64,000 nt of DNA. It comes from a virus. Its lineage: Duplodnaviria > Heunggongvirae > Uroviricota > Caudoviricetes. The DNA is taken from the IMG/VR virus record IMGVR_UViG_3300025713_000004, one strand, 5' to 3'. Positions 1 through 64,000 of this stretch are shown here, one piece after another (positions within the stretch are counted from its first letter, which is position 1; the number at the start of each line of letters is the position of its first letter). The position numbers and the translations under genes are program-made. Under the pieces are notes generated by a model. It was not told where the DNA came from. It worked only from the letters and a program-made list of their open reading frames with translations, and ran no database searches.

Positions 1-1
1 T

Positions 2-136
2 GAATGGTTAAAAACAATGCCATATATTGTTAAATATTGTTTTGGTATATATTTTAATACAGAAAATGGTCAAAAACTAGGTGGTGTTTTAGTTTTTAGT
101 AATGATTATACAGAAAATACTGGTGTTAATAACTAA
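2..136 (+). CDS. 3' end of an upstream gene (partial, open from the window edge to TAA at 134-136); hypothetical protein
   Basis: Frame 2 is open from the first base to the stop at 134-136 (...GGVLVFSNDYTENTGVNN*). Its 5' end lies outside the window. The IS607-like element begins right after it. Confidence 0.3.
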   Translation, partial: EWLKTMPYIVKYCFGIYFNTENGQKLGGVLVFSNDYTENTGVNN

Positions 137-230
137 TGTAAGTATTTATAATAAAATATGGTAAAAATATTTAATATTTTCTATAACTTTGGGGGATGAA
201 GAACTATTTATATACAAAAACAACTTTAAA

Positions 231-797
231 ATGTATTATAAATTATCTGATTACGCTAAAAAACATAATGTAACATACAGAACCGCATGGAATAGATTTA
301 AAAAAGGTCTAATTGACGGGGCGTTTATAGATGAACATGGACATATTAAAATCCCCGTTTTATCATTAGATAAATTAAACAACGCTATAATTTATTGCAG
401 AGTTTCTAATAATGATGCTAAGGATAATCTAAATAGACAAGCCGATAGATTGACAGACTATGCTATAAGAAACGGATATAATATCATTGATACTGTGAAA
501 GAAATTGCAAGTGGCCTAAACGATAATAGGAAAAAATTAACGGATATTTTAAAAAGAGATGATTGGGATTTACTTATTGTAGAAAATAAAGATAGATTAA
601 CCCGTTTTGGATTTAATTACATTAAAACATTATTAAATTCAAAAGGAAAAGATGTTATAATAGTAAATCAAACTGATGATGATAAAACAGACCTTATTCA
701 AGACCTTGTGTCAATTATATATTCATTCTCAGCCAGACTATATGGATTGAGGAAGAAAAAATCTAAAAAGGAAATTATGGACTTTATTAAAAATTAA
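231..797 (+). CDS. tnpA: IS607-family transposase TnpA (serine recombinase with N-terminal MerR-like HTH)
   Basis: The ORF track starts at a TTG at 189. The first ATG in frame, at 231, gives MYYKLSDYAKKHNVTYRTAWNRFKKG, a typical IS607 TnpA MerR-type HTH N-terminus. The catalytic block IYCRVSNNDAKDNLNRQADRL matches the serine-recombinase active-site region, with the catalytic Ser in 'RVS'. The size, about 190 aa, fits. Confidence 0.8.
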   Translation: MYYKLSDYAKKHNVTYRTAWNRFKKGLIDGAFIDEHGHIKIPVLSLDKLNNAIIYCRVSNNDAKDNLNRQADRLTDYAIRNGYNIIDTVKEIASGLNDNRKKLTDILKRDDWDLLIVENKDRLTRFGFNYIKTLLNSKGKDVIIVNQTDDDKTDLIQDLVSIIYSFSARLYGLRKKKSKKEIMDFIKN

Positions 798-807
798 ATT
801 ATAGATT

Positions 808-2076
808 ATGCAATTGGTGGAAAAACATATCGTTAAGAAAAATTCACGTCTATATTCAGAATGTGATAGAGTATGTTTTCTGTCAAAAAATCTTTATAAT
901 TATGCGAACTATATCGTAAGACAGGAATTTATTAAAACATCAAAAGAAAAAGAAGATGGTTTGGTTAAACATGCCAATTGGATAAGATATAATAGTCTTA
1001 ACAGAACATTTATTGATAATCATCAACACGACTACGTTATGTTACCAAGAAAGGTTTCAAATCAAACGTTGATGATGCTCGATAAAAATTGGAAAAGTTT
1101 CTTTAGAGCAAATAAAGATTATAATAAAAACAAAGAAAAGTATAATGGTAGACCAAAATTACCAAAATACATACATAAAACAGATGGTAGATTTATTACA
1201 ATATATGAGTTGGGTGCAATTTCTAAAAAGTTACTCAATAAAGGTATTGTTAAGTTATCTAAAACAGATATTGAAATTAGAACAAATAAGACCAATATAA
1301 ATATGGTGCGTATTGTGCCCTGTTTGGATGAATATACAATAGAAATAGTTTATACAATACCAGATATGTCACCAAAGGAAGATAATGGCAGATACGCTTC
1401 CATTGATTTAGGTTTGAATAATTTAGCGACCATTACAAGTAATGTTAAAGAATTAAAACCTGTCATAATAAACGGAAAACCGTTAAAGAGTATTAATCAA
1501 TTTTATAATAAGAGGTTGGCACACTATAAAAGCAAATTAGAAAAAATTAACAAGAAAAAACATAGTAAACGAACAAGATGGTTAACCAATAAAAGAAATA
1601 AAAAAATCGATGATTACTTACACAAATCAAGCAGATTGATAATTAATATGCTAAAAGAAAAAGAAATAAATACATTGGTGATAGGAAAGAACACCAACTG
1701 GAAACAAGATATTAACATCGGTAAAACCAATAATCAGAATTTTGTTTCCGTACCATATAGTAGATTTATAAACATGTTGGCTTATAAATGCGAAATGGAT
1801 GGTATACGAACAGTTTTACAAGAAGAGAGTTACACATCAAAAGCATCCTTTTTAAATAACGATTATATTCCAATACACAGTAAAGAGTGTGGGGATAATC
1901 ATATATTTTCAGGATATAGGCAAAGCCGTGGGTTATATAAGATAAAGGGCTGTGATGTTGTGATAAATGCTGATGTAAACGGTTCATATAATATATTACG
2001 AAAAGCATTCCCGAATATTATTGACGGGATAGAGGGGTTTGCAGTAATCCCAGTAATTATTACAATTACAAACTAA
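808..2076 (+). CDS. tnpB: TnpB (IS605 OrfB family RNA-guided endonuclease)
   Basis: The 422-aa protein has an OrfB_IS605 N-terminal region. It has the RuvC-I motif ASIDLGLNNLATIT, an Asp/Glu-containing RuvC-II region, and a C-terminal zinc finger (C..C..17 aa..C, as in CGDNHIFSG...KIKGCDVVINADVNGSYNI). It lies directly downstream of tnpA. Confidence 0.85.
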   Translation: MQLVEKHIVKKNSRLYSECDRVCFLSKNLYNYANYIVRQEFIKTSKEKEDGLVKHANWIRYNSLNRTFIDNHQHDYVMLPRKVSNQTLMMLDKNWKSFFRANKDYNKNKEKYNGRPKLPKYIHKTDGRFITIYELGAISKKLLNKGIVKLSKTDIEIRTNKTNINMVRIVPCLDEYTIEIVYTIPDMSPKEDNGRYASIDLGLNNLATITSNVKELKPVIINGKPLKSINQFYNKRLAHYKSKLEKINKKKHSKRTRWLTNKRNKKIDDYLHKSSRLIINMLKEKEINTLVIGKNTNWKQDINIGKTNNQNFVSVPYSRFINMLAYKCEMDGIRTVLQEESYTSKASFLNNDYIPIHSKECGDNHIFSGYRQSRGLYKIKGCDVVINADVNGSYNILRKAFPNIIDGIEGFAVIPVIITITN

Positions 2077-2090
2077 TTCTATGATTTTCT

Positions 2091-3299
2091 ATGGAATTTG
2101 ATACTGTTTGGGATAAATATGGATTTACAAATAAAATTTTATTATTAAGCAGGGGTGTTTGTTTATGGTGGACACCAAAAAATACAGCATCTTTTTTTAT
2201 TTCTAGGGTTTGTAAATGGTTAAAAAATAATACAAAATATAGAATAATAACAGCAACTGTTGACCCAGCAGCAGGTGAAATCGGAACAATTTATCAATCA
2301 TTAAATTGGTTATATGTTGGTGTTATGTCTGGTAATTATTCCAATAATAAAGAAACAAAAAGATTTTCAGTATTAATTGATGGTAAATTAAGATATAGTA
2401 GATGGGTTAGAAATAAATTGGGTACGATGAAAAAAAATGTTATTTTAAAACACTATCCCAATGCAATATTTTTACCACAATATAGAAAACATAGATATTT
2501 TTATTTTATAGACACACCAAGAAATAATAAAAAACATAAAACATCTATAAATCATTTAATATTACCATATCCTAAAAGAAATGATGAAATTATTGGCGTT
2601 ATTTATAAAATAAAAAACAAAATAAACAACAAATTATATATTGGACAAACAATTCGTTCAATAAATGAAAAAATATTAGAATATAAAAATGGTTTGGGTA
2701 ATGATTATATTAATAATGCATTCAATAAGTATGGTTGGGATAATTTTGAATTTACAATAATTGATACGGCAAAAACAATTCAAGAACTAAACAATAAAGA
2801 AATTAAATATATTAGTGATTATAAATCAAACCAAAAAGAATTTGGTTATAATATTGAAGGTGGTGGTAAAAATATAATACCAACAAAAGAAACTTTAGAT
2901 AAAATGTCTATTTCTCATTTAGGTATTAAACAATCTAAAGAATGGATTAATAAAAGAATTTCAAAAGCAGGTAGTAATGATGCAAAAAAATACGGTAGAA
3001 AAAAAACAAAGCAAGATAAATTAATTTTAAGTAAAAATTCTTCTAAATATTGGTTAGGTAAAAACCATACAGAAGAAACTAAACAAAAAATTAGTAAAAC
3101 AAAAAAACAAATTGGATTGTCTGAAAAACAAAAAGAAATAATTTGCAAAAAGGTATTTAAAGTTAATTTAAAAACTAATGAAATTATTGAATTTGAATCA
3201 ACAAAAAAGGCGAGTGTTTTTGAAAATGTTAATCAATCCACAATATCAAGATGGTGTAAAAATGAAAAAAGAGTAAATGGTTATTTATGGAAAAATTAA
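2091..3299 (+). CDS. GIY-YIG homing endonuclease with NUMOD3 / IENR1-like DNA-binding modules and an extra ~150-aa N-terminal domain of unknown function
   Basis: The central GIY-YIG core is GVIYKIKNKINNKLYIGQT...KYGWDNFEFTIID...NKEIKYI...FGYNIEGGG. C-terminal lysine-rich NUMOD3-like repeats (TKQKISKTKK, SEKQKEIICKK) and a terminal helix-turn-helix-like tail (NVNQSTISRWCKN) resemble I-TevI/Seg-type endonucleases. The N-terminal 150 aa (WWTPKN...RIITATVDPAAGEIGTIYQSLNWLYVG) is not part of a GIY-YIG fold I recognise. Confidence 0.7.
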   Translation: MEFDTVWDKYGFTNKILLLSRGVCLWWTPKNTASFFISRVCKWLKNNTKYRIITATVDPAAGEIGTIYQSLNWLYVGVMSGNYSNNKETKRFSVLIDGKLRYSRWVRNKLGTMKKNVILKHYPNAIFLPQYRKHRYFYFIDTPRNNKKHKTSINHLILPYPKRNDEIIGVIYKIKNKINNKLYIGQTIRSINEKILEYKNGLGNDYINNAFNKYGWDNFEFTIIDTAKTIQELNNKEIKYISDYKSNQKEFGYNIEGGGKNIIPTKETLDKMSISHLGIKQSKEWINKRISKAGSNDAKKYGRKKTKQDKLILSKNSSKYWLGKNHTEETKQKISKTKKQIGLSEKQKEIICKKVFKVNLKTNEIIEFESTKKASVFENVNQSTISRWCKNEKRVNGYLWKN

Positions 3300-3589
3300 A
3301 ATATTAGTGGTTTGAATATATAAGCAGGTTTACCTTATAAAAATTATTAATTTAACTAATATAATTTAATATCTCTTTATAATAAACATTTAGATAATAT
3401 TTTTAGAGTATATTTTTAATATTTCAAGAAATTTATTTTTAATATCATTTACATTAGATTCAATTAGTTTTAAGAATTTCTCTAACTTCATCAGATGAAT
3501 TCTTATATACTTCTTTTAAGGTTTTATTTGTTTCTTCCATCATTTAATTATTTTTATAATATACGATAAATAATTTAAATTGTTACAAA

Positions 3590-3862
3590 TTATTCAACAA
3601 AGTCAATTGTTTTAAAATTTTCCAATTCTAACGATAATTTTTCATAAATATCAATCAACTCATTTAATTTTTCATGTATTTTATACATAATATTAGCAAT
3701 TTGGTTAATATTTATATTTAATAAAAAGACATCATTATAAAAATCTATCCAATTATTATTTATTTTATATTGACCAATAAATGTTAAATTTTTTTCTATG
3801 GGATTAAATTTAACTAATATTCTTCTATCACTATATTTTTCAAAATTTACTTTCCATTCCAT
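3590..3862 (-). CDS. hypothetical protein
   Basis: A 90-aa ORF sits immediately upstream, in the transcription sense, of the helicase gene on the same strand. It has no recognisable motifs. Confidence 0.35.
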   Translation of the reverse strand: MEWKVNFEKYSDRRILVKFNPIEKNLTFIGQYKINNNWIDFYNDVFLLNININQIANIMYKIHEKLNELIDIYEKLSLELENFKTIDFVE

Positions 3863-3874
3863 AAATTTAAAATT

Positions 3875-6800
3875 TTAAGAGATATCTGTCCAATTTCTAT
3901 CAAAGATTAATTCATTTTTTGCTCTTGTATATGCAACATATTCTAAATTTTTTTCTTGTAAAAATTCCCAATTTTTTGTTGTTTTCATTGGTAATAAATC
4001 TGGTCTTATTATAAAGACCCTATTTGCTTCAAGACCCTTTATTTTATGTATTGTACTTAAGCAAATTCCTTGAATTTCATCACTAAAAATTAAACCAATT
4101 TTATTTTTTAAATCAACAATACTATTTGATAATTTTGCTAAAAAAAGTAATGTTGTTACTTTATCTTCTAATGTAACATAACCACTATGTTCATTTGGGT
4201 TTAAAATACCTTCCTTTTTTAATTCTTTTCTATATTTAATTAATTCTCTATCCCAAAAAAGAATTAAATTGTCAATAGATTTAATATCACCAATTAATTC
4301 AATTAACTGAACACCAATATCAGAACCTTTCACAATTGCTTTTTTTTCTTGTTCTAAAAATTCAAAAAATAATTTAATTAATGGTATTGTTGTTCTACAT
4401 AAAACAAAATCACCACTTTCTGCTTCTTTTAAAACATTACCATCCCTTACAATACCATCAGGTGCATTGGGTAGTGCTTTTATATCAGGTACAATTTCTT
4501 GTGCTTTTTTTATTACATTTTTTGAACATCTGAATGACGTTGATAATGGTAGTGTTTTAGTATTTGGGAATTTACTAAACCATTCAAACGCTTTTTCATC
4601 TGCTGCATTAAATCCATATATACAATTATGTGTTAATATATTATCAGCAACATATGTTTCGTATTTATCAATTTCTAAAGAATAAACTAAACCAGAATAT
4701 TTTTCATATTTTAATTCATATATTTTTTGAATGTTGTGCAAATTTGCATTTAAACTGCAAATTTGCATTAAATCTGGAATAATATTAATTGCATATATTT
4801 CTAAAAAATTTTGATTATAATCCATATTCCAATTAGAATTCCATATCGGGTAGTTTGAATTTTTATTAAAATCATTAAATATTTTATCTTTATTTGCTAA
4901 ATAATAATTAGCATCTTTATATGCATAATACAAAGAATAGTACGATTTTAAAATCCAAATTTTATTAACATCACTTTTATTCTTAAAAATTTTAAAAAAA
5001 TCAATCTCATTTCTTATTGTGAATATACGTATGTGTTGAGTTTCATCCATCAATTCAAACAAACACAATACAAATTGTAATTGTTTTGTTTTTTTTATTT
5101 TAACCAAACATTTATGTTCTGGTGTATATTTAGATTCACATCCTCTTGAAATTATTTTTATTAAATTTCCATTATAATACCTACAACCAATATTGTTAAT
5201 TTTACTTTTAATAAAGGAATTACTTTTTCTATCGTAAGAAATAATTAAATCACCAACATTTAAATTTTCAATATCCTTTTCTGTATTATCATTCATTAAT
5301 ATTTTTGTTCCTTTAGGTTGACATTGATAATAATCACCAACAGATATTAATCTACCTATATATTTACCAGTAGTTTTATCTTTTTTTATTAATTTTTCTA
5401 CAATTTTTATTTGACAACGATTTAAATCTTGAACTTCATCAATAAAAATATAATCTTGAGGAAACATCCAAATACTACTATCTATTGCTGGTAAATATAT
5501 CATATCAATAAAATCATAATTTTTTCTATCAATTGTTGATTCTTCTAATATTTTTAATATTCTTTTAATATCTTTATTTTCTTTAATTGGTATATTATAT
5601 TTTTCAGCAATATTTGGAATAAATTCTGAATTTGTTGTTAATGTTAATCTACATAAATTAACCATTTTTTTTATATTATTTAAATATAAAGAAATATCAT
5701 CGTTATCATCAAATTCATCGTTTAATTTCCAATTTTTTGATTTTGATTGTATTATTTTATCAATTTTAAATTCATCGAATTGTATTTTATCACCATATTT
5801 TCTTTTAATTGCAGACGTACCTAAACCATAAGTTGTATAACATCTAACATATTCGGGTAATTTTGTTTTTAATTCTTCTTGTATGTGTTTATTGAACGCT
5901 AAAAACATAATAGATTTATCTTTAGGTAATAATTTTACTGCATCAACTATGGTTGAAGTATTGTGTGTGATTGTAAAATCACCCAATAAAAATCTACCAT
6001 TACCATTTAAAGTAAATCCAAAATATAAACCTTGTGATATAATATTTTCTTTTATTTTAAAAGAAAATAAATTATTGTAATTTGTTTTTTGTTTTCTTTT
6101 ATATACTAAAGGTAATATGCTAGTATTTCCATTAATGTCAATTTTCCAAAAAATGTTATTTCGAAAAGAAAATATCTTTTTCTCTTTATATATAAAACCT
6201 AAACTTTCACATAAAAATTTCAAATTAACTATTTTCCTTTTTGAAATTATTGTTAGTTTGGATGTCCTGTTTTTTTTATTATAATAAACATCAAAAATAC
6301 CCGCCAAGATTTTTTTTCTATTTTCAATAGAATTTATTAGATATTTGTCTGGTATTGATAAATGAATATTCTTTTTGTTTTTATCAATATTAAAAATAAT
6401 ACACTTTTGAAAATCATCGGAATAAAAACCCTTTTCATATTTTTTATTTAAACAAACACTTGTTTTATTTAAAACAAAAAAAGAATTATCTTTTAACTCC
6501 AACAATTTTTCTATTATTTTTCTTGTTAACCTAAAATCGACAAATAAAAATTGTTTTATATTATTTTTTAAATTATATCCTAACCATAATCCTAATAAAT
6601 ATGGATTTATTTCTGTTTTATTTTCTTGAAATTCAACAATGGATTTTTTTAATTTAATATTTTTTAAATAACCATTCCATTTTTTTGAATATTTGAGTTC
6701 ATTTAGTGGTGTATCTAACAAAATTTTAGAAATTTCATTGTAATGTGTAATTACATGAACATCATTACAAACCCAAGAATATCCTATTTCATTTTTTATT

Positions 6801-7045
6801 TTATATAGTTTACCATATCCAATATTTTTATTCAATACTTTACGAGGCGATGAATCATCACCCATTAAAAAATCACCAATTTTTATATCTTGAACCCTTT
6901 TTATTGTTCCATCATACATCAATACTGGTGTATCATATCCAAGACATTTACCTGTACCAGCATATGCTTTTATTAAAATATTTTCAGGTCTTTTTTTTGT
7001 AAATAAAAATATTCTTTCTTGTTCTTTTGTTGGTTTATTAATCAT
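3875..7045 (-). CDS. SF1 DNA helicase (UvrD/PcrA/Rep-like) precursor interrupted by two inteins
   Basis: The extein sequence reconstructs a UvrD-family helicase. Motif I is AYAGTGK|T (Walker A), split after Lys. Motif Ia is TSTIVDAV. Motif II is IFIDEVQDLN (DExx). Motif III is VGDYYQ|CIYGFNAAD (compare GDxxQxIYxFRGA), split before Cys. Each break is occupied by an intein-like insert that starts with Cys and ends with ...THN followed by T or C. Confidence 0.8.
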   Translation of the reverse strand: MINKPTKEQERIFLFTKKRPENILIKAYAGTGKCLGYDTPVLMYDGTIKRVQDIKIGDFLMGDDSSPRKVLNKNIGYGKLYKIKNEIGYSWVCNDVHVITHYNEISKILLDTPLNELKYSKKWNGYLKNIKLKKSIVEFQENKTEINPYLLGLWLGYNLKNNIKQFLFVDFRLTRKIIEKLLELKDNSFFVLNKTSVCLNKKYEKGFYSDDFQKCIIFNIDKNKKNIHLSIPDKYLINSIENRKKILAGIFDVYYNKKNRTSKLTIISKRKIVNLKFLCESLGFIYKEKKIFSFRNNIFWKIDINGNTSILPLVYKRKQKTNYNNLFSFKIKENIISQGLYFGFTLNGNGRFLLGDFTITHNTSTIVDAVKLLPKDKSIMFLAFNKHIQEELKTKLPEYVRCYTTYGLGTSAIKRKYGDKIQFDEFKIDKIIQSKSKNWKLNDEFDDNDDISLYLNNIKKMVNLCRLTLTTNSEFIPNIAEKYNIPIKENKDIKRILKILEESTIDRKNYDFIDMIYLPAIDSSIWMFPQDYIFIDEVQDLNRCQIKIVEKLIKKDKTTGKYIGRLISVGDYYQCQPKGTKILMNDNTEKDIENLNVGDLIISYDRKSNSFIKSKINNIGCRYYNGNLIKIISRGCESKYTPEHKCLVKIKKTKQLQFVLCLFELMDETQHIRIFTIRNEIDFFKIFKNKSDVNKIWILKSYYSLYYAYKDANYYLANKDKIFNDFNKNSNYPIWNSNWNMDYNQNFLEIYAINIIPDLMQICSLNANLHNIQKIYELKYEKYSGLVYSLEIDKYETYVADNILTHNCIYGFNAADEKAFEWFSKFPNTKTLPLSTSFRCSKNVIKKAQEIVPDIKALPNAPDGIVRDGNVLKEAESGDFVLCRTTIPLIKLFFEFLEQEKKAIVKGSDIGVQLIELIGDIKSIDNLILFWDRELIKYRKELKKEGILNPNEHSGYVTLEDKVTTLLFLAKLSNSIVDLKNKIGLIFSDEIQGICLSTIHKIKGLEANRVFIIRPDLLPMKTTKNWEFLQEKNLEYVAYTRAKNELIFDRNWTDIS
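4625..5323 (-). other. Intein 2 (233 aa) in helicase motif III
   Basis: The insert begins CQPKGTKILM and ends ADNILTHN, followed by the +1 Cys of CIYGFNAAD. Removing it restores the UvrD motif III GDYYQ-CIYGF. Cys-rich stretches (GCRYYNGN...GCESKYTPEHKC) suggest a small embedded nuclease or zinc module. Confidence 0.65.
5960..6946 (-). other. Intein 1 (329 aa) in the helicase P-loop, carrying a LAGLIDADG homing endonuclease
   Basis: The insert starts CLGYDTPVLM (intein block A: Cys, four residues, Thr, any residue, a hydrophobic) and ends FTITHN immediately before the extein Thr that completes GTGKT. It contains two LAGLIDADG-type motifs (PYLLGLWLGYN, which is PI-SceI-like LLGLWIGDG, and KILAGIFDVYYN). 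Confidence 0.75.
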
Positions 7046-7526
7046 TTGTAGAAATCCAATTATTGTTTAAAATCCCATTTTTTAATTTATATGTTTTCAT
7101 TTCATTAAGAACCAAAACAGTTAATCCTTCTTTTCTTTCAAAAATTTTATTGTTATAATATATATATTTCATATCTAAATTATACAATTCTTCAATATTT
7201 TCCACCTGTATGTGATAATTTGAATTCAAAGAAAATGCAATATCTCCTTTATCTTTCATATTATTCCATAAAATTTTTGCAATTTCATCACTTATTTGTC
7301 CTAATAGTTTAATAGTATTATTCATGTGTTTAATTGCATTTTCAGAAAACTTATCATTCTTTTCAACATATATTTTTTCCAATAAATATCTTGTTAATTC
7401 TATTGCAAAAAATCTATCTTCTGGATTATTTTCATAATCATTTGATAAATCCACACAAGGTCTACCATTTTCATTTAATGTAATATCATATTCAATATTA
7501 AACATAATAAAAATAATATAATGCAA
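7038..7526 (-). CDS. hypothetical protein
   Basis: A 162-aa ORF overlaps the helicase start by 8 nt (operonic). It has no recognisable motifs. Confidence 0.4.
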   Translation of the reverse strand: MHYIIFIMFNIEYDITLNENGRPCVDLSNDYENNPEDRFFAIELTRYLLEKIYVEKNDKFSENAIKHMNNTIKLLGQISDEIAKILWNNMKDKGDIAFSLNSNYHIQVENIEELYNLDMKYIYYNNKIFERKEGLTVLVLNEMKTYKLKNGILNNNWISTND

Positions 7527-7625
7527 ATATATATTATTAATTCTAATAAGACAACTAATTATAGCAATTTTTAGTATTTATATTAAAGAAATAAATTTAA
7601 ATAATCCAATTATTAAATTATAAAT

Positions 7626-8747
7626 ATGGCACTTATATCAACAACAGAAAAAAATAAACTTTATTTAAAAGTTAAACATGTTTTAGGATATCCATTAAGA
7701 CCTTTTGAAATAACTAATGAAATGATGGATTCATATCTTGAAATTGTTATTGAAGATTATTCTTCGTTAGTTAATAATTGGTTAATTAAACAACAATGGG
7801 TTAGTTTGGAAGGATTAAATAGGGAAAATAGTGATTTTTTGGCTGCATTTACTCATAAATCCAATGCATATATGAAAAGTTTTACATATGCTTATTCTAA
7901 ACAATTGGGATTAGGTACAAATGCACCAGGAGCAAAAGGTTGGGAATTAAAAAGAGATTTTATTATAACTGAAGAAAACACACAACACTATTTAATACCT
8001 AAAGGTCGTGAAGTTAATGAAGTTTTATGGGAAACACCACCAATTATTGATGGTGGTCTAGTAGACCCATTTGCATTAAATGCTTGGAGTTCTGGATTAA
8101 TGGGTATGTCTTATTTAGGTCGTCCTGCATTATATGTTCAACCAACATTTTCAACATTATTGGCAGCACAAGACCGTAGAATGAAACAAAGAGTATTACA
8201 ATCAATTTTAACATATAGAATTACAGGATTAGAAACTGGTGAAAAATTATTACATTTATATCCAGTACCAAATGATAGATATGAAATTGCAAATAGTTGG
8301 GGAAAACATTATGCTGGTAGAAAAGTATGGTATTGGTATTATGATACAAACAATGGTAAAGATAGAGATAGATGTCTTGAAGAAAATGATGATGTCGTAA
8401 GATTACCATCAGACCCACCAACAAAAGTATTAAAATGGGAAGATATGAATGATGTTGCACAACAACAAATAAGAAATTTATTAATTGCTCAAGTGAAAAT
8501 TGTTATTGGTGGTGTTAGAGGATTTTATAGTGGTGAATTGGGTGTTAGTGAAAAACAACTAACAATGGATTATCGTCATTTACTTGAAGAAGGTACAAAA
8601 CTTAAAGAAGACACTGAAAGATTTATTATTGAACAATTGGATAAAATAAGTCAGGTTAATTTAACGGAAGAACGTGCGAAAATTGCAGAAAATGTTAATA
8701 GGGAACGTGGTTTTCAACCTTTACAATATCCTATTATTGTAATTTAA
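7626..8747 (+). CDS. putative virion structural protein (neck/baseplate class; function unknown)
   Basis: The 373-aa protein has a balanced, non-low-complexity composition (G, R, W, P rich) unlike the surrounding accessory ORFs. It is preceded by the AGTATTTATA motif at 7573-7582 and sits in a block with other virion-like genes. Confidence 0.45.
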   Translation: MALISTTEKNKLYLKVKHVLGYPLRPFEITNEMMDSYLEIVIEDYSSLVNNWLIKQQWVSLEGLNRENSDFLAAFTHKSNAYMKSFTYAYSKQLGLGTNAPGAKGWELKRDFIITEENTQHYLIPKGREVNEVLWETPPIIDGGLVDPFALNAWSSGLMGMSYLGRPALYVQPTFSTLLAAQDRRMKQRVLQSILTYRITGLETGEKLLHLYPVPNDRYEIANSWGKHYAGRKVWYWYYDTNNGKDRDRCLEENDDVVRLPSDPPTKVLKWEDMNDVAQQQIRNLLIAQVKIVIGGVRGFYSGELGVSEKQLTMDYRHLLEEGTKLKEDTERFIIEQLDKISQVNLTEERAKIAENVNRERGFQPLQYPIIVI

Positions 8748-8975
8748 GTTTGAATTTCATATTCCACAATCATAAATATGATAATAATTCAATGATGACA
8801 TTATTTTTCTAAACTTTTTTTTATAAATAATTATCTATTATTATAATTCTCATTACCATATCTTTCTTTTTTTGTTTTTTTCATTTTAATAACATTTTCC
8901 CTATTTTTCATTGGATTGTTTTCACCAAATTTTTTATATTTATCATTTGTATTTATATAAAAGATATTTTTTTAT

Positions 8976-9539
8976 ATGAAAAAAAGAAAACAATTTATTG
9001 ACCTAGAATCAAATCGAATGGGTTTATTTATGAACAATAATTCATTTGATTTGGATATTATGTATGGTAGAAATTATTTACAAACAGATAATGCTCAAGA
9101 AATTATACTATATAAAATAAATGTTATTGAAAGTAAAACACATGACCTTTATGGTCAAGCAAAAGCAAAAGATAAAAAATATTTACCACCAGTAAGATTG
9201 TCCGTTATGGTTAATGTTGAACAAAGTAAGCAAGAATATTATGGTAATAATCAAAGCGGTATTGTTCGTGATGATACGGGTAGTTTGATTTTTGGTGTTT
9301 ATTTAAAAGAATTGGAAGATAAAAAAATTGATATTGATAGGGGCGATATTGTTATGTATAACATGAGTGGTGAAAAAAATAGATTTTATGAAGTTGAAAA
9401 TGCTAATAATGTTACCGATGAAACAACTAAAACAATTGGTGGATTTAAACCATATTGGAAACGTGTAACGGCAGTTCCAGTGCGTAGTGATGTTGTCGCA
9501 TTATTCGAAGGTGGTGAACATGGAGAATTTAGAGTTTAA
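8976..9539 (+). CDS. putative virion structural protein (function unknown)
   Basis: The 187-aa protein has the same balanced composition. GTATTTATA lies 19 nt upstream. Confidence 0.4.
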   Translation: MKKRKQFIDLESNRMGLFMNNNSFDLDIMYGRNYLQTDNAQEIILYKINVIESKTHDLYGQAKAKDKKYLPPVRLSVMVNVEQSKQEYYGNNQSGIVRDDTGSLIFGVYLKELEDKKIDIDRGDIVMYNMSGEKNRFYEVENANNVTDETTKTIGGFKPYWKRVTAVPVRSDVVALFEGGEHGEFRV

Positions 9540-10143
9540 TTTTATTTTTTATAAATCTTCTCCAAATAAATGAATAAAATGGTTGCCAATCGTTAAACTC
9601 AACAATACAAATCTCACCATTTTTTAATGTTTTATTTTCTTTATCATCACAATATTTATATTTTTCAACATCATTCCAATATATTCTATAAAAATCATCA
9701 TCCGTTTCAAAAGAAAGCGAATGATTTAATTTTTCAATATGATTAAAATTTTTTTGAATAAAATTATCTCTACAATCTATTGCAAATAAACTATTAAATG
9801 TTGGTGATGATTTAATAAATAACGAAAAATTATTACCGTAATCTTTTCTTGCTATTAAATTTAGTGCCTTCCAATATGTTCTAGGTAATTCATAATCCCA
9901 TTCTTTTTGTGTTGTGGCATATTCATATTCAATTTTACATATCAATTTCTTTTTTTTATCACCACTAATTTGTATTAATATAATATCGTTTTTATTGTAT
10001 TGATTTTCACATTGAATTTCAAAAAAAATACCACATTTAACAAAAAAAAGTGGCATGTTTTTATTCAAATAATGACACATTATAAATTCATTTTGATGAT
10101 TAATTTTATAATATTCATCAACCGCATTATAATTTTTCCCCAT
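9529..10143 (-). CDS. hypothetical protein
   Basis: A 204-aa ORF on the same strand as the thyA/dut block. Confidence 0.4.
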   Translation of the reverse strand: MGKNYNAVDEYYKINHQNEFIMCHYLNKNMPLFFVKCGIFFEIQCENQYNKNDIILIQISGDKKKKLICKIEYEYATTQKEWDYELPRTYWKALNLIARKDYGNNFSLFIKSSPTFNSLFAIDCRDNFIQKNFNHIEKLNHSLSFETDDDFYRIYWNDVEKYKYCDDKENKTLKNGEICIVEFNDWQPFYSFIWRRFIKNKIKL

Positions 10144-10384
10144 TATTTAACAAATGTTTATTCTTAATTTTATTCAATTCTTCTGATAATATTTTGTGTT
10201 GGTCTTCTGATTGAATACCTAAATCATCACCAAATTCAATGAAAATATCAATAACAAATTTAATATATTCTTTTTCTTTATTAGATAAATAAATGCTTTT
10301 TTTTATAAAAAGAAATAATCCTATTGAAAGAAATAGAATTATTAATATTAATAAAATAATTAATATAATGCATATTATTGTCAT
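10127..10384 (-). CDS. small membrane protein (one transmembrane helix)
   Basis: The 85-aa protein has an N-terminal run, IICIILIILLILIILFLSIGLFLFI, that reads as a single transmembrane segment. Confidence 0.4.
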   Translation of the reverse strand: MTIICIILIILLILIILFLSIGLFLFIKKSIYLSNKEKEYIKFVIDIFIEFGDDLGIQSEDQHKILSEELNKIKNKHLLNNGEKL

Positions 10385-10408
10385 TCATTAAATTAATTCA
10401 AATTTTAA

Positions 10409-11479
10409 TTACTTTTTTTGGTCTTTAGATAATCCAACAAACAATTCAAAATTTATTTTAGAATGTGATTGATAATTTACCAATTCAAAATCATCAATTG
10501 TTAAATTTGTTATATCTTCAAGTGTGTTTAAATTTTTATTAATTTTCATTTTCGGTAATTCAAAGGGCTTTCTTTTTGTTTGATTTTTAATATTTTCAAT
10601 ATGATTAAGATAAATATGTGTACATCCACCAATCCATATAGCAACACTTGGAATCATATTACATGCTTTTGCCATTAACATTAATAATAAACTCATTGAT
10701 GCTAAATTATATGGAACACCAAGCGCAACATCACATGAACGTTGATACATGTTTAAATCAAGATAAAATTTGGGTATGTTATTTGTTTCCAATAAATCTA
10801 AATTTGTTTCAAATAACATTTTTGGTAATTTTAATTCTTTTACTGCATATTTAATGCGTTCTTTTTTCGTTAATGGTCTTACAATAAAATGATAAAGTAA
10901 ATGACAAGGTGGTAATGCCATGTTATTAAAATCAGATTTATTCCAAGCATTTATAATATGATAACGACTATATGGATTATTTTTTAAACCATCAATAACA
11001 TCTTTAACTTGGTCAATACCATTTTGATTTCTCCATTGATAACCATAAACTTTATCCAAATCACCATATGTATATGTTACATATCTTTCATATGGATGTT
11101 CTTTAGTTGGGTTTGGGTTATTAACTTTTGTTTTTTTTCCTCTTTTTACATTATCAATAAATTCATCAAAAGATATTATAGGTGCGCCTAATTTAACATA
11201 TTTATCATTATACCACCTATAGGCATCATCATTCCATATGTTAACATTATTATTAACTAAATATTTAATATTGGTATCACCACGTAAAAACCATAATAAT
11301 TCATGTACAATACCCTTCCAATACATTTTTTTTGTTGTTAGTAATGGAAATCCGTTTTTCAAATCCATTTTTATAGAACTTTTTGAAATTTCTAAAGTGT
11401 TTGGCATATTAGCCCTACCACTTTCTTTTTCAACACCATTTTTTAAAATATTATTAACTAAATTTATATATTGTTTCAT
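10409..11479 (-). CDS. thyA: thymidylate synthase (ThyA family, dUMP-specific residues, with ~90 extra aa of insertions)
   Basis: It starts MKQYINLV...FPLLTTKK as E. coli ThyA starts MKQYLEL...FPLVTTK. The conserved blocks are HELLWFLRGDTN, GDLDKVYGYQWR, RYHIINAWN, the catalytic ALPPCH, and YQRSCDVALGVPYNLAS. The Asp/Asn pair in that last block is the dUMP-specifying pair, not the dCMP-hydroxymethylase pair. A final block is GGCTHIYLNH. Large inserts make it 356 aa. Confidence 0.85.
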   Translation of the reverse strand: MKQYINLVNNILKNGVEKESGRANMPNTLEISKSSIKMDLKNGFPLLTTKKMYWKGIVHELLWFLRGDTNIKYLVNNNVNIWNDDAYRWYNDKYVKLGAPIISFDEFIDNVKRGKKTKVNNPNPTKEHPYERYVTYTYGDLDKVYGYQWRNQNGIDQVKDVIDGLKNNPYSRYHIINAWNKSDFNNMALPPCHLLYHFIVRPLTKKERIKYAVKELKLPKMLFETNLDLLETNNIPKFYLDLNMYQRSCDVALGVPYNLASMSLLLMLMAKACNMIPSVAIWIGGCTHIYLNHIENIKNQTKRKPFELPKMKINKNLNTLEDITNLTIDDFELVNYQSHSKINFELFVGLSKDQKK

Positions 11480-11505
11480 GCTTTTATTTTTTTTGTTTTA
11501 TGTTT

Positions 11506-11979
11506 TTATTTACCCGTACTACCAAAACCACCCCTATCTTTTGAATTTAATTTATCAACTTCAATAAATTCAATTTTATTATCAAAAATCCATTTAAGTT
11601 TAGCCCACCAAGGTGCTTTCATTGTAGGTCTTATTTCAAACTGACAAATTCTATCACCAGTTGATATTTTTGTTGACCTTAATGCAATAGCACTAAATTT
11701 CCAAATATCGTTATTACCCGAATAACCATCCGTGTGTTTATCAGGACCGTCAACCACTCCGTAATGATTTCCTTGAATTACACCGAATTTAGAAAAAGTT
11801 CCACTTCTAGGAACAACACTACCCTGATAATATTTTGGTAATTTCATTGATACTCCCAATGGTATTAATGCATGTTCAAATTCATTTAATTCAATATCAA
11901 TTGATGATTTTAAATCAAACCAATTACCATGTGATTCAATTTTACAATTAGGATTATGATATTTGATTAAAATTTTCAT
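11506..11979 (-). CDS. dut: dUTP diphosphatase (dUTPase)
   Basis: From the internal ATG (MKILIKYHNPNC..) the protein carries dUTPase motifs: RSGTFSKFGV (motif II/III region), GVVDGPDKHTDGY, GDRICQF and the C-terminal RGGFGSTGK (motif V). The ORF track's upstream extension to 12075 adds a hydrophobic leader of doubtful reality. Confidence 0.8.
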   Translation of the reverse strand: MKILIKYHNPNCKIESHGNWFDLKSSIDIELNEFEHALIPLGVSMKLPKYYQGSVVPRSGTFSKFGVIQGNHYGVVDGPDKHTDGYSGNNDIWKFSAIALRSTKISTGDRICQFEIRPTMKAPWWAKLKWIFDNKIEFIEVDKLNSKDRGGFGSTGK

Positions 11980-12224
11980 AATTTTATTTATCTTTTGTTT
12001 TATAACCTTTAAGAAAAAACATTTTAAATGGAATAAAAGACTTAATAAAATTATTATTTTTTTCAAAAAATTCACTTCTTTGAAATATTGTTATTATTAC
12101 AATAAGATAATAAACAAATAAAATAATTATAATTCCAAAAATAATTAAACTTATCATGGCTTTATTTTTTTTTTATTAAATTAAATATTAAAAAATTATT
12201 CACTTCCCTTATTTTATTGTTTGT

Positions 12225-13454
12225 TTATTTGTTTTTATTCAAATCTTCCATCTTTTTCATAACATCCAATCCCATGCTAACACCAATCATATCCATTGGA
12301 TTTGCACCACCTTTACCTTCATTTCCCACAATAATCATTGTTGGTACTTTAATTTTAGCAAGTTCAGTTGCAACACCAACTTTTGTTTTATATTCCCATT
12401 CAACACGTTCTTGTGGTGTAAGTCCTGCGGAAACCTTAAGTCTTGCTGCTTCTGCTTCACCTTGACCCTTTGAAATTAATGCTTTACGTTCTTCTTCTGC
12501 TTCTTTTGCCTTAAACATTGCTACTTTATATGCTTTTTCTGCATTAAGTTCTGCGACTTCTTTTTCTTTCTGTGCAATTGTCACTTGTTTAATTTTATCA
12601 ACTTCTTGGTCTGCTTTTTCTTTAGCAATTCGTGTTTCACCTTTGGCTTTTTCTGTAATAGCATCTTGTTGTGCTTTTTGTGCATCCTTTCTTGAATCAA
12701 TTAATGCTATTAATTTATCATCAAAATCCATATCCTTAATATTAAATTGTGGTAAAGTGATATCATATTTACCAAGCAACGATTCTTTCATTATTATAGG
12801 TTTTCCTGTAGTATCTCTATTTACACTATAATGTTTAATTTCTTGATTTTGACCTGCTGAATTTGTAATAAATTCACTTCTTACTTTAGATTCATATAAA
12901 CCAAATAATGCTTGTTCTTTCGATAATCGAATAAATTCAGAACGTTTATTGGAATATGCTTCTTCAGCAGACATTAATGTGGCAGTATTTTTTAATGCTT
13001 CCGTAATTTGTTGTTTAATCATATACTGAAGATTAGAATTATTACCATATTTAATATGAAGTTCAATTTGAATTTCTGGAACTAATGGTATTTCATATAA
13101 ACCAACAAAATCAATATCGGCATAACCATTCGGAAATAGTACACGTTCAGGTTTAATTTCTCTATTAGTAAGACTTTTATCACCCTTTTCTTTACTTAAT
13201 ATTACATCATCAGTAATTCGATATGTAGTAATTTTTCCAAAATTTTGCATATAAGTACCAGGTGTATTTCTAACACTCAACTTACCACTAATTAATGATT
13301 GTTTAACTTGATAATATCCTGCATTGTTTGTTTCAAATAGTTTAAAAATTGCAATAAGAATTAATGCAGAAATTACAACAAGTGATGTAATCATCATAAT
13401 TGAACGAGATTTCATAGCGTTCATTTTTGTTTGATTTTCATTTCTTCTTTCCAT
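12225..13454 (-). CDS. SPFH/band-7 (stomatin/prohibitin/HflKC-like) membrane protein
   Basis: An N-terminal transmembrane helix (IMMITSLVVISALILIAIF) is followed by an SPFH-like domain (YYQVKQSLISGKLSVRNTPGTYMQNFGKITTYRI...). A long Ala/Glu/Lys coiled-coil tail follows (KAQQDAITEKAKGETRIAKEKADQEV...AEEERKALISKGQGEAEAARLK). This is the HflK/C-stomatin architecture. Confidence 0.7.
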   Translation of the reverse strand: MERRNENQTKMNAMKSRSIMMITSLVVISALILIAIFKLFETNNAGYYQVKQSLISGKLSVRNTPGTYMQNFGKITTYRITDDVILSKEKGDKSLTNREIKPERVLFPNGYADIDFVGLYEIPLVPEIQIELHIKYGNNSNLQYMIKQQITEALKNTATLMSAEEAYSNKRSEFIRLSKEQALFGLYESKVRSEFITNSAGQNQEIKHYSVNRDTTGKPIIMKESLLGKYDITLPQFNIKDMDFDDKLIALIDSRKDAQKAQQDAITEKAKGETRIAKEKADQEVDKIKQVTIAQKEKEVAELNAEKAYKVAMFKAKEAEEERKALISKGQGEAEAARLKVSAGLTPQERVEWEYKTKVGVATELAKIKVPTMIIVGNEGKGGANPMDMIGVSMGLDVMKKMEDLNKNK

Positions 13455-13473
13455 TTCTTTATAATTTTAATAG

Positions 13474-13779
13474 TTAAAAATTTTTTGTTAAATTATCTAA
13501 ATTATTAAAAATTTCATTTATTTTATTTTCAGTAATATCTTCATTATTTAAACGTTCAAAATATTCATTATCAATATCTTCATTAAACTTTATCAGTTCA
13601 TCTATCTTTGATAATGCAAATTTTGCTTGTGTACCATTGTCTATTATAATTTTTCTATCTTTAAATTTTGAATCACTTGATGGTAATTTATAATTTTCTT
13701 CATCGGAATAAAATTCAAGTATTTTCTTAACTAAAAGAAATAAATTATCATATTGTTCAATTGTGATATTATTCATCAT
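13474..13779 (-). CDS. hypothetical protein
   Basis: 101-aa ORF. Confidence 0.35.
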   Translation of the reverse strand: MMNNITIEQYDNLFLLVKKILEFYSDEENYKLPSSDSKFKDRKIIIDNGTQAKFALSKIDELIKFNEDIDNEYFERLNNEDITENKINEIFNNLDNLTKNF

Positions 13780-14113
13780 CCAAAATTTGATTATTTTTTT
13801 TCCATTCTGAAATTATTTTTTTTATTTCATCAATTTCATTGGGATATAGTTTATACTCTTTATATGTTGGATATTTTTCATTATTTCTTATATTACTATG
13901 AAAATATTTTCCTTGGGATTCTGCATTTTCAAAATCATCATAAATTTCTTGGGTTATGTTTAAATATGAATATGTATTTCCTTTATTAAAGACAATATAA
14001 AGTTTTTCACTTTTGGGAAAATATGTACTTTTTAATATATTTTGTGAATTATATATTGCATCAACATATCCAATTTCATTATTTTCTATATGTACCTTTT
14101 TTTCAACTAACAT
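13769..14113 (-). CDS. hypothetical protein
   Basis: A 114-aa ORF overlapping the previous ORF by 11 nt. Confidence 0.35.
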   Translation of the reverse strand: MLVEKKVHIENNEIGYVDAIYNSQNILKSTYFPKSEKLYIVFNKGNTYSYLNITQEIYDDFENAESQGKYFHSNIRNNEKYPTYKEYKLYPNEIDEIKKIISEWKKNNQILDDE

Positions 14114-14230
14114 GTTTTATTTTTTTTATACAAAGATATTTTTAATTTTATAAAAAACAAAATTTCAAAAAAATTTACATTAATATTATATAAATCCAAT
14201 AAACATATAACCATTATTAATAAAAAAATA

Positions 14231-14240
14231 AGTATTTATA
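14231..14240 (+). promoter_or_regulatory. candidate late-promoter element AGTATTTATA
   Basis: One of at least ten A[C/G]TATTTATA 10-mers placed 13-45 nt upstream of start codons in the structural-gene orientation. This one is 13 nt upstream of the ATG at 14254. Confidence 0.35.
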
Positions 14241-14253
14241 AAAAAAACTAATA

Positions 14254-15018
14254 ATGGCACTTCCAAAAAAAAATAAAACAAAACTTGATATTCGACCACC
14301 AAAAATTGGTAGTGAATACCTTAAATATGGTATGGATAGAATTGAAGAATTGATGAATGCTACCGATATTAAAACGAATTATTTACCAAGAACAATTCTT
14401 TTAGAAGATATGGATAGGGGTATATTTAACCATATCAATTCAAAAAATCTTAAAATTGTGATTGATGGTAAAATAGTTCCCACATTCTATTTGGATAATG
14501 ACAGATGGGGTGAATATAGTAAAACTTGGAAGTTTGTTGACGATGATAAAAACGTACCAACACCATATGTAACCATTAGAAGAATTAATAAAGAAATTGG
14601 TACTAGATTGGGTAATAAATATTTAGTGCCACAACTTCGTAAATTTAAGTATATGGATGTTCCAATACTTGATGAAGGAGAAGTAATCTATTTAAGATTT
14701 AAAATGCCAGAACCCGTTAATGTTGATTTAACATATGAAGTTGTTTTATTCACCAAATATCGTGTTGATGTTAATCAGTATGATGAACAGGTGTTAAGAA
14801 ATTTTGCATCACGTCAAGACTATATCCATATTAATGGTAATCCTTTACCTTTACTTTTTGAAGGATTTACTGAATCAAACCCAATTGAAAATATTGATGG
14901 TGATAGATATTTTGTTTCTAAATACACATTAAAACTATTGGGCTATATTCGTGATGAAAAGGATTATGAAATTGTAAAAACCACAAGAAAACCAAGATTT
15001 ACAACAACAATTATATAA
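14254..15018 (+). CDS. hypothetical protein, probably virion-associated
   Basis: The 254-aa protein has balanced composition. The motif instance at 14231-14240 precedes it. Confidence 0.45.
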   Translation: MALPKKNKTKLDIRPPKIGSEYLKYGMDRIEELMNATDIKTNYLPRTILLEDMDRGIFNHINSKNLKIVIDGKIVPTFYLDNDRWGEYSKTWKFVDDDKNVPTPYVTIRRINKEIGTRLGNKYLVPQLRKFKYMDVPILDEGEVIYLRFKMPEPVNVDLTYEVVLFTKYRVDVNQYDEQVLRNFASRQDYIHINGNPLPLLFEGFTESNPIENIDGDRYFVSKYTLKLLGYIRDEKDYEIVKTTRKPRFTTTII

Positions 15019-15022
15019 TACA

Positions 15023-15823
15023 CTATTGTTCATTAGTATATGTTCCAGTATTAGGATTAAATTTATTCCCACCTTCTGGATATTTTTGTTGAATATAGTT
15101 AGTTTTATTAAATGTATTATTAATTTTATCAACATATTGTGATTTTGGTAATTCATAGGCTTTAAATTCAGATAAAATTGGTGGTTGTGGTTTAAAGTAC
15201 CATGTTTTTTCTTTTTTATTAAAAATAACATCAAAATACATTATTTCTTCAGTATTATTAATCAACTGATTATTATATTTTGCATAATTATAAAATAATG
15301 ATAAAATACCCGTTTCTGCATTATAGAAACTTAACTTTAAAAAACAACCAAATTCGTTTTTTTCTTGTTTATTTATATATGATATTGGAACATCAAAAAA
15401 AGATAGTTGTGTATCTTTTGTTGTTGTTATTATATATTTCGGTTTATTATCATTAGCATAGTCAATAAATTTTGTGAAATATGTTCTAAAAATTTTATTT
15501 TGTGTGTTGGAATTAAAACTATCATAAAAATCAAATATAAAAAAACTATTTTGAATAAATTTTGTTTTATTATTTTCAAAAGGAAATTCGTTGTAGTGTG
15601 ATGTTTTACCTTTGAAATAAAAATAAAATATTTGAGAACCACCAACATTAGATTTTTTAAATCTACAGACTTCTTCATCAATAATTGGATTAATTAAAGA
15701 ATTACCTACATTTTCAACTAAATTATTCAATGAATTAATAATAATATCATTTTTAGAATTTAATTGAAAATTTATATTTAAATCTTTTCCTGAAAATTTT
15801 AATCTTTTTTTATTTATAAGCAT
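15023..15823 (-). CDS. hypothetical protein
   Basis: A 266-aa ORF. Its stop overlaps the start of the upstream 545-aa ORF, suggesting translational coupling. Confidence 0.45.
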   Translation of the reverse strand: MLINKKRLKFSGKDLNINFQLNSKNDIIINSLNNLVENVGNSLINPIIDEEVCRFKKSNVGGSQIFYFYFKGKTSHYNEFPFENNKTKFIQNSFFIFDFYDSFNSNTQNKIFRTYFTKFIDYANDNKPKYIITTTKDTQLSFFDVPISYINKQEKNEFGCFLKLSFYNAETGILSLFYNYAKYNNQLINNTEEIMYFDVIFNKKEKTWYFKPQPPILSEFKAYELPKSQYVDKINNTFNKTNYIQQKYPEGGNKFNPNTGTYTNEQ

Positions 15824-17451
15824 GGTTTTCCAATATCATCTAAATTATTTTTTGGTTTAATTGAAGTAATTTCACCGTTTTTTGTATACCAAAGTTCATC
15901 AAATATATTTTTTGTTGTAATATCATTTAAATCGGGTGTAACTGAAAATATTGTTGGTGTAAAAATATAATGATTATCATTTAAAAACGGATGGTCTACA
16001 CCAATATTCGTTAATGGTTCAAAATAACCTTCTGGTAAAATTTCTCTCCAAATATATGTATTATTATTCAAAATATCAATTGCATGTTTTGGTATTTGTT
16101 CAATATTTTCATATATACTATCATTAGAACTAATACTATAAACATCACTGCTTAAATATCTTAATCTTATCGGTATAAATGGATTATATTTCCAAACTAA
16201 TCTTATTTTTAAATTATCTTCATTATAATGAAAAGTATATATATTGAATTTTTGTTCTAACAATAATTCTTGATTATAATTTTTTTTATCATATTTAACA
16301 ATATCAGAAATATATTCATTTTCATTATTAGTAACATAATCACCAATTGATAATAATTTACTGTTTAAAATTTTCATTTCATATTCATCATCTTCTTCAT
16401 CATACATCCAAGTGCAAAATTTTAACAATTCTGAATCATTATTACCATTATTTGATTCTATATATTTAGCATATAAATATAATTCAGTTATTGGGTATTC
16501 ATCATCTTTTGCAAAATCAGAAAGTTTAATTGTTTTATCAATATCCCAATAATAAATTTGTTCGTTATATACATTTTTTGAAAAACCAGCATTATGAATA
16601 GTAAAATCGTTAGGCGTTGCTAATACTTTAAATTTTCTTTTAATATTTTGAGAATCATTGTATAATTCAATTTTTATATAGTCTAAATAAACTTTTAGGG
16701 AATTACCTTTTACTATAATAACTATTTTACGTATAGGATTTTCATTGTCAATATCACAAGTATATGTTTTTTCACCATCTTCTGTAAGAGAAACATTAAA
16801 ATCTTTATAATTATCATCATCAAATTTTAATAAAACCCTAAAACTATCATTTTCAACATTACCATATACAGTTGTTTTAGTTTTAAAAACCAAAGTACCA
16901 TAGGATTCTATTATGTTTTTTGTCATTTGAATCGTACCATTTTGTAACATACCACTAGGATGTACTATTAATTCTGCTTGATTTGCTAATGTTTGTGACA
17001 TATAAGAATCTCCCTTAACAATAACATCCCATCCTCTTGGATAATCCGTTGGTTCTGATATTACCCAATCATCAAAATTTTCATCAATTAATATTTTTGG
17101 CTGTTCTTCTACTTCATCTAAATTTAATTCTGGTTTAACTAAATAAAAATCAAATGAATTTAAAATATTTTTAGAATTATTTTCACTTGGTTTAAAAAAA
17201 TCCTTTAATTCATTATAACCAAATTTGAGGTTATTTAATAGCGAAATCCATTCAAATTTACCATAAAATCTATAATTATCACTATTTTCTCTTTCTTTTA
17301 TATATTGTTCACTAGAACTAATAGTTTTATGAACATCATATTCAACAATTTCAGATATTTCATTCGTTAATGATATATTATCATGCAAATCAGTATTTGT
17401 AGAATCTATATTTTTTTTATCACCCAATAATATTTTTACCTGTTTATCCAT
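15814..17451 (-). CDS. hypothetical protein (large; possibly a tail or baseplate component)
   Basis: The 545-aa protein is preceded on its strand by AACTATTTATA, which reads tataaatagtt on the plus strand at 17469-17479, 17 nt from the ATG. Confidence 0.45.
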   Translation of the reverse strand: MDKQVKILLGDKKNIDSTNTDLHDNISLTNEISEIVEYDVHKTISSSEQYIKERENSDNYRFYGKFEWISLLNNLKFGYNELKDFFKPSENNSKNILNSFDFYLVKPELNLDEVEEQPKILIDENFDDWVISEPTDYPRGWDVIVKGDSYMSQTLANQAELIVHPSGMLQNGTIQMTKNIIESYGTLVFKTKTTVYGNVENDSFRVLLKFDDDNYKDFNVSLTEDGEKTYTCDIDNENPIRKIVIIVKGNSLKVYLDYIKIELYNDSQNIKRKFKVLATPNDFTIHNAGFSKNVYNEQIYYWDIDKTIKLSDFAKDDEYPITELYLYAKYIESNNGNNDSELLKFCTWMYDEEDDEYEMKILNSKLLSIGDYVTNNENEYISDIVKYDKKNYNQELLLEQKFNIYTFHYNEDNLKIRLVWKYNPFIPIRLRYLSSDVYSISSNDSIYENIEQIPKHAIDILNNNTYIWREILPEGYFEPLTNIGVDHPFLNDNHYIFTPTIFSVTPDLNDITTKNIFDELWYTKNGEITSIKPKNNLDDIGKPCL

Positions 17452-17560
17452 AAAACACTTTCTGTTTATATAAATAGTTATTAAAATAATATAATATTTT
17501 GTAACATTTTTTTACTATTTTCGTATCACTAAATAAACTAACAAAAAAATATTTAAAGCC

Positions 17561-18076
17561 ATGAAAAAACTAATTTATTTTATGATGATTGCAATAGTTG
17601 TAGCAACCAGTTGTAAAAAAGAAGAAATCGTTGAACCCGAACCACCAAAACCAATTCCCATTATTAGTTTTGAAGAACTAATTGGTTACTGGACTACAAT
17701 TAAATGGGAATATGATGGTAATACATATACGGAATGTGATGATGTTAAATTCCTTATGTGGCTTAATGATAAAGGTGCAATACTTTTAGAAATTGAATTT
17801 AATAATGACTATCCTTGGACGGATGATAATGGTGTACCTTGGGGCTTAGGTTTATTTCATGATATGTGTGGTGGTAATTGGGGTAGTGCAAATTATTATT
17901 TTATAGATATTGAAAAAAATCAAATTATTTTTGCTGACCATCTTAGTCTTGAAATTCGTGTATTATTTCAAGTATTGGAATACAACAAAGAAGAACAAAT
18001 ACTGAAATTTGAATTAACTAAAACTAAACCTAGTATGAGTTTTATTAATTCAATTTATACAATGAAAAAACTGTAA
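17561..18076 (+). CDS. secreted lipoprotein (signal peptidase II type)
   Basis: The N-terminus MKKLIYFMMIAIVVATSC has a lipobox VATS|C directly followed by acidic residues. A strong hairpin lies downstream. Confidence 0.55.
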   Translation: MKKLIYFMMIAIVVATSCKKEEIVEPEPPKPIPIISFEELIGYWTTIKWEYDGNTYTECDDVKFLMWLNDKGAILLEIEFNNDYPWTDDNGVPWGLGLFHDMCGGNWGSANYYFIDIEKNQIIFADHLSLEIRVLFQVLEYNKEEQILKFELTKTKPSMSFINSIYTMKKL

Positions 18077-18093
18077 ATGTTTAGCATTAAGTT

Positions 18094-18128
18094 CAAACTC
18101 ACCACTACTATCAATAGTGGTGAGTTTG
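18094..18128 (+). terminator. stem-loop (14-bp perfect stem, 7-nt loop) after the lipoprotein gene
   Basis: caaactcaccacta-ctatcaa-tagtggtgagtttg. It is not followed by a clean T-tract (gattattcaattt), so it may terminate weakly or act as a processing or stability hairpin. Confidence 0.45.
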
Positions 18129-18299
18129 GATTATTCAATTTAGTCTTTATATAATTATAATTAGTAGAATTATAAAAATTTATGATTTTTTATAGAATGA
18201 AAAGTATTTATTAAAAAATATAATTATTAACGTTTCATTTTAAACAAAATAATATAAAATTAGAACATTGTAAATATTTACAAAAATTTAAAAATTTTT

Positions 18300-18833
18300 A
18301 TGAAAATAATAATAAGAATATTTTTATATTTTCAACATATTTGGAAATTATTTATTGGTTTTCTATCAAAGAAAAAAATTCATAGTAATAATCCACAACT
18401 TAGTAGATTGATGGAATCAAATTTAAGTTTTAAAGAGTTAGAAATTAAAAGAAAAAAATTAATAAACAAAAAACTAAAGTTGTGTGCTGAATTAAACGCA
18501 TTTAAATACAATAAAATGGAACGTGGAATAGATTATAATATTTTAGACTTCAACGAAAAGAACGATAAAATTTCTCAAATAAATTCTTTGTTGAAAGGCA
18601 TAGAAGTTAAATTAAGAAAAATTGGTTATGTTTATGAATATATAAAAGAAATAGTTGCAAAGAATGAATTTAACGAAAAAATATTATTGAAAAATAGGTG
18701 TGAAATTATACTTGAAAAAAAATATGAATTACCATTAAATCAAGAAGATTTCATTGAAATATTTAAACTTTTAGATTTGAATGATGATGAAAATTTAATA
18801 TCAATAAGACATATTAAATCTATTAATAGTTAA
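18300..18833 (+). CDS. hypothetical protein
   Basis: A 177-aa ORF with coiled-coil-like composition. Confidence 0.35.
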   Translation: MKIIIRIFLYFQHIWKLFIGFLSKKKIHSNNPQLSRLMESNLSFKELEIKRKKLINKKLKLCAELNAFKYNKMERGIDYNILDFNEKNDKISQINSLLKGIEVKLRKIGYVYEYIKEIVAKNEFNEKILLKNRCEIILEKKYELPLNQEDFIEIFKLLDLNDDENLISIRHIKSINS

Positions 18834-18947
18834 TGGATTTAACATACCTATTATTGGCAGTAATAAATTTGAAATAAAAAATATTACTTAATAATATTAA
18901 TTTAATGTTTGATATTGATGATGAAATTGAAATAAAAAAATATTAAA

Positions 18948-19589
18948 ATGAAAAGAATAAAAAATTTTATAAATGTTAAAATATTACCATATTTAAGAAG
19001 TGGATATGGTTATTACTATTACCTTTGTTTTAAGAATTTTATAATAAAACTCATAAAACCAAAGAAAATAATAGCCATTAAATGGAGAATTACTATTGAT
19101 GAAGAATTTAAATACGTCACGTATGTTGAAAAATGTTTAATTACAAGGTATATAGGAAGAATAAGAAACAATATACTATTTGATAATAAAGACACTTTTC
19201 ATTTTAAATTTAATAATATACCCACAGCACCATCATCAATATATGAAAAGGATGTAATTAATCCAGAAATCAAACCCCAAAACGATTTTTATTTTGTTGA
19301 AAAAAACTGTTTGATTGAATATATAGTGGATGAATTTAATGATAATTCAATTGTTTTTCATTCTGAAAATTTCACACATTTCAAGATTGGTAATTCAGAA
19401 TGGATACCCATTGAAAATATTGACTATAGGTATGGTGGATTATGTTTATTTTCGTTTGAACATAAATTATTTGCAATTATTGAAACTGATTTAATTTCAG
19501 AAGTAAGTAAAAATGAAATTGGTAATTTAATAGAAAAAGATTTAAAGGAATTAACACTTTCTTTTCAAAAAATTAAACAAAAAATATAA
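18948..19589 (+). CDS. hypothetical protein
   Basis: 213-aa ORF. Confidence 0.35.
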   Translation: MKRIKNFINVKILPYLRSGYGYYYYLCFKNFIIKLIKPKKIIAIKWRITIDEEFKYVTYVEKCLITRYIGRIRNNILFDNKDTFHFKFNNIPTAPSSIYEKDVINPEIKPQNDFYFVEKNCLIEYIVDEFNDNSIVFHSENFTHFKIGNSEWIPIENIDYRYGGLCLFSFEHKLFAIIETDLISEVSKNEIGNLIEKDLKELTLSFQKIKQKI

Positions 19590-19782
19590 AAATTTAAATA
19601 ATTATTAAACATAAAGAAATTAATTTGTATGGAATTGAATATTTTTTAGTACCAAAATCCACCAAATATGATATTATAAAAACCTAACCAAAGAATATTG
19701 AATCCTCACATGGTCTTTGGAAAATCTTTGAAGAACCAAAAAGAGTTAAAAAAACACAAATTATAATTAATGTTTTAGAAAA

Positions 19783-21870
19783 TCATTTAATGTTAAGAAC
19801 ATCTGCCACAAATTTTATACAATCAGATTCCCCCAACCCTTTATAAAAATAAAAATCTGAGTCGGGTTGGTTTGTGGGAATACCATATAATTTTCCACCA
19901 TTTAATGGGCAAGCAACACCACCCCATGATGGTGAGTTTACACCGTTACGATAATAACCCAATTCATTAACATCGATATTAAAAACATCATCAATATATT
20001 TAAATCCCTTTTTCTCTATACTATTAAAACTTTTAATATGGTTTTCTGGTACTTCAATAAAATCAGTCCAGTGTAAATTGGGTCGTATAAATCTTTTGGT
20101 ATTGATATCATTTGCTGCAATTGGATAACTATTATCATTAATCGATTGAACTTCACCGCTAATTTCTGTATCATAACTAAAACATGTGTTAATTCTTAAC
20201 CCACCAAATTCAGCACTTCTAACATATCCCATTTGTGGAAGATAAATAGAAAAATTTAGCCAATTTGCACCAAAAATTTTTTTATTATCATCAGTAAAAC
20301 CATTACTCGGAAAATCATCTGTAGTTTTAATAACACCAACAGTAAAAAACGGGTCTTTTTTTAATCTATTAATTTTATCATCTATTTCAAATCCATTACT
20401 AAATACTGCCGATTCTGTTCCTTTTTTATTATAAACAACACCGTTAAATTTTGAAACGCTATAAATTTTATTTGATTTAAATGTAAAATGACTATTTCTC
20501 CATTGAGATGTATTTACAGTTTGATAATTAGTGGTATGTTGTGGTATTTTAATTCTTGTTCTGAATAAAGTAACCGAACGTGTTTCATTTCCAATAACAT
20601 TTTCAAGTCTTAGATTAGGTGTGGATAAATCATCTTCAGTAATTTCTAATGTTATAAATCCTTTAAATTCGGTATATATACCACCTTGTGTTAAATCGCT
20701 TACTTCAATAAGAGTTCCTTCTTCATTATGTATCATTTTTTTTCTGTTACAATTAACAATAAAAATAAAATCACCATTCCTTTTATGTGTTGTATATTCA
20801 GATGGATTTAATAATATCATTTTTTTATAAAGATTATTTATTTCTGTAGAATTGGTTGTATTAATTTCATTATCTGTTACATTATTAGGATAATAATATA
20901 TTTTTTCGGTTATATTACCAATTCTCTTATTTTGTATATTAATACTATTATATTGGTCATTTACTCTATATAATTGACCAATACCAAATTTTTTAAAATA
21001 ATTACCATTTTCATCCTTATTTTGATAATTATTAGCCCATCTTGATTCATAGTCATCAGTAAAAGCACTACCAAAAATAGTAAATTGACCACTAATTGTT
21101 GCTTTAATTTTAAAATCCTGTCTGGTTATTCCAATTTCAAAATTTTCTTTATCACCCCAGAATGGTATTATATCCACATTAATTTCTTGTGTTTCTATAT
21201 GTGGTAAATCATCCAAATTTGAACTTTCTTTTATTTTTGTGTTATTATCAGTAAAAAGATTAGGAGAATATCCTAAATTTACTACCATTGCAGCAGGTGT
21301 CATTGAAAATTCACCAATATCTGTAATATCAACACTCATATGTACTGTTTGCGTTCCTGTTGGTACACCAAAAATCATATAATCACCTGATTTGTTGGTA
21401 ACAGCAGTATATTTATAATATTTTTTATATACATTAAATAAAACTTCGTTGGTTACTAGTTCTGGTTTTATTGGGAATGAACCAAATGGTTGTTTTGGTT
21501 TATAAATATTTTTTTCTTGGTCTAATTCAGAAACACGTGGTAATAGATTATATCGTTTACCTTCATTATTTAAATCTCTAGGCGTTTCATAAGGATAAAT
21601 GCTATAAATTTCATCATTATTTTTATCTTCTTCATTGAGTGGTATAAATATACTAATTTTTGCATTAGGAATTCCAACATTATCGTTTGCAATAACCCTT
21701 CCCACTAAAATACCATAATCAGAATTAAAATTTTTATAAGCATCTTCTGTTTTAAATTTTAATGACATAAATTCCAAAGTTTTAACTTTTTGTTCAAGTT
21801 TAACTTTTATAAATTTATCATTATTTGATGGGTCGTTAATATTAAAAAAAATTCGTTGTGATTTATTCAT
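19783..21870 (-). CDS. hypothetical large protein (695 aa), probably structural
   Basis: The protein has balanced composition and many Gly/Asn/Thr beta-strand-like segments. CGTATTTATA precedes it on the minus strand (plus-strand tataaatacg at 21885-21894), 14 nt from the ATG. Confidence 0.5.
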   Translation of the reverse strand: MNKSQRIFFNINDPSNNDKFIKVKLEQKVKTLEFMSLKFKTEDAYKNFNSDYGILVGRVIANDNVGIPNAKISIFIPLNEEDKNNDEIYSIYPYETPRDLNNEGKRYNLLPRVSELDQEKNIYKPKQPFGSFPIKPELVTNEVLFNVYKKYYKYTAVTNKSGDYMIFGVPTGTQTVHMSVDITDIGEFSMTPAAMVVNLGYSPNLFTDNNTKIKESSNLDDLPHIETQEINVDIIPFWGDKENFEIGITRQDFKIKATISGQFTIFGSAFTDDYESRWANNYQNKDENGNYFKKFGIGQLYRVNDQYNSINIQNKRIGNITEKIYYYPNNVTDNEINTTNSTEINNLYKKMILLNPSEYTTHKRNGDFIFIVNCNRKKMIHNEEGTLIEVSDLTQGGIYTEFKGFITLEITEDDLSTPNLRLENVIGNETRSVTLFRTRIKIPQHTTNYQTVNTSQWRNSHFTFKSNKIYSVSKFNGVVYNKKGTESAVFSNGFEIDDKINRLKKDPFFTVGVIKTTDDFPSNGFTDDNKKIFGANWLNFSIYLPQMGYVRSAEFGGLRINTCFSYDTEISGEVQSINDNSYPIAANDINTKRFIRPNLHWTDFIEVPENHIKSFNSIEKKGFKYIDDVFNIDVNELGYYRNGVNSPSWGGVACPLNGGKLYGIPTNQPDSDFYFYKGLGESDCIKFVADVLNIK

Positions 21871-22161
21871 AATTAAAATTTTTTATAAATACGAATTACA
21901 AAAATAACTAAAATATTAAAAATTTTCAAATTATTATTTTAGGGTTTTTTCATAAAAAAATTTAAAATTTTAATAAAAAATCAAAAATTTTAAAAAAAAG
22001 TAATAAAAAATAAAAAATAACTCAAAATTGTTGTTTTATTATAAAGAATTACAATACTATAATAATACTATTAAATCTTCTTTTCGATTATTTTTTAGTA
22101 TTTATTGAAAAAGAACATAAAATAGAAAAATAATAAATAATATAGTAAAGTAATAAAAAAT

Positions 22162-24915
22162 ATGGGAAATTTTGTATTCACATCTCCAGGTGTAAAATTT
22201 AAAGAACGTGATTTAACTTTTGTGACACGTAATGTAGGAATAACAACATTGGGTTTAGTTGGCGAAACTATGAAAGGACCTGCTTTTGAACCTGTTTATA
22301 TTGAAGATAAACAACAATTTAAGGAAATATTTGGAAACCAATCAACCAAAAGAATGGATGGTAATTTACAATACCAATTACCCTATGTTGCTAATGCATA
22401 TTTAAACGAATCAAATCAACTATGGGTTACCAGAGTATTGGGTTTAAGTGGTTATGATGCGGGAAATGCTTGGATGTTAACATTAAGTGCTGGATTAGAC
22501 CCTGATAGTATTAATATTGTATCAACAATTACTGATAATACAAGTTTAACTGATAATACTTATTATGGTCATAATATCTATTTTAATGGACAAACTGGTA
22601 CAATAAAAAGTGGTTATACAAAAAATAATATTAATAACACATTTTCACAAACCGTATATGATTATTATGTTGAAGATTATCAAGAAGGTGGTGATTCTGG
22701 TATTCTATATACTGCAACCACTTACACAGGTAAATCATACATCAACTATGAAAATATGGTATTGGCAATAATTAGAAGTAATGGTGATTCTAAAATTCCT
22801 ATTAATGAACCACAAAAAACAAAATTTTATACAAAAAATCTTAAAATAAAGAATAATAAAACATTATTTGATATTGGTGATTTATATGGAAGATTTGATA
22901 TTGAAGTTGTGTTTGAAGAAAATGGTATAGATAAAACTGAAACATATACGGTTTCATTAAATCCTGATGATGCTAGTTTTCTACCAAATGTTATTGGTAA
23001 TAAACCAAAAAGTAAAAAAACAAAAATTTGGGTACAAGAAGTATATCCTGAATTGATGAAAAAACTAAAAACTGATGATTTAGGATATGGTATTAATACT
23101 CAAGTAATAACAGGTAGTTCAACTAATTTTACTGATAGTTTTAATTCTCAATTTCGAACACCAGAAACCCCTTGGGTAGTATCACAAGTTAAGGGTAATG
23201 TAGTTGATAGATTATTTAAATTTATCAGTATTAGTGATGGTAATGCTGCTAATGAAGAAATAAAAATTTCAATTGAAAATATAGACCCAACAAGTTTAAC
23301 ATTTGATGTAATAATTCGTAGTTTTTATGATACTGATGATAATGTTAATATTCTTAAATCATTCATTAAATGTAGTATGATTAAAGAATCAAACAACTAT
23401 ATTGGTAAAAAAATTGGTACTATTGATGGTGAATATCAATTAAAAAATAATTATATTATGGTTGAAATTGCTGATAATATTTCTGATGGAGTATTTCCTG
23501 CTGGATTTGAAGGGTATTATTTAAATGATTATAGCACAAAATCAACAGGGGATAATACAACAACAGGTATTTCACCAACAATATTTTATAAAAGGTCATA
23601 TTTAGTAAGAGAAGATGTAAAAAAAGCATATTTAGGTATTTCAGAAAAAGGATATGGTACAAACAATGGATTTAATCAAAATATGTTTAACTATAATGGT
23701 TATTTTGAATCAAGTCCATATGTTACTGGATTTACTAAATCTAAAGGATTTCATATGGATATAACTGCTACTGCCATAACCAATACTTCATTTGTTGGTG
23801 AATTTGATTGTGGTATGGATGTTTTTCAAACATATAAAGACATTGATAATCCTAACAATAAATATAATAATATTAAAACAAGAAAATTTACTTTAGTTCC
23901 CGCAGGTGGATTTGATGGTTGGGATGTTCATCGTATTTCACGTTCTAATACTGATGGATATCAACAAGGTGGCATATATAGTGGTTATCCGAACAATCCT
24001 TTATTTCCACCAACAAATGATTTTCAAGCATGGCAAATGGCAATAGATACTTTTGCTAATCCTGAAGAAGTTACCATAAATTTATTTGCAACTCCTGGTA
24101 TTAATTGGGCTGACCATCAATTATTAGTAAAAGATACAATTGAAATGATTGAAGAAAAAAGAGCAGATAGTTTATATGTTATTGATTCTCCTGATATCGG
24201 AATTGAATTTAGTGTCGGTAATAGTCGTAATGCAGATGTTGATAATGCTGAATCTTATAAAGAAGCATTAGATTTAACAGAAATAGATAGTAGTTATTCT
24301 TGTACTTATGCTCCTTGGATTCAAATTCAAGACACACAAAATATTTCTGATATTTACATTCCACCAACTGGTGAAGTTTTACGTGCAATGGCATATACTG
24401 ATAAGGTTAATTTTCCTTGGTATGCCCCTGCTGGTTTAAATCGTGGTGCAATTAATGCAAAACAACCAAAATATAAATTAAGTCTTGAAGCACGTGATAT
24501 TCTTTATAGTGGAAGAATTAATCCAATTGCATATTTTTCAGACGTTGGTACTGCAATTTTTGGTCAAAAAACATTAAAGAAAAAAGAAGGTGCGTTAGAT
24601 AGAATTAATGTTCGTAGATTACTTCTTCGAATTAAAGTTTTAATTTCTAACATTGCTGTTAGATTATTATTTGAACAAAACGACCAAGATGTTATTAACG
24701 AATTCTTGGCTAAAGCAAATCCTGCTTTAGCAGCAATAAAAAGAGAAAGAGGTTTATATGATTTTAAAATAAAAATGGATGATACTAATAATACCCCAGA
24801 AACACGTGATAGAAATGAACTATATGGTGAAATATTTTTAAAACCAACACGTACTCTTGAATATATTGGTATTACATTTACAATTACACCTTCAGGTGCA
24901 TCTTTCGAAGAATAA
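22162..24915 (+). CDS. contractile tail sheath protein (T4 gp18 family)
   Basis: The N-terminus FTSPGVKFKERDLTFV...GLVGETMKGPAFEPVYI...FKEIFGNQ follows T4 gp18 LLSPGIELKETTVQS...ALAGKFQWGPAFQ...TFGQP. The C-terminal block GRINPIAYFSDVGTAIFGQKTLKKKEGALDRINVRRLLLRIKVL matches the conserved sheath C-terminal domain (INP..F.G.G..IFGQKTL...ALDRINVRRL). At 917 aa it is a large, jumbo-type sheath. Confidence 0.85.
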   Translation: MGNFVFTSPGVKFKERDLTFVTRNVGITTLGLVGETMKGPAFEPVYIEDKQQFKEIFGNQSTKRMDGNLQYQLPYVANAYLNESNQLWVTRVLGLSGYDAGNAWMLTLSAGLDPDSINIVSTITDNTSLTDNTYYGHNIYFNGQTGTIKSGYTKNNINNTFSQTVYDYYVEDYQEGGDSGILYTATTYTGKSYINYENMVLAIIRSNGDSKIPINEPQKTKFYTKNLKIKNNKTLFDIGDLYGRFDIEVVFEENGIDKTETYTVSLNPDDASFLPNVIGNKPKSKKTKIWVQEVYPELMKKLKTDDLGYGINTQVITGSSTNFTDSFNSQFRTPETPWVVSQVKGNVVDRLFKFISISDGNAANEEIKISIENIDPTSLTFDVIIRSFYDTDDNVNILKSFIKCSMIKESNNYIGKKIGTIDGEYQLKNNYIMVEIADNISDGVFPAGFEGYYLNDYSTKSTGDNTTTGISPTIFYKRSYLVREDVKKAYLGISEKGYGTNNGFNQNMFNYNGYFESSPYVTGFTKSKGFHMDITATAITNTSFVGEFDCGMDVFQTYKDIDNPNNKYNNIKTRKFTLVPAGGFDGWDVHRISRSNTDGYQQGGIYSGYPNNPLFPPTNDFQAWQMAIDTFANPEEVTINLFATPGINWADHQLLVKDTIEMIEEKRADSLYVIDSPDIGIEFSVGNSRNADVDNAESYKEALDLTEIDSSYSCTYAPWIQIQDTQNISDIYIPPTGEVLRAMAYTDKVNFPWYAPAGLNRGAINAKQPKYKLSLEARDILYSGRINPIAYFSDVGTAIFGQKTLKKKEGALDRINVRRLLLRIKVLISNIAVRLLFEQNDQDVINEFLAKANPALAAIKRERGLYDFKIKMDDTNNTPETRDRNELYGEIFLKPTRTLEYIGITFTITPSGASFEE

Positions 24916-24935
24916 AAAAATAAAAGTTTACAAAA

Positions 24936-24965
24936 AAAGACCTCAAATGTGAGGTCTTTTTTATT
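24936..24965 (+). terminator. rho-independent terminator after the sheath gene
   Basis: aagacctca-aatg-tgaggtctt is followed by TTTTTATTT. The stem is GC-containing, which is rare in this genome. Confidence 0.7.
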
Positions 24966-24999
24966 TAAAAAAATAAAAACTGATAATTTTAATAATAAG

Positions 25000-25009
25000 A
25001 CTATTTATA
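25000..25009 (+). promoter_or_regulatory. candidate late-promoter element ACTATTTATA
   Basis: The same 10-mer as at 25336-25345 and 34636-34645. It lies 32 nt upstream of the ATG at 25042. An overlapping TATAAATA (25010-25017) is the literal T4 late-promoter octamer. Confidence 0.35.
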
Positions 25010-25041
25010 TATAAATAATTAATTAAAATATTAATATAGAT

Positions 25042-25320
25042 ATGGGAAAAAAATATAAAAAACAATCTGATTTAGAACACAAATTTAATTCAGACATTAA
25101 CTATAATGATAAAATTGAAATTAATCAAGAAATTCCTGAAAATGAATATAGTATGGAAGAAAATATAAAAAACGATAATTTTTCAGAAATAGAATATATA
25201 GAAAATGAAACAATTGAAAAAGAAAATGAAATAATTGTCGAAAAACCAAAAAAATCCATTGCTGATTTAAGTAAATCTGAATATAGACAATATTTAAGAA
25301 CAGGTATAATTCCAGAATAA
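25042..25320 (+). CDS. hypothetical acidic protein
   Basis: A 92-aa, Glu/Asn/Ile-rich ORF between the sheath and tube genes. Confidence 0.35.
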   Translation: MGKKYKKQSDLEHKFNSDINYNDKIEINQEIPENEYSMEENIKNDNFSEIEYIENETIEKENEIIVEKPKKSIADLSKSEYRQYLRTGIIPE

Positions 25321-25335
25321 AAAAAGAGAATTAAA

Positions 25336-25345
25336 ACTATTTATA
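25336..25345 (+). promoter_or_regulatory. candidate late-promoter element ACTATTTATA
   Basis: An 11-mer, AACTATTTATA, identical to the instance upstream of the tape-measure gene. It lies 36 nt upstream of the tube-gene ATG. Confidence 0.35.
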
Positions 25346-25381
25346 AAAAAAATAAATTTGAATTAATTAAATATATATGAT

Positions 25382-25870
25382 ATGGGTGATATGTTAATAA
25401 AAGTGCCAATGCAACACGAACCAAAAAGAAAAAATAGATATTTTGCTCATTTTGGTACTGATATTGGTATTGAAACTTGGGCAATTCGTAAATTTAAAAG
25501 ACCTTCAATGAAAATAAATAAAATTGAAATACCATACATGAATGAACAGAATTATGTTGCGGGTAGATATACATGGGATTCGGTTAATGTTACTTTTCTT
25601 GACCCAATCGGTCCTTCTTCCTCACAAATTCTCATGGAATGGGTTCGTTTACATGCAGAATCCATAACTGGTCGTATGGGTTATGCTGCTGGTTATAAAA
25701 AAACCATAACATTAGAATCGTTAGACCCAACGGGTATTGCTATTGAAAAATGGACACTTGAAGATTGTCAAATTATTAGTATTGATTTTGGTGATAATGA
25801 TTATAGTAGTGATGACCTAACTGAAATTTCATTAGAATTACAACCTTGGAGATGTATTCTTAATATGTAA
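25382..25870 (+). CDS. tail tube protein (T4 gp19-like)
   Basis: The 162-aa protein sits immediately after the sheath gene. Its pattern ...WDSVNVTFLDP...W......GYKKTITLESLDPTG.AIEKWTLEDCQIISIDFGDNDYSSDDLTEISLEL parallels gp19 ...DDWTVTVMND...W....EYKK...EIKGLWPTNVGELQLDWDSNNEIQTFEVTL. Confidence 0.65.
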   Translation: MGDMLIKVPMQHEPKRKNRYFAHFGTDIGIETWAIRKFKRPSMKINKIEIPYMNEQNYVAGRYTWDSVNVTFLDPIGPSSSQILMEWVRLHAESITGRMGYAAGYKKTITLESLDPTGIAIEKWTLEDCQIISIDFGDNDYSSDDLTEISLELQPWRCILNM

Positions 25871-25890
25871 ATATTATTTATTCTTAAGTT

Positions 25891-25928
25891 TAAAAGCAAT
25901 TATATTTAATTATATAATTGCTTTTTTT
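25891..25928. terminator. bidirectional terminator hairpin between convergent genes
   Basis: aaaagcaattatat-ttaa-ttatataattgcttttttt is flanked by A-runs and T-runs on both sides. It lies between the tube gene (plus strand, ends 25870) and the minus-strand gene ending at 25927. Confidence 0.6.
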
Positions 25929-26838
25929 AATTAATAACAATATTTTTTTGAAGCATTGGTTCAAATTGTAGTTCTTCCAACATTCTAATTATTTCTGTTT
26001 TTTCTGCTGGTAATGCAGAATATCCATGAATATGATTAATTAAAACATTTCTAAATATTTCTAAAATTTCTAATAACACATCACCACGAACTAAAGGATG
26101 TGTATTATCAAATATTCTTTTTCTATCTTCAAATTTTAATTTTGTTGTTTTTAAATTTGGATTACCATCATGTGAAATTAAAGCAATTTTATCACTGGTC
26201 ATGATAATATTACTTTGATATTCATCTTTTTTTTCTATATTTGGTTCAAAAACTAAACTAATTTGTGCTGGATTTTTTATGTTTAATTTTAAAGGATTAT
26301 CATTTTCATGTTTTCCTGCACGTATATGAACTTCATTTAATCTTAATATAACATCAGTATTAACACGACCAATAATTGCAACATCTGTTTTTGTAGGGTA
26401 AATACCTTCAGCATCTGGATATGTAGATGGTGCTTTTTCAGGTGCTAATCCCATTTCTTTATCAATATTAGACCTTGCACTAAAAATATAATCACCACCA
26501 ATTTTATGTGGTTGTGATATAATACTACCTAACCAAAATCTACCTTTTTGATTAAAACTAATATCTTCAATGAATACCCTAACCGTTTCATTAATTTTTG
26601 GATATACATGAAAAAATTTTGGTAATAAGGGATAACACCACGATAAATTTTCAGGATTATCTTTATCTATTTGACTATCTAAATCTGGAATATATACTTT
26701 AATTCTCATACCATCAGTCTTATCATCAATATCTAAAACAGTACCATAAAAAATTGTTCTTTGTGGTACTATTGTAGATGGTGATTTTCTTAATGGATTA
26801 CTAGTATGTGTTATTTTATTTATATAACTATCTAACAT
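25927..26838 (-). CDS. putative baseplate spike / gpV-like protein
   Basis: The 303-aa protein has FYGTVLDIDDKTDGMRIKVYIPDLD, which resembles the N-terminal OB-fold block of P2 gpV / T4 gp5-type spikes (G.V..VD.....RV.V). The assignment is weak. Confidence 0.35.
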   Translation of the reverse strand: MLDSYINKITHTSNPLRKSPSTIVPQRTIFYGTVLDIDDKTDGMRIKVYIPDLDSQIDKDNPENLSWCYPLLPKFFHVYPKINETVRVFIEDISFNQKGRFWLGSIISQPHKIGGDYIFSARSNIDKEMGLAPEKAPSTYPDAEGIYPTKTDVAIIGRVNTDVILRLNEVHIRAGKHENDNPLKLNIKNPAQISLVFEPNIEKKDEYQSNIIMTSDKIALISHDGNPNLKTTKLKFEDRKRIFDNTHPLVRGDVLLEILEIFRNVLINHIHGYSALPAEKTEIIRMLEELQFEPMLQKNIVIN

Positions 26839-26842
26839 ATTA

Positions 26843-27046
26843 TTATCTTTTATCTAATTCTTCGTGTATTAAACTATTTAATGTTTTTAAATCTTCTAAA
26901 ATTTTTAAATTTTCGTTTATTTTATTTTGTAATTCTTCAACCGTCAATAAATCTTTAATAATTTCTTGTTTAAGTGATTCGTGTTCACTTCTAATATCAT
27001 TACTATATTTTAGTAATTCTATTTGTGTATAATCTGTTAAATCCAT
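26843..27046 (-). CDS. hypothetical small coiled-coil protein
   Basis: 67-aa ORF. Confidence 0.3.
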   Translation of the reverse strand: MDLTDYTQIELLKYSNDIRSEHESLKQEIIKDLLTVEELQNKINENLKILEDLKTLNSLIHEELDKR

Positions 27047-27050
27047 ATTT

Positions 27051-27458
27051 TTATTGTATTATACCATATCCTTTTGTTATCGTAATTGTTGAACCATATA
27101 CTGAAACAGGACCTGCTGGTGATATTCCCGCAGCAGATAATGTTATTCCTGGTGGTATAGCAACACTAATAATTGCATCAGTTTGAAGTGCTTTAATTAT
27201 TTCTTCAACTCTAATTTTTTCCATAATTTCATCAGGATTTGCATTGCCATTTGGTAATACACCAATTGGTAATCCTGCTTCACTTTTTCTTTTAATAATT
27301 TCATGTGCAATTTTACTTGCAGATAAACCACCACGTTGTGGAACACCAACCAAAATTAATGGTGTTGGTATTGGTGGTGGACTTCCAATTGATGATAATT
27401 TTAAAATTTTAGTAAAACCACCAATAATAGAATCAATATTGGTATAATCAATATTCAT
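27051..27458 (-). CDS. hypothetical Gly/Pro-rich protein (baseplate-associated by position)
   Basis: The 135-aa protein has proline/glycine beta-rich segments (IGSPPPIPTPLILVGVP...ISVAIPPGITLSAAGISPAGPVSVYGSTITITKGYG). Confidence 0.35.
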   Translation of the reverse strand: MNIDYTNIDSIIGGFTKILKLSSIGSPPPIPTPLILVGVPQRGGLSASKIAHEIIKRKSEAGLPIGVLPNGNANPDEIMEKIRVEEIIKALQTDAIISVAIPPGITLSAAGISPAGPVSVYGSTITITKGYGIIQ

Positions 27459-27636
27459 TATATTTATTTTAATGTTTTTAATTTTTTTACATTAACCCAT
27501 TTCCAACCCAATATTAATCTTGTTAATATTTTTCTAACTAAATTAGGTTTAGAAGTTGTAGCCATTTGTGTACCATTAACATTACCATCAATTAAATACA
27601 CACCAACTATTTGTTTATTAACTTTTTGGTCTATAA

Positions 27637-28974
27637 TCATAATATTTTAGATTTTATTGTTGAAACTAATGACATAAGACTATTTTCCCAAGATTCTAAT
27701 CTTTCTTTCATTCGTTCTTTTATTTCTGGTTTAATTAATTTAACTAAATATTTAACAACTAAAGCAAAAATAAATGCACCTACAATAAGCATAATTTCTT
27801 TTTTCATACAAAAAATAATTCTTTTCCATTTTTTTAAATCATCTTTTGCTTTTTCTAACATAACTTCACCATTATTAACAATAGCACTATATATTGCCAT
27901 TAACATTCTTACTTGTGGTGCTGTTGTAACTGCTTCTAATAATTTAAGAATAATTGTTTTTATAAATTTAACAAAAAAACCGTCCTTAAAACTTCTTTTA
28001 TCGGAATCATCAGAAGTATTTATGCTATTTTCCATTATATCACTAACAATATTACCAACTTCATTAGGATTTTTATTAGAATCATTTATATCCACCATCA
28101 TTTTTTGTAATGATTCCATTGGTAATTCACCATAATATACTTCGTATTCAATTTCTTCAGGTATAAAACCTTGAACTATTTTACAATTAATATCATAAGT
28201 TACTAAACCATTAGAAATTTGTTCCGCTTCTAAATCTAAATCAGGATAATTTTCTATATTAACATCATATGGATTATCTTCATCATTTAAAACATTTTCT
28301 AATATTTTTTCAGTTAAAAGTTCATCTAAAACCTCTTCTTTTGTTTTATTTTGTGATTTAGATAATGTTCCAAATAATTTATCCATTGCATTGCCAACAA
28401 TTTCATCTGAATTTATTATATTTGTATTATCAATAAAATTATTAAAATAATCACCAACATTTACATCTATAGGCTTTAATAAAAAACTATCATTATCAGG
28501 ATTATAATTTACTAATGTATTGTGACAAGGAATATTTGAACTTGGATTATTAATGGCATTTCTTAACATTCTATCACCATTATTATTCGAATCACCATAC
28601 AATAAATTTCCACCCTTTTCTTCATCTGTTGGCAATACTTTTAATTTTTTTTTACTATCGAGAGTTTTTACCTTAACATTTACATCAAATTCTGGTAATG
28701 AGTTATCGGCATTTGATTGAACAAATTGTTTTTTTAATCCACTTTTTAATTGAGATTCTGAATTATTTAATATATCAACAAGAAAAGAACCAATTAAAAA
28801 TTTTAATGCTTCAGTTCCTGCAATTGCTTTTAATACATCCAACATAAATGAAATAGAATCTTTAGAATTATTAACAGAAGAATAACTATCTTTTACTTCT
28901 GGTTTATTTCCAGATTTAGAAGAAAATGCTTTAATGTCTGAAAAGACATTTCTTTTATTGTTAATTCTACTCAT
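27637..28974 (-). CDS. hypothetical protein with a C-terminal transmembrane anchor
   Basis: The 445-aa protein has a C-terminal hydrophobic helix, MLIVGAFIFALVVKYLVKLIKP. Confidence 0.45.
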   Translation of the reverse strand: MSRINNKRNVFSDIKAFSSKSGNKPEVKDSYSSVNNSKDSISFMLDVLKAIAGTEALKFLIGSFLVDILNNSESQLKSGLKKQFVQSNADNSLPEFDVNVKVKTLDSKKKLKVLPTDEEKGGNLLYGDSNNNGDRMLRNAINNPSSNIPCHNTLVNYNPDNDSFLLKPIDVNVGDYFNNFIDNTNIINSDEIVGNAMDKLFGTLSKSQNKTKEEVLDELLTEKILENVLNDEDNPYDVNIENYPDLDLEAEQISNGLVTYDINCKIVQGFIPEEIEYEVYYGELPMESLQKMMVDINDSNKNPNEVGNIVSDIMENSINTSDDSDKRSFKDGFFVKFIKTIILKLLEAVTTAPQVRMLMAIYSAIVNNGEVMLEKAKDDLKKWKRIIFCMKKEIMLIVGAFIFALVVKYLVKLIKPEIKERMKERLESWENSLMSLVSTIKSKIL

Positions 28975-29347
28975 TACTTTCTTTTCTTTTACGTTCTATT
29001 TCTTTTGCAACAAATGATAATAATTCATTTCTTCTTGCATCAGTAACATCACCCTTTTCTTCATCATCAGAAGATGTTTTTTCGGTTTTTTTCTCAAAAA
29101 CAACTTCTTTAAGATATTTAAGTAACATTATTTTTTGGTCTTGATTTTTTGCTTCAGCAGCAATAAGTTTAACAATTTGGTCACCAATAGCAGCAACTTC
29201 TCCATTGTCTTTTACTTTTAATTCCCATTTAGTAAATAATCTAGTGATTTTTGCTTTAATATTATGGGATTCATTATATATTTCTTGAAGTAGTTTATTA
29301 ACACTTTCTTCATCAAATTTTAATTCTTTACGTTTAGGTCTTGCCAT
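28967..29347 (-). CDS. hypothetical protein
   Basis: A 126-aa ORF preceded on its strand by ACTATTTATA (plus-strand tataaatagt at 29367-29376), 19 nt from the ATG. Confidence 0.4.
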   Translation of the reverse strand: MARPKRKELKFDEESVNKLLQEIYNESHNIKAKITRLFTKWELKVKDNGEVAAIGDQIVKLIAAEAKNQDQKIMLLKYLKEVVFEKKTEKTSSDDEEKGDVTDARRNELLSFVAKEIERKRKESNE

Positions 29348-29391
29348 AATTATTAGTTTTAGTACATATAAATAGTAATAATTAAAATTTA

Positions 29392-30252
29392 TTAATCATC
29401 ATATATTTCTTTTTTTTCAAAAAAATAAATATCTTTAAATGGTTTTATTCCCATTCTTATTTCTTTTGTGTTTAATCCTGTTTGTTCTTTTAAAAATAAT
29501 AGAATTTTATTTTTTGTAAATTTATTTGTTATTTTTTTATTATAATTACCTTCTGGTGTTTCTTCCATAAATAATTCTTGCCAATTTGATAAAATATTTA
29601 TTATAGCATCCCCAACAATAATTTCATTTTTTTTTAAATTTTTATCGTTTTCTAATTTATTTTGAATTTTTTTTATAATATTATTAATTAATATTTCTAA
29701 TTTATTAAGATAATCAATATCCATTTCATAAATATAGTCATTTTCTTTATTAATTTCTTCTATATATTCATCGTAGCATAAATTAACCATCTTATCGTTA
29801 TATGTTTTTTTACTATGGTCTTTATAGTAATTACGAACAATTGTTTGACAATAACTATATGCTTTAGAACAGAAAATTCTATATTTAATATTTTCATTAT
29901 TATTTTTTAACGAAAGTAATTTTTCATCAGCATTTTTTTTATATAAGAATCTATAACCATCACCCAATTTAATCCATTTTTCATCATGATAAAATTCAAT
30001 AATATATGGTTTATATTTAACCATTTGGTCAATCATATGGCTAAGAGCATTTGATTCAATTTCTTCCATTTCATAATTACCAATATGTATTGGATATCTT
30101 CTTAATATTGACTGTATCATTTTTCTAAATGGTTCTATTAAAATCTCATTATAAATTCTATTTTTTTCTTCTTTAGAATTTGATTTAATATAATTTATAA
30201 CAGCCCTTTCTTCTTTTTCACCAAAATATTGATTAGTTTCTTCTTTTTCCAT
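29392..30252 (-). CDS. hypothetical protein; possible sigma-factor-like transcription regulator
   Basis: The 286-aa protein has an N-terminal stretch (ERAVINYIKSNSKEEKNRIYNEILIEPFRKMIQSILRRY) reminiscent of sigma region 2 and of T4 gp55. The C-terminus has an HTH-like segment (LLFLKEQTGLNTKEIRMGI). This is a weak, pattern-level call. Confidence 0.3.
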   Translation of the reverse strand: MEKEETNQYFGEKEERAVINYIKSNSKEEKNRIYNEILIEPFRKMIQSILRRYPIHIGNYEMEEIESNALSHMIDQMVKYKPYIIEFYHDEKWIKLGDGYRFLYKKNADEKLLSLKNNNENIKYRIFCSKAYSYCQTIVRNYYKDHSKKTYNDKMVNLCYDEYIEEINKENDYIYEMDIDYLNKLEILINNIIKKIQNKLENDKNLKKNEIIVGDAIINILSNWQELFMEETPEGNYNKKITNKFTKNKILLFLKEQTGLNTKEIRMGIKPFKDIYFFEKKEIYDD

Positions 30253-30352
30253 TCAATAAAAAACATTAAAAATAATATGATATTTTCACATATTTTTCAT
30301 ATTCATTTTTTATTATATATTTATATTTAAATAAATTTATAAATAAAAATGT

Positions 30353-31174
30353 TTATTTTTCTTGAAGTTTACTTATATCAATTTCTCTATCTGTAGTGAA
30401 ATTAGACTCTTTAAACGCAGTTTCAAACCAAAATTTTCGTTCATCCATTGGCATATTTTTTAAATATCCATCAAATAAACTACCTTCACGATTAATTAAA
30501 TGTCTATATCCGATTTTTGGTATTGCAAATATTTTAGATGCATTATTTAATGCTCTAAGAATAAATTCATACATAAAAGTTAGTTTTATGTTTCTTTTAT
30601 ATCTACCCAAATTAATAAATTCAGATTTTTTTATTGCAGCACCACTTAATTTAAAATCAGTATATTGTTTTATTGAATTTAAATTCAAATATCCCAATTC
30701 ACCATTTTCACCAACAAATTGTTGTGACCAAACCATTTCATTAGTTAATTTAATACCTTTATTTTCATTTGTTACTTCAATCATCATTATTAAAAAAATA
30801 TCAATGTTGGGATATGCTTTTACATATTCATTAATATTTTTTAAATACGTTAACCCCAATTCGTCATCAAATTCAAGAACAGTAAAATAATCAGTATTAA
30901 CACTATCAACAGCAAGATTTACCTGAGATTGATAATCAGTATTTCCATTATTTTTTATTAGTTTAAAATTATAATTAAAATATTTTTCTTTAATAAAATT
31001 ATTAATTTCATTTTCTATTGTTGATGAATAAACAATTAAAACGTCTGGTTTTTCAACTTCTTGTTGATTTATAATTGATTCAATCGCTTTATTTAAATAT
31101 GTTGAAATATTATCATTAAATTCATGTATTGGAATTATTATTGATGTACTATTCATTTTCTTTAGTATTTTCAT
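30353..31174 (-). CDS. glycosyltransferase, family 2-like
   Basis: The N-terminus SIIIPIHEFNDNISTYLNKAIESIINQ has the GT2 signature (hhhhP.......hh..ShhsQ). An acidic DxD-like segment lies downstream (LEFDDEL). Confidence 0.5.
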   Translation of the reverse strand: MKILKKMNSTSIIIPIHEFNDNISTYLNKAIESIINQQEVEKPDVLIVYSSTIENEINNFIKEKYFNYNFKLIKNNGNTDYQSQVNLAVDSVNTDYFTVLEFDDELGLTYLKNINEYVKAYPNIDIFLIMMIEVTNENKGIKLTNEMVWSQQFVGENGELGYLNLNSIKQYTDFKLSGAAIKKSEFINLGRYKRNIKLTFMYEFILRALNNASKIFAIPKIGYRHLINREGSLFDGYLKNMPMDERKFWFETAFKESNFTTDREIDISKLQEK

Positions 31175-32327
31175 TATTGTTATTTTTATTAGATTCTAAT
31201 GCGGATTTAAATAAATTAATTCTTTCGTTTACATATCCACTATAAATCTCAACCAATTCTTTTTCAGAATTATCTTGATTGTATTTTGATGCAATCTTAT
31301 CCATATTATCATAAATTTCTTTAGATATATTATCATCTAAAAATTTGACTAATGTATCTGCAATTAAAATTGGTAAATCATAATAATTATTAGTCCAAAC
31401 GCCACAATTATCAATTGCTTTTATTGGTTTATCACCATCTTCACTTCTTTCAACCATATATTCAGGAATAATATCTGGTTTTAAACAAATAGGAACAACG
31501 CCTGATTTCATACATTCAAGAGGAAATGTACCAAAACTTGAGATTCTATCAATCCAAACAGCAGCAAAATTTTCACTCAATCTTTTTGCAAAATCAACCC
31601 TACGCATTTGTTGTGGTGGTTTACTTTTAGTTAACATTGGGTCAAAAGTAATCCAATTAAATTCAGGGTATTTAAGAAAAAACAATTTAACTAATTTACT
31701 AATTTCATTTGGATTTCTACCAATAATTGATACTACTGGTTTTTTTGGTCTTTCTGTTTTTTCAAAATAATCAGGAATTCCTATTGTATATGATTTAGTT
31801 TTATATTTTTTTCCAAAATATAATTCAATAAATTCCTCAAGTGTTTTTGAAGTAGTAATAATATTATTAATACCAAACATTTCCCAATTTATACCTGGTA
31901 TTAAACTATTTAACATATAATCAATAGATTGTAAAAATCCTATTCTTAAACAAGGTAAATTTTTAGTATGTTCCATGATATTTGAATAAACTTCAGGAAT
32001 TATCATAATATCTTCAGGACCGACACTTAATTTATTATTTTCATCCATTGATAAATGTTTAATATCGGTTAATTCACTCTCAATCCAATTAGGTTTTACA
32101 TAATCATTTTTTTCTGTGAATATAATTACATCATATCCCATTCTTTTTACAACAGTGGCATGAAAATATAACTCATATATACTTGCTACTGGTGATTGTG
32201 ATTCGGGTATACAAAAAATAAATTTAGATTTTTTATTTTCTAAATTATTTAAAGAAATTTTAATTTTTTCAAATTTTTCTTTTTCAACATCTTCAATTGA
32301 TTTTTCAATATTTTTATCCATTTTCAT
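31149..32327 (-). CDS. glycosyltransferase, GT-B/GT4-like
   Basis: The C-terminal region FGTFPLECMKSGVVPIC resembles the GT4 E-x7-E region (EGFGLVLLEAMACGLPVI). Confidence 0.4.
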   Translation of the reverse strand: MKMDKNIEKSIEDVEKEKFEKIKISLNNLENKKSKFIFCIPESQSPVASIYELYFHATVVKRMGYDVIIFTEKNDYVKPNWIESELTDIKHLSMDENNKLSVGPEDIMIIPEVYSNIMEHTKNLPCLRIGFLQSIDYMLNSLIPGINWEMFGINNIITTSKTLEEFIELYFGKKYKTKSYTIGIPDYFEKTERPKKPVVSIIGRNPNEISKLVKLFFLKYPEFNWITFDPMLTKSKPPQQMRRVDFAKRLSENFAAVWIDRISSFGTFPLECMKSGVVPICLKPDIIPEYMVERSEDGDKPIKAIDNCGVWTNNYYDLPILIADTLVKFLDDNISKEIYDNMDKIASKYNQDNSEKELVEIYSGYVNERINLFKSALESNKNNNNENTKENE

Positions 32328-33066
32328 TTTTTTTATATTTTATTATTTTTTCAAAATCCTTATTTTCTATTAATTCTGCTATTTGTAAAATTTCCATTGA
32401 ATATGAATTAAACTTTTCATTATATGGTCTTTTTACTTTTATTAGTTTTTTAAACCAAGGTGTTCCTAATTTTAATATTTCTGGGTCTGTTGTTATTAAA
32501 ATATCAATATTATTCCACATTTCAATAGATTTTTTTACAAATCGAATGTTTTCAAATCTACTTTTAATTTTACTTAAAAAGAATAATGTGGGTGGTATAC
32601 TAAATCTATTTTCAACAGAAAATAATGTAAAATTAACAGTATCACAATATTTATCATAAAATTTATTAACATCAACATCCATATTTCTATACATCATCGG
32701 TGCTGAACCATGTATTTCAAATAAGTAATCTTCATACATGAATCTATTATAAACTTCTTTTGATGTTAATTTTATTTTATTCTCCTTTTTAAATAATAAA
32801 AAATCAGCAGGTGCTTCATTTTTATCATTCAATTGATATTCTAATGGACTTATATTTTCTGGAATATCTTCTGGCTCTTTAAGTTCTTTAATTATTTCTT
32901 CAACATCATTAAATTTATAATTATTAAAGAAATCATAAACATATTCCTGTTCTTTTGGAACACCATCTAAACCAAATTCTTCAACATAATACTTATCAAA
33001 TTGTAACCATTTCGCCCTTAATATTTCATCAATATCAATTCCAACATTTTTTTTATTTATTTTCAT
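32314..33066 (-). CDS. HAD-superfamily protein, possibly a 5'(3')-deoxyribonucleotidase-like nucleotidase
   Basis: The N-terminus VGIDIDEILRAKWLQFDKYY fits HAD motif I (DxDx[TV]) and the vDmDgVLadF start of NT5C-type nucleotidases. The call is low-confidence. Confidence 0.3.
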   Translation of the reverse strand: MKINKKNVGIDIDEILRAKWLQFDKYYVEEFGLDGVPKEQEYVYDFFNNYKFNDVEEIIKELKEPEDIPENISPLEYQLNDKNEAPADFLLFKKENKIKLTSKEVYNRFMYEDYLFEIHGSAPMMYRNMDVDVNKFYDKYCDTVNFTLFSVENRFSIPPTLFFLSKIKSRFENIRFVKKSIEMWNNIDILITTDPEILKLGTPWFKKLIKVKRPYNEKFNSYSMEILQIAELIENKDFEKIIKYKKNENG

Positions 33067-33331
33067 TTTCTAATTCATTTATTTGATAATTAAGTAAATT
33101 ATTTAATTTTTTCATCATTTCATTATGTTCTTTAATTAATGCTTCTTCAGTAACATATCTCGGATTAATACATTCAATTTTAGTATCAATTGTATTTGTT
33201 GGTATAACTATTATTTCACCTTCAAATCTTTCAGGTGTAATTTTTTTTGTAACTTTTTTTACAAAATCTTCAATATCTGCTAATCTAATATTAGCAACAC
33301 CAACATAAATAACTAAAATCATATTACTCAT
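33053..33331 (-). CDS. hypothetical protein
   Basis: 92-aa ORF. Confidence 0.35.
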   Translation of the reverse strand: MSNMILVIYVGVANIRLADIEDFVKKVTKKITPERFEGEIIVIPTNTIDTKIECINPRYVTEEALIKEHNEMMKKLNNLLNYQINELENENK

Positions 33332-33410
33332 TTTTAATTAATATTTTTCTATATATATAATACGTTTTTTTTATAAAAATCTTGAAATTTTTATAATTTT
33401 ATTTTTTTGT

Positions 33411-33420
33411 AGTATTTATA
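33411..33420 (+). promoter_or_regulatory. candidate late-promoter element AGTATTTATA
   Basis: The 10-mer is identical to those at 7573 and 14231. It lies 36 nt upstream of the ATG at 33456. Confidence 0.3.
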
Positions 33421-33455
33421 AAAAAAATAATGGTTATTTATAAAAATTTATAAAA

Positions 33456-34385
33456 ATGTCTGAAGAAAAAAATTTTTCTCAAAAAAAGGGTATTTCTGAC
33501 CTTCTAAAAAAATATAGAAGTCAAAAAGATAATGTTGAAAATGAAAATACAAATCAAATCAACATTCCAAAACCACAAGAAAATACACCTAATTTACAAC
33601 AATTTAATCATGAAGAATTTGAAAAAGCCATGTCTAAAGAAACCGACCCAGATTTAATTACAACTTATGAAATTGTTAAATTACCATCTAAAGGTTTATT
33701 TTATAAAAATGGTCTTTCTGAAATAAATGTCGAATATATGACATCAAAAGATGAAGATTTATTAACTACTTCATCATTAATTGAAAGTGGTGTTGTTTTA
33801 GACTTACTATTGAAAAGAAAAATAAAAACACCAAATGTTAATCCAGAAGATTTATTACCAGGTGACCGTAATGCAATTTTACTGTTTTTACGTATAACAA
33901 GTTATGGTTCTGATTATACTGTTCAAGTAACTGACCCAAGAACAGGTGTTCCATTTAAAACAACAGTTGATTTAACAAAACTTAAATATAAAAAAATTGA
34001 AGAAAAACCAAACGATAATGGTTTGTTTAGTGTTGATTTACCAATGCGTAAAAAAAATGTACTTTTTAAACTATTAACTGTTGGTGAAGATACAAGAATA
34101 TATAAAACTGCTGAATCTTTAAAAGAAGCAAAAAATGAAGAATTTAGTCAGTATTCTACCATGAGATTAGTTGCAAGTATTGTATCAATAGATGGTAATA
34201 CTAATAAAACATATATTAGTAAGTTTGTTGATGCAATGCCAGCATTGGATGCATACGCAATTCGTAAAAAAATGTTGGATGTTAGTCCTGATGTTGATAT
34301 GGATTATGTCTTTACTGCTAAAGATGGATATACTTTCAATGCTAATTTAACAATTGGTTTAGATTTTTTTTTCCCAAGCATCTAG
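33456..34385 (+). CDS. hypothetical protein
   Basis: The 309-aa ORF precedes the tape-measure gene and is a possible tail assembly chaperone by position. Confidence 0.45.
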   Translation: MSEEKNFSQKKGISDLLKKYRSQKDNVENENTNQINIPKPQENTPNLQQFNHEEFEKAMSKETDPDLITTYEIVKLPSKGLFYKNGLSEINVEYMTSKDEDLLTTSSLIESGVVLDLLLKRKIKTPNVNPEDLLPGDRNAILLFLRITSYGSDYTVQVTDPRTGVPFKTTVDLTKLKYKKIEEKPNDNGLFSVDLPMRKKNVLFKLLTVGEDTRIYKTAESLKEAKNEEFSQYSTMRLVASIVSIDGNTNKTYISKFVDAMPALDAYAIRKKMLDVSPDVDMDYVFTAKDGYTFNANLTIGLDFFFPSI

Positions 34386-34558
34386 CGGAAGATTATAAAA
34401 AAATGGTAAATGAAGAAATTTATGTTCTTACTAAACACGCTAAATTTCAAAGCGAATATATTGAAAATATACCCGTTTATCGAAGAAGATATTTTTTATA
34501 TCTGTTTGAAAAAGAAATGGAAGAATTAAAAAAACTACAAGAAAAAGAAATCAAAAAA

Positions 34559-34592
34559 AGACCAAGATTTTAAAATTTTGGTCTTTTTTTAT
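34559..34592 (+). terminator. rho-independent terminator
   Basis: agaccaagatttt-a-aaattttggtct is followed by TTTTTTTATTT. Confidence 0.55.
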
Positions 34593-34635
34593 TTATAATA
34601 ATCGTAATTTAAAATTTTATTAAAATTTACCAATA

Positions 34636-34645
34636 ACTATTTATA
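34636..34645 (+). promoter_or_regulatory. candidate late-promoter element ACTATTTATA
   Basis: It lies 16 nt upstream of the tape-measure ATG. The 11-mer AACTATTTATA is shared with the instance upstream of the tube gene. Confidence 0.35.
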
Positions 34646-34661
34646 GTAAAATATTATCACT

Positions 34662-37250
34662 ATGAGCAAAATGTCACCTGAAGAAGTTAGAAAAACATTT
34701 GAAGAATATCAAAAATTAAATAAAGAACTTCAAAAATCAAGAAAATCTTTAATTAATCTTGGTGATTATGAACGTGCTAGAGCAATTACTGTTGAAATTA
34801 TTGCAAATAATGAAAAAATTGTAAATCAATTAAAAAATAATACTAAAGGTTTAACAGACGAACAATTAAAACAATACAATATATTAATTGATGTTCAAAA
34901 AGAATTAAATAACGAACTTGATAATGAATATAAAAGAAGAAAACATATTATAAGTTCATTAAAACATAGTTTTGATTTATTAGTAAGTGGTTATAAATAT
35001 TTACAACAACAGGATAAAATCATAAAAAATACCATTCTTAATCTAGGAATGAGTGGGAACAAAGCAGAATTAATGCGAGGTTCTTTTGAAAGAAGTGCAA
35101 TGTTTGTTGCTAGATTGGGTGGTAATCTTGAAGTTATTCAAACCATGATGACTGGATTTGCCGATGAAACAGGTAGGTCACGTGCATTAACATCAGATAT
35201 GGTTAAGGATATTACTGTTATTGGTAAAGGTACTGGTCTTGGAATTGAACAGGCAACTAAACTTTCAGCACAATTTGAAGCAATTGGTATTAATACAAAA
35301 GGTGCTTTAGATTATGTTCAGGGTGTTGTTGATACTTCTGAAAGAATGGGTGTTAATACCACAAAAGTATTAAAAAATATTACTGATAATTTTAAAAAAC
35401 TACAAACCTTCCATTTTCAACAGGGTGTTAGAGGTTTTAGAGAAATGGCAGAATATGCTGAAAAATTTAAAGTTGATATTTCCGATGCATTAAATTCTGC
35501 TGAAATTGCAAGAACACTTGAAGGGGCTATTGGTATGGTAGCAAATTTACAGGTAATGGGTGGTGAATTTGCTAAATTGGATATGTTTGAAACACTATAT
35601 TTTGCACGTAATGACCCTGCTAAACTTCAAGCAAAAATTGGGGAAATGACAAAGGGTATTGTTACACTTCGTAAAAATAGTGATGGTACTTTTGAAAAAT
35701 TTATTAGTCCTGCTGACCGTGATAGGCTTGCTGCTGCTGGTAAAGCATTGGGTATTACTACGGATAAAATGACAGAAATGGCATTAAGAGCATTTGATAT
35801 CGGAAAAATGTCACAGGAATTATCTGGTATGGGTTTAACAAATGAACAAAAACAACTAATTGAAGGTGCTGCATTTTTTAATCAACAAACTGGTAAATTT
35901 CAAGTTCAACTTGGTGAAGATATGAAAAATATCAGTGAATTAACAATACAACAGGCTAAATCTTTTGCACAAGAACAAAAACTATTAAAAGACCGTGCAA
36001 AAGAAGCAATGACTTTTGATGAAACATTTAAAGCAACAATAGAAATGTTAAAAGCAGGATTATTACCATTATTAAATAATATAAATAAAGCATTGTTATG
36101 GATAAGTAAGTATTCAGATAAATTATTTGAAGGAAAGGGTATTGTTATTGCTGCTACCACATTATTTGCTGGTGCTAAATTATTTTTTCTTTCTTCAAAA
36201 CTTCTTAATAGAGCATTTGATAATTACATATCATATAATAAATTAAGTTTTAGAAATTTAGCAGCAACTAATTCTGGTGGTCTTTCTAGTCTTTCTAGTA
36301 AAAGTGTTGGTATTGGTGATTCATTAACACCAACAACAGGAAAAGGAAGTAGTGGTTTAGCAGATATGAGAAGGGGTATTGGTGCTGGTGCTGAAGCAAA
36401 GGGTATTGGAATGAAAAGACTTGGTACTGGTATTGGTGCTGGTGCTGAAGCAAAGGGTATTGGAATGAAAAGACTTGGTACTGGTGCAGGTATTGGTGCT
36501 GCTGCTTTAGGAATTGGTGGCGGTGTTGCACTTGCTGCTGTTGGTATTAGTAAACTTGCCGATTCTATGAGCAAATTGGATGAAAAACAATTATCTGTTT
36601 TAAAAGGAATTGCCATGACATTAGCCATTTCGTTTCCTGCTGCTGCTCTTGGTATTGCTATTGCAGGTGCTGCTGGTAAACTTGCTGCTCCAGGATTATA
36701 TGCACTTAGTGTTGCTGCTTTAGGAATAGGTGCTGCTGTTGGTATTGCTGCTGTTGGAATAGGAATTATGGCAAAAGGAATTGGTGAAATGATTGAAAAA
36801 AGTAAAGGTGCTGGTGATGCAATGCTTAGTGTTGGACTTGGTGTTAGTGCATTATCATTAGCAATGATGGGTTTTACAGCAGGTGCTTTAGGTTTGGGAG
36901 TATTTGCATTAACAATGAAAACAATAGCAAAACATGCCGATGCTGTTGAAAAGGTAGGTAATGCTTTTGGTAATATAAAAGCAGTAATGTCTGGAACAAA
37001 AGAAGATTTTGAAGCCGTTGAAAGTGCAGTTAAATTAATTTCAAGTGTGAATACAAATAAAGGTAGTGTATTTGCTGAACTTGCAGCATTATTAAAAACA
37101 CCTTTAAAAGTAGAATTTGAAAAAAATACAATACCTATTCAAACTGATGTAACGCTTGAAGTTGATGGTGAAAAATTAATGAATAAATCATTTACGAATA
37201 GAATTGCTGTTCAAAAATCAAATGATGCTAAACTTGGTAAGGTAAATTAA
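34662..37250 (+). CDS. tail tape measure protein
   Basis: The 862-aa protein lies downstream of sheath/tube. An N-terminal coiled-coil is followed by long Gly/Ala-rich transmembrane-like repeats (GIGAGAEAKGIGMKRLGTG..., AAALGIGGGVALAAVGI...). The overall architecture is that of a phage tape-measure protein. Confidence 0.7.
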   Translation: MSKMSPEEVRKTFEEYQKLNKELQKSRKSLINLGDYERARAITVEIIANNEKIVNQLKNNTKGLTDEQLKQYNILIDVQKELNNELDNEYKRRKHIISSLKHSFDLLVSGYKYLQQQDKIIKNTILNLGMSGNKAELMRGSFERSAMFVARLGGNLEVIQTMMTGFADETGRSRALTSDMVKDITVIGKGTGLGIEQATKLSAQFEAIGINTKGALDYVQGVVDTSERMGVNTTKVLKNITDNFKKLQTFHFQQGVRGFREMAEYAEKFKVDISDALNSAEIARTLEGAIGMVANLQVMGGEFAKLDMFETLYFARNDPAKLQAKIGEMTKGIVTLRKNSDGTFEKFISPADRDRLAAAGKALGITTDKMTEMALRAFDIGKMSQELSGMGLTNEQKQLIEGAAFFNQQTGKFQVQLGEDMKNISELTIQQAKSFAQEQKLLKDRAKEAMTFDETFKATIEMLKAGLLPLLNNINKALLWISKYSDKLFEGKGIVIAATTLFAGAKLFFLSSKLLNRAFDNYISYNKLSFRNLAATNSGGLSSLSSKSVGIGDSLTPTTGKGSSGLADMRRGIGAGAEAKGIGMKRLGTGIGAGAEAKGIGMKRLGTGAGIGAAALGIGGGVALAAVGISKLADSMSKLDEKQLSVLKGIAMTLAISFPAAALGIAIAGAAGKLAAPGLYALSVAALGIGAAVGIAAVGIGIMAKGIGEMIEKSKGAGDAMLSVGLGVSALSLAMMGFTAGALGLGVFALTMKTIAKHADAVEKVGNAFGNIKAVMSGTKEDFEAVESAVKLISSVNTNKGSVFAELAALLKTPLKVEFEKNTIPIQTDVTLEVDGEKLMNKSFTNRIAVQKSNDAKLGKVN
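36375..36482 (+). repeat. perfect 2 x 54-nt in-frame tandem duplication inside the tape-measure gene
   Basis: ggtattggtgctggtgctgaagcaaagggtattggaatgaaaagacttggtact occurs twice back-to-back (36375-36428 and 36429-36482). It encodes GIGAGAEAKGIGMKRLGT twice. Confidence 0.9.
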
Positions 37251-37706
37251 AAAATAATTTAATAAAAATAAAAACAATAAAAATTTGCAAATGTCAAAAA
37301 TTTTTTATAACTTTGCCAAGATTTTTATTTTCAATGTAAAAACAATAAAAAGGTAATATTTATTTATTTCAAATAAAAGTAAATAAAAATTCTATTCAAA
37401 ATCTTTTTTCGTTTCTACGAAACAAAATCAAAGTTATAATGTTTATAATTAAATTCTACGAATTTAACAAAAAACTTAGATGAAGGGCATATTATATTCA
37501 AAAATTTAAAATTTTTTTCATTTAAAAAAATCTTACCATTATAATTCATAATTTAAAAATTAAAAATTATTAACACACCTCAATAAAGGAATTGGTTTAA
37601 TTCAAAATTAAATTTTTCGAAAAAGAATATATTTTCCCAATGTAAAGATAATACATATAAAACAATTTAACAAGTATTTATTAAAAATATATAGGATTAT
37701 ATACCA

Positions 37707-40700
37707 ATGGATATTAATTTACCTGAAAATAGTTCAAATTTAATAAGAAAAGATTATATTATTTATAATGATATAAATTATACTCTTGAAGAATTTCTTA
37801 ATGTAATTTTAAATTTAAATAATTTTGACAATAAAAATAATATCCATTATGGTGATGGTGTTTATACTTTTGATGAATTTATAAATTTTATATTATATAG
37901 AAATCTTAAAGAAAATAGATATAGTTTTGATTTAGATTATAAAGATTATGCTACATCAAGTGCTGGAAATTTATTTAGATTTAATAATGATACTAAATTA
38001 GGTAATTTTGGAAATGCACTTCTTGATGTTATACCTCAATATAATTCATTAAATTTATCAAATACTTTAATTGGTCGTGGAATTGATTTTGGATTATTTG
38101 GTAACATAACACCATTGGAAAGTATTGGTAGTGTTATGTTAGGTAAACAAATGACATTTAATGCTGTATCACAAGCAGCACGTACTACTGCCGATTATCT
38201 ACCAAGTATTAATATTCAAAATTTATTTACGAATGAACCAATTTTTAGTAAACCTGCTGATTATAGTATTACTAAATTAAATATTACTGGTTTTGATTTT
38301 GTTGATAATTTATTATCACCATCATTTTATAAATCACAACGTATTGATAGTAATTATGAACATATTATAAACGAAAATGAAATTGTTGATTATACAGGTA
38401 AAGGTCAATTAAATGAATTGTTTAGACAACTAAATTTTAATTTTTATAAATTTAATTCGTTATATGAATATCGTGTTAAATATAATATAAAAGGACAAAA
38501 AGATTTAATTGATGAATTGAAAGGAAAAAGATTTGATTTTTTTTATAATCCATATTCAATATTATATGGTTCTGATATGATTAAAACATATTCAGATAAA
38601 TTACCTGAAACATATGCTGGTGCAGAAGAATATGTTTCAGATATTCATGATATATCATTTTTTTATGGTAAAACAACTAATCAAGAGTTAACAGAAATTC
38701 CTAAAGATTTTATAACTAATTATGATTCTGAAGATGATATTCAAAATAACTTAATTTGGGGTAAGGATGGTGTTGGACAAATTGTACATTTTAATTTAGA
38801 TAATTCAAGGGATAAATATACAAAAGAATTAATTAATAATAATATTGAAAATTTCAAAATTAAAAGAGGTTTACTTGAATATACTAAAAATTTATTAAAC
38901 GTATCATCTGGTTTTTATGTTGATATGACCAAAAAAATATATAGAGATTTAAATAAAAGAATATATGGATTTAATGGTTCTCCTGTATGGGAAAAAGAAT
39001 TAACAAAATATTCATCAAAAAATTTTAAAGGTAGAAAAGAAGGTATTCGTCAGCATAATGCATTGGATAAATATGATAAATTTGTAAAGGCAATTAGGTT
39101 TGATGGTAATATAGCATATAATAAGAGTGGTAATAATAAAGATTCTGTAATATATAATTCAGTAATGCCAAAAATACATCCAATTAGAGATGATAAAGGA
39201 AATGTTGATAATAAAAACATGATGTTTAGCATTGAAAATCTTGCTGTTACTGCTGTTAAGGATGAATTAAATAATATTGGTTATATTGATGATGAAGATG
39301 GTTCTCAAATACCGATAAGTGAGGTAGGACCGTTCAACGGTCGTATTATGTGGTTTCCACCATACGGAATTGAACTTAATGAAACTTCAACAGCAAAATT
39401 TGACTCTACTGTTATGGTGGGTAGAAATGAACCAATATATACATATATGAATTCAGAAAGAAGTGCAACACTTTCTTTTGTTCTCCTTATTGACCATCCA
39501 CCTCATTTAATTAACTATATGGGTGAAGAAGAATATAAAAAGAAAATTGCTAATTTCTTTGCTTTTGGGGGTGATGATTATTATGAAGATAGTGTTAGTA
39601 TTAGTGATTTAACAAAAAGAATTGAAGATATAAAACAAGAAATAGATAATATAAAAAAAGATAATTTAATTAATTCTGGTGAAATAGTTGCTGATGGATT
39701 AAATTTAGAAAATTTACCTTCAATTTATTTTCCAAATGATTATCCAAAAGAAGGTGGGGTTTCAAATGTTATTGATTATATATATAATAATAAATATGAA
39801 ATAAGTAATAAAAATTCTACAATAGAGGGTGATGAAGGTAGTTCAGGATTAAATGACAATATATATGTTTTAAGTGCAGATACATCACAATATAATGCAA
39901 TTAATGAAAATTGTTTATTGAATAAGACATTAAAAGAAGTTTATGTTGATAATAATAATAAAAAGGTTATTGGTATTAAACTTGAAGGTTATGCATCAAG
40001 ACATGGTGATAATATAGATGGTTATAATACAATTTTGGTTGAAAGAAGACTTGAAGCAGCAAAAATTTTTATTTTAAAAAGATTAAATGCATTATTTCCT
40101 AATAATGATTTTGTTGATGAAGATATTTTTATTGAAATAGTAAATAAAGGTTCTAATTATAGTGATGATGTAGATGATAAAAATATTAATGAAGTAAAAG
40201 GTGATAGAAGGGTTGAATTAAGTTTTGTTCATAATGGAAAAACAATATCTGAAGATGGTACTGTTAGTGACAATCAATATGAATTAGAAATAAAAGAATT
40301 AGAAAAAGAATTAGAAAATTTATATACAACATTATATAGAGCAAGAAATAGAAAGGATAATATATTTACAGAAAGAACAAAAGAAGATAAAGCGATTTTT
40401 GATAATTTTGAATCAATAAAAACGAATCATTATAAACCCATGTATCATTCTCAAACACCAGAGGATTTTCATAAAAGATTAACGTTTTTACAGCAATGTA
40501 CTAGACAAGGTTCTTCAGTTAGAAATAGAAATATAAAAGATAAAGATAATTTAACATCAAAAAATTCAGTTTTTGGTAAGCAACCAATATGTATTTTAAG
40601 GGTTGGTGATTTCTTTTATACAAAGGTAATTATTAATAATGTTACTGTTGATTACAACGATACAACATGGGATATGAATCCTGAAGGATTTGGTATGCAA

Positions 40701-40955
40701 CCAATGATTGCAAAGGTTACATTACAAATGAATGTATTGGGTGGTCAATCACTGTCAGGACCTATCGATGCACTTCAAAATGCTGTATCGTATAACTATT
40801 ATGCCAATTCAACTTTTACTAATACAGGGATTTATAAAAAGGCAAGTAGAATTGCAAGGGAACAACAAGCATATTTTAAAGAAATAAAAAAGGATATTAT
40901 TGATAATATGAAAAGTAGATATAACGAATTAAAAACAAATAATAATTTATCATAA
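37707..40955 (+). CDS. large tail/baseplate-associated protein with an OmpA-like peptidoglycan-binding motif
   Basis: The 1082-aa protein sits between the tape-measure and gpX-like genes. The C-terminal third contains LEGYASRHGDNIDGYNTILVERRLEAAKIFILKRL, resembling the OmpA/MotB C-terminal signature (G.TD..G....N..LS..RA.AV...L). Confidence 0.45.
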   Translation: MDINLPENSSNLIRKDYIIYNDINYTLEEFLNVILNLNNFDNKNNIHYGDGVYTFDEFINFILYRNLKENRYSFDLDYKDYATSSAGNLFRFNNDTKLGNFGNALLDVIPQYNSLNLSNTLIGRGIDFGLFGNITPLESIGSVMLGKQMTFNAVSQAARTTADYLPSINIQNLFTNEPIFSKPADYSITKLNITGFDFVDNLLSPSFYKSQRIDSNYEHIINENEIVDYTGKGQLNELFRQLNFNFYKFNSLYEYRVKYNIKGQKDLIDELKGKRFDFFYNPYSILYGSDMIKTYSDKLPETYAGAEEYVSDIHDISFFYGKTTNQELTEIPKDFITNYDSEDDIQNNLIWGKDGVGQIVHFNLDNSRDKYTKELINNNIENFKIKRGLLEYTKNLLNVSSGFYVDMTKKIYRDLNKRIYGFNGSPVWEKELTKYSSKNFKGRKEGIRQHNALDKYDKFVKAIRFDGNIAYNKSGNNKDSVIYNSVMPKIHPIRDDKGNVDNKNMMFSIENLAVTAVKDELNNIGYIDDEDGSQIPISEVGPFNGRIMWFPPYGIELNETSTAKFDSTVMVGRNEPIYTYMNSERSATLSFVLLIDHPPHLINYMGEEEYKKKIANFFAFGGDDYYEDSVSISDLTKRIEDIKQEIDNIKKDNLINSGEIVADGLNLENLPSIYFPNDYPKEGGVSNVIDYIYNNKYEISNKNSTIEGDEGSSGLNDNIYVLSADTSQYNAINENCLLNKTLKEVYVDNNNKKVIGIKLEGYASRHGDNIDGYNTILVERRLEAAKIFILKRLNALFPNNDFVDEDIFIEIVNKGSNYSDDVDDKNINEVKGDRRVELSFVHNGKTISEDGTVSDNQYELEIKELEKELENLYTTLYRARNRKDNIFTERTKEDKAIFDNFESIKTNHYKPMYHSQTPEDFHKRLTFLQQCTRQGSSVRNRNIKDKDNLTSKNSVFGKQPICILRVGDFFYTKVIINNVTVDYNDTTWDMNPEGFGMQPMIAKVTLQMNVLGGQSLSGPIDALQNAVSYNYYANSTFTNTGIYKKASRIAREQQAYFKEIKKDIIDNMKSRYNELKTNNNLS

Positions 40956-40966
40956 ATTTTATTATT

Positions 40967-41287
40967 ATGCCAAAATTAGATTATAATAGATATGCCATAT
41001 TAAAAAAGCCTGATGGTTCAATTGAACCCATGCCTTTTGTTGATTTACCTGTTAATACTAGTGATAAGTATATTTTTTGGAGTAGTGGTAGTGATAGGTT
41101 AGATAAATTATCACAAAAATATTATAATAATCCTTTTTACGATTTTTTAATATTATATGCCAATAATGAATATACAAATGAATTTGATATTCCTGATAAT
41201 GCATTGATTAGAATACCATTCCCATTAGAGAGGGCAATTTATGATTATGAATTAATTTTAAAAAATCATATGCAACAATTTATTTGA
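40967..41287 (+). CDS. tail protein X-like (LysM-like fold)
   Basis: The 106-aa protein has KYIFWSSGSDRLDKLSQKYYNNPFYDFLILYANNEYTNEFDIPDNALIRIP, which follows the LysM / P2 gpX pattern (Y.V..GDTL..IA..YY......ILAAN.......LP.G..L.IP). Confidence 0.5.
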   Translation: MPKLDYNRYAILKKPDGSIEPMPFVDLPVNTSDKYIFWSSGSDRLDKLSQKYYNNPFYDFLILYANNEYTNEFDIPDNALIRIPFPLERAIYDYELILKNHMQQFI

Positions 41288-41336
41288 TAATTTAATTTAT
41301 TTATATTAATATTGCAAAATATTAAATTTTTTATAA

Positions 41337-43451
41337 ATGAAAAATAATATTGTTGTTGTTTTTTCATCCCATTTATCTGAAGAAGAAAATCAGAAATTTA
41401 TTAAACATATTAACAATACCATTGGTAAAGTTAAACATGATGTAATTTGCTATTCAAATTTTAATCAGTATAGTCTTACTGAAATTTATAATAAAGCGAT
41501 TAAAGAACATTATAAAAAGGATTCTATATTTGTTGTTTGTCATAATGATATTATTATAGGTACGAGAGATTGGGGTAAATTATTGCTTTTTAAATTTAAT
41601 CAAACAAATTTTGATATTATTGGTGTTGCAGGTAGTACCTATTTACCTGAATCCTGTGTATGGTGGGAAGATAGAACAAAAATGGTTGGTATTGTTGACC
41701 ATACGGATGGATATTCTATTTGGACAAGTGAATATTCTAAAGAAAAAAAGGGTGTGATTACACCAGTTGTTTTGGTTGATGGTCTTTTTATTTCTTTTAA
41801 TCCCGATACGATTGTACATAGATTTGATGAAGAATTTAAAGGGTTTCATCTTTATGATTTATCATTTTGTATTCCAAATTGGCTTGATGGTTGTGATATT
41901 GGTGTAACAACAGATATTAGAATATTACATAAATCAATTGGTGAAACAAATCAACAATGGGATGAAAATAGAAAACAATTAGCGGAAAAATATTATGATG
42001 AATTACCAATAACAATATTACCAGAATATAATGATTTAATTGTTAATTTATTAACAGAGCCAAAAGTAACAGTAATTATTCCAACAAAAAATAATTTAAA
42101 GTATATTAAAAATAATATTTATTCTTGGAATAATGTTGTTAATTATGATAATTATGAAATAATTATTGCTGATACGGGTAGTGATGAAAGTGTAATTAAG
42201 GAATATGATTCATTTCTTTCAAATAAAATTAAATTAATAAAATATAATTATTATAATTTTGCTAAAATAAATAATGATGTAGTAAAAAATCATACATCTA
42301 ATGATACAGAATTAATACTATTTTGTAATGATGATATAAAATTATTAAATGATAGTCTTAGTAGATGTATTGAAATTTATAATCAAAATAAAGATACTGT
42401 TGGTACTATTGGTATTAGATTACATTATGGGGATGGTAGTATTCAACATAATGGGATTTTAATGTATAAAGAAAATAATATTTTAAGACTTACACATAAA
42501 GATATTAGAAAAACTGAAAATTATTTTACTGGTATTAATTACGATTCATTGGGAAATACTGGTGGGTTTATGTTAATTAAAAAAGATTTATTTTTAAAAT
42601 ATGGTGGGTTTAATGAAAACTATATTGAATGTTTGGAAGATGTTGAATTAAATATTAAATGTAAATACGATGGATTAAAAAATATTACAGTTAGTGATGC
42701 TGTTGCAATTCATTATGAATCTATAAGTAGAAATAAAATTTTGGGTGGTAATGAAAGATTTATGGTTGATTATAATAGATTGATGAATTTTGTAAACGAT
42801 TTTGAAAATAAAGAAAGAGAAATTAAAAGAAATAAAGAAAATAAAAATCCAATTATTAATATTATAACAAGAACACACGATAGACCTAAACATTTTAAAA
42901 TATGTAGAGATTCAATTTTAAATCAAACAAATAAAAATATTAATCATATTGTTGGTAGTGATATTGATTGTGATTATTGTGATGATTATATTAAATTAGA
43001 ATTACAAGAAGTTCAACCAAAACCAGATAATTTGGCATCATATCCTGCACCTTGGAATTTACACATAAATGTTTTACATAACTATGTAAAAGAAGGTTGG
43101 ATTATGTATTTAGATGATGATGATATGTTTATTAATGAAAATTCTTTAAGTATAATAGTGAATCATATTGAAAATGAAGATGAATTATTGCTTTGGAGAG
43201 TAAACATTAATGGAAGAATAGTTCCAGATGATAATGGTTTTGGAAAAATTATTGCAGGGAATATATCTGGTATTGGTTTTATGTTTCATTCGAAATATTT
43301 ACCAATTGATTGGGTGTCTTGGAATTTTGGTGATTATAGGGCTATTAAACAATTAGAAAATAAAAAATTAAAACAGAAATGGATTAACCAAGTGTTAACA
43401 AAAACACAAGGTGTTCCAAATTTAGGAAAAAAACCAAATGATTATGAATAG
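41337..43451 (+). CDS. multidomain glycosyltransferase (two or three GT2-like modules)
   Basis: The 704-aa protein has repeated GT2 N-terminal signatures (VVVFSSHLSEEEN...; VTVIIPTKNNLKYIKNNIYSW...IIIADTGSDES; IINIITRTHDRPKHFKICRDSILNQT) and DxD-like segments (CNDDI, LDDDDMFI). Confidence 0.6.
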   Translation: MKNNIVVVFSSHLSEEENQKFIKHINNTIGKVKHDVICYSNFNQYSLTEIYNKAIKEHYKKDSIFVVCHNDIIIGTRDWGKLLLFKFNQTNFDIIGVAGSTYLPESCVWWEDRTKMVGIVDHTDGYSIWTSEYSKEKKGVITPVVLVDGLFISFNPDTIVHRFDEEFKGFHLYDLSFCIPNWLDGCDIGVTTDIRILHKSIGETNQQWDENRKQLAEKYYDELPITILPEYNDLIVNLLTEPKVTVIIPTKNNLKYIKNNIYSWNNVVNYDNYEIIIADTGSDESVIKEYDSFLSNKIKLIKYNYYNFAKINNDVVKNHTSNDTELILFCNDDIKLLNDSLSRCIEIYNQNKDTVGTIGIRLHYGDGSIQHNGILMYKENNILRLTHKDIRKTENYFTGINYDSLGNTGGFMLIKKDLFLKYGGFNENYIECLEDVELNIKCKYDGLKNITVSDAVAIHYESISRNKILGGNERFMVDYNRLMNFVNDFENKEREIKRNKENKNPIINIITRTHDRPKHFKICRDSILNQTNKNINHIVGSDIDCDYCDDYIKLELQEVQPKPDNLASYPAPWNLHINVLHNYVKEGWIMYLDDDDMFINENSLSIIVNHIENEDELLLWRVNINGRIVPDDNGFGKIIAGNISGIGFMFHSKYLPIDWVSWNFGDYRAIKQLENKKLKQKWINQVLTKTQGVPNLGKKPNDYE

Positions 43452-44145
43452 TAAAGTAGATATTTACATTGCATCTTTATGGCGACAAGGACATGTTGTA
43501 AATACAGTAAATTCAATATTGCTTAATCCAGAAGCGGAAAAAATTACTATATCATGTAATTTGTATACTGATGAACAATGGGGATATGTTAATAATGAGT
43601 TGAGAAATTCAAAAATTAAATTACATAGAACAAACAATGAAAAATGTAGTAATGAAAAATTAAAATATATAAATAACGGTAATAGCCCATATATTGCGTT
43701 AATTGATGATGATTTAATTTATCCTTCGGATTATTTAAAAAAATTAATTGATGGTTGTGAAAAATATCAAGGACACGTATCATTACATGGGGTAATATTA
43801 AATCCAAGACCAATTAGGTCATATTATCATAATAGAATAGTATATAGAGGTTTAGGAAATGTGAATGAAGATGTTAAAGTAGATATTATTGGTAGTGGAA
43901 CATTATTATTTAAACGTGAATGGTATGATGATTTGGATGAATGGTATGATAGGTGTAGTAATGTATCAATGGATGATATTTATGTTAGTTTTTTTGCAAG
44001 AAGTAAAAACATTCCAAGATATGTTTTAGCACATAAAGAAGGATATTTAAAACATAAAGAAATAAAAAAAGAAGATTATTATGTTTTTGATAAATATGTA
44101 AATAATGATAAGGTACAAACAGATTTTATAAATATTTATTTTTAA
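43438..44145 (+). CDS. hypothetical protein (possible glycosyltransferase-like)
   Basis: The 235-aa protein has IALIDDDLIYP, resembling a DxD sugar-transferase motif. The call is weak. Confidence 0.35.
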   Translation: MIMNSKVDIYIASLWRQGHVVNTVNSILLNPEAEKITISCNLYTDEQWGYVNNELRNSKIKLHRTNNEKCSNEKLKYINNGNSPYIALIDDDLIYPSDYLKKLIDGCEKYQGHVSLHGVILNPRPIRSYYHNRIVYRGLGNVNEDVKVDIIGSGTLLFKREWYDDLDEWYDRCSNVSMDDIYVSFFARSKNIPRYVLAHKEGYLKHKEIKKEDYYVFDKYVNNDKVQTDFINIYF

Positions 44146-44155
44146 TATAATTAAC

Positions 44156-44740
44156 ATGCCTTTTGAAAGTAAAAAATATTGGATTGATAGGTATGCAACA
44201 CATGGTGGTATTTCTGGTGTTGGTTCTTATGGAATATATGCCGAATATAAAGCAAATATTATAAATAAATTTTTTATTGATTATAATATTGAAACTGTTT
44301 TGGAATTGGGATGTGGTGATGGTAATCAATTATCTTATTTAAAACCAAAAAAATACTATGGTTATGATATTAGTGATTTTGTAATTAGTAAAAATAAAAA
44401 AAGATTTAATGGCTCTAATTATTTTTTTACTACAAATTTAGATGAATTGAAATCAAAAAAATTTGATGTGGTTTTATCTTTGGATGTTATTTACCATTTA
44501 ATAGAAGATAATAATTATTATGAATATATGAAAAATTTATTTTTCTTTTCTAAAAAATATGTAATTATATATTCAACAAATAATAATAATAATTGGTTGT
44601 CTGAACATTGTAAAAATAGAATTTTTATGAATGATATTTCAAATAATTTTAAATTAATTAATAAAATTGATAATCCATTAAAAGGAGAAAATACACAATC
44701 TGATTTTTATTTTTTTAAAAATGAAAAGAACGAGATATAA
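44156..44740 (+). CDS. class I SAM-dependent methyltransferase
   Basis: Motif I VLELGCGDGNQLSYL and the acidic post-I residue (YGYDISD) fit the Rossmann methyltransferase fold. Confidence 0.6.
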   Translation: MPFESKKYWIDRYATHGGISGVGSYGIYAEYKANIINKFFIDYNIETVLELGCGDGNQLSYLKPKKYYGYDISDFVISKNKKRFNGSNYFFTTNLDELKSKKFDVVLSLDVIYHLIEDNNYYEYMKNLFFFSKKYVIIYSTNNNNNWLSEHCKNRIFMNDISNNFKLINKIDNPLKGENTQSDFYFFKNEKNEI

Positions 44741-45626
44741 CATAAAAAAACAAATAAAGAAAAAGATTAATAATACTATAACTAAGAAAAATATAGTAAT
44801 AAATAATCTAAATAAAAAAAATAACATTAATTTAAATTCTGATAAAATATATGAAAATAAAAAATCAGAATCAAAAAATAATTTTCCTAATATTGTTGAA
44901 AATAAAAAAATAGAATCGAAAAACGATATTATTAACATAATTGAAAATAAAATAAAAAACTATGATTTGATTGATAATTTAAATCCAAAAATATTATTTT
45001 TAATTTCAAATTATGAAAGAGAAGAAATGTTAAAACAATTAATTTCAGAAATTAAAACAATAAATGCGGATTATATTATATTTGATGATGTATCATCATA
45101 TAAAATTGATGACCCGAATGTGATTATTAATGATTATCATAGAGGAAAGGGTGATTATTGGAAAACTTTTGATGATATGTTTAAATATTGCAAGGAAAAT
45201 TATTATGATATATATGTTTTTACACCTAATGATTTTTTAAATTATAAATTTGATAAAATTATAACATATGGTGTTAATTTAAGAAATTATGAATATATAT
45301 TTAATATTATAAATGATGGTAGAAAATCTTGTTGGGTTGGTATTGAAGAAAAAATTTTAAATAATAAAATAAAATTATCGTTTTTTACTGATTGTGCATT
45401 TTTTACTAATTATAAAACACTTAGTTTATTAGAATTTAAAATGAATAAAATTAATTTAAAACCCATTCCAAATCGAGGGTCTTTTGTTGGAGAACAACTT
45501 ACAAGAAGATTGGTAAACCTAAAAGTGCCAATATTTACACCTATTAAAAGTTTTGCATATCATGGTGACCATGAATCATTAATGAATCCTGAAGTTAGAA
45601 AAATTCATAAAATAATTTCATTATAA
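44721..45626 (+). CDS. hypothetical protein
   Basis: A 301-aa ORF with an Asn/Lys-rich N-terminus and a structured C-terminal half. Confidence 0.4.
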   Translation: MKRTRYNIKKQIKKKINNTITKKNIVINNLNKKNNINLNSDKIYENKKSESKNNFPNIVENKKIESKNDIINIIENKIKNYDLIDNLNPKILFLISNYEREEMLKQLISEIKTINADYIIFDDVSSYKIDDPNVIINDYHRGKGDYWKTFDDMFKYCKENYYDIYVFTPNDFLNYKFDKIITYGVNLRNYEYIFNIINDGRKSCWVGIEEKILNNKIKLSFFTDCAFFTNYKTLSLLEFKMNKINLKPIPNRGSFVGEQLTRRLVNLKVPIFTPIKSFAYHGDHESLMNPEVRKIHKIISL

Positions 45627-45631
45627 AAAGA

Positions 45632-46315
45632 ATGAATATGAAAAATAATGTTGTTATAAAAAATTTTAAATATGATAATTTTCAATATTCATTTAAAGGA
45701 GTTGAAAATGAACATTTTTTTAAACAAATACCTTGGTATGAACAAGAATTATTAGAAAATATTAGTAATTTAAATTTAAATGGTGTTTATGTTGATGTTG
45801 GTGGTAATATAGGAAATCATTCATTATTTTTTGCCAATCATTGTAATTCAACAAAATTATATATATTTGAACCAGAAAATTTTTGTTTTAACATTTTAAA
45901 TGAGAATTTATCAAAAAATTCAAAAAAACAATATGTTTTAAGAAATATTGCTTTATGGAACAAAAAAGATGAATTAAATTTAATTAAATATGAAACATAT
46001 CAAAATACTGGAATATCGAAAGTAATTGAAAAAAATAAAAACAATGACAATTTATTATTTATAATTTCAAATACATTGGATGATGAAATTTCATTAAATG
46101 AAAATGTTGTGTTGATTAAAATAGATACTGAAGGTGCTGAAAGAAAAATACTTGATGGTGGTATAAATTTAATAAAAAACAAATTACCTGTTATTATTTG
46201 TGAAGCAGCAACAAGTGAAGAATTTAAAGAAATTGATGATTTTTTAAAACCTTTGGGATATAAAACACCCACAAGAAGATTTAATGCAACACCAACATAT
46301 ATTTGGGTTTGTTAA
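45632..46315 (+). CDS. FkbM-family methyltransferase
   Basis: GVYVDVGGNIGNHSLFFANH is the FkbM-domain signature (hhDhGAN.G..S..F). Confidence 0.6.
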   Translation: MNMKNNVVIKNFKYDNFQYSFKGVENEHFFKQIPWYEQELLENISNLNLNGVYVDVGGNIGNHSLFFANHCNSTKLYIFEPENFCFNILNENLSKNSKKQYVLRNIALWNKKDELNLIKYETYQNTGISKVIEKNKNNDNLLFIISNTLDDEISLNENVVLIKIDTEGAERKILDGGINLIKNKLPVIICEAATSEEFKEIDDFLKPLGYKTPTRRFNATPTYIWVC

Positions 46316-46345
46316 ACTATATTTATTATGTAAAAAAATAATATT

Positions 46346-47101
46346 ATGGATAAAGTATTAGTTATTGGTGATAGTTGTATTGATGAATTTCAATATGGTG
46401 TTTGTGAAAGAATTAGTCCTGAAGCACCAGTGCCTATTTTTAAGAGTTTGTATGGTGTTCAATCTAGTGGTATGGCAAGTAATGTTAAAAATAATTTAGA
46501 AGGTTTAGGTATTTCGTGTGATATAATTACAAATACTATGGTAAAACCACATAAATTAAGATTTGTTGATAAAAAAACAAATCAAATGTTACTTAGGGTT
46601 GATGGTTATGATAGGATTGTTGAAAAAGCAGAAGAATATTTAGTTAATATTAATTTTAATGATTATGATGCTATTGTAATTTCAGATTATGATAAAGGTT
46701 TTCTTACTGAAAATACTATAACAAATATAACAAATAAACACAAATTAGTTTTTTTAGATAGCAAAAAAAAGTTTGGAAAATGGGCAGATGGTATAGAATT
46801 CATAAAAGTTAATGAAAATGAGTTTAATAATAATTCAAAGTATTTAATTGATGATTTTAAGGGTGAATTAATTATTACCTTGGGGGATGAAGGTGCTAGA
46901 CATAATGATGTTTTATATCATGTTGAACAACAATATGCTATTATTAATTTAGCGGGTGCTGGTGATACTTTTTTTGCAGGTTTTGTGGCAAATTATTTAG
47001 AATTTGGAAATATTCCAAAAGCAATTAATTTTGCAAATAAATGTGCTTCTTGGGTTGTTTCCCAAAAAGGTGTTGGTGTTATAAATAAAAGTAATATATG
47101 A
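46346..47101 (+). CDS. sugar kinase, D-glycero-beta-D-manno-heptose-7-phosphate kinase-like (HldE/RfaE domain I homologue)
   Basis: The N-terminus VLVIGDSCIDEFQYGVCERISPEAPVPIF matches the HldE kinase start (ILVVGDVMLDRYWYG...RISPEAPVPVV). NLAGAGDTFFAGFV is the ribokinase/pfkB anion-hole motif. Confidence 0.65.
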   Translation: MDKVLVIGDSCIDEFQYGVCERISPEAPVPIFKSLYGVQSSGMASNVKNNLEGLGISCDIITNTMVKPHKLRFVDKKTNQMLLRVDGYDRIVEKAEEYLVNINFNDYDAIVISDYDKGFLTENTITNITNKHKLVFLDSKKKFGKWADGIEFIKVNENEFNNNSKYLIDDFKGELIITLGDEGARHNDVLYHVEQQYAIINLAGAGDTFFAGFVANYLEFGNIPKAINFANKCASWVVSQKGVGVINKSNI

Positions 47102-47481
47102 TAAAAATTTTAAACATAAATGATTTGGATTTTGAATCTATTGTTGAGAAAAAATGGGGTCGTGAAATAATACTACATAATGATGAAAATTATTGTGGTA
47201 AAATACTTCAATTTAAATCTGGTTCTAAATTTAGTATGCATTACCATTTAAAAAAAGAAGAAACCTTTTATGTAAATAAAGGAAAATTAATATTAAATTA
47301 TATTGATACTAATGATGCTACTGAATATTCAAGAGAACTTAATATTGGTGATGTTATTCATATTGAACAGGGTGACCCACATCAAATAATAGCATTGGAA
47401 GATAGTGAAATTATTGAAATATCAACACAACATTTTGATTTTGATAGTTATAGAATAAGAAAGGGTGATAGTCAATCATGA
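47098..47481 (+). CDS. cupin-domain protein (mannose-6-phosphate-isomerase-like small barrel)
   Basis: KWGREIILHNDENYCGKILQFKSGSKFSMHYHLKKEETFYVNKGKL is the cupin_2 pattern (W G.E...... KhL.h.PG..hS.Q.H..R.E.WhVh.G). It may supply the isomerase step of the heptose pathway. The call is uncertain. Confidence 0.45.
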   Translation: MIKILNINDLDFESIVEKKWGREIILHNDENYCGKILQFKSGSKFSMHYHLKKEETFYVNKGKLILNYIDTNDATEYSRELNIGDVIHIEQGDPHQIIALEDSEIIEISTQHFDFDSYRIRKGDSQS

Positions 47482-47768
47482 TAATTTATGTAGATATTGA
47501 TAATACAATATGTTATACGAATGGAAATGATTATGTTAATTCAATACCAAATTTTGAAAACATCAAAAAGGTAAATAAACTATATGATGATGGTAATATA
47601 ATAATATATTGGACAGGAAGGGGTATGAAAAGTGGTTTAGATTGGACTAATTTAACAAAAAAACAACTATCTGATTGGGGTTGTAAATATAATGAATTAA
47701 TAATGAATAATAAACCAGCCTTTGATTTATTAATAGATGATAAGGCAATAAAAATTGATGAATTATGA
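47478..47768 (+). CDS. compact HAD-family phosphatase (GmhB-like candidate)
   Basis: HAD motif I is IYVDIDNT, motif II WTGR, motif III K(PAFD) and motif IV LLIDD. It sits between the kinase and adenylyltransferase genes, as the D,D-heptose-1,7-bisphosphate phosphatase does in the pathway. Confidence 0.45.
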   Translation: MIIYVDIDNTICYTNGNDYVNSIPNFENIKKVNKLYDDGNIIIYWTGRGMKSGLDWTNLTKKQLSDWGCKYNELIMNNKPAFDLLIDDKAIKIDEL

Positions 47769-48190
47769 GAGTTTGGGTAAATGGTTGTTTTGATATTCTT
47801 CATAGTGGTCATATTGATTTATTGTGGTTTGCAAAAAGATATGGTGTTACTAAAAAGAAACAAAATAAATTAAATAAACTATTTGTTGGTTTAGATAGTG
47901 ATGAACGTATAAAAGAATTAAAAGGGGATAATCGTCCAATAAATGATTTAGAAACAAGAGTTAAAATAATGTCAAGTTTAAATATGGTTGATGTTGTTGC
48001 TATATTTAATACGGATGATGAATTAAAAAATTATATAAAGAACTTAAAAATTGATTGTATGGTTGTTGGTGATGAATATAAAAATAAAACAGTTATTGGT
48101 TCTGAGTATTCAAAATATGGTGTTGTTTATTATCCAAAAACAAACGGAAAATCAACAACCGATATTATTAATAAAATAAAGAAATTATGA
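47765..48190 (+). CDS. D-beta-D-heptose-1-phosphate adenylyltransferase-like cytidylyltransferase-fold protein (HldE/RfaE domain II homologue)
   Basis: VWVNGCFDILHSGHIDLLWFAKRYG...LFVGLDSDERIKELKGDNRPINDLETRVKIMSSLNMVDVV matches RfaE domain II (VFTNGCFDILHAGHVSYL...[41 protein letters not shown]). Confidence 0.7.
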   Translation: MRVWVNGCFDILHSGHIDLLWFAKRYGVTKKKQNKLNKLFVGLDSDERIKELKGDNRPINDLETRVKIMSSLNMVDVVAIFNTDDELKNYIKNLKIDCMVVGDEYKNKTVIGSEYSKYGVVYYPKTNGKSTTDIINKIKKL

Positions 48191-49101
48191 TTGTAATTAC
48201 TGGTGGTGATGGTTTTATTGGTAGAAATTTAGTGTTTGAATTTTCTATAACGAATAATAAATTACCAATTAAAATTCTTGATACTAAAAGAGAAAGTTTA
48301 AATGATATTTATATTTGGTTAACAAATAATGCTAGTAGTATTAAAACTATTATTCATTTGGGTGCAATTACAGATACTACATTAGAAAATAGTGAACTTT
48401 TTTATGAATATAATTTAGGTATGTCTATGTTTATTTGGAAACTATGTTCTAAATATGATATAACATTAATTTATGCTAGTTCTGCTGCAACGTATGGTGA
48501 TGGTAGTTATGGTTTTGATGATAAATCGGATATTTGGAAATTAAAACCATTGAATTTATATGGTTGGTCAAAACATAATTTTGATTTATGGTCACAATTA
48601 GAACATAAATCACCTAAGAATTGGTATGGTTTGAAGTTTTTTAATGTGTATGGTAAATTTGAAGAATATAAACTTAGAATGTCTTCAATGATATATCAAA
48701 TATATAATCAAATTATTGATAATGGGTATGTAAAATTATTTAAATCAAACACATTTAATATTTTGGATGGTGAACAGAAAAGAGATTTTATTCATATTGA
48801 TGATGTTGTAAATGTTATAATATTTTTAATAAATAGATTACCAAAATCAGGTATTTATAATGTTGGAACAGGAATTGCAAGGTCGTTTAATGATATTGCT
48901 AATATTATTTTTCACAATTTAGGAATACCACCTAATATTAAGTATATTGATATTCCAGATAGTATATCAGATAAATATCAAAATTTTACAGAAGCAAAAA
49001 TTGATAAATTAAAAGAAATTGGTTATTCTATTAAATTTAAGAGTTTAGAATATGGAATTAGTGAATATTTAAAATATTTAAATTATTTAAAAAAATGGTA
49101 A
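48187..49101 (+). CDS. hldD: ADP-L-glycero-D-manno-heptose-6-epimerase (HldD/RfaD-like short-chain dehydrogenase)
   Basis: The N-terminus MIVITGGDGFIGRNLV matches HldD MIIVTGGAGFIGSNIV. YGWSKHNFD is the catalytic YxxxK region (HldD YGYSKFLFD). The 304-aa length is typical. Confidence 0.7.
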   Translation: MIVITGGDGFIGRNLVFEFSITNNKLPIKILDTKRESLNDIYIWLTNNASSIKTIIHLGAITDTTLENSELFYEYNLGMSMFIWKLCSKYDITLIYASSAATYGDGSYGFDDKSDIWKLKPLNLYGWSKHNFDLWSQLEHKSPKNWYGLKFFNVYGKFEEYKLRMSSMIYQIYNQIIDNGYVKLFKSNTFNILDGEQKRDFIHIDDVVNVIIFLINRLPKSGIYNVGTGIARSFNDIANIIFHNLGIPPNIKYIDIPDSISDKYQNFTEAKIDKLKEIGYSIKFKSLEYGISEYLKYLNYLKKW

Positions 49102-49736
49102 AGATTGGTAATATTATTTATGAAGATGAATTGGTAAATCATATTATGGTTGATTATGTTAACTACATAAAAGAACCAATTGAATATTCAATTATTGATA
49201 AATCTTTACCAACATTATACGTTGGATGGAATTTTATGAAATCAACAAATCAAGATAATGAAATTATACAAAATGCCGATATTCTAAAAAAGAAAATAAT
49301 AACCAATGAACTGTATTGGGAATTTTCTTTTAATGAGAATAAATCATCACACATTAAAGGTATTGAGAAATTTATAAATTTATTACCAGAATTTTATTTT
49401 TCACCAAAATATATGTATGTTGATTTAGACCCTGTTTTTTTCCATTTAAGAAATGTTGAAGATTTAATGGATGTATTACCAAAAACAATAGATTTGTTTT
49501 ATCAGTATAAAGATGAAATAATTTATGTATTATTTGATAATAAAATATGGGGTATTAATTTAAATATTTATAAGTTTTTTCAATTTGATGTTGAATTATT
49601 AAATACTTCTATTTCTAATAGATGTTATAAGTATGGTTATTATGATGTTGATGGTGAAATTTATAATAAATATAAAAAACTACTTCCTGATTTTACCAAA
49701 TTAAAAAGATATATAGTTACAATATTATCAAAATGA
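49095..49736 (+). CDS. hypothetical protein
   Basis: A 213-aa ORF, last in the plus-strand sugar block. It could be a transferase but has no motif I recognise. Confidence 0.4.
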   Translation: MVKIGNIIYEDELVNHIMVDYVNYIKEPIEYSIIDKSLPTLYVGWNFMKSTNQDNEIIQNADILKKKIITNELYWEFSFNENKSSHIKGIEKFINLLPEFYFSPKYMYVDLDPVFFHLRNVEDLMDVLPKTIDLFYQYKDEIIYVLFDNKIWGINLNIYKFFQFDVELLNTSISNRCYKYGYYDVDGEIYNKYKKLLPDFTKLKRYIVTILSK

Positions 49737-49962
49737 ATGTTAAGTAGTATTTATAATAAATAAATTATAAATGCTATGGAAAATAAAATTGATAAAGTAA
49801 TTGACGATTTTATTGATAATGAAAATCAAGAAACCCAAAATAAAGAATTTAATAAAAGGGTTATAAAAAAAAGTGATAATTCTATTATTGAACGTCTTGA
49901 TAAAATCATTATTGCAGAAAATGGTAAACAATTACTAAGAGAGGTTTATTAATAACATTCAT

Positions 49963-50667
49963 ATGAAAAAAAATATTAGTTTAAATCCAATAGATAAGCA
50001 TTTGGATAGAATAAAATATGTTGTAGATTATAAAATTAACGAATCTGCTAGATATATACCAATTAGTAATTTAGATGAATTTGACGAAATTCCAAATACT
50101 AATGAAGCGGATGATGTTGTAAATGATGATAATTTAGAAAAAAAACCAAAAATTAATAATCCTGAAAAACAAGAGGATGATACTGGTGGAGTTCCAGCAG
50201 AAACGCCAATACCTTCATTTGATGCAGAAAATCCCAATGAAAATCCAAATAATGAATTAAATAATGAACCTGTAAATGAACCTCAAGAAAATGTTGATAA
50301 TATTCAAAATGATATTATTAGACATAATATTGAAGCCATGAAAACTATTCATAGTGAATTGGAAAATCTTAACAATATGGTTCAATCGTTAAATTCAAAA
50401 TTGGATGTTTTAAATTCTGATGTGGAAGAAGTTCGTGAACCATCAACCGTTGAAAAATTAACATCAAGAAAAAATGTTAGTTATCCATATTATTTTAATT
50501 TAAACGATATGTGGAGTAATAATTGGTTTAATAATAAATATAATACTGGTGATAATATGGAAAATGGTGTTAGAGAATTACCTGATGGTACTTTTATTGC
50601 AGATTTTGATGATTTACCACAAAAATCAAGAATTGATATAAAAAATAGTTTTACTGAAATTGATTAG
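49963..50667 (+). CDS. hypothetical acidic coiled-coil protein
   Basis: A 234-aa protein with a central Pro/Glu/Asn-rich acidic stretch and coiled-coil segments. Confidence 0.4.
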   Translation: MKKNISLNPIDKHLDRIKYVVDYKINESARYIPISNLDEFDEIPNTNEADDVVNDDNLEKKPKINNPEKQEDDTGGVPAETPIPSFDAENPNENPNNELNNEPVNEPQENVDNIQNDIIRHNIEAMKTIHSELENLNNMVQSLNSKLDVLNSDVEEVREPSTVEKLTSRKNVSYPYYFNLNDMWSNNWFNNKYNTGDNMENGVRELPDGTFIADFDDLPQKSRIDIKNSFTEID

Positions 50668-50669
50668 TG

Positions 50670-51116
50670 ATGGTGTTAAAAGGAAATCAACATAGTAAAG
50701 AAAGATTTTTTGATTTATTTAAAAAAGTTAATTATATTAATGAATCTAAATTATCACCAGAAAAAAAAATGAAAATCCTTAATGATTTTGTGAATTTTGT
50801 TGGAAATAAATTGGATATTATGGATAATTTACCAAATATAAAAATATCTAATGATGATTTTGCAGCAAAAAAAATGAAATCATTTGGTAAATATACACCA
50901 GATTTAAAAGAAATTGTTGTTGTAATGGTAAATAGAAATTTGGCAGATGTTTTAAGAACATTAGCACATGAAATAGTCCATCATAAACAGAATTTAGAAA
51001 ATAAATTAGATGTTAATTCAAATGATGATGGTAGTGATATTGAAAATGAAGCCAATGCATTAGCAGCAGTTTTTATGAGAGAATATGGTAAAAATAATCC
51101 TATAATATTTGAATAA
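50670..51116 (+). CDS. ImmA/IrrE-family (COG2856-like) HExxH metallopeptidase domain protein with a conserved N-terminal leader
   Basis: LAHEIVHHKQN...ENEANALAAVFM matches the ImmA/IrrE signature (HE..H...E.EAN.FA..F). The ORF track begins at a GTG at 50667, and the first ATG is at 50670. The N-terminal 30 aa are paralogous to the start of the next gene. Confidence 0.5.
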   Translation: MVLKGNQHSKERFFDLFKKVNYINESKLSPEKKMKILNDFVNFVGNKLDIMDNLPNIKISNDDFAAKKMKSFGKYTPDLKEIVVVMVNRNLADVLRTLAHEIVHHKQNLENKLDVNSNDDGSDIENEANALAAVFMREYGKNNPIIFE

Positions 51117-51118
51117 TT

Positions 51119-53194
51119 ATGAGAGTTTTTAGTCCAATTGGTAGTAAAGAAAGATTATTTGAAATGCTTCAAAGAGTAAATAAAATTACTTTAAATGAGG
51201 AAAATATAATAAATAATCCAATAGAAAATTTAAAAATAGTATTCAATCAACTACTTAATGATGAAATTGAAATTAAAAGAATAACAAATGATATTGAATC
51301 AAATGAATGTTATACAACAATTGATTGTTTAGGTGAAAATAATAGAGAAATTAATTTTGTTTTCAAAAGTGAATTTATTGAAAGGGAAACTGATGGTGTA
51401 ATTGAAATTGAAGATTCAAAATTAATTAATTTTTTTATGGGCAATGATGGTGATTCATTAAACATTGATGAAAACACACTAAAAGAATTTAATGATGATT
51501 ATAATACAGAAATTATTGATTTTATTTCTAATTATATTAATTTTGAAGATGATATGAAATCAAAGGTTGATGATTTGGATGAAGTTATTAAATTAATTGA
51601 TAATATTCCATATAAAAGAAGTACAGAAGAATTACAAAATCATAAATCCTATGTTGATGAAAAACCAACAAATCCGAATCTTAGAGTAAACTCACCCGAA
51701 TTAAATTCATATGTTACTGAAAATAATGATGATTTTGATGATGATTTTAATTATGATGATTTAGATGATGAAGATTTGGATGATGGATTAGATTATGATG
51801 ATAATTTTGGAAATAATTTAAATAATGATATTGATTTTGATGATGATTCCAATTTAGTAAATAAATATAGTGATAAGGATGCAATGAAGTATAAAGATTT
51901 AGAAAATGATTATGATGATGAAAACATATCTAATTTAGATTATGAAAATATGGAAAGTTCATCAGAAGATGATGAATTATATAATAAAGCATTTGATAAT
52001 TTAATGATGAAAAATAAAACACAAAAAAATCCAAATTATTTTCCGTCAAAATCTGAAGTTGAAAGAGAAGTAAATAGAATTTCTAATTTAAATAAAGAAC
52101 CCGAAAAAAGAAAAAAAGGAATGAGAATGGCTAAAAATAAAACACGTGTATATCCATCATGGGCTGATAATTATTTAAGTGAAAATAAATTAAAAAACAC
52201 AAATGTTGATTATATTGAATGGAAGTATTTTAATTCAACTAGTGATGAATTTAAAACGTTTTTAATAAAAAGAGCAGATAATATAATCACTAATAAATAT
52301 GGTATTAATAAATTCAAAATACCAAAAGAAAAATATCATAATTTGATAAGAGATTTAGTCGTTGTATTATTTAAAGAACATATAAGAAGTATGAATGAAT
52401 CTGAAGATGATGTCATTAAGAATGCTGAAGATAATGAAAATCTTAATATTGGTGATGTTGTTGAAGTAAATGGAATAGAAGGTACATTTCAAATAGGTGT
52501 TTTAGCAAGAGAAGGTAAACCTTTTATAATGCCTTTTGATATGAATACAAAAAAACCATATACAAGATTTAGAATATATCTATTTTCATTGAAAGATACT
52601 AACATGAAAAGAATTATGAGGTTTTCAGAAACTGATGGTGGTTTTATTATTGAATCAGAAGAAGAAATTGAAACAACTGAAAAAAATAATTTAGATATTG
52701 AAAATCTTGCAAAAAAAAGGGATGAAATCGGTGACCAAATTGAAGGTGGTCTTGGTGATGATAAGTCACCATTGGAATTTGACCCAGAACAAATTAAATT
52801 GGGAATGAAGGTTGAAATGGAACATACTAATGACCCTATGATTGCATTGGAAATAGCATTAGACCATTTAACTGAAGACCCTAAATATTATACTGTTAAA
52901 GAAGACCCAGAAATAAGCGCACAATTTAATGCAAGTAAGGAAGCAAGTGAATATGATAATGAAAAGGAATTGGTAGATGAATTGTTGGGTTATAAGCCAA
53001 TAAATGTTGGTGATTTAACTGAAGAAATTGTTGGTTCTGATAATGCAAAATCGGTTGTGGGTGGTCAAAGTTCTGATAATAATGATGATGAAATAAAAAA
53101 ATATCAGGAATATGAAAAGAAAGATTTTAATAGTTTAAGGGATGATGAAAAAGAAGAATTTTTTGAATTATGGAAAAAATATAGAGAAAAATAA
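51119..53194 (+). CDS. large acidic protein (691 aa) sharing the N-terminal leader of the preceding peptidase
   Basis: Its start (...GSKERLFEMLQRVNKITLNEENI) parallels the start of the 50670 gene (...HSKERFFDLFKKVNYINESKLSPE). It has long Asp/Asn acidic tracts (DDFDDDFNYDDLDDEDLDDGLDYDD) and a conserved C-terminal block LGMKVEMEHTNDPMIALEIALDHLTEDPKYY. Confidence 0.5.
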   Translation: MRVFSPIGSKERLFEMLQRVNKITLNEENIINNPIENLKIVFNQLLNDEIEIKRITNDIESNECYTTIDCLGENNREINFVFKSEFIERETDGVIEIEDSKLINFFMGNDGDSLNIDENTLKEFNDDYNTEIIDFISNYINFEDDMKSKVDDLDEVIKLIDNIPYKRSTEELQNHKSYVDEKPTNPNLRVNSPELNSYVTENNDDFDDDFNYDDLDDEDLDDGLDYDDNFGNNLNNDIDFDDDSNLVNKYSDKDAMKYKDLENDYDDENISNLDYENMESSSEDDELYNKAFDNLMMKNKTQKNPNYFPSKSEVEREVNRISNLNKEPEKRKKGMRMAKNKTRVYPSWADNYLSENKLKNTNVDYIEWKYFNSTSDEFKTFLIKRADNIITNKYGINKFKIPKEKYHNLIRDLVVVLFKEHIRSMNESEDDVIKNAEDNENLNIGDVVEVNGIEGTFQIGVLAREGKPFIMPFDMNTKKPYTRFRIYLFSLKDTNMKRIMRFSETDGGFIIESEEEIETTEKNNLDIENLAKKRDEIGDQIEGGLGDDKSPLEFDPEQIKLGMKVEMEHTNDPMIALEIALDHLTEDPKYYTVKEDPEISAQFNASKEASEYDNEKELVDELLGYKPINVGDLTEEIVGSDNAKSVVGGQSSDNNDDEIKKYQEYEKKDFNSLRDDEKEEFFELWKKYREK

Positions 53195-53220
53195 ATTTAA
53201 ATAATATTTCTTTTTTGAAA

Positions 53221-53250
53221 AAGGACTACTTATTGTAGTCTTTTTTTGTT
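53221..53250 (+). terminator. rho-independent terminator
   Basis: aaggactac-ttatt-gtagtcttt is followed by TTTTTTTG. Confidence 0.6.
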
Positions 53251-53294
53251 GTTGTTGAAAATATTACTATTTATATTAGAATAAATTTATCATT

Positions 53295-54710
53295 ATGAGT
53301 AGAATTAGAAGTTATTTTAAAAAGTCAAATACTTTAATAACAAATAATACAACAAATAATTCTCAAAATCCTGTTACCGAAATATCATATGGTACTTATG
53401 ATGGTTGTGTTAGTAGATATATTTTTGATATTGATTTTTCTTTATTAAGAAAAAGAATAGAAAGGGGTATTATTATTCAAAACAATATTAAAAAACATAT
53501 TTTACACATGACAAATACAATTGGTAGGGATTTAAAATATGTTGGAAAAAAATCATATTCGGAAATGATTGAAAGAGCAAGTAGTTTTGAATTGGAAGTT
53601 TTTAATCTTTCTGAAGATTGGGATGAAGGAAATGGTTATGATTTATTATATGATGATACATTTGCTGATAAATCATCAAAACATGCATCCAATTGGTTTA
53701 ATAGAAAAACAAATTTATTTTGGAATGTAGATGGTGTTTATTCAACTGGTAATACTGAAATTATTGGAAATCAAAGATTTGAAAAGGGTAATGAAAATAT
53801 TGAAATTGATATTACTGATTATGTAAACCAAAGATTATTTGAAAATGAATATAGTGGTAATACTGTTTTTAGTGGTGATTCTTTTGGTTTAGGGATTAAG
53901 TTTTTAGACTTATATGAATCTTTGGAAACAGATTTTAGACATGCAGTTGCTTTTCATACAAATAAAACAAACACGTGGTATGAACCGTATGTTGAAACAA
54001 TTTATGATGATATCATATTAGATGATAGAAATTATTTTTATTTAGATAAAAAAAATAGATTATATTTATATACAAATTCTATTAGTATTTTAAATAATAA
54101 TGAAATTATTGTTAATCATGTAAATATATATGATAATAATAATAATTTTATTGAAACCATTAGTGGTGATTCAATTACGAATGTTGGTAATGGAATTTAT
54201 TTTGTTGAATATAAAATAAATTCAAATGAATATCCTGATAGTGTTTTATTTGTAGATGAATGGAATTTAACAATGAATGGAGTTGAAAGTAATTATTATA
54301 GTAAATTTTATTTGATATCACCAGAAAAATATTTTATAATTAATGAAGAATCACAACTAAATTTAGAAAATTATCATTTTAATTTTTGGGGAATTAAAGA
54401 ATCTGAACAAATAAAATCTGGTGATATAAGGAAAATAAAAATATCGGTTAAAGAATTGTATACAAACCAAAACAATTTTATTCCATTAAATATTGAATAT
54501 AGAGTATATATAAAAATTAGTGATGGATATGAAATTGATGTAATACCATTTACTAGTGTAAATAGAACCAAATTTGGATATTATTTTAATTTAGATACAT
54601 CGTGGTTAATACCACAAGTTTATTATATTCAAATTAAGTTAAAATCGGGCGAATATTTTGATATAAAACAACCATTATCGTTTGAAATAGTAAATGATGG
54701 ATTTTTTTAA
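53295..54710 (+). CDS. hypothetical protein with beta-sandwich (DNRLRE/CBM-like) sequence features
   Basis: The 471-aa protein has segments ELEVFNLSEDWDEGNGYD and NIEIDITDYVNQ, which resemble the W.E..(V)TW and W..FDVT strands of DNRLRE-type carbohydrate-binding-like domains. The call is low-confidence. Confidence 0.4.
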   Translation: MSRIRSYFKKSNTLITNNTTNNSQNPVTEISYGTYDGCVSRYIFDIDFSLLRKRIERGIIIQNNIKKHILHMTNTIGRDLKYVGKKSYSEMIERASSFELEVFNLSEDWDEGNGYDLLYDDTFADKSSKHASNWFNRKTNLFWNVDGVYSTGNTEIIGNQRFEKGNENIEIDITDYVNQRLFENEYSGNTVFSGDSFGLGIKFLDLYESLETDFRHAVAFHTNKTNTWYEPYVETIYDDIILDDRNYFYLDKKNRLYLYTNSISILNNNEIIVNHVNIYDNNNNFIETISGDSITNVGNGIYFVEYKINSNEYPDSVLFVDEWNLTMNGVESNYYSKFYLISPEKYFIINEESQLNLENYHFNFWGIKESEQIKSGDIRKIKISVKELYTNQNNFIPLNIEYRVYIKISDGYEIDVIPFTSVNRTKFGYYFNLDTSWLIPQVYYIQIKLKSGEYFDIKQPLSFEIVNDGFF

Positions 54711-54815
54711 TTATTAGTTGAATTTATTTGTATATTTGAAAAAACTGAAATATATTTGTATTGTAATTTAATTTTAATTGTAAAAATAATAACTGTAACT
54801 TAAAAAACTGAAATT

Positions 54816-56072
54816 ATGAGTAATGTAACTGAAGGAAAATCACCACAAGGTGGTGATTTATCACAACTGAAAAAAATGTTTGCTGACTATCAAAAAAAAC
54901 AATCACAAGCAAACAAAAAAACATCATCCCGTGAAAATATTCTTGCTAAGTATTTTGTGCCTAGAAATACGAAAGAAACGTTTAGAATATTACCACCAAA
55001 ACAAGGTAGAAAACATATTGAAGAAGCCTATTTTCATGTTGTTACTACAAACATTGCGGGTGGTGTAAAAAAGCATGGTACAATTCTTTATTGTCCTGCA
55101 CACAATGACCCTAGAGTTCCAAAAATTGGTAGTGATGGTAAACCTATGTTAGACCAAAACAATAATCCAATTTTAGTTCCAGCACCATGTCCTCTATGTG
55201 CAAAGTATAAAAAACTATTATCACAACAAGACCCATCATTAATTGGTGTTAAGAAAGAGGAAATGAATGATGTTCAAAAAAGAATAAAGGCAAAAAACGA
55301 TGAAATATATAAAGAAGCCATTAAATGGGAAGCAAAGAAATTTTATATAATTCGTGGTATTGATAAAGGTGCTGAAAAGGATGGTGTTAAATTTTGGAGA
55401 TTTAAACACAATTATAAAAATCAAGGAACTCTTGATAAACTACTTCCAATTTTAGAAGATTATATGATGATGAATCAAGCAGATTTTTCAGACCCATATA
55501 ATGGAACTGATTTAAATATTATAATGACTGATAGTGAATTTAATGGTCGTGTTTATAAGGCAATATCAGCAATTACAGCAAGAGGAAAATCTAAATTATC
55601 ACAAGACCCTCTTGTGATGAAACAATGGCTTGATGATGATATTAGTTGGAGAGATGTTTTCTTACCAAAGAAAGCACCAAATATAACACCATTTGAATTT
55701 TTAGAAATGGTTGTAAGTGGTACTAATCCATATTGGGATGATACTGATGCAAAAAATAAACGTTGGGTATTTCCAAATAGACCTGATTTGGAAGAATTAG
55801 CAAATACACGTAAAATGAATTTAGATTCAACTGAAGATGATAATTTTGAATATGCTTCTGATTTAGAGGATGTTGAATATCCACGTGTAACAATAAGCAA
55901 TATAACCGAATCTGATGTTGGAACATATGATGATGATGCTACTGATTTAGGTAGTGATGTTATGGAAAATGAAGATGATTTGAATGAGAATGATTCAAAT
56001 GATGATTCAGAAATAAGTGATTTTTCTGATTATGATATGGATTCTGATGATTATGATGATTTACCATTTTAA
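54816..56072 (+). CDS. single-stranded DNA-binding protein, T4 gp32-like
   Basis: FRILPPKQGRKHIEEAYFHVVTTNIAGGVKKHGTILYCPAHNDP...CPLCAKY parallels gp32 [48 protein letters not shown], the zinc-binding ssDNA core. The C-terminal acidic tail (DDSEISDFSDYDMDSDDYDDLPF) resembles the gp32 interaction tail. Confidence 0.7.
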   Translation: MSNVTEGKSPQGGDLSQLKKMFADYQKKQSQANKKTSSRENILAKYFVPRNTKETFRILPPKQGRKHIEEAYFHVVTTNIAGGVKKHGTILYCPAHNDPRVPKIGSDGKPMLDQNNNPILVPAPCPLCAKYKKLLSQQDPSLIGVKKEEMNDVQKRIKAKNDEIYKEAIKWEAKKFYIIRGIDKGAEKDGVKFWRFKHNYKNQGTLDKLLPILEDYMMMNQADFSDPYNGTDLNIIMTDSEFNGRVYKAISAITARGKSKLSQDPLVMKQWLDDDISWRDVFLPKKAPNITPFEFLEMVVSGTNPYWDDTDAKNKRWVFPNRPDLEELANTRKMNLDSTEDDNFEYASDLEDVEYPRVTISNITESDVGTYDDDATDLGSDVMENEDDLNENDSNDDSEISDFSDYDMDSDDYDDLPF

Positions 56073-56081
56073 TTTATTTTT

Positions 56082-56128
56082 AAATCCAATTGGTGTTGAT
56101 TAAAATACCAATTGGATTTTTTTTTATT
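56082..56128 (+). terminator. rho-independent terminator after the SSB gene
   Basis: aaatccaattggt-gttgattaaaat-accaattggattt is followed by TTTTTTTT. Confidence 0.65.
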
Positions 56129-56152
56129 TAATTTTAATAAAATTTATATATA

Positions 56153-57295
56153 ATGAAAAACGATTCTTTAAATTTAGATAGTGATGGTATTCAAGGAAAT
56201 AAAAGAAAACCAACACCCAAAAAAACATTTTCTTTAGAGAACTTTAAGAAAAAGGCAAATGTTGAAGATGTACCCAATAAACCATTAGAATGGATTACTT
56301 TATCTTCAGGTTTTAAAAAAGCAACAGGTCTTCCTGGTGTAGCAAAGGGTTATGTTAATTTATTTCGTGGACATACAAATACAGGAAAGTCAACAGCAAT
56401 TTGTGAAACATTAGTTGAATCTCAAAAAATGGGAATTTTACCTATTCTAATAGATACAGAAAATAATATGGGTAAAGGTAATTATCGATTAAGTGAGTTG
56501 GGTTTTGATTTTGATAATTATATAAGAGTGGATAATGATTATCTTTTGACTGAATTTGGAAAAAAACAAAATAAAAATAGAAATGAAGCATCAATTGAAG
56601 ATTTAGCAAAATGTTTTTATTATTTTTTAGACATGCAAGAATCTGGTGAATTACCATACGATTTATTATTTGCAATTGATTCTATTGGTACATTAAATTG
56701 TATAAAAACAATTGATGCAGCAGAAAAAGACGATACACAAAACAATATGTGGAATGCTGGTGCATATGAAAAATCTTTTATGTATTTGTTAAATAATATA
56801 ATACCAAGTAGTAGAAAGGGTAATAGAAAATATACAAATACTGTAGCAGCAGTTCAAAAAATTTGGATTGATAATATGAATAAAGGTGTGGTAAAACATA
56901 AAGGTGGTGAAACTTGGTATTTAGGTTCTAGGTTAATATATCATTTTGGTGGAATTATTACACATGGAACTAAAGCAGCAGTTGCTGAGAGTAAAAAACG
57001 TGTTGTTTCATATGGTATTGATACAAAAATTGGTGTTGCAAAAAACCATATTGACGGTCCGTTGGGTGGTATATCAATGCAAGGTAGAATTGTTTCAACA
57101 CCATTGGGTTTTGTACATCCTGATGATATTCCTGATTTCAAGAAAAAACATATTCTTTATTTTAGAAATCTTTTTGGTGATGATTCTATTAATGAAAATG
57201 ATTTAGTTCTTTCAACAAAGAACATTGATGGGGAAGGAAAAATATCATTTGAAGATGATATTGTAGAACATATGGATTTTGAAGATGAAGATTAG
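56153..57295 (+). CDS. RecA-superfamily recombinase (UvsX/Sak4-like)
   Basis: WITLSSGFKKATGLPGVAKGYVNLFRGHTNTGKSTAICETLVES...ILPILIDTENNM parallels the layout of the UvsX/RecA N-terminal core (I.LSG...GG...G...LAG.SKSFKS......F.DSE.G). Confidence 0.5.
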   Translation: MKNDSLNLDSDGIQGNKRKPTPKKTFSLENFKKKANVEDVPNKPLEWITLSSGFKKATGLPGVAKGYVNLFRGHTNTGKSTAICETLVESQKMGILPILIDTENNMGKGNYRLSELGFDFDNYIRVDNDYLLTEFGKKQNKNRNEASIEDLAKCFYYFLDMQESGELPYDLLFAIDSIGTLNCIKTIDAAEKDDTQNNMWNAGAYEKSFMYLLNNIIPSSRKGNRKYTNTVAAVQKIWIDNMNKGVVKHKGGETWYLGSRLIYHFGGIITHGTKAAVAESKKRVVSYGIDTKIGVAKNHIDGPLGGISMQGRIVSTPLGFVHPDDIPDFKKKHILYFRNLFGDDSINENDLVLSTKNIDGEGKISFEDDIVEHMDFEDED

Positions 57296-58322
57296 GACAT
57301 TATTGGTTGATTCATCATACTTATTACAACGTTCATTTCACGGTGCAAGAGATACTTACACCGTGAAATTTGGACATATTGGTGGATTATATCAATTTTT
57401 AACAACTGTTCGTAAATTAATAAAAACACATAAAATTAATAAAGTTGTTTTAGTTTGGGATGGTGAAAATAGTGGAATATATAGACATAGAATTGATAGT
57501 AATTACAAATCGAATAGAAAAAACAAAGAATGGTATCGTAAAATTGAAATGAGTGATGTTGAAATAAAAAAAGAAAAAGAAAAAGAAGAATCAATATTAA
57601 AACAGAAAAAAAGAATACAAGCATATGCAGAAGAATTATTTTTAAGACAAATAGAAGTTGACGAAATAGAAGGTGATGATTTAATTGCAAAATATTGTAT
57701 TGAATATCATGATAAAGAAGAAATTTTATTATATTCAAATGACAAAGATTTTCTTCAATTATTAGATTTAAATATTTTAATTTTATTTCCAAATAAAGAA
57801 CAACCAATAAATAAAATTAATTATATTATGCACTTTAGTCATCATTATACAAATGCTTTAGTTTATAAAATAATTTGTGGCGATGCTTCAGATAATATAA
57901 AAGGTATTGATGGATTGGGTGAAAAAAGTTTATTGAAATATTTTCCAGAATTAAAATTTAAAAAATTGACTGTTCGTGAAATTTGTATTAAAGCAAAAGA
58001 ATTTAATGAAAATAGATTAAAAGAAAATAAAAAACCAATAAAGGCATTGGATAATTTATTGAACAATGTGAATAGATTAAAAACAAATTATAAATTAGTT
58101 AATTTAAAAAATCCAATACTTAATGAAAAAGCAAAGGAAGAATTATTACAATTAGAAGTACCATTATCTCCAGAAAATAGGGGGAGTAAAAATTTGTATA
58201 ATATGATGATTGAAGATGATTTTTTAAGTGTTTATGGTAGCACTTTTCCTAATTACGTTGAACCGTTTTATACTGTAATTATGAATGAAAAAAAATTATT
58301 AACTGAATATTATAAAAAATAA
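57279..58322 (+). CDS. 5'-3' exonuclease / flap endonuclease (T4 RNase H-like)
   Basis: The N-terminal metal-binding start TLLVDSSYLLQRSF is typical of 5'-nuclease/FEN and Pol I 5'-exo proteins. The H3TH-region motif is GDASDNIKGIDGLGEKS (compare GDxSDNIPGVxGIGxKTA). Confidence 0.7.
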   Translation: MKMKIRTLLVDSSYLLQRSFHGARDTYTVKFGHIGGLYQFLTTVRKLIKTHKINKVVLVWDGENSGIYRHRIDSNYKSNRKNKEWYRKIEMSDVEIKKEKEKEESILKQKKRIQAYAEELFLRQIEVDEIEGDDLIAKYCIEYHDKEEILLYSNDKDFLQLLDLNILILFPNKEQPINKINYIMHFSHHYTNALVYKIICGDASDNIKGIDGLGEKSLLKYFPELKFKKLTVREICIKAKEFNENRLKENKKPIKALDNLLNNVNRLKTNYKLVNLKNPILNEKAKEELLQLEVPLSPENRGSKNLYNMMIEDDFLSVYGSTFPNYVEPFYTVIMNEKKLLTEYYKK

Positions 58323-58390
58323 TATTTTTTTTGTTTATTATTAAAATATAATATATTTTTATACAATAAAACTTTTTAAATTATACGAAA

Positions 58391-58930
58391 ATGGAAGAAA
58401 AAGATGTTAATATTTTTAAATTTTCTTTATCACAGGGTGATATAATTTTATGTGAAAAAATTTTTGATGGAAATGTTTTTAGTCCGTATGTTAGATATTC
58501 AGTGGATATTAGAGATATTTTACCAAAAATAATAACAAGATTACAAAAACTATTATCCAAACAACAATATAGTCATATATATTATGTAGGTAAGGATAGT
58601 ATTAATTCAGAAAATTTAACACATTATGATTTTTTAAATTATAATAATCATATAATTAATTCTTTTCCTAAAAAACAAAGAGAAGAATTAAAATATCAAC
58701 CAAAACCAATCATTTTACATATTGAAGATAAAATCATAAAAGGTGTTGAATGTAAAATTGGGTTATATGTTAATGACAATCCAATTGTAGAAAGATTATT
58801 TTATGTTGATAGATTTAATCCTGATGTTCGATGGTCTGTTGATATTGTTGAATGTGTTGTTGATATTACAAATCAGATTTTCGAAAAAATGAAAATGTGT
58901 GATATTATAAATATGCAATATTCTTATTAA
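58391..58930 (+). CDS. hypothetical protein (between rnh-like and helicase genes; could be a helicase loader by position)
   Basis: A 179-aa ORF. I could find no convincing similarity to gp59. Confidence 0.4.
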   Translation: MEEKDVNIFKFSLSQGDIILCEKIFDGNVFSPYVRYSVDIRDILPKIITRLQKLLSKQQYSHIYYVGKDSINSENLTHYDFLNYNNHIINSFPKKQREELKYQPKPIILHIEDKIIKGVECKIGLYVNDNPIVERLFYVDRFNPDVRWSVDIVECVVDITNQIFEKMKMCDIINMQYSY

Positions 58931-58949
58931 CAATAATTTTATATAAAAA

Positions 58950-60686
58950 ATGGATGGTGTTGTAGAAAATACATTTACAGCATATTTGGGATATGAATTT
59001 CAACAAAAATTAATGTGGCAATTATTGGTTGAACCAGAATTTGCAGAAAAAACAATTCTTAATTTAGAAATTGAATATTTTGATGACCCAATTTTAAAAA
59101 GATTGTTTATAATAATTTTAGAATTTTATAAAGAATTTGAAAAAGTTCCTAATCTTCAGAATAAAAGCATTTATCAAGCAATAAATACATATAAAACACC
59201 AAATAATTCAATAGAAGAAGAATCGTTGTTTTCTATAATTAAACGTCTTGAATTATGGAATGAAAGGATTATTAATAAGCAAATGTTGTATGATGGGGAT
59301 GTTATTAGAAAAAGTACAAACATTTTTATTAAACAACAAGAATATCGTAAATTATCAGATTATATTCATGAAAATGTAAAAACGGGTGATATTAAAAATA
59401 AATATGTTGTTGGTTTAATTGAAGAAAAAATAAGAACAATATCGTTGATTGATTCTGAAGATGATTCTGAAGAAGTTATTGAAGGAATTGATATTGCATT
59501 AAGAAAAGAATTTAGAAAAACAATACCAACTGGTGTTGGTGTAATTGATGCATTAAGTGGTGGTGGTTTGGGTAGGGGTGAAATTGGTTTAATTTTATCT
59601 CCATCGGGTGTTGGAAAAACAACCTTATTAACTGTTATTGCAAACACTGCATATGAAAATGAAAAAAACGTAGCACAAATAATATTTGAAGATACTAAAG
59701 ACCAAATAAAACGTAAACATTATACAATATGGGCTAAATCAGCATTGAGTAAATTGGATGATGAAGATGAAAACGAAAGAGTTAGTAATGTTGTATATGA
59801 AAAAGTAAAACAATTAAAAGGTAAGGGCAAGTTAGTTATTAAAAGATTTAGTCAAGATAATACAACAATATTAGATATTCGAAATTGGATGATTGGTTAT
59901 GAAAAAAAATATGGTTTTAAATTTGATTTATTGGTTCTTGATTATCTTGATTGTTTAGAACCACACAAAAAAGCATACGATAGAAATGATGCAGAATTAA
60001 TAATTGTAAAGGGATTTGAATCACTTGCTGGTGATTTAGATATTCCTGCTTGGTCTGCTATTCAAAGTAATCGTTCTGGTTTTGGTGCAGAATTTATAGA
60101 ACCACATCAATCAGGTGGTAATATAAAAAGAATTCAAAAATCACATTTTTTTATGAGTGTCGCTAAAACTGATGAACAAAAAGAAGCGCATTTAGCAAAT
60201 ATTTTTATTATTAAAGCAAGATTTGCACAAGATGGTCAAAGATTTGAAGATTGTATTTTTAATAACGACACAATGCAAATTGTAATTGAAGATAGTAGAT
60301 ATAAATATTCAAAAACATATAAAAATTTAAAACATTATAATGAAAAAGATAAAGAAACTTTTGATGAAAAGGCTAGTAAAATGTTAGAAGAAAAATCATC
60401 AACAATGAAAATACATGAAGCAATTTGCACTACAAATAATCTAAAAGAAAAAGAAGAATCTGATAGAATTAATGATTTATTGTTAAAAAACAGGGAAGAA
60501 ACGAATGAAAATAAAGATGATGTAAATAATTTGGATGAAAAAGAAATAGAAAATAACTTAAATTTAGAATCGAATTCTAATAATTTAAAGGTAGATAATA
60601 AAATTTATTTTGATAATAATGATGATGAAATAGAATCATTATTAGAAAAATTACGTAAAAATCAAGATGTTATAAAAAAAGAATGA
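58950..60686 (+). CDS. replicative DNA helicase, DnaB/T4 gp41-like
   Basis: GVIDALSGGGLGRGEIGLILSPSGVGKTTLLTVIAN matches the DnaB Walker A/H1 region. The domain order is N-terminal helical domain followed by a RecA-like C-terminal domain. A C-terminal acidic/Lys-rich tail follows. Confidence 0.75.
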   Translation: MDGVVENTFTAYLGYEFQQKLMWQLLVEPEFAEKTILNLEIEYFDDPILKRLFIIILEFYKEFEKVPNLQNKSIYQAINTYKTPNNSIEEESLFSIIKRLELWNERIINKQMLYDGDVIRKSTNIFIKQQEYRKLSDYIHENVKTGDIKNKYVVGLIEEKIRTISLIDSEDDSEEVIEGIDIALRKEFRKTIPTGVGVIDALSGGGLGRGEIGLILSPSGVGKTTLLTVIANTAYENEKNVAQIIFEDTKDQIKRKHYTIWAKSALSKLDDEDENERVSNVVYEKVKQLKGKGKLVIKRFSQDNTTILDIRNWMIGYEKKYGFKFDLLVLDYLDCLEPHKKAYDRNDAELIIVKGFESLAGDLDIPAWSAIQSNRSGFGAEFIEPHQSGGNIKRIQKSHFFMSVAKTDEQKEAHLANIFIIKARFAQDGQRFEDCIFNNDTMQIVIEDSRYKYSKTYKNLKHYNEKDKETFDEKASKMLEEKSSTMKIHEAICTTNNLKEKEESDRINDLLLKNREETNENKDDVNNLDEKEIENNLNLESNSNNLKVDNKIYFDNNDDEIESLLEKLRKNQDVIKKE

Positions 60687-60850
60687 AAATTTTATTAAAT
60701 TTTGTAACATTTTATAAAAATTATCGTATTTATATCTACAAATAATATTTTTCTAAAAATTTGCATTTTAATTTTTTTTATTTATCTTTGCAGTGATTAT
60801 TGAAGATATGTTCTTTTAAGATATGTAAACAGAAACTGGTTGTTAATACA

Positions 60851-60923
60851 GTACAATTAACTCAATGGATAGAGTGTTCATTCACAATATGAAATATTGT
60901 TGGTTCGATTCCAACATTGTAAA
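60851..60923 (+). tRNA. tRNA (73 nt), anticodon uncertain
   Basis: It folds as a cloverleaf: acceptor gtacaat/attgtaa with a G1.A72 mismatch; D-stem actc/gagt with a GG-containing loop; a perfect anticodon stem ttcat/atgaa with loop tcacaat; T-arm gttgg-ttcgatt-ccaac. The loop reads ACA at positions 34-36 but has C instead of the near-universal U33, so the identity is unsure. Confidence 0.45.
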
Positions 60924-60956
60924 AAAATAACAAACAAATTTTCTGTTTTTTGAAAT

Positions 60957-61042
60957 TGCGGTGTGGAGAAATGGTATCTCGCCTGCCTCATAAGCACGGA
61001 GTCCCTATTGGGTTTAAATGGGTTCGATTCCCATCACCGCTA
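60957..61042 (+). tRNA. tRNA-like gene with a CAU anticodon loop and a long (class II-like) variable arm
   Basis: Acceptor (t)gcggtg/caccgc(t). D-stem gaga/tctc. Anticodon stem cctgc/gcacg with one C.C mismatch and loop cTCATAa, giving anticodon CAT. A 19-nt variable region holds a ccc/ggg mini-helix. T-arm atggg-ttcgatt-cccat. A long variable arm combined with a CAU anticodon is atypical. Confidence 0.45.
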
Positions 61043-61066
61043 CAAAAAAACGTTCTTTATATAAAT

Positions 61067-61200
61067 GGGGAGTTAGCAAAATTAATACAAAAAATATTAT
61101 ACAATTACTTATTTGATATAAGAACTAATAGTATTTACAGTTAGGAAAATGCAATTGTTTTGGATACAATGATTTGTAGGTTCGAGTCCTACACTCCCCG
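61067..61200 (+). tRNA. tRNA-Pro(UGG) interrupted by a ~60-nt insertion in the D-stem/loop (intron-containing or disrupted)
   Basis: The 5' piece ggggagt-ta-gca (61067-61078) and the 3' piece agttaggaaaa-tgc-a-attgt-tttggat-acaat-gattt-gtagg-ttcgagt-cctac-actcccc-g (61139-61200) assemble into a canonical tRNA. The acceptor is a perfect 7/7 pairing, the anticodon loop is uUUGGau and the T-loop is TTCGAGT. The two pieces are separated by an AT-rich 60-nt insert (61079-61138). Confidence 0.4.
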
Positions 61201-61345
61201 CAGTTTGGGAAAACTAGAAATGTTTACAGTAAATATCGGTTCGAATCCGATATTATCCTACCATAATGGATAATTAGCCGAATTGGTTTAGGCACAAGTA
61301 GTTTAAACTTGCAAAAAAAGAAAATATTTCTAAACTATTCCCTTT
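61201..61345 (+). ncRNA. circularly permuted tRNA-like module, candidate Y RNA (YrlA-like) partner of the downstream Ro60-like protein
   Basis: The order is the reverse of a tRNA. First comes the T-arm atcgg-TTCGAAT-ccgat (61235-61251), then the acceptor 3' strand attatcc (61252-58), then a 9-nt closing loop taccataat. The acceptor 5' strand ggataat (61268-74) gives a perfect 7/7 pairing. Next come ta, the D-arm gcc-gaattggttta-ggc and an anticodon-like hairpin caagt-agtttaa-acttg (61295-61311). The flanks (about 61207-61221 and 61326-61342) can pair imperfectly, with bulges, to close the molecule through the variable-region position. Confidence 0.4.
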
Positions 61346-61496
61346 TTTATAGAAGAAGAACTGGATGTATTTTCAGTAATATGTGCAAATATATTTACAA
61401 AAAAATATAACCAAGTTACTTCTTTTTTTTTGCTTTTTTTGTAACATTTTTTAAATACATTCGTAAAATATATTATAATTTTAAATTGGTTTAATT

Positions 61497-63143
61497 ATGG
61501 AAAATTTAGTTTTAACCCAAAAAATGTTGGGAACTATTAAACAAACTTTAATTGATGGTCTTACTGTTGCATCTGGTAGTAAGAGTAGTGCGACTTATTA
61601 TCATAGTAGGGATGAACAGATTGTTGCAATTCGAAAAGAAATTAATAAAATGTATAAGATTTCAAAAGAATTGCCACTTTTAATTGCATGTCAGAAAGGT
61701 GTTACAGGAAAATTTATTTCTGAAGTATTATTAAATGAATTTAAAAATACTTCAAGGGGTGGTGCTTGTAATATTATAAGCCCAATTGATTGGTATGATA
61801 ATGGTTTATCTGATAAAGCAATTTTAATTGCTTTGAATAATTTAAATATTGATAATGGAATACCATATGTCTTTAGATTATTTCAAGATTTGAAAATTAA
61901 TAAAATTAATAATGAAAGGTCAAGAAAATTTGTTTTAGGTTTTATTTGGGGGCAGGAAAATCTTGAATTTTATTGTTTAAAATATCGTAATAAAATTGCT
62001 AAAATTTTTAAACATGTATATGGTGAAAAAATGATATCTATTTTATTATCAATTGGAAATAAACTACTTTTAACTGATAATAATCAAATTATACTAACAC
62101 CAAAAGAACATGGTATTTTAAATAGTTTAGTTTTAAAGTATTATAATGGTGATTTGATTAAAGCCATAAAATTATTGTTTTTTATTTTCAAGAAAAAACA
62201 AGATGTTGATTTGTATAGTGATGTTAATGATTTTCCATTAATTAGTGAATATCAAAAAGCAAAAATTGATATTAGTGATATAAAGAAAATACCAGAAGAA
62301 GTATTAATTGGTTTGATTTCTGATATTAAACATCCACAATATCATGTTTTATGGTCTAATAAAGAACAAAGAGAATCTACTAAAGCGTTAATTCGTAAAA
62401 ATGTGGAAGTTACATCAATTAATCAACAAGTTCGTCAAACAAAATCTAATGTTAAATTGGGTGTAGATAAAACTGTTGATTTAAATAAGGCAACTGATTT
62501 TCTTGCATTATATAAAACAGGATATGAAAATGGTTTTAGTTTAGAATTAACAAATGCAATTGATAATCTTGCTAATAAAAGAAAAATAAAGGATTTTTAT
62601 TACACAAATATTGGTATTATTCAAGATGATAGTATTTCAATGACAGGTAATAAAATTGAATCAAAAAATACTCCAAGAGCAATTGTTGATTTTACTGCTA
62701 AAGTATTGTCAAAATCAGTAACAAATCATGTTGTTGTAAAAACTAAGGATATTTTTACTGATTTGGGTAGTTCATTTATTGAACTATTAAAAAAGAATGA
62801 AACATCTAATTTACAATATGATGCTATTTTTATATTAACCGATGGATATGAAAATATTTATGATGGGTTATTGAATGAAATTATTGATGTTTGGAAAATT
62901 GAAACAGGTATTGATATTCCAATATTTCAAATTTCCCCAATAACAAGTGCTGAAATGGATTCTAATGTTAGAAAAATTGGTGATAATGTTATTACAATGG
63001 CAGTTAATAACCCAATTGCAATTCAACCACAAATTTCAGCAAGATTACTTGAAATTGACACTAAGCGTTGGTTGGAAAATCAAGTTCTTATGCTTGAAGA
63101 ATCTAATTTAAGTCGTATTAATAAAATTAATGTTAATAACTAA
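61497..63143 (+). CDS. Ro60/Rsr-like protein (TROVE-sized N-terminal region plus C-terminal vWA domain with MIDAS)
   Basis: The 548-aa length fits Ro60 (about 540 aa). The C-terminal vWA has MIDAS IIQDDSISMTG (DxSxS) and downstream AIFILTDGYENIY (hhh.TDG), the same placement as the Ro60 vWA. The N-terminal 360 aa is helical-repeat-like, as expected of TROVE. tRNA-like/Y-RNA-like genes lie immediately upstream. Confidence 0.5.
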   Translation: MENLVLTQKMLGTIKQTLIDGLTVASGSKSSATYYHSRDEQIVAIRKEINKMYKISKELPLLIACQKGVTGKFISEVLLNEFKNTSRGGACNIISPIDWYDNGLSDKAILIALNNLNIDNGIPYVFRLFQDLKINKINNERSRKFVLGFIWGQENLEFYCLKYRNKIAKIFKHVYGEKMISILLSIGNKLLLTDNNQIILTPKEHGILNSLVLKYYNGDLIKAIKLLFFIFKKKQDVDLYSDVNDFPLISEYQKAKIDISDIKKIPEEVLIGLISDIKHPQYHVLWSNKEQRESTKALIRKNVEVTSINQQVRQTKSNVKLGVDKTVDLNKATDFLALYKTGYENGFSLELTNAIDNLANKRKIKDFYYTNIGIIQDDSISMTGNKIESKNTPRAIVDFTAKVLSKSVTNHVVVKTKDIFTDLGSSFIELLKKNETSNLQYDAIFILTDGYENIYDGLLNEIIDVWKIETGIDIPIFQISPITSAEMDSNVRKIGDNVITMAVNNPIAIQPQISARLLEIDTKRWLENQVLMLEESNLSRINKINVNN

Positions 63144-63156
63144 AAAAAATTATACT

Positions 63157-64000
63157 ATGAATACAAGAGAATTTTCAGAATTATTAAAGGGTTGTCGTCC
63201 ATTAAAAGATATGGATGGTAATATCATCGTTCAATCTATTATGAATATGCAAATTGTTTGTTTAACAACGGATAATGAATATTCATTAGATAATCGATTT
63301 GGAAATCCTTTAACATCAATCAAATCAAGTAATTCAAGTTATGGTCAAATGAGTTTTGTGAATAGTAATGATAAAGAAATTATTATACCAACACAAATGG
63401 CTGTTATGACCAAACAAGTTGCTCAAAATCATGGTATGATTAAAGCGGGTTATGTTGAATCTTATGGAAATACTACTTATCATGATGCTGGTTGTGTTCA
63501 AGGTAGTCAAGGTGGACATTTTAAAAATACTTCTGAATTTAGAATGATTCCTGTAACAATGCGTGAAATGTTATTTGATAGTATTGGTAAAAGTGGTGGA
63601 TATCCAAGAATTTATCCTGCAATTAATAAATTGGGTAATGATACTAATTCAAATACGGGTAATTATCTTGATAAGTATTTTGATAAGTACGATAAAAAAC
63701 TTGAACAGTTTATTGCTCATTTTGAAAGACCAAAAAATTTAATTGGCGTTATTGTACTTATTGATGGTGAAATTGTTGCTATTGATAAATTTCCATCATT
63801 TACGTATGCAGAACAGGTATGGAATTTAATGATTCGTGATTGTTACGGTTCTTTGGCTATTATTTCAGAATTGAAAAAGAAAACATCAAAGATTGATTTC
63901 TATACAACATATCAAAATATGAAAACTAATCATAATGGTAATGTTGTTGAATTACTTGAAAAGGTTTTGAAAAAAACTAAAGAAACAATTACTTTAAATG
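63157..64000 (+). CDS. hypothetical protein (5' part; the ORF runs off the window end)
   Basis: An ATG at 63157 opens a frame that stays open for more than 280 codons to the window end. That length is improbable by chance in this stop-rich AT genome. No recognisable motifs. It is co-directional with and immediately downstream of the Ro60-like gene. Confidence 0.45.
   Translation, partial: MNTREFSELLKGCRPLKDMDGNIIVQSIMNMQIVCLTTDNEYSLDNRFGNPLTSIKSSNSSYGQMSFVNSNDKEIIIPTQMAVMTKQVAQNHGMIKAGYVESYGNTTYHDAGCVQGSQGGHFKNTSEFRMIPVTMREMLFDSIGKSGGYPRIYPAINKLGNDTNSNTGNYLDKYFDKYDKKLEQFIAHFERPKNLIGVIVLIDGEIVAIDKFPSFTYAEQVWNLMIRDCYGSLAIISELKKKTSKIDFYTTYQNMKTNHNGNVVELLEKVLKKTKETITLN

Follow-up and report, generated by a model that had tools for sequence, protein, structure and literature searches.

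Y RNAs have tRNA-like domains, and in over 250 bacteria and 22 phages their genes are found no further than about 4 kb from a Ro60 gene and on its strand (PMC4201824). One of them, YrlA, is composed of a Ro60-binding stem with the motif GNCGAAN0-1G and a permuted tRNA-like domain, in which the T arm is followed by an acceptor stem-loop and the D arm; in M. smegmatis, YrlA is cleaved by RNase P and CCA is added (PMC4201824). Thermus phage phiLo has two Y-like RNAs, with a CGAA bulge, upstream of the Ro60 gene (PMC12135203). Some jumbo phages have TROVE proteins with a tRNA-like partner (PMC7824862).

The window investigated here, that is, the whole stretch of 64,000 nt that was analysed, has a GC content of 24% and resembles a tailed jumbo-phage genome. 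Genes for a tail sheath, a T4-type baseplate protein, thymidylate synthase, a DnaB-type helicase, a 5'-3' exonuclease and a UvsX-like protein are present. Downstream of the helicase gene (58950-60686) lies an array of RNA genes, which is opened by two tRNA genes of ordinary length (60851-60923 and 60957-61043, + strand) that were called by ARAGORN and scored 48.5 and 47.5 bits with the Rfam tRNA model. Three further elements, A, B and C, are all located directly upstream of ORF548 (61497..63143, + strand) and on the same strand as this gene, and element A ends 297 nt upstream of it. The order of exonuclease, orf179, DnaB-type helicase, RNA array and ORF548 was kept in every relative with enough flanking sequence. 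A scan of the AT-rich stretch for promoters and terminators was uninformative.

A tRNA-shaped RNA with a module in its D arm

Element A (61067..61200, + strand) is a complete tRNA-shaped RNA of 134 nt, which matched our covariance model R1 over the full model length (128.3 bits, E = 7e-27). The 5' strand of its acceptor stem, GGGGAGU (61067..61073), pairs at 7/7 positions with ACUCCCC (61193-61199), and the discriminator G follows at 61200. The first-pass annotation had pointed out this complementarity and had put the probability of a chance 7-mer match below 1%. Both statements hold: ACTCCCC occurs a single time on the + strand of the 64-kb window and is expected about 0.0003 times in 130 nt at the base composition of the window. 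Among the homologues, compensatory changes were found in six of the seven acceptor pairs.

After the acceptor strand come U8, A9, G10 and C11 (61074..61077). U8-A9 is invariant (52/52 copies), and the partners of G10-C11 are G24-C25 (61151-61152). When element A was compared with its relatives and with canonical tRNAs, an extra segment (61078-61136) was placed after G10-C11, in the 5' half of the D arm. It had been claimed from the sequence that tRNA parts are split by about 60 nt in the D arm, and this was right to within 1-2 nt of the boundaries. The segment is opened by an A-rich linker (61078..61091), whose A-richness is conserved in element A and which B and C likewise have ahead of their S1 5' strand. 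Then follows S1, an 8-bp helix of AAAUAUUA (61092..61099) and UAGUAUUU (61129-61136), with 97% of cells paired in the alignment and compensatory changes in four pairs. The part enclosed by S1 (61100..61128) contains an internal loop, beginning with UACAAUUA, and the hairpin S2, in which CUUAU (61108-12) and AUAAG (61118-22) flank a loop (61113-17) and are followed by AACUAA (61123-28). Compensatory changes were found in 4/5 pairs of S2, and the GAACU of the internal loop is nearly invariant among homologues.

The rest of the D region, ACAGUUAGGAAAAUGCA (61137..61153), aligns with UCAGU..GGUA.AGCA of canonical tRNAs. It comprises the 3' flank of the module, (N)CAGU, the GG at 61144-45 (G18 G19), the 3' strand of the D stem and A26. 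An anticodon-type arm, AUUGU / UUUGGAU / ACAAU (61154..61170), carries UGG at 61161-61163 on a covarying 5-bp stem. After a variable loop of 5 nt comes the T arm, GUAGG UUCGAGU CCUAC (61176..61192), in which 5/5 pairs covary; its canonical UUCRANU loop was found in 50 of the 52 copies, and the GG of the D loop is conserved as well.

Neither ARAGORN nor Rfam at the gathering score made a call on the native sequence (61067-61200), and with relaxed settings the Rfam tRNA model matched just the 3' part (61139-61195) at 25.7 bits, which is under the cut-off of 29. When 61067-61078 was joined to 61139-61200, ARAGORN called a 74-nt tRNA-Pro(UGG), as expected from the earlier proposal that the joined parts form a canonical tRNA-Pro. 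The minimum-energy fold of the native 134 nt is a cloverleaf with a long D-arm hairpin (z = -2.4). The GCA/UGC D stem that had been described is present in the window copy but specific to it; most relatives have AAGC there, and for their D stem just G10-C25 and C11-G24 are available. A 12-nt imperfect direct repeat, AGTTAGCAAAAT (61071) and AGTTAGGAAAAT (61139), was considered as a target-site duplication, but it is absent from the relatives and we regard it as coincidental.

We explored the conservation of element A in related phages. A blastn search of INPHARED with the locus found nothing. Through a protein search of IMG/VR with the helicase we reached 80 related loci, and a degenerate pattern added 56 more stretches to them. 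The stretch 61047-61202, including the insert, was recovered by blastn at about 70-78% identity and with similar length in many related loci. The covariance model R1, built from 21 sequences, detected 69 full-length copies (52 distinct, 77-162 bits) on viral contigs of up to 357 kb; the copies come from related uncultured jumbo-phage contigs. An alignment with related phages had been suggested as a check on the insert, and it shows that the insert is present and that the 52 distinct copies keep the whole 134-nt unit.

In the alignment of the 52 distinct copies, 98.8% of the cells form standard pairs, and both sides have changed in 23 of the 30 pairs. These values were reached by 0 of 500 shuffles, and slid controls were about 50% paired. 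The covariation backs five helices, namely the acceptor stem, the anticodon-type arm, the T arm, and S1 and S2 within the insert. The family consensus of S1 is AAAUACUA/URGUGUUU, and that of S2 is CUCUC/GAGAG with many compensatory changes. The insert as a whole is composed of an A-rich linker, S1 (AAAUACU/AGUGUUU), an internal loop with GAACU, S2 and NCAGUAA.

We also aligned R1 with the tRNA cluster of phage T4. T4 tRNA-Thr, tRNA-Gln and others aligned from end to end, and the alignment skipped solely the A-rich linker and the 46-nt S1/S2 domain, with the insertion placed after GC. Because the rest of element A matches the T4 tRNAs, element A without its linker and S1/S2 is a normal tRNA body. 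When the module was deleted in silico, ARAGORN called a tRNA in 41/52 copies, compared with 2/52 of the intact ones. Some phages have two or three paralogues of element A with different loop triplets. A pattern scan of 185,579 representative prokaryotic genomes gave 13 pattern hits, of which the covariance model confirmed none, and the family has been seen just in viral and metagenomic contigs. We are highly confident that element A is no split or broken tRNA-Pro but a non-coding RNA, conserved and structured, that is shaped like a tRNA and has the D-arm module as an integral part.

The same module in neighbouring RNAs

Element B (61207..61342, + strand) is a circularly permuted tRNA-like RNA of 136 nt with 28 distinct homologues. 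From the 5' end it reads GGGAA, AACUAG, an S1 strand and ACAGUAA, and it ends with an A-rich linker, the other S1 strand and UUCCC. Its core has the order T arm, acceptor hairpin, D arm and anticodon-type arm. The acceptor hairpin (61252-58 / 61268-74, + strand) has the loop UACCAUAAU and is itself inverted, with the 3' strand first, then a short loop (GCCAAAAAU in most copies) and then the 5' strand. B occurs once per locus in 71 loci, and it was downstream of A in every locus checked. Permuted joins were tried as a test of B, but out of 2250 arbitrary joins ARAGORN accepted 930 as tRNAs, and the test is therefore non-discriminating. B was established instead by covariation: RNAalifold on 26 homologues predicted 35 pairs, 20 of them with compensatory changes.

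The closing stem of B, which is formed by the RNA's own ends, matches the insert of A piece by piece. S1 has the same sequences as in A, AAGUGUUU with AAAUACUU. The internal loop has AAC(G/U)AA opposite UUAAAUUG; AACGAA is found there in about half of the B homologues, and AACUAG in the B of the window. S2 is a 5-bp helix (GGGAA/UUCCC) that is open rather than closed by a loop. An A-rich linker again precedes the S1 5' strand, and NCAGUAA follows the S1 3' strand; this flank is the same in B and C as in A.

Element C (about 61352..61425, + strand) was located by motif search and alignment. It is a small RNA whose ends form the S1/S2 module, and a U run follows. Its 5' side is composed of GAAGAAG, AACUGGA, UGUAUUUU and CAGUAA, and its 3' side of AAAAUAUA, ACCAAGUUA, CUUCUU and the U run. 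The alignment contains 17 distinct sequences, 16 of which are C-type, and relatives of C have an extra GC-rich hairpin in the middle, enclosed by the module.

Each locus has 2-5 copies of a 20-nt motif, (G/A)AAC(U/G)..GURUUUNCAGUA, and in all cases these are on one strand and are flanked by the helicase gene and ORF548. The rest of the 64-kb window has a single looser match to the degenerate pattern, at 19483. One module is joined to tRNA bodies in at least three topologies: as a D-arm module, as the stem that closes a permuted tRNA, and, in phage LR756500.1 (described below), as the leader and trailer of a normal tRNA. In C it is present with no tRNA body.

ORF548 and its distant relatives

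ORF548 is predicted to consist of an alpha-helical repeat ring and a vWA domain with a MIDAS motif. Sequence searches against PHROG, Pfam and PDB, with the single protein and with profiles, gave nothing, and Pfam TROVE matched neither ORF548 nor any of 46 relatives; weak vWA matches were found in 13 of 36 family members. The predicted structure was more informative. A first model (pLDDT 65) gave ten top Foldseek hits that are all Ro60 proteins. A second model, made with a more diverse alignment (pLDDT 78, pTM 0.79), has alpha-helical repeats in residues 1-360 and an alpha/beta domain after them, and its top 12 Foldseek hits are all Ro60/TROVE proteins (Xenopus, human, Deinococcus Rsr, Thermus phage phiLo). 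These matches cover the whole protein; their E values start at 1.3e-7, the best of them have TM 0.43-0.53, and the next hit has E = 0.003.

The MIDAS motif DxSxS...T-D is invariant in close relatives, and D377, S381 and D449 are invariant across the wide family. The architecture of Ro60/Rsr proteins, with an alpha-helical repeat ring, a vWA domain with MIDAS and about 500-540 aa, is also that of the fold predicted for ORF548. We take ORF548 to be a strongly diverged Ro60/Rsr-like protein on the grounds of this predicted fold. Its family is large, with at least 741 clusters at 50% identity, and the contigs that carry it reach about 500 kb. No genes for Rsr, RtcB or an RNA ligase were found elsewhere in the window among the 40 ORFs scanned. 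For annotation, the family of ORF548 is an example of a Ro60-like family that is invisible to Pfam.

The only match to ORF548 in the GenBank phage collection is in LR756500.1, an uncultured phage of 462 kb (24.6% identity). Three relevant RNAs are located within 3.1 kb upstream of its Ro60-like gene and on the same strand. Two of them are A-type elements (R1 scores of 72.9 and 59.7 bits), one of which has a complete D arm after the module, so that the module lies between nt 9 and the D arm. The third is close to a canonical tRNA, and its 5' leader and 3' trailer come together as the S1/S2 module. Thus, the association between module RNAs and the ORF548 protein family survives to 25% protein identity.

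Interpretation and comparison with known systems

Most likely, element A is a Y-RNA-like (YrlA-like) RNA with an unpermuted tRNA body. Among the options offered by the first-pass annotation, the evidence supports a structured RNA that shares tRNA arms, for instance a second Y-RNA-like molecule. Element A would then be a stable non-coding RNA of about 134 nt, made of an unpermuted tRNA body and a D-arm module of about 59 nt. The module would be the docking site for the phage Ro60-like ring protein, following the pattern of Y RNAs. The tRNA body would be the effector module; it would undergo tRNA-type maturation by RNase P, 3' trimming and CCA addition, and it may bring a tRNA-binding partner to Ro60 or act as a decoy of that partner. 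We assign a probability of roughly 60% to this reading, in which the Ro60-like ring docks on the module and the effector or processing part is played by the tRNA body.

We infer that element A is expressed, processed like a tRNA and bound by the Ro60-like protein, and that it has a function downstream of this binding. The link with Ro60 is suggested by synteny, by the shared module and by the predicted fold. Against docking, the published recognition motif (GNCGAAN0-1G/CGAA) is absent from the module of A, which has AACUAA here and AACUN in relatives, and the motif is just approximated in B by the AACGAA of about half of the homologues. In known Y RNAs, moreover, the two ends of the RNA pair into the stem to which Ro60 binds, whereas the presumed site in A is an internal hairpin closed by a loop.

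The missing motif in A is in favour of a different partner. Element A could be a conserved tRNA-like RNA whose module binds another factor, for example a host factor or an RNase, and its adjacency to ORF548 would then be synteny. All the structural evidence fits this explanation equally well, and TROVE is undetectable by sequence. However, the association between module RNAs and the protein family persists to 25% protein identity, and the motif occurs almost nowhere else in the window, with the looser match at 19483 as the one exception. We consider a different partner unlikely.

Another explanation, to which we give a similarly small chance, is that element A is a working, aminoacylated tRNA that retains the extra arm as an identity or protective element, with no link to Ro60 needed. 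The arm could replace the long variable arm that class II tRNAs have, or it could be a shield from host anticodon nucleases. The core of element A is canonical and its acceptor end is free, the discriminator is A in 43/52 copies, and CCA is encoded in some copies. The loop triplets are of particular relevance to this explanation. In the 50 distinct copies with a 7-nt loop, UGA is in the majority (30 copies), followed by GUA (6), UUG and AUG (3 each) and UGG (2), and UUA, UUC, CGA, UAA, AUU and GUG are found in one copy each. The majority loop NUUGAAA matches the loop of tRNA-Ser(UGA), and paralogues in one phage differ in triplet much like isoacceptors.

However, 12 of the 50 seven-nt loops have a nucleotide other than U at position 33, and in two more copies the loop is 6 or 8 nt long. 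Triplets with an unmodified-type A34 (AUG, AUU) occur, and orthologues at the same genomic position differ in triplet. The variable triplet and the replaced U33 argue against decoding. The tRNA-Pro identity that had been read from the window copy also fails on this comparison: UGG is found in just two of the homologues, and because the anticodon and U33 vary among them, element A is not a tRNA-Pro gene. In addition, the sequence of the arm is common to B and C, and these RNAs lack a free acceptor end or are without any tRNA part.

A translational role for element A is possible, given its well-kept tRNA body, and the two readings could also be combined. Element A would then be at once a tRNA, which is matured, receives CCA and is aminoacylated, and the carrier of a docking arm for the phage Ro60-like ring. 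We regard this combination as quite improbable. In this case, the phage would deliver Ro60 to EF-Tu or to the ribosome. Alternatively, Ro60 would protect or police private tRNA-shaped RNAs with fast-changing anticodon loops, which might be, for example, decoys or replacements in a conflict with host anticodon nucleases. A single design, by which Ro60 is connected with the tRNA world, would underlie all three topologies.

A further explanation is an intron-containing tRNA, in which splicing would remove the module (about 59 nt) and join the halves into a decoding tRNA of 74-75 nt (Pro here; Ser, Tyr and others in relatives). The first-pass annotation had raised an unusual intron or processing event, and we find it very unlikely. 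Removal of the module does leave a recognisable tRNA, as the ARAGORN calls in 41/52 copies indicate. Furthermore, a CUAUCUC in the insert is complementary to 5' exon positions 4-10 in most subfamily-1 copies, with three compensatory events, and this segment could act as an exon-binding guide. However, the exon-pairing helix is weak statistically, being 86.8% paired when shuffles reach 85.5%, and the window copy has lost it; we keep the pairing of positions 4-10 with CUAUCUC as a possibility only.

Several other observations also speak against an intron. The locus (60600-61500) matched no group I, group II or ribozyme family in Rfam. Self-splicing introns are far larger than 59 nt, and a bulge-helix-bulge endonuclease is not known from bacteria or their phages. 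Folding of the insert had been suggested as a search for a splice motif; its consensus structure is a simple hairpin of S1, internal loop and S2, and no bulge-helix-bulge could be seen by eye. In B and C, this module serves as the terminal stem and cannot be an intron. The triplets include A34 types and the loops include non-U33 types, which are unsuited to decoding, and the joined D stem would have just 2 bp in most homologues.

Finally, a recently disrupted or decaying tRNA-Pro pseudogene, another earlier suggestion, agrees with the failure of ARAGORN and Rfam to call a tRNA but can practically be dismissed, because the insert is conserved in sequence and in length across 52 distinct homologues with compensatory substitutions that keep both S1 and S2, and the window copy scores 128 bits.

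This phage clade provides a natural series, in which one stem module is combined with several topologies of the tRNA body, including a complete tRNA with free acceptor ends. With such a series, one could ask directly to which part Ro60 binds and what enzymes or factors that handle tRNAs are recruited. It also matters for annotation: tRNA finders miss these tRNA-shaped genes, which could be misread as split, intron-containing or pseudo-tRNAs.

Other systems with unusual tRNA-like RNAs resemble element A in part. tmRNA, including its two-piece form, likewise combines a tRNA-like acceptor and T-arm domain with a foreign domain, and the acceptor loop of B carries (G)CCA in most homologues, as in permuted tmRNA precursors. 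Unlike tmRNA, there is no tag reading frame and no G3-U70 pair, and neither ARAGORN nor Rfam gave a tmRNA match beyond an 11.5-bit chance hit. The non-canonical tRNA introns and the permuted or split tRNA genes of archaea and some algae are like A in having an insertion outside the anticodon, and like B in having the 3' half first. However, those systems need a bulge-helix-bulge and a splicing endonuclease, and in A no such motif is visible by eye. The insert of A is, moreover, a conserved module common to non-tRNA RNAs, and its context is a tailed phage with bacterial-type replication genes.

Species 1 RNA (rnaC, 139 nt) and species 2 RNA (rnaD, 119 nt) of phage T4 are likewise located distally in a phage tRNA cluster, and rnaC contains a canonical T arm like that of A. 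Homology was considered and rejected, as R1 matches the T arm of rnaC alone (8.8 bits); no Ro60-like gene is annotated in the 4-kb T4 stretch examined. The Yrl1 and Yrl2 RNAs of phiLo are closer, as they too are directly upstream of a phage Ro60 gene and have a stem, bulge and stem with a short conserved loop motif. In the accessible part of that report they are described as a 5'-3' stem around a CGAA bulge, and a tRNA body is not mentioned there; the module of A is without CGAA.

YrlA is the system to be compared most closely. It differs from element A in several respects. A is unpermuted and ends in an acceptor stem as a real tRNA does, it retains a full anticodon-type arm, and the module to which Ro60 presumably binds is a closed hairpin set into the D arm. 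In place of GNCGAAN0-1G it has GAACUAA in the window and GAACUN in relatives, and its presumed partner protein is too divergent for Pfam TROVE. An Rfam 15 scan of 60600-61500 (E <= 10), which had no positive control on phage YrlA, matched no Y-RNA-type family, and no ribozyme, intron or tmRNA family either. Because A is unpermuted, has its ends outside the module stem and has no CGAA, we do not file it as a member of YrlA.

The likenesses concern both the location and the parts. Like YrlA, element A is encoded near a Ro60-type gene, on the same strand and with several RNAs per locus (PMC4201824); it lies within the distance of about 4 kb, with the Ro60 identity of ORF548 taken from its predicted fold. 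Like YrlA, it joins a stem module to a tRNA-like domain with a 7-bp acceptor stem, and it has the canonical T arm and the D-loop GG that could form a tRNA elbow. Its neighbour B has the exact YrlA order of T arm, acceptor stem-loop and D arm, and the ends of B pair into a stem. We consider that element A probably works like a Y RNA.

A predicted Ro60-like protein family and mobile elements in the window

We found no match for the 548-aa product of ORF548 (61497-63143, + strand) in sequence searches against Pfam, PHROG and PDB, and its predicted fold matches Ro60/Rsr proteins only. At 50% identity the family falls into at least 741 clusters, and on this structural prediction it seems to be a Ro60-like clade of huge phages that has gone unannotated.

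At 189-2076 (+), a serine-recombinase (Resolvase) gene precedes a TnpB-type gene with OrfB_IS605 and Cas12f-like TNB domains; the pair is an IS607-like element within the phage genome. In the ORF at 2091-3299 (+), homing-endonuclease motifs (GIY-YIG and NUMOD3) are joined to a Mom-like domain, and a 1056-aa UvrD-like helicase (3875-7045, - strand) is split by Hint/intein segments (Hom_end_hint, Intein_splicing).

tRNA genes opening the array

The tRNA at 60851-60923 (+) has the anticodon loop UCACAAU, that is, C33 and the triplet ACA. Its same-position orthologues keep the body and carry the triplets CAA, GUC, UCA, UUC, GUU, UUA or UAU, among which UCA is an opal suppressor and UUA an ochre suppressor. 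Together they form a conserved scaffold with a hypervariable anticodon. A G1xA72 mismatch was also observed in the window copy.

The tRNA(CAU) at 60957-61043 (+) is 87 nt long and includes a 14-nt extra variable arm, which is shared only by loci L046 and L050 among five aligned orthologues. Same-position CAU tRNAs were called 50 times in the 80 related loci, and their length is 73-76 nt at nearly all loci with coordinates listed.

The S1/S2 module and a possible alternative helix

Element C, a small RNA at 61352-61425 (+), has ends that pair as the S1/S2 module and are followed by a U run. In relatives, a GC-rich hairpin is found in the middle of this element; it is lost from the window copy.

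A third mode of joining module and tRNA is found in the uncultured phage LR756500.1 (locus L134, 2340-2480, +), where S1 and S2 are formed by the leader and trailer of a near-canonical tRNA (UAA). The module part of the 5' leader consists of GGAGA, AACUAAU, AAUUAUU and ACAGAA, and that of the 3' trailer of AAAUAAUU, GUUGAAUUA and UCUCC.

In element A, the tRNA-shaped RNA with the module in its D arm, the insert segment CUAUCUC complements positions 4-10 (GAGAUAG) in most subfamily-1 copies of the homologue alignment (columns 4-11 against 40-46; in the window, 61070-61076 against 61097-61103). Three compensatory events were counted, with weak statistics; the window copy no longer has this pairing. 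Such a helix would be in competition with both S1 and the acceptor stem. The complementarity could be a folding switch, or else a chance feature.

A permuted tRNA-like RNA

Element B (61207-61342, +) is a circularly permuted tRNA-like RNA, in which the T arm is followed by the acceptor hairpin, the D arm and an anticodon-type arm, and the 5' and 3' ends pair as a closing terminal stem. The acceptor loop reads (G)CCA-AAAAU in most homologues, so cleavage by RNase P and trimming could release a tRNA in two pieces whose CCA end is free. Permuted tmRNA precursors and M. smegmatis YrlA are the precedents for such processing.
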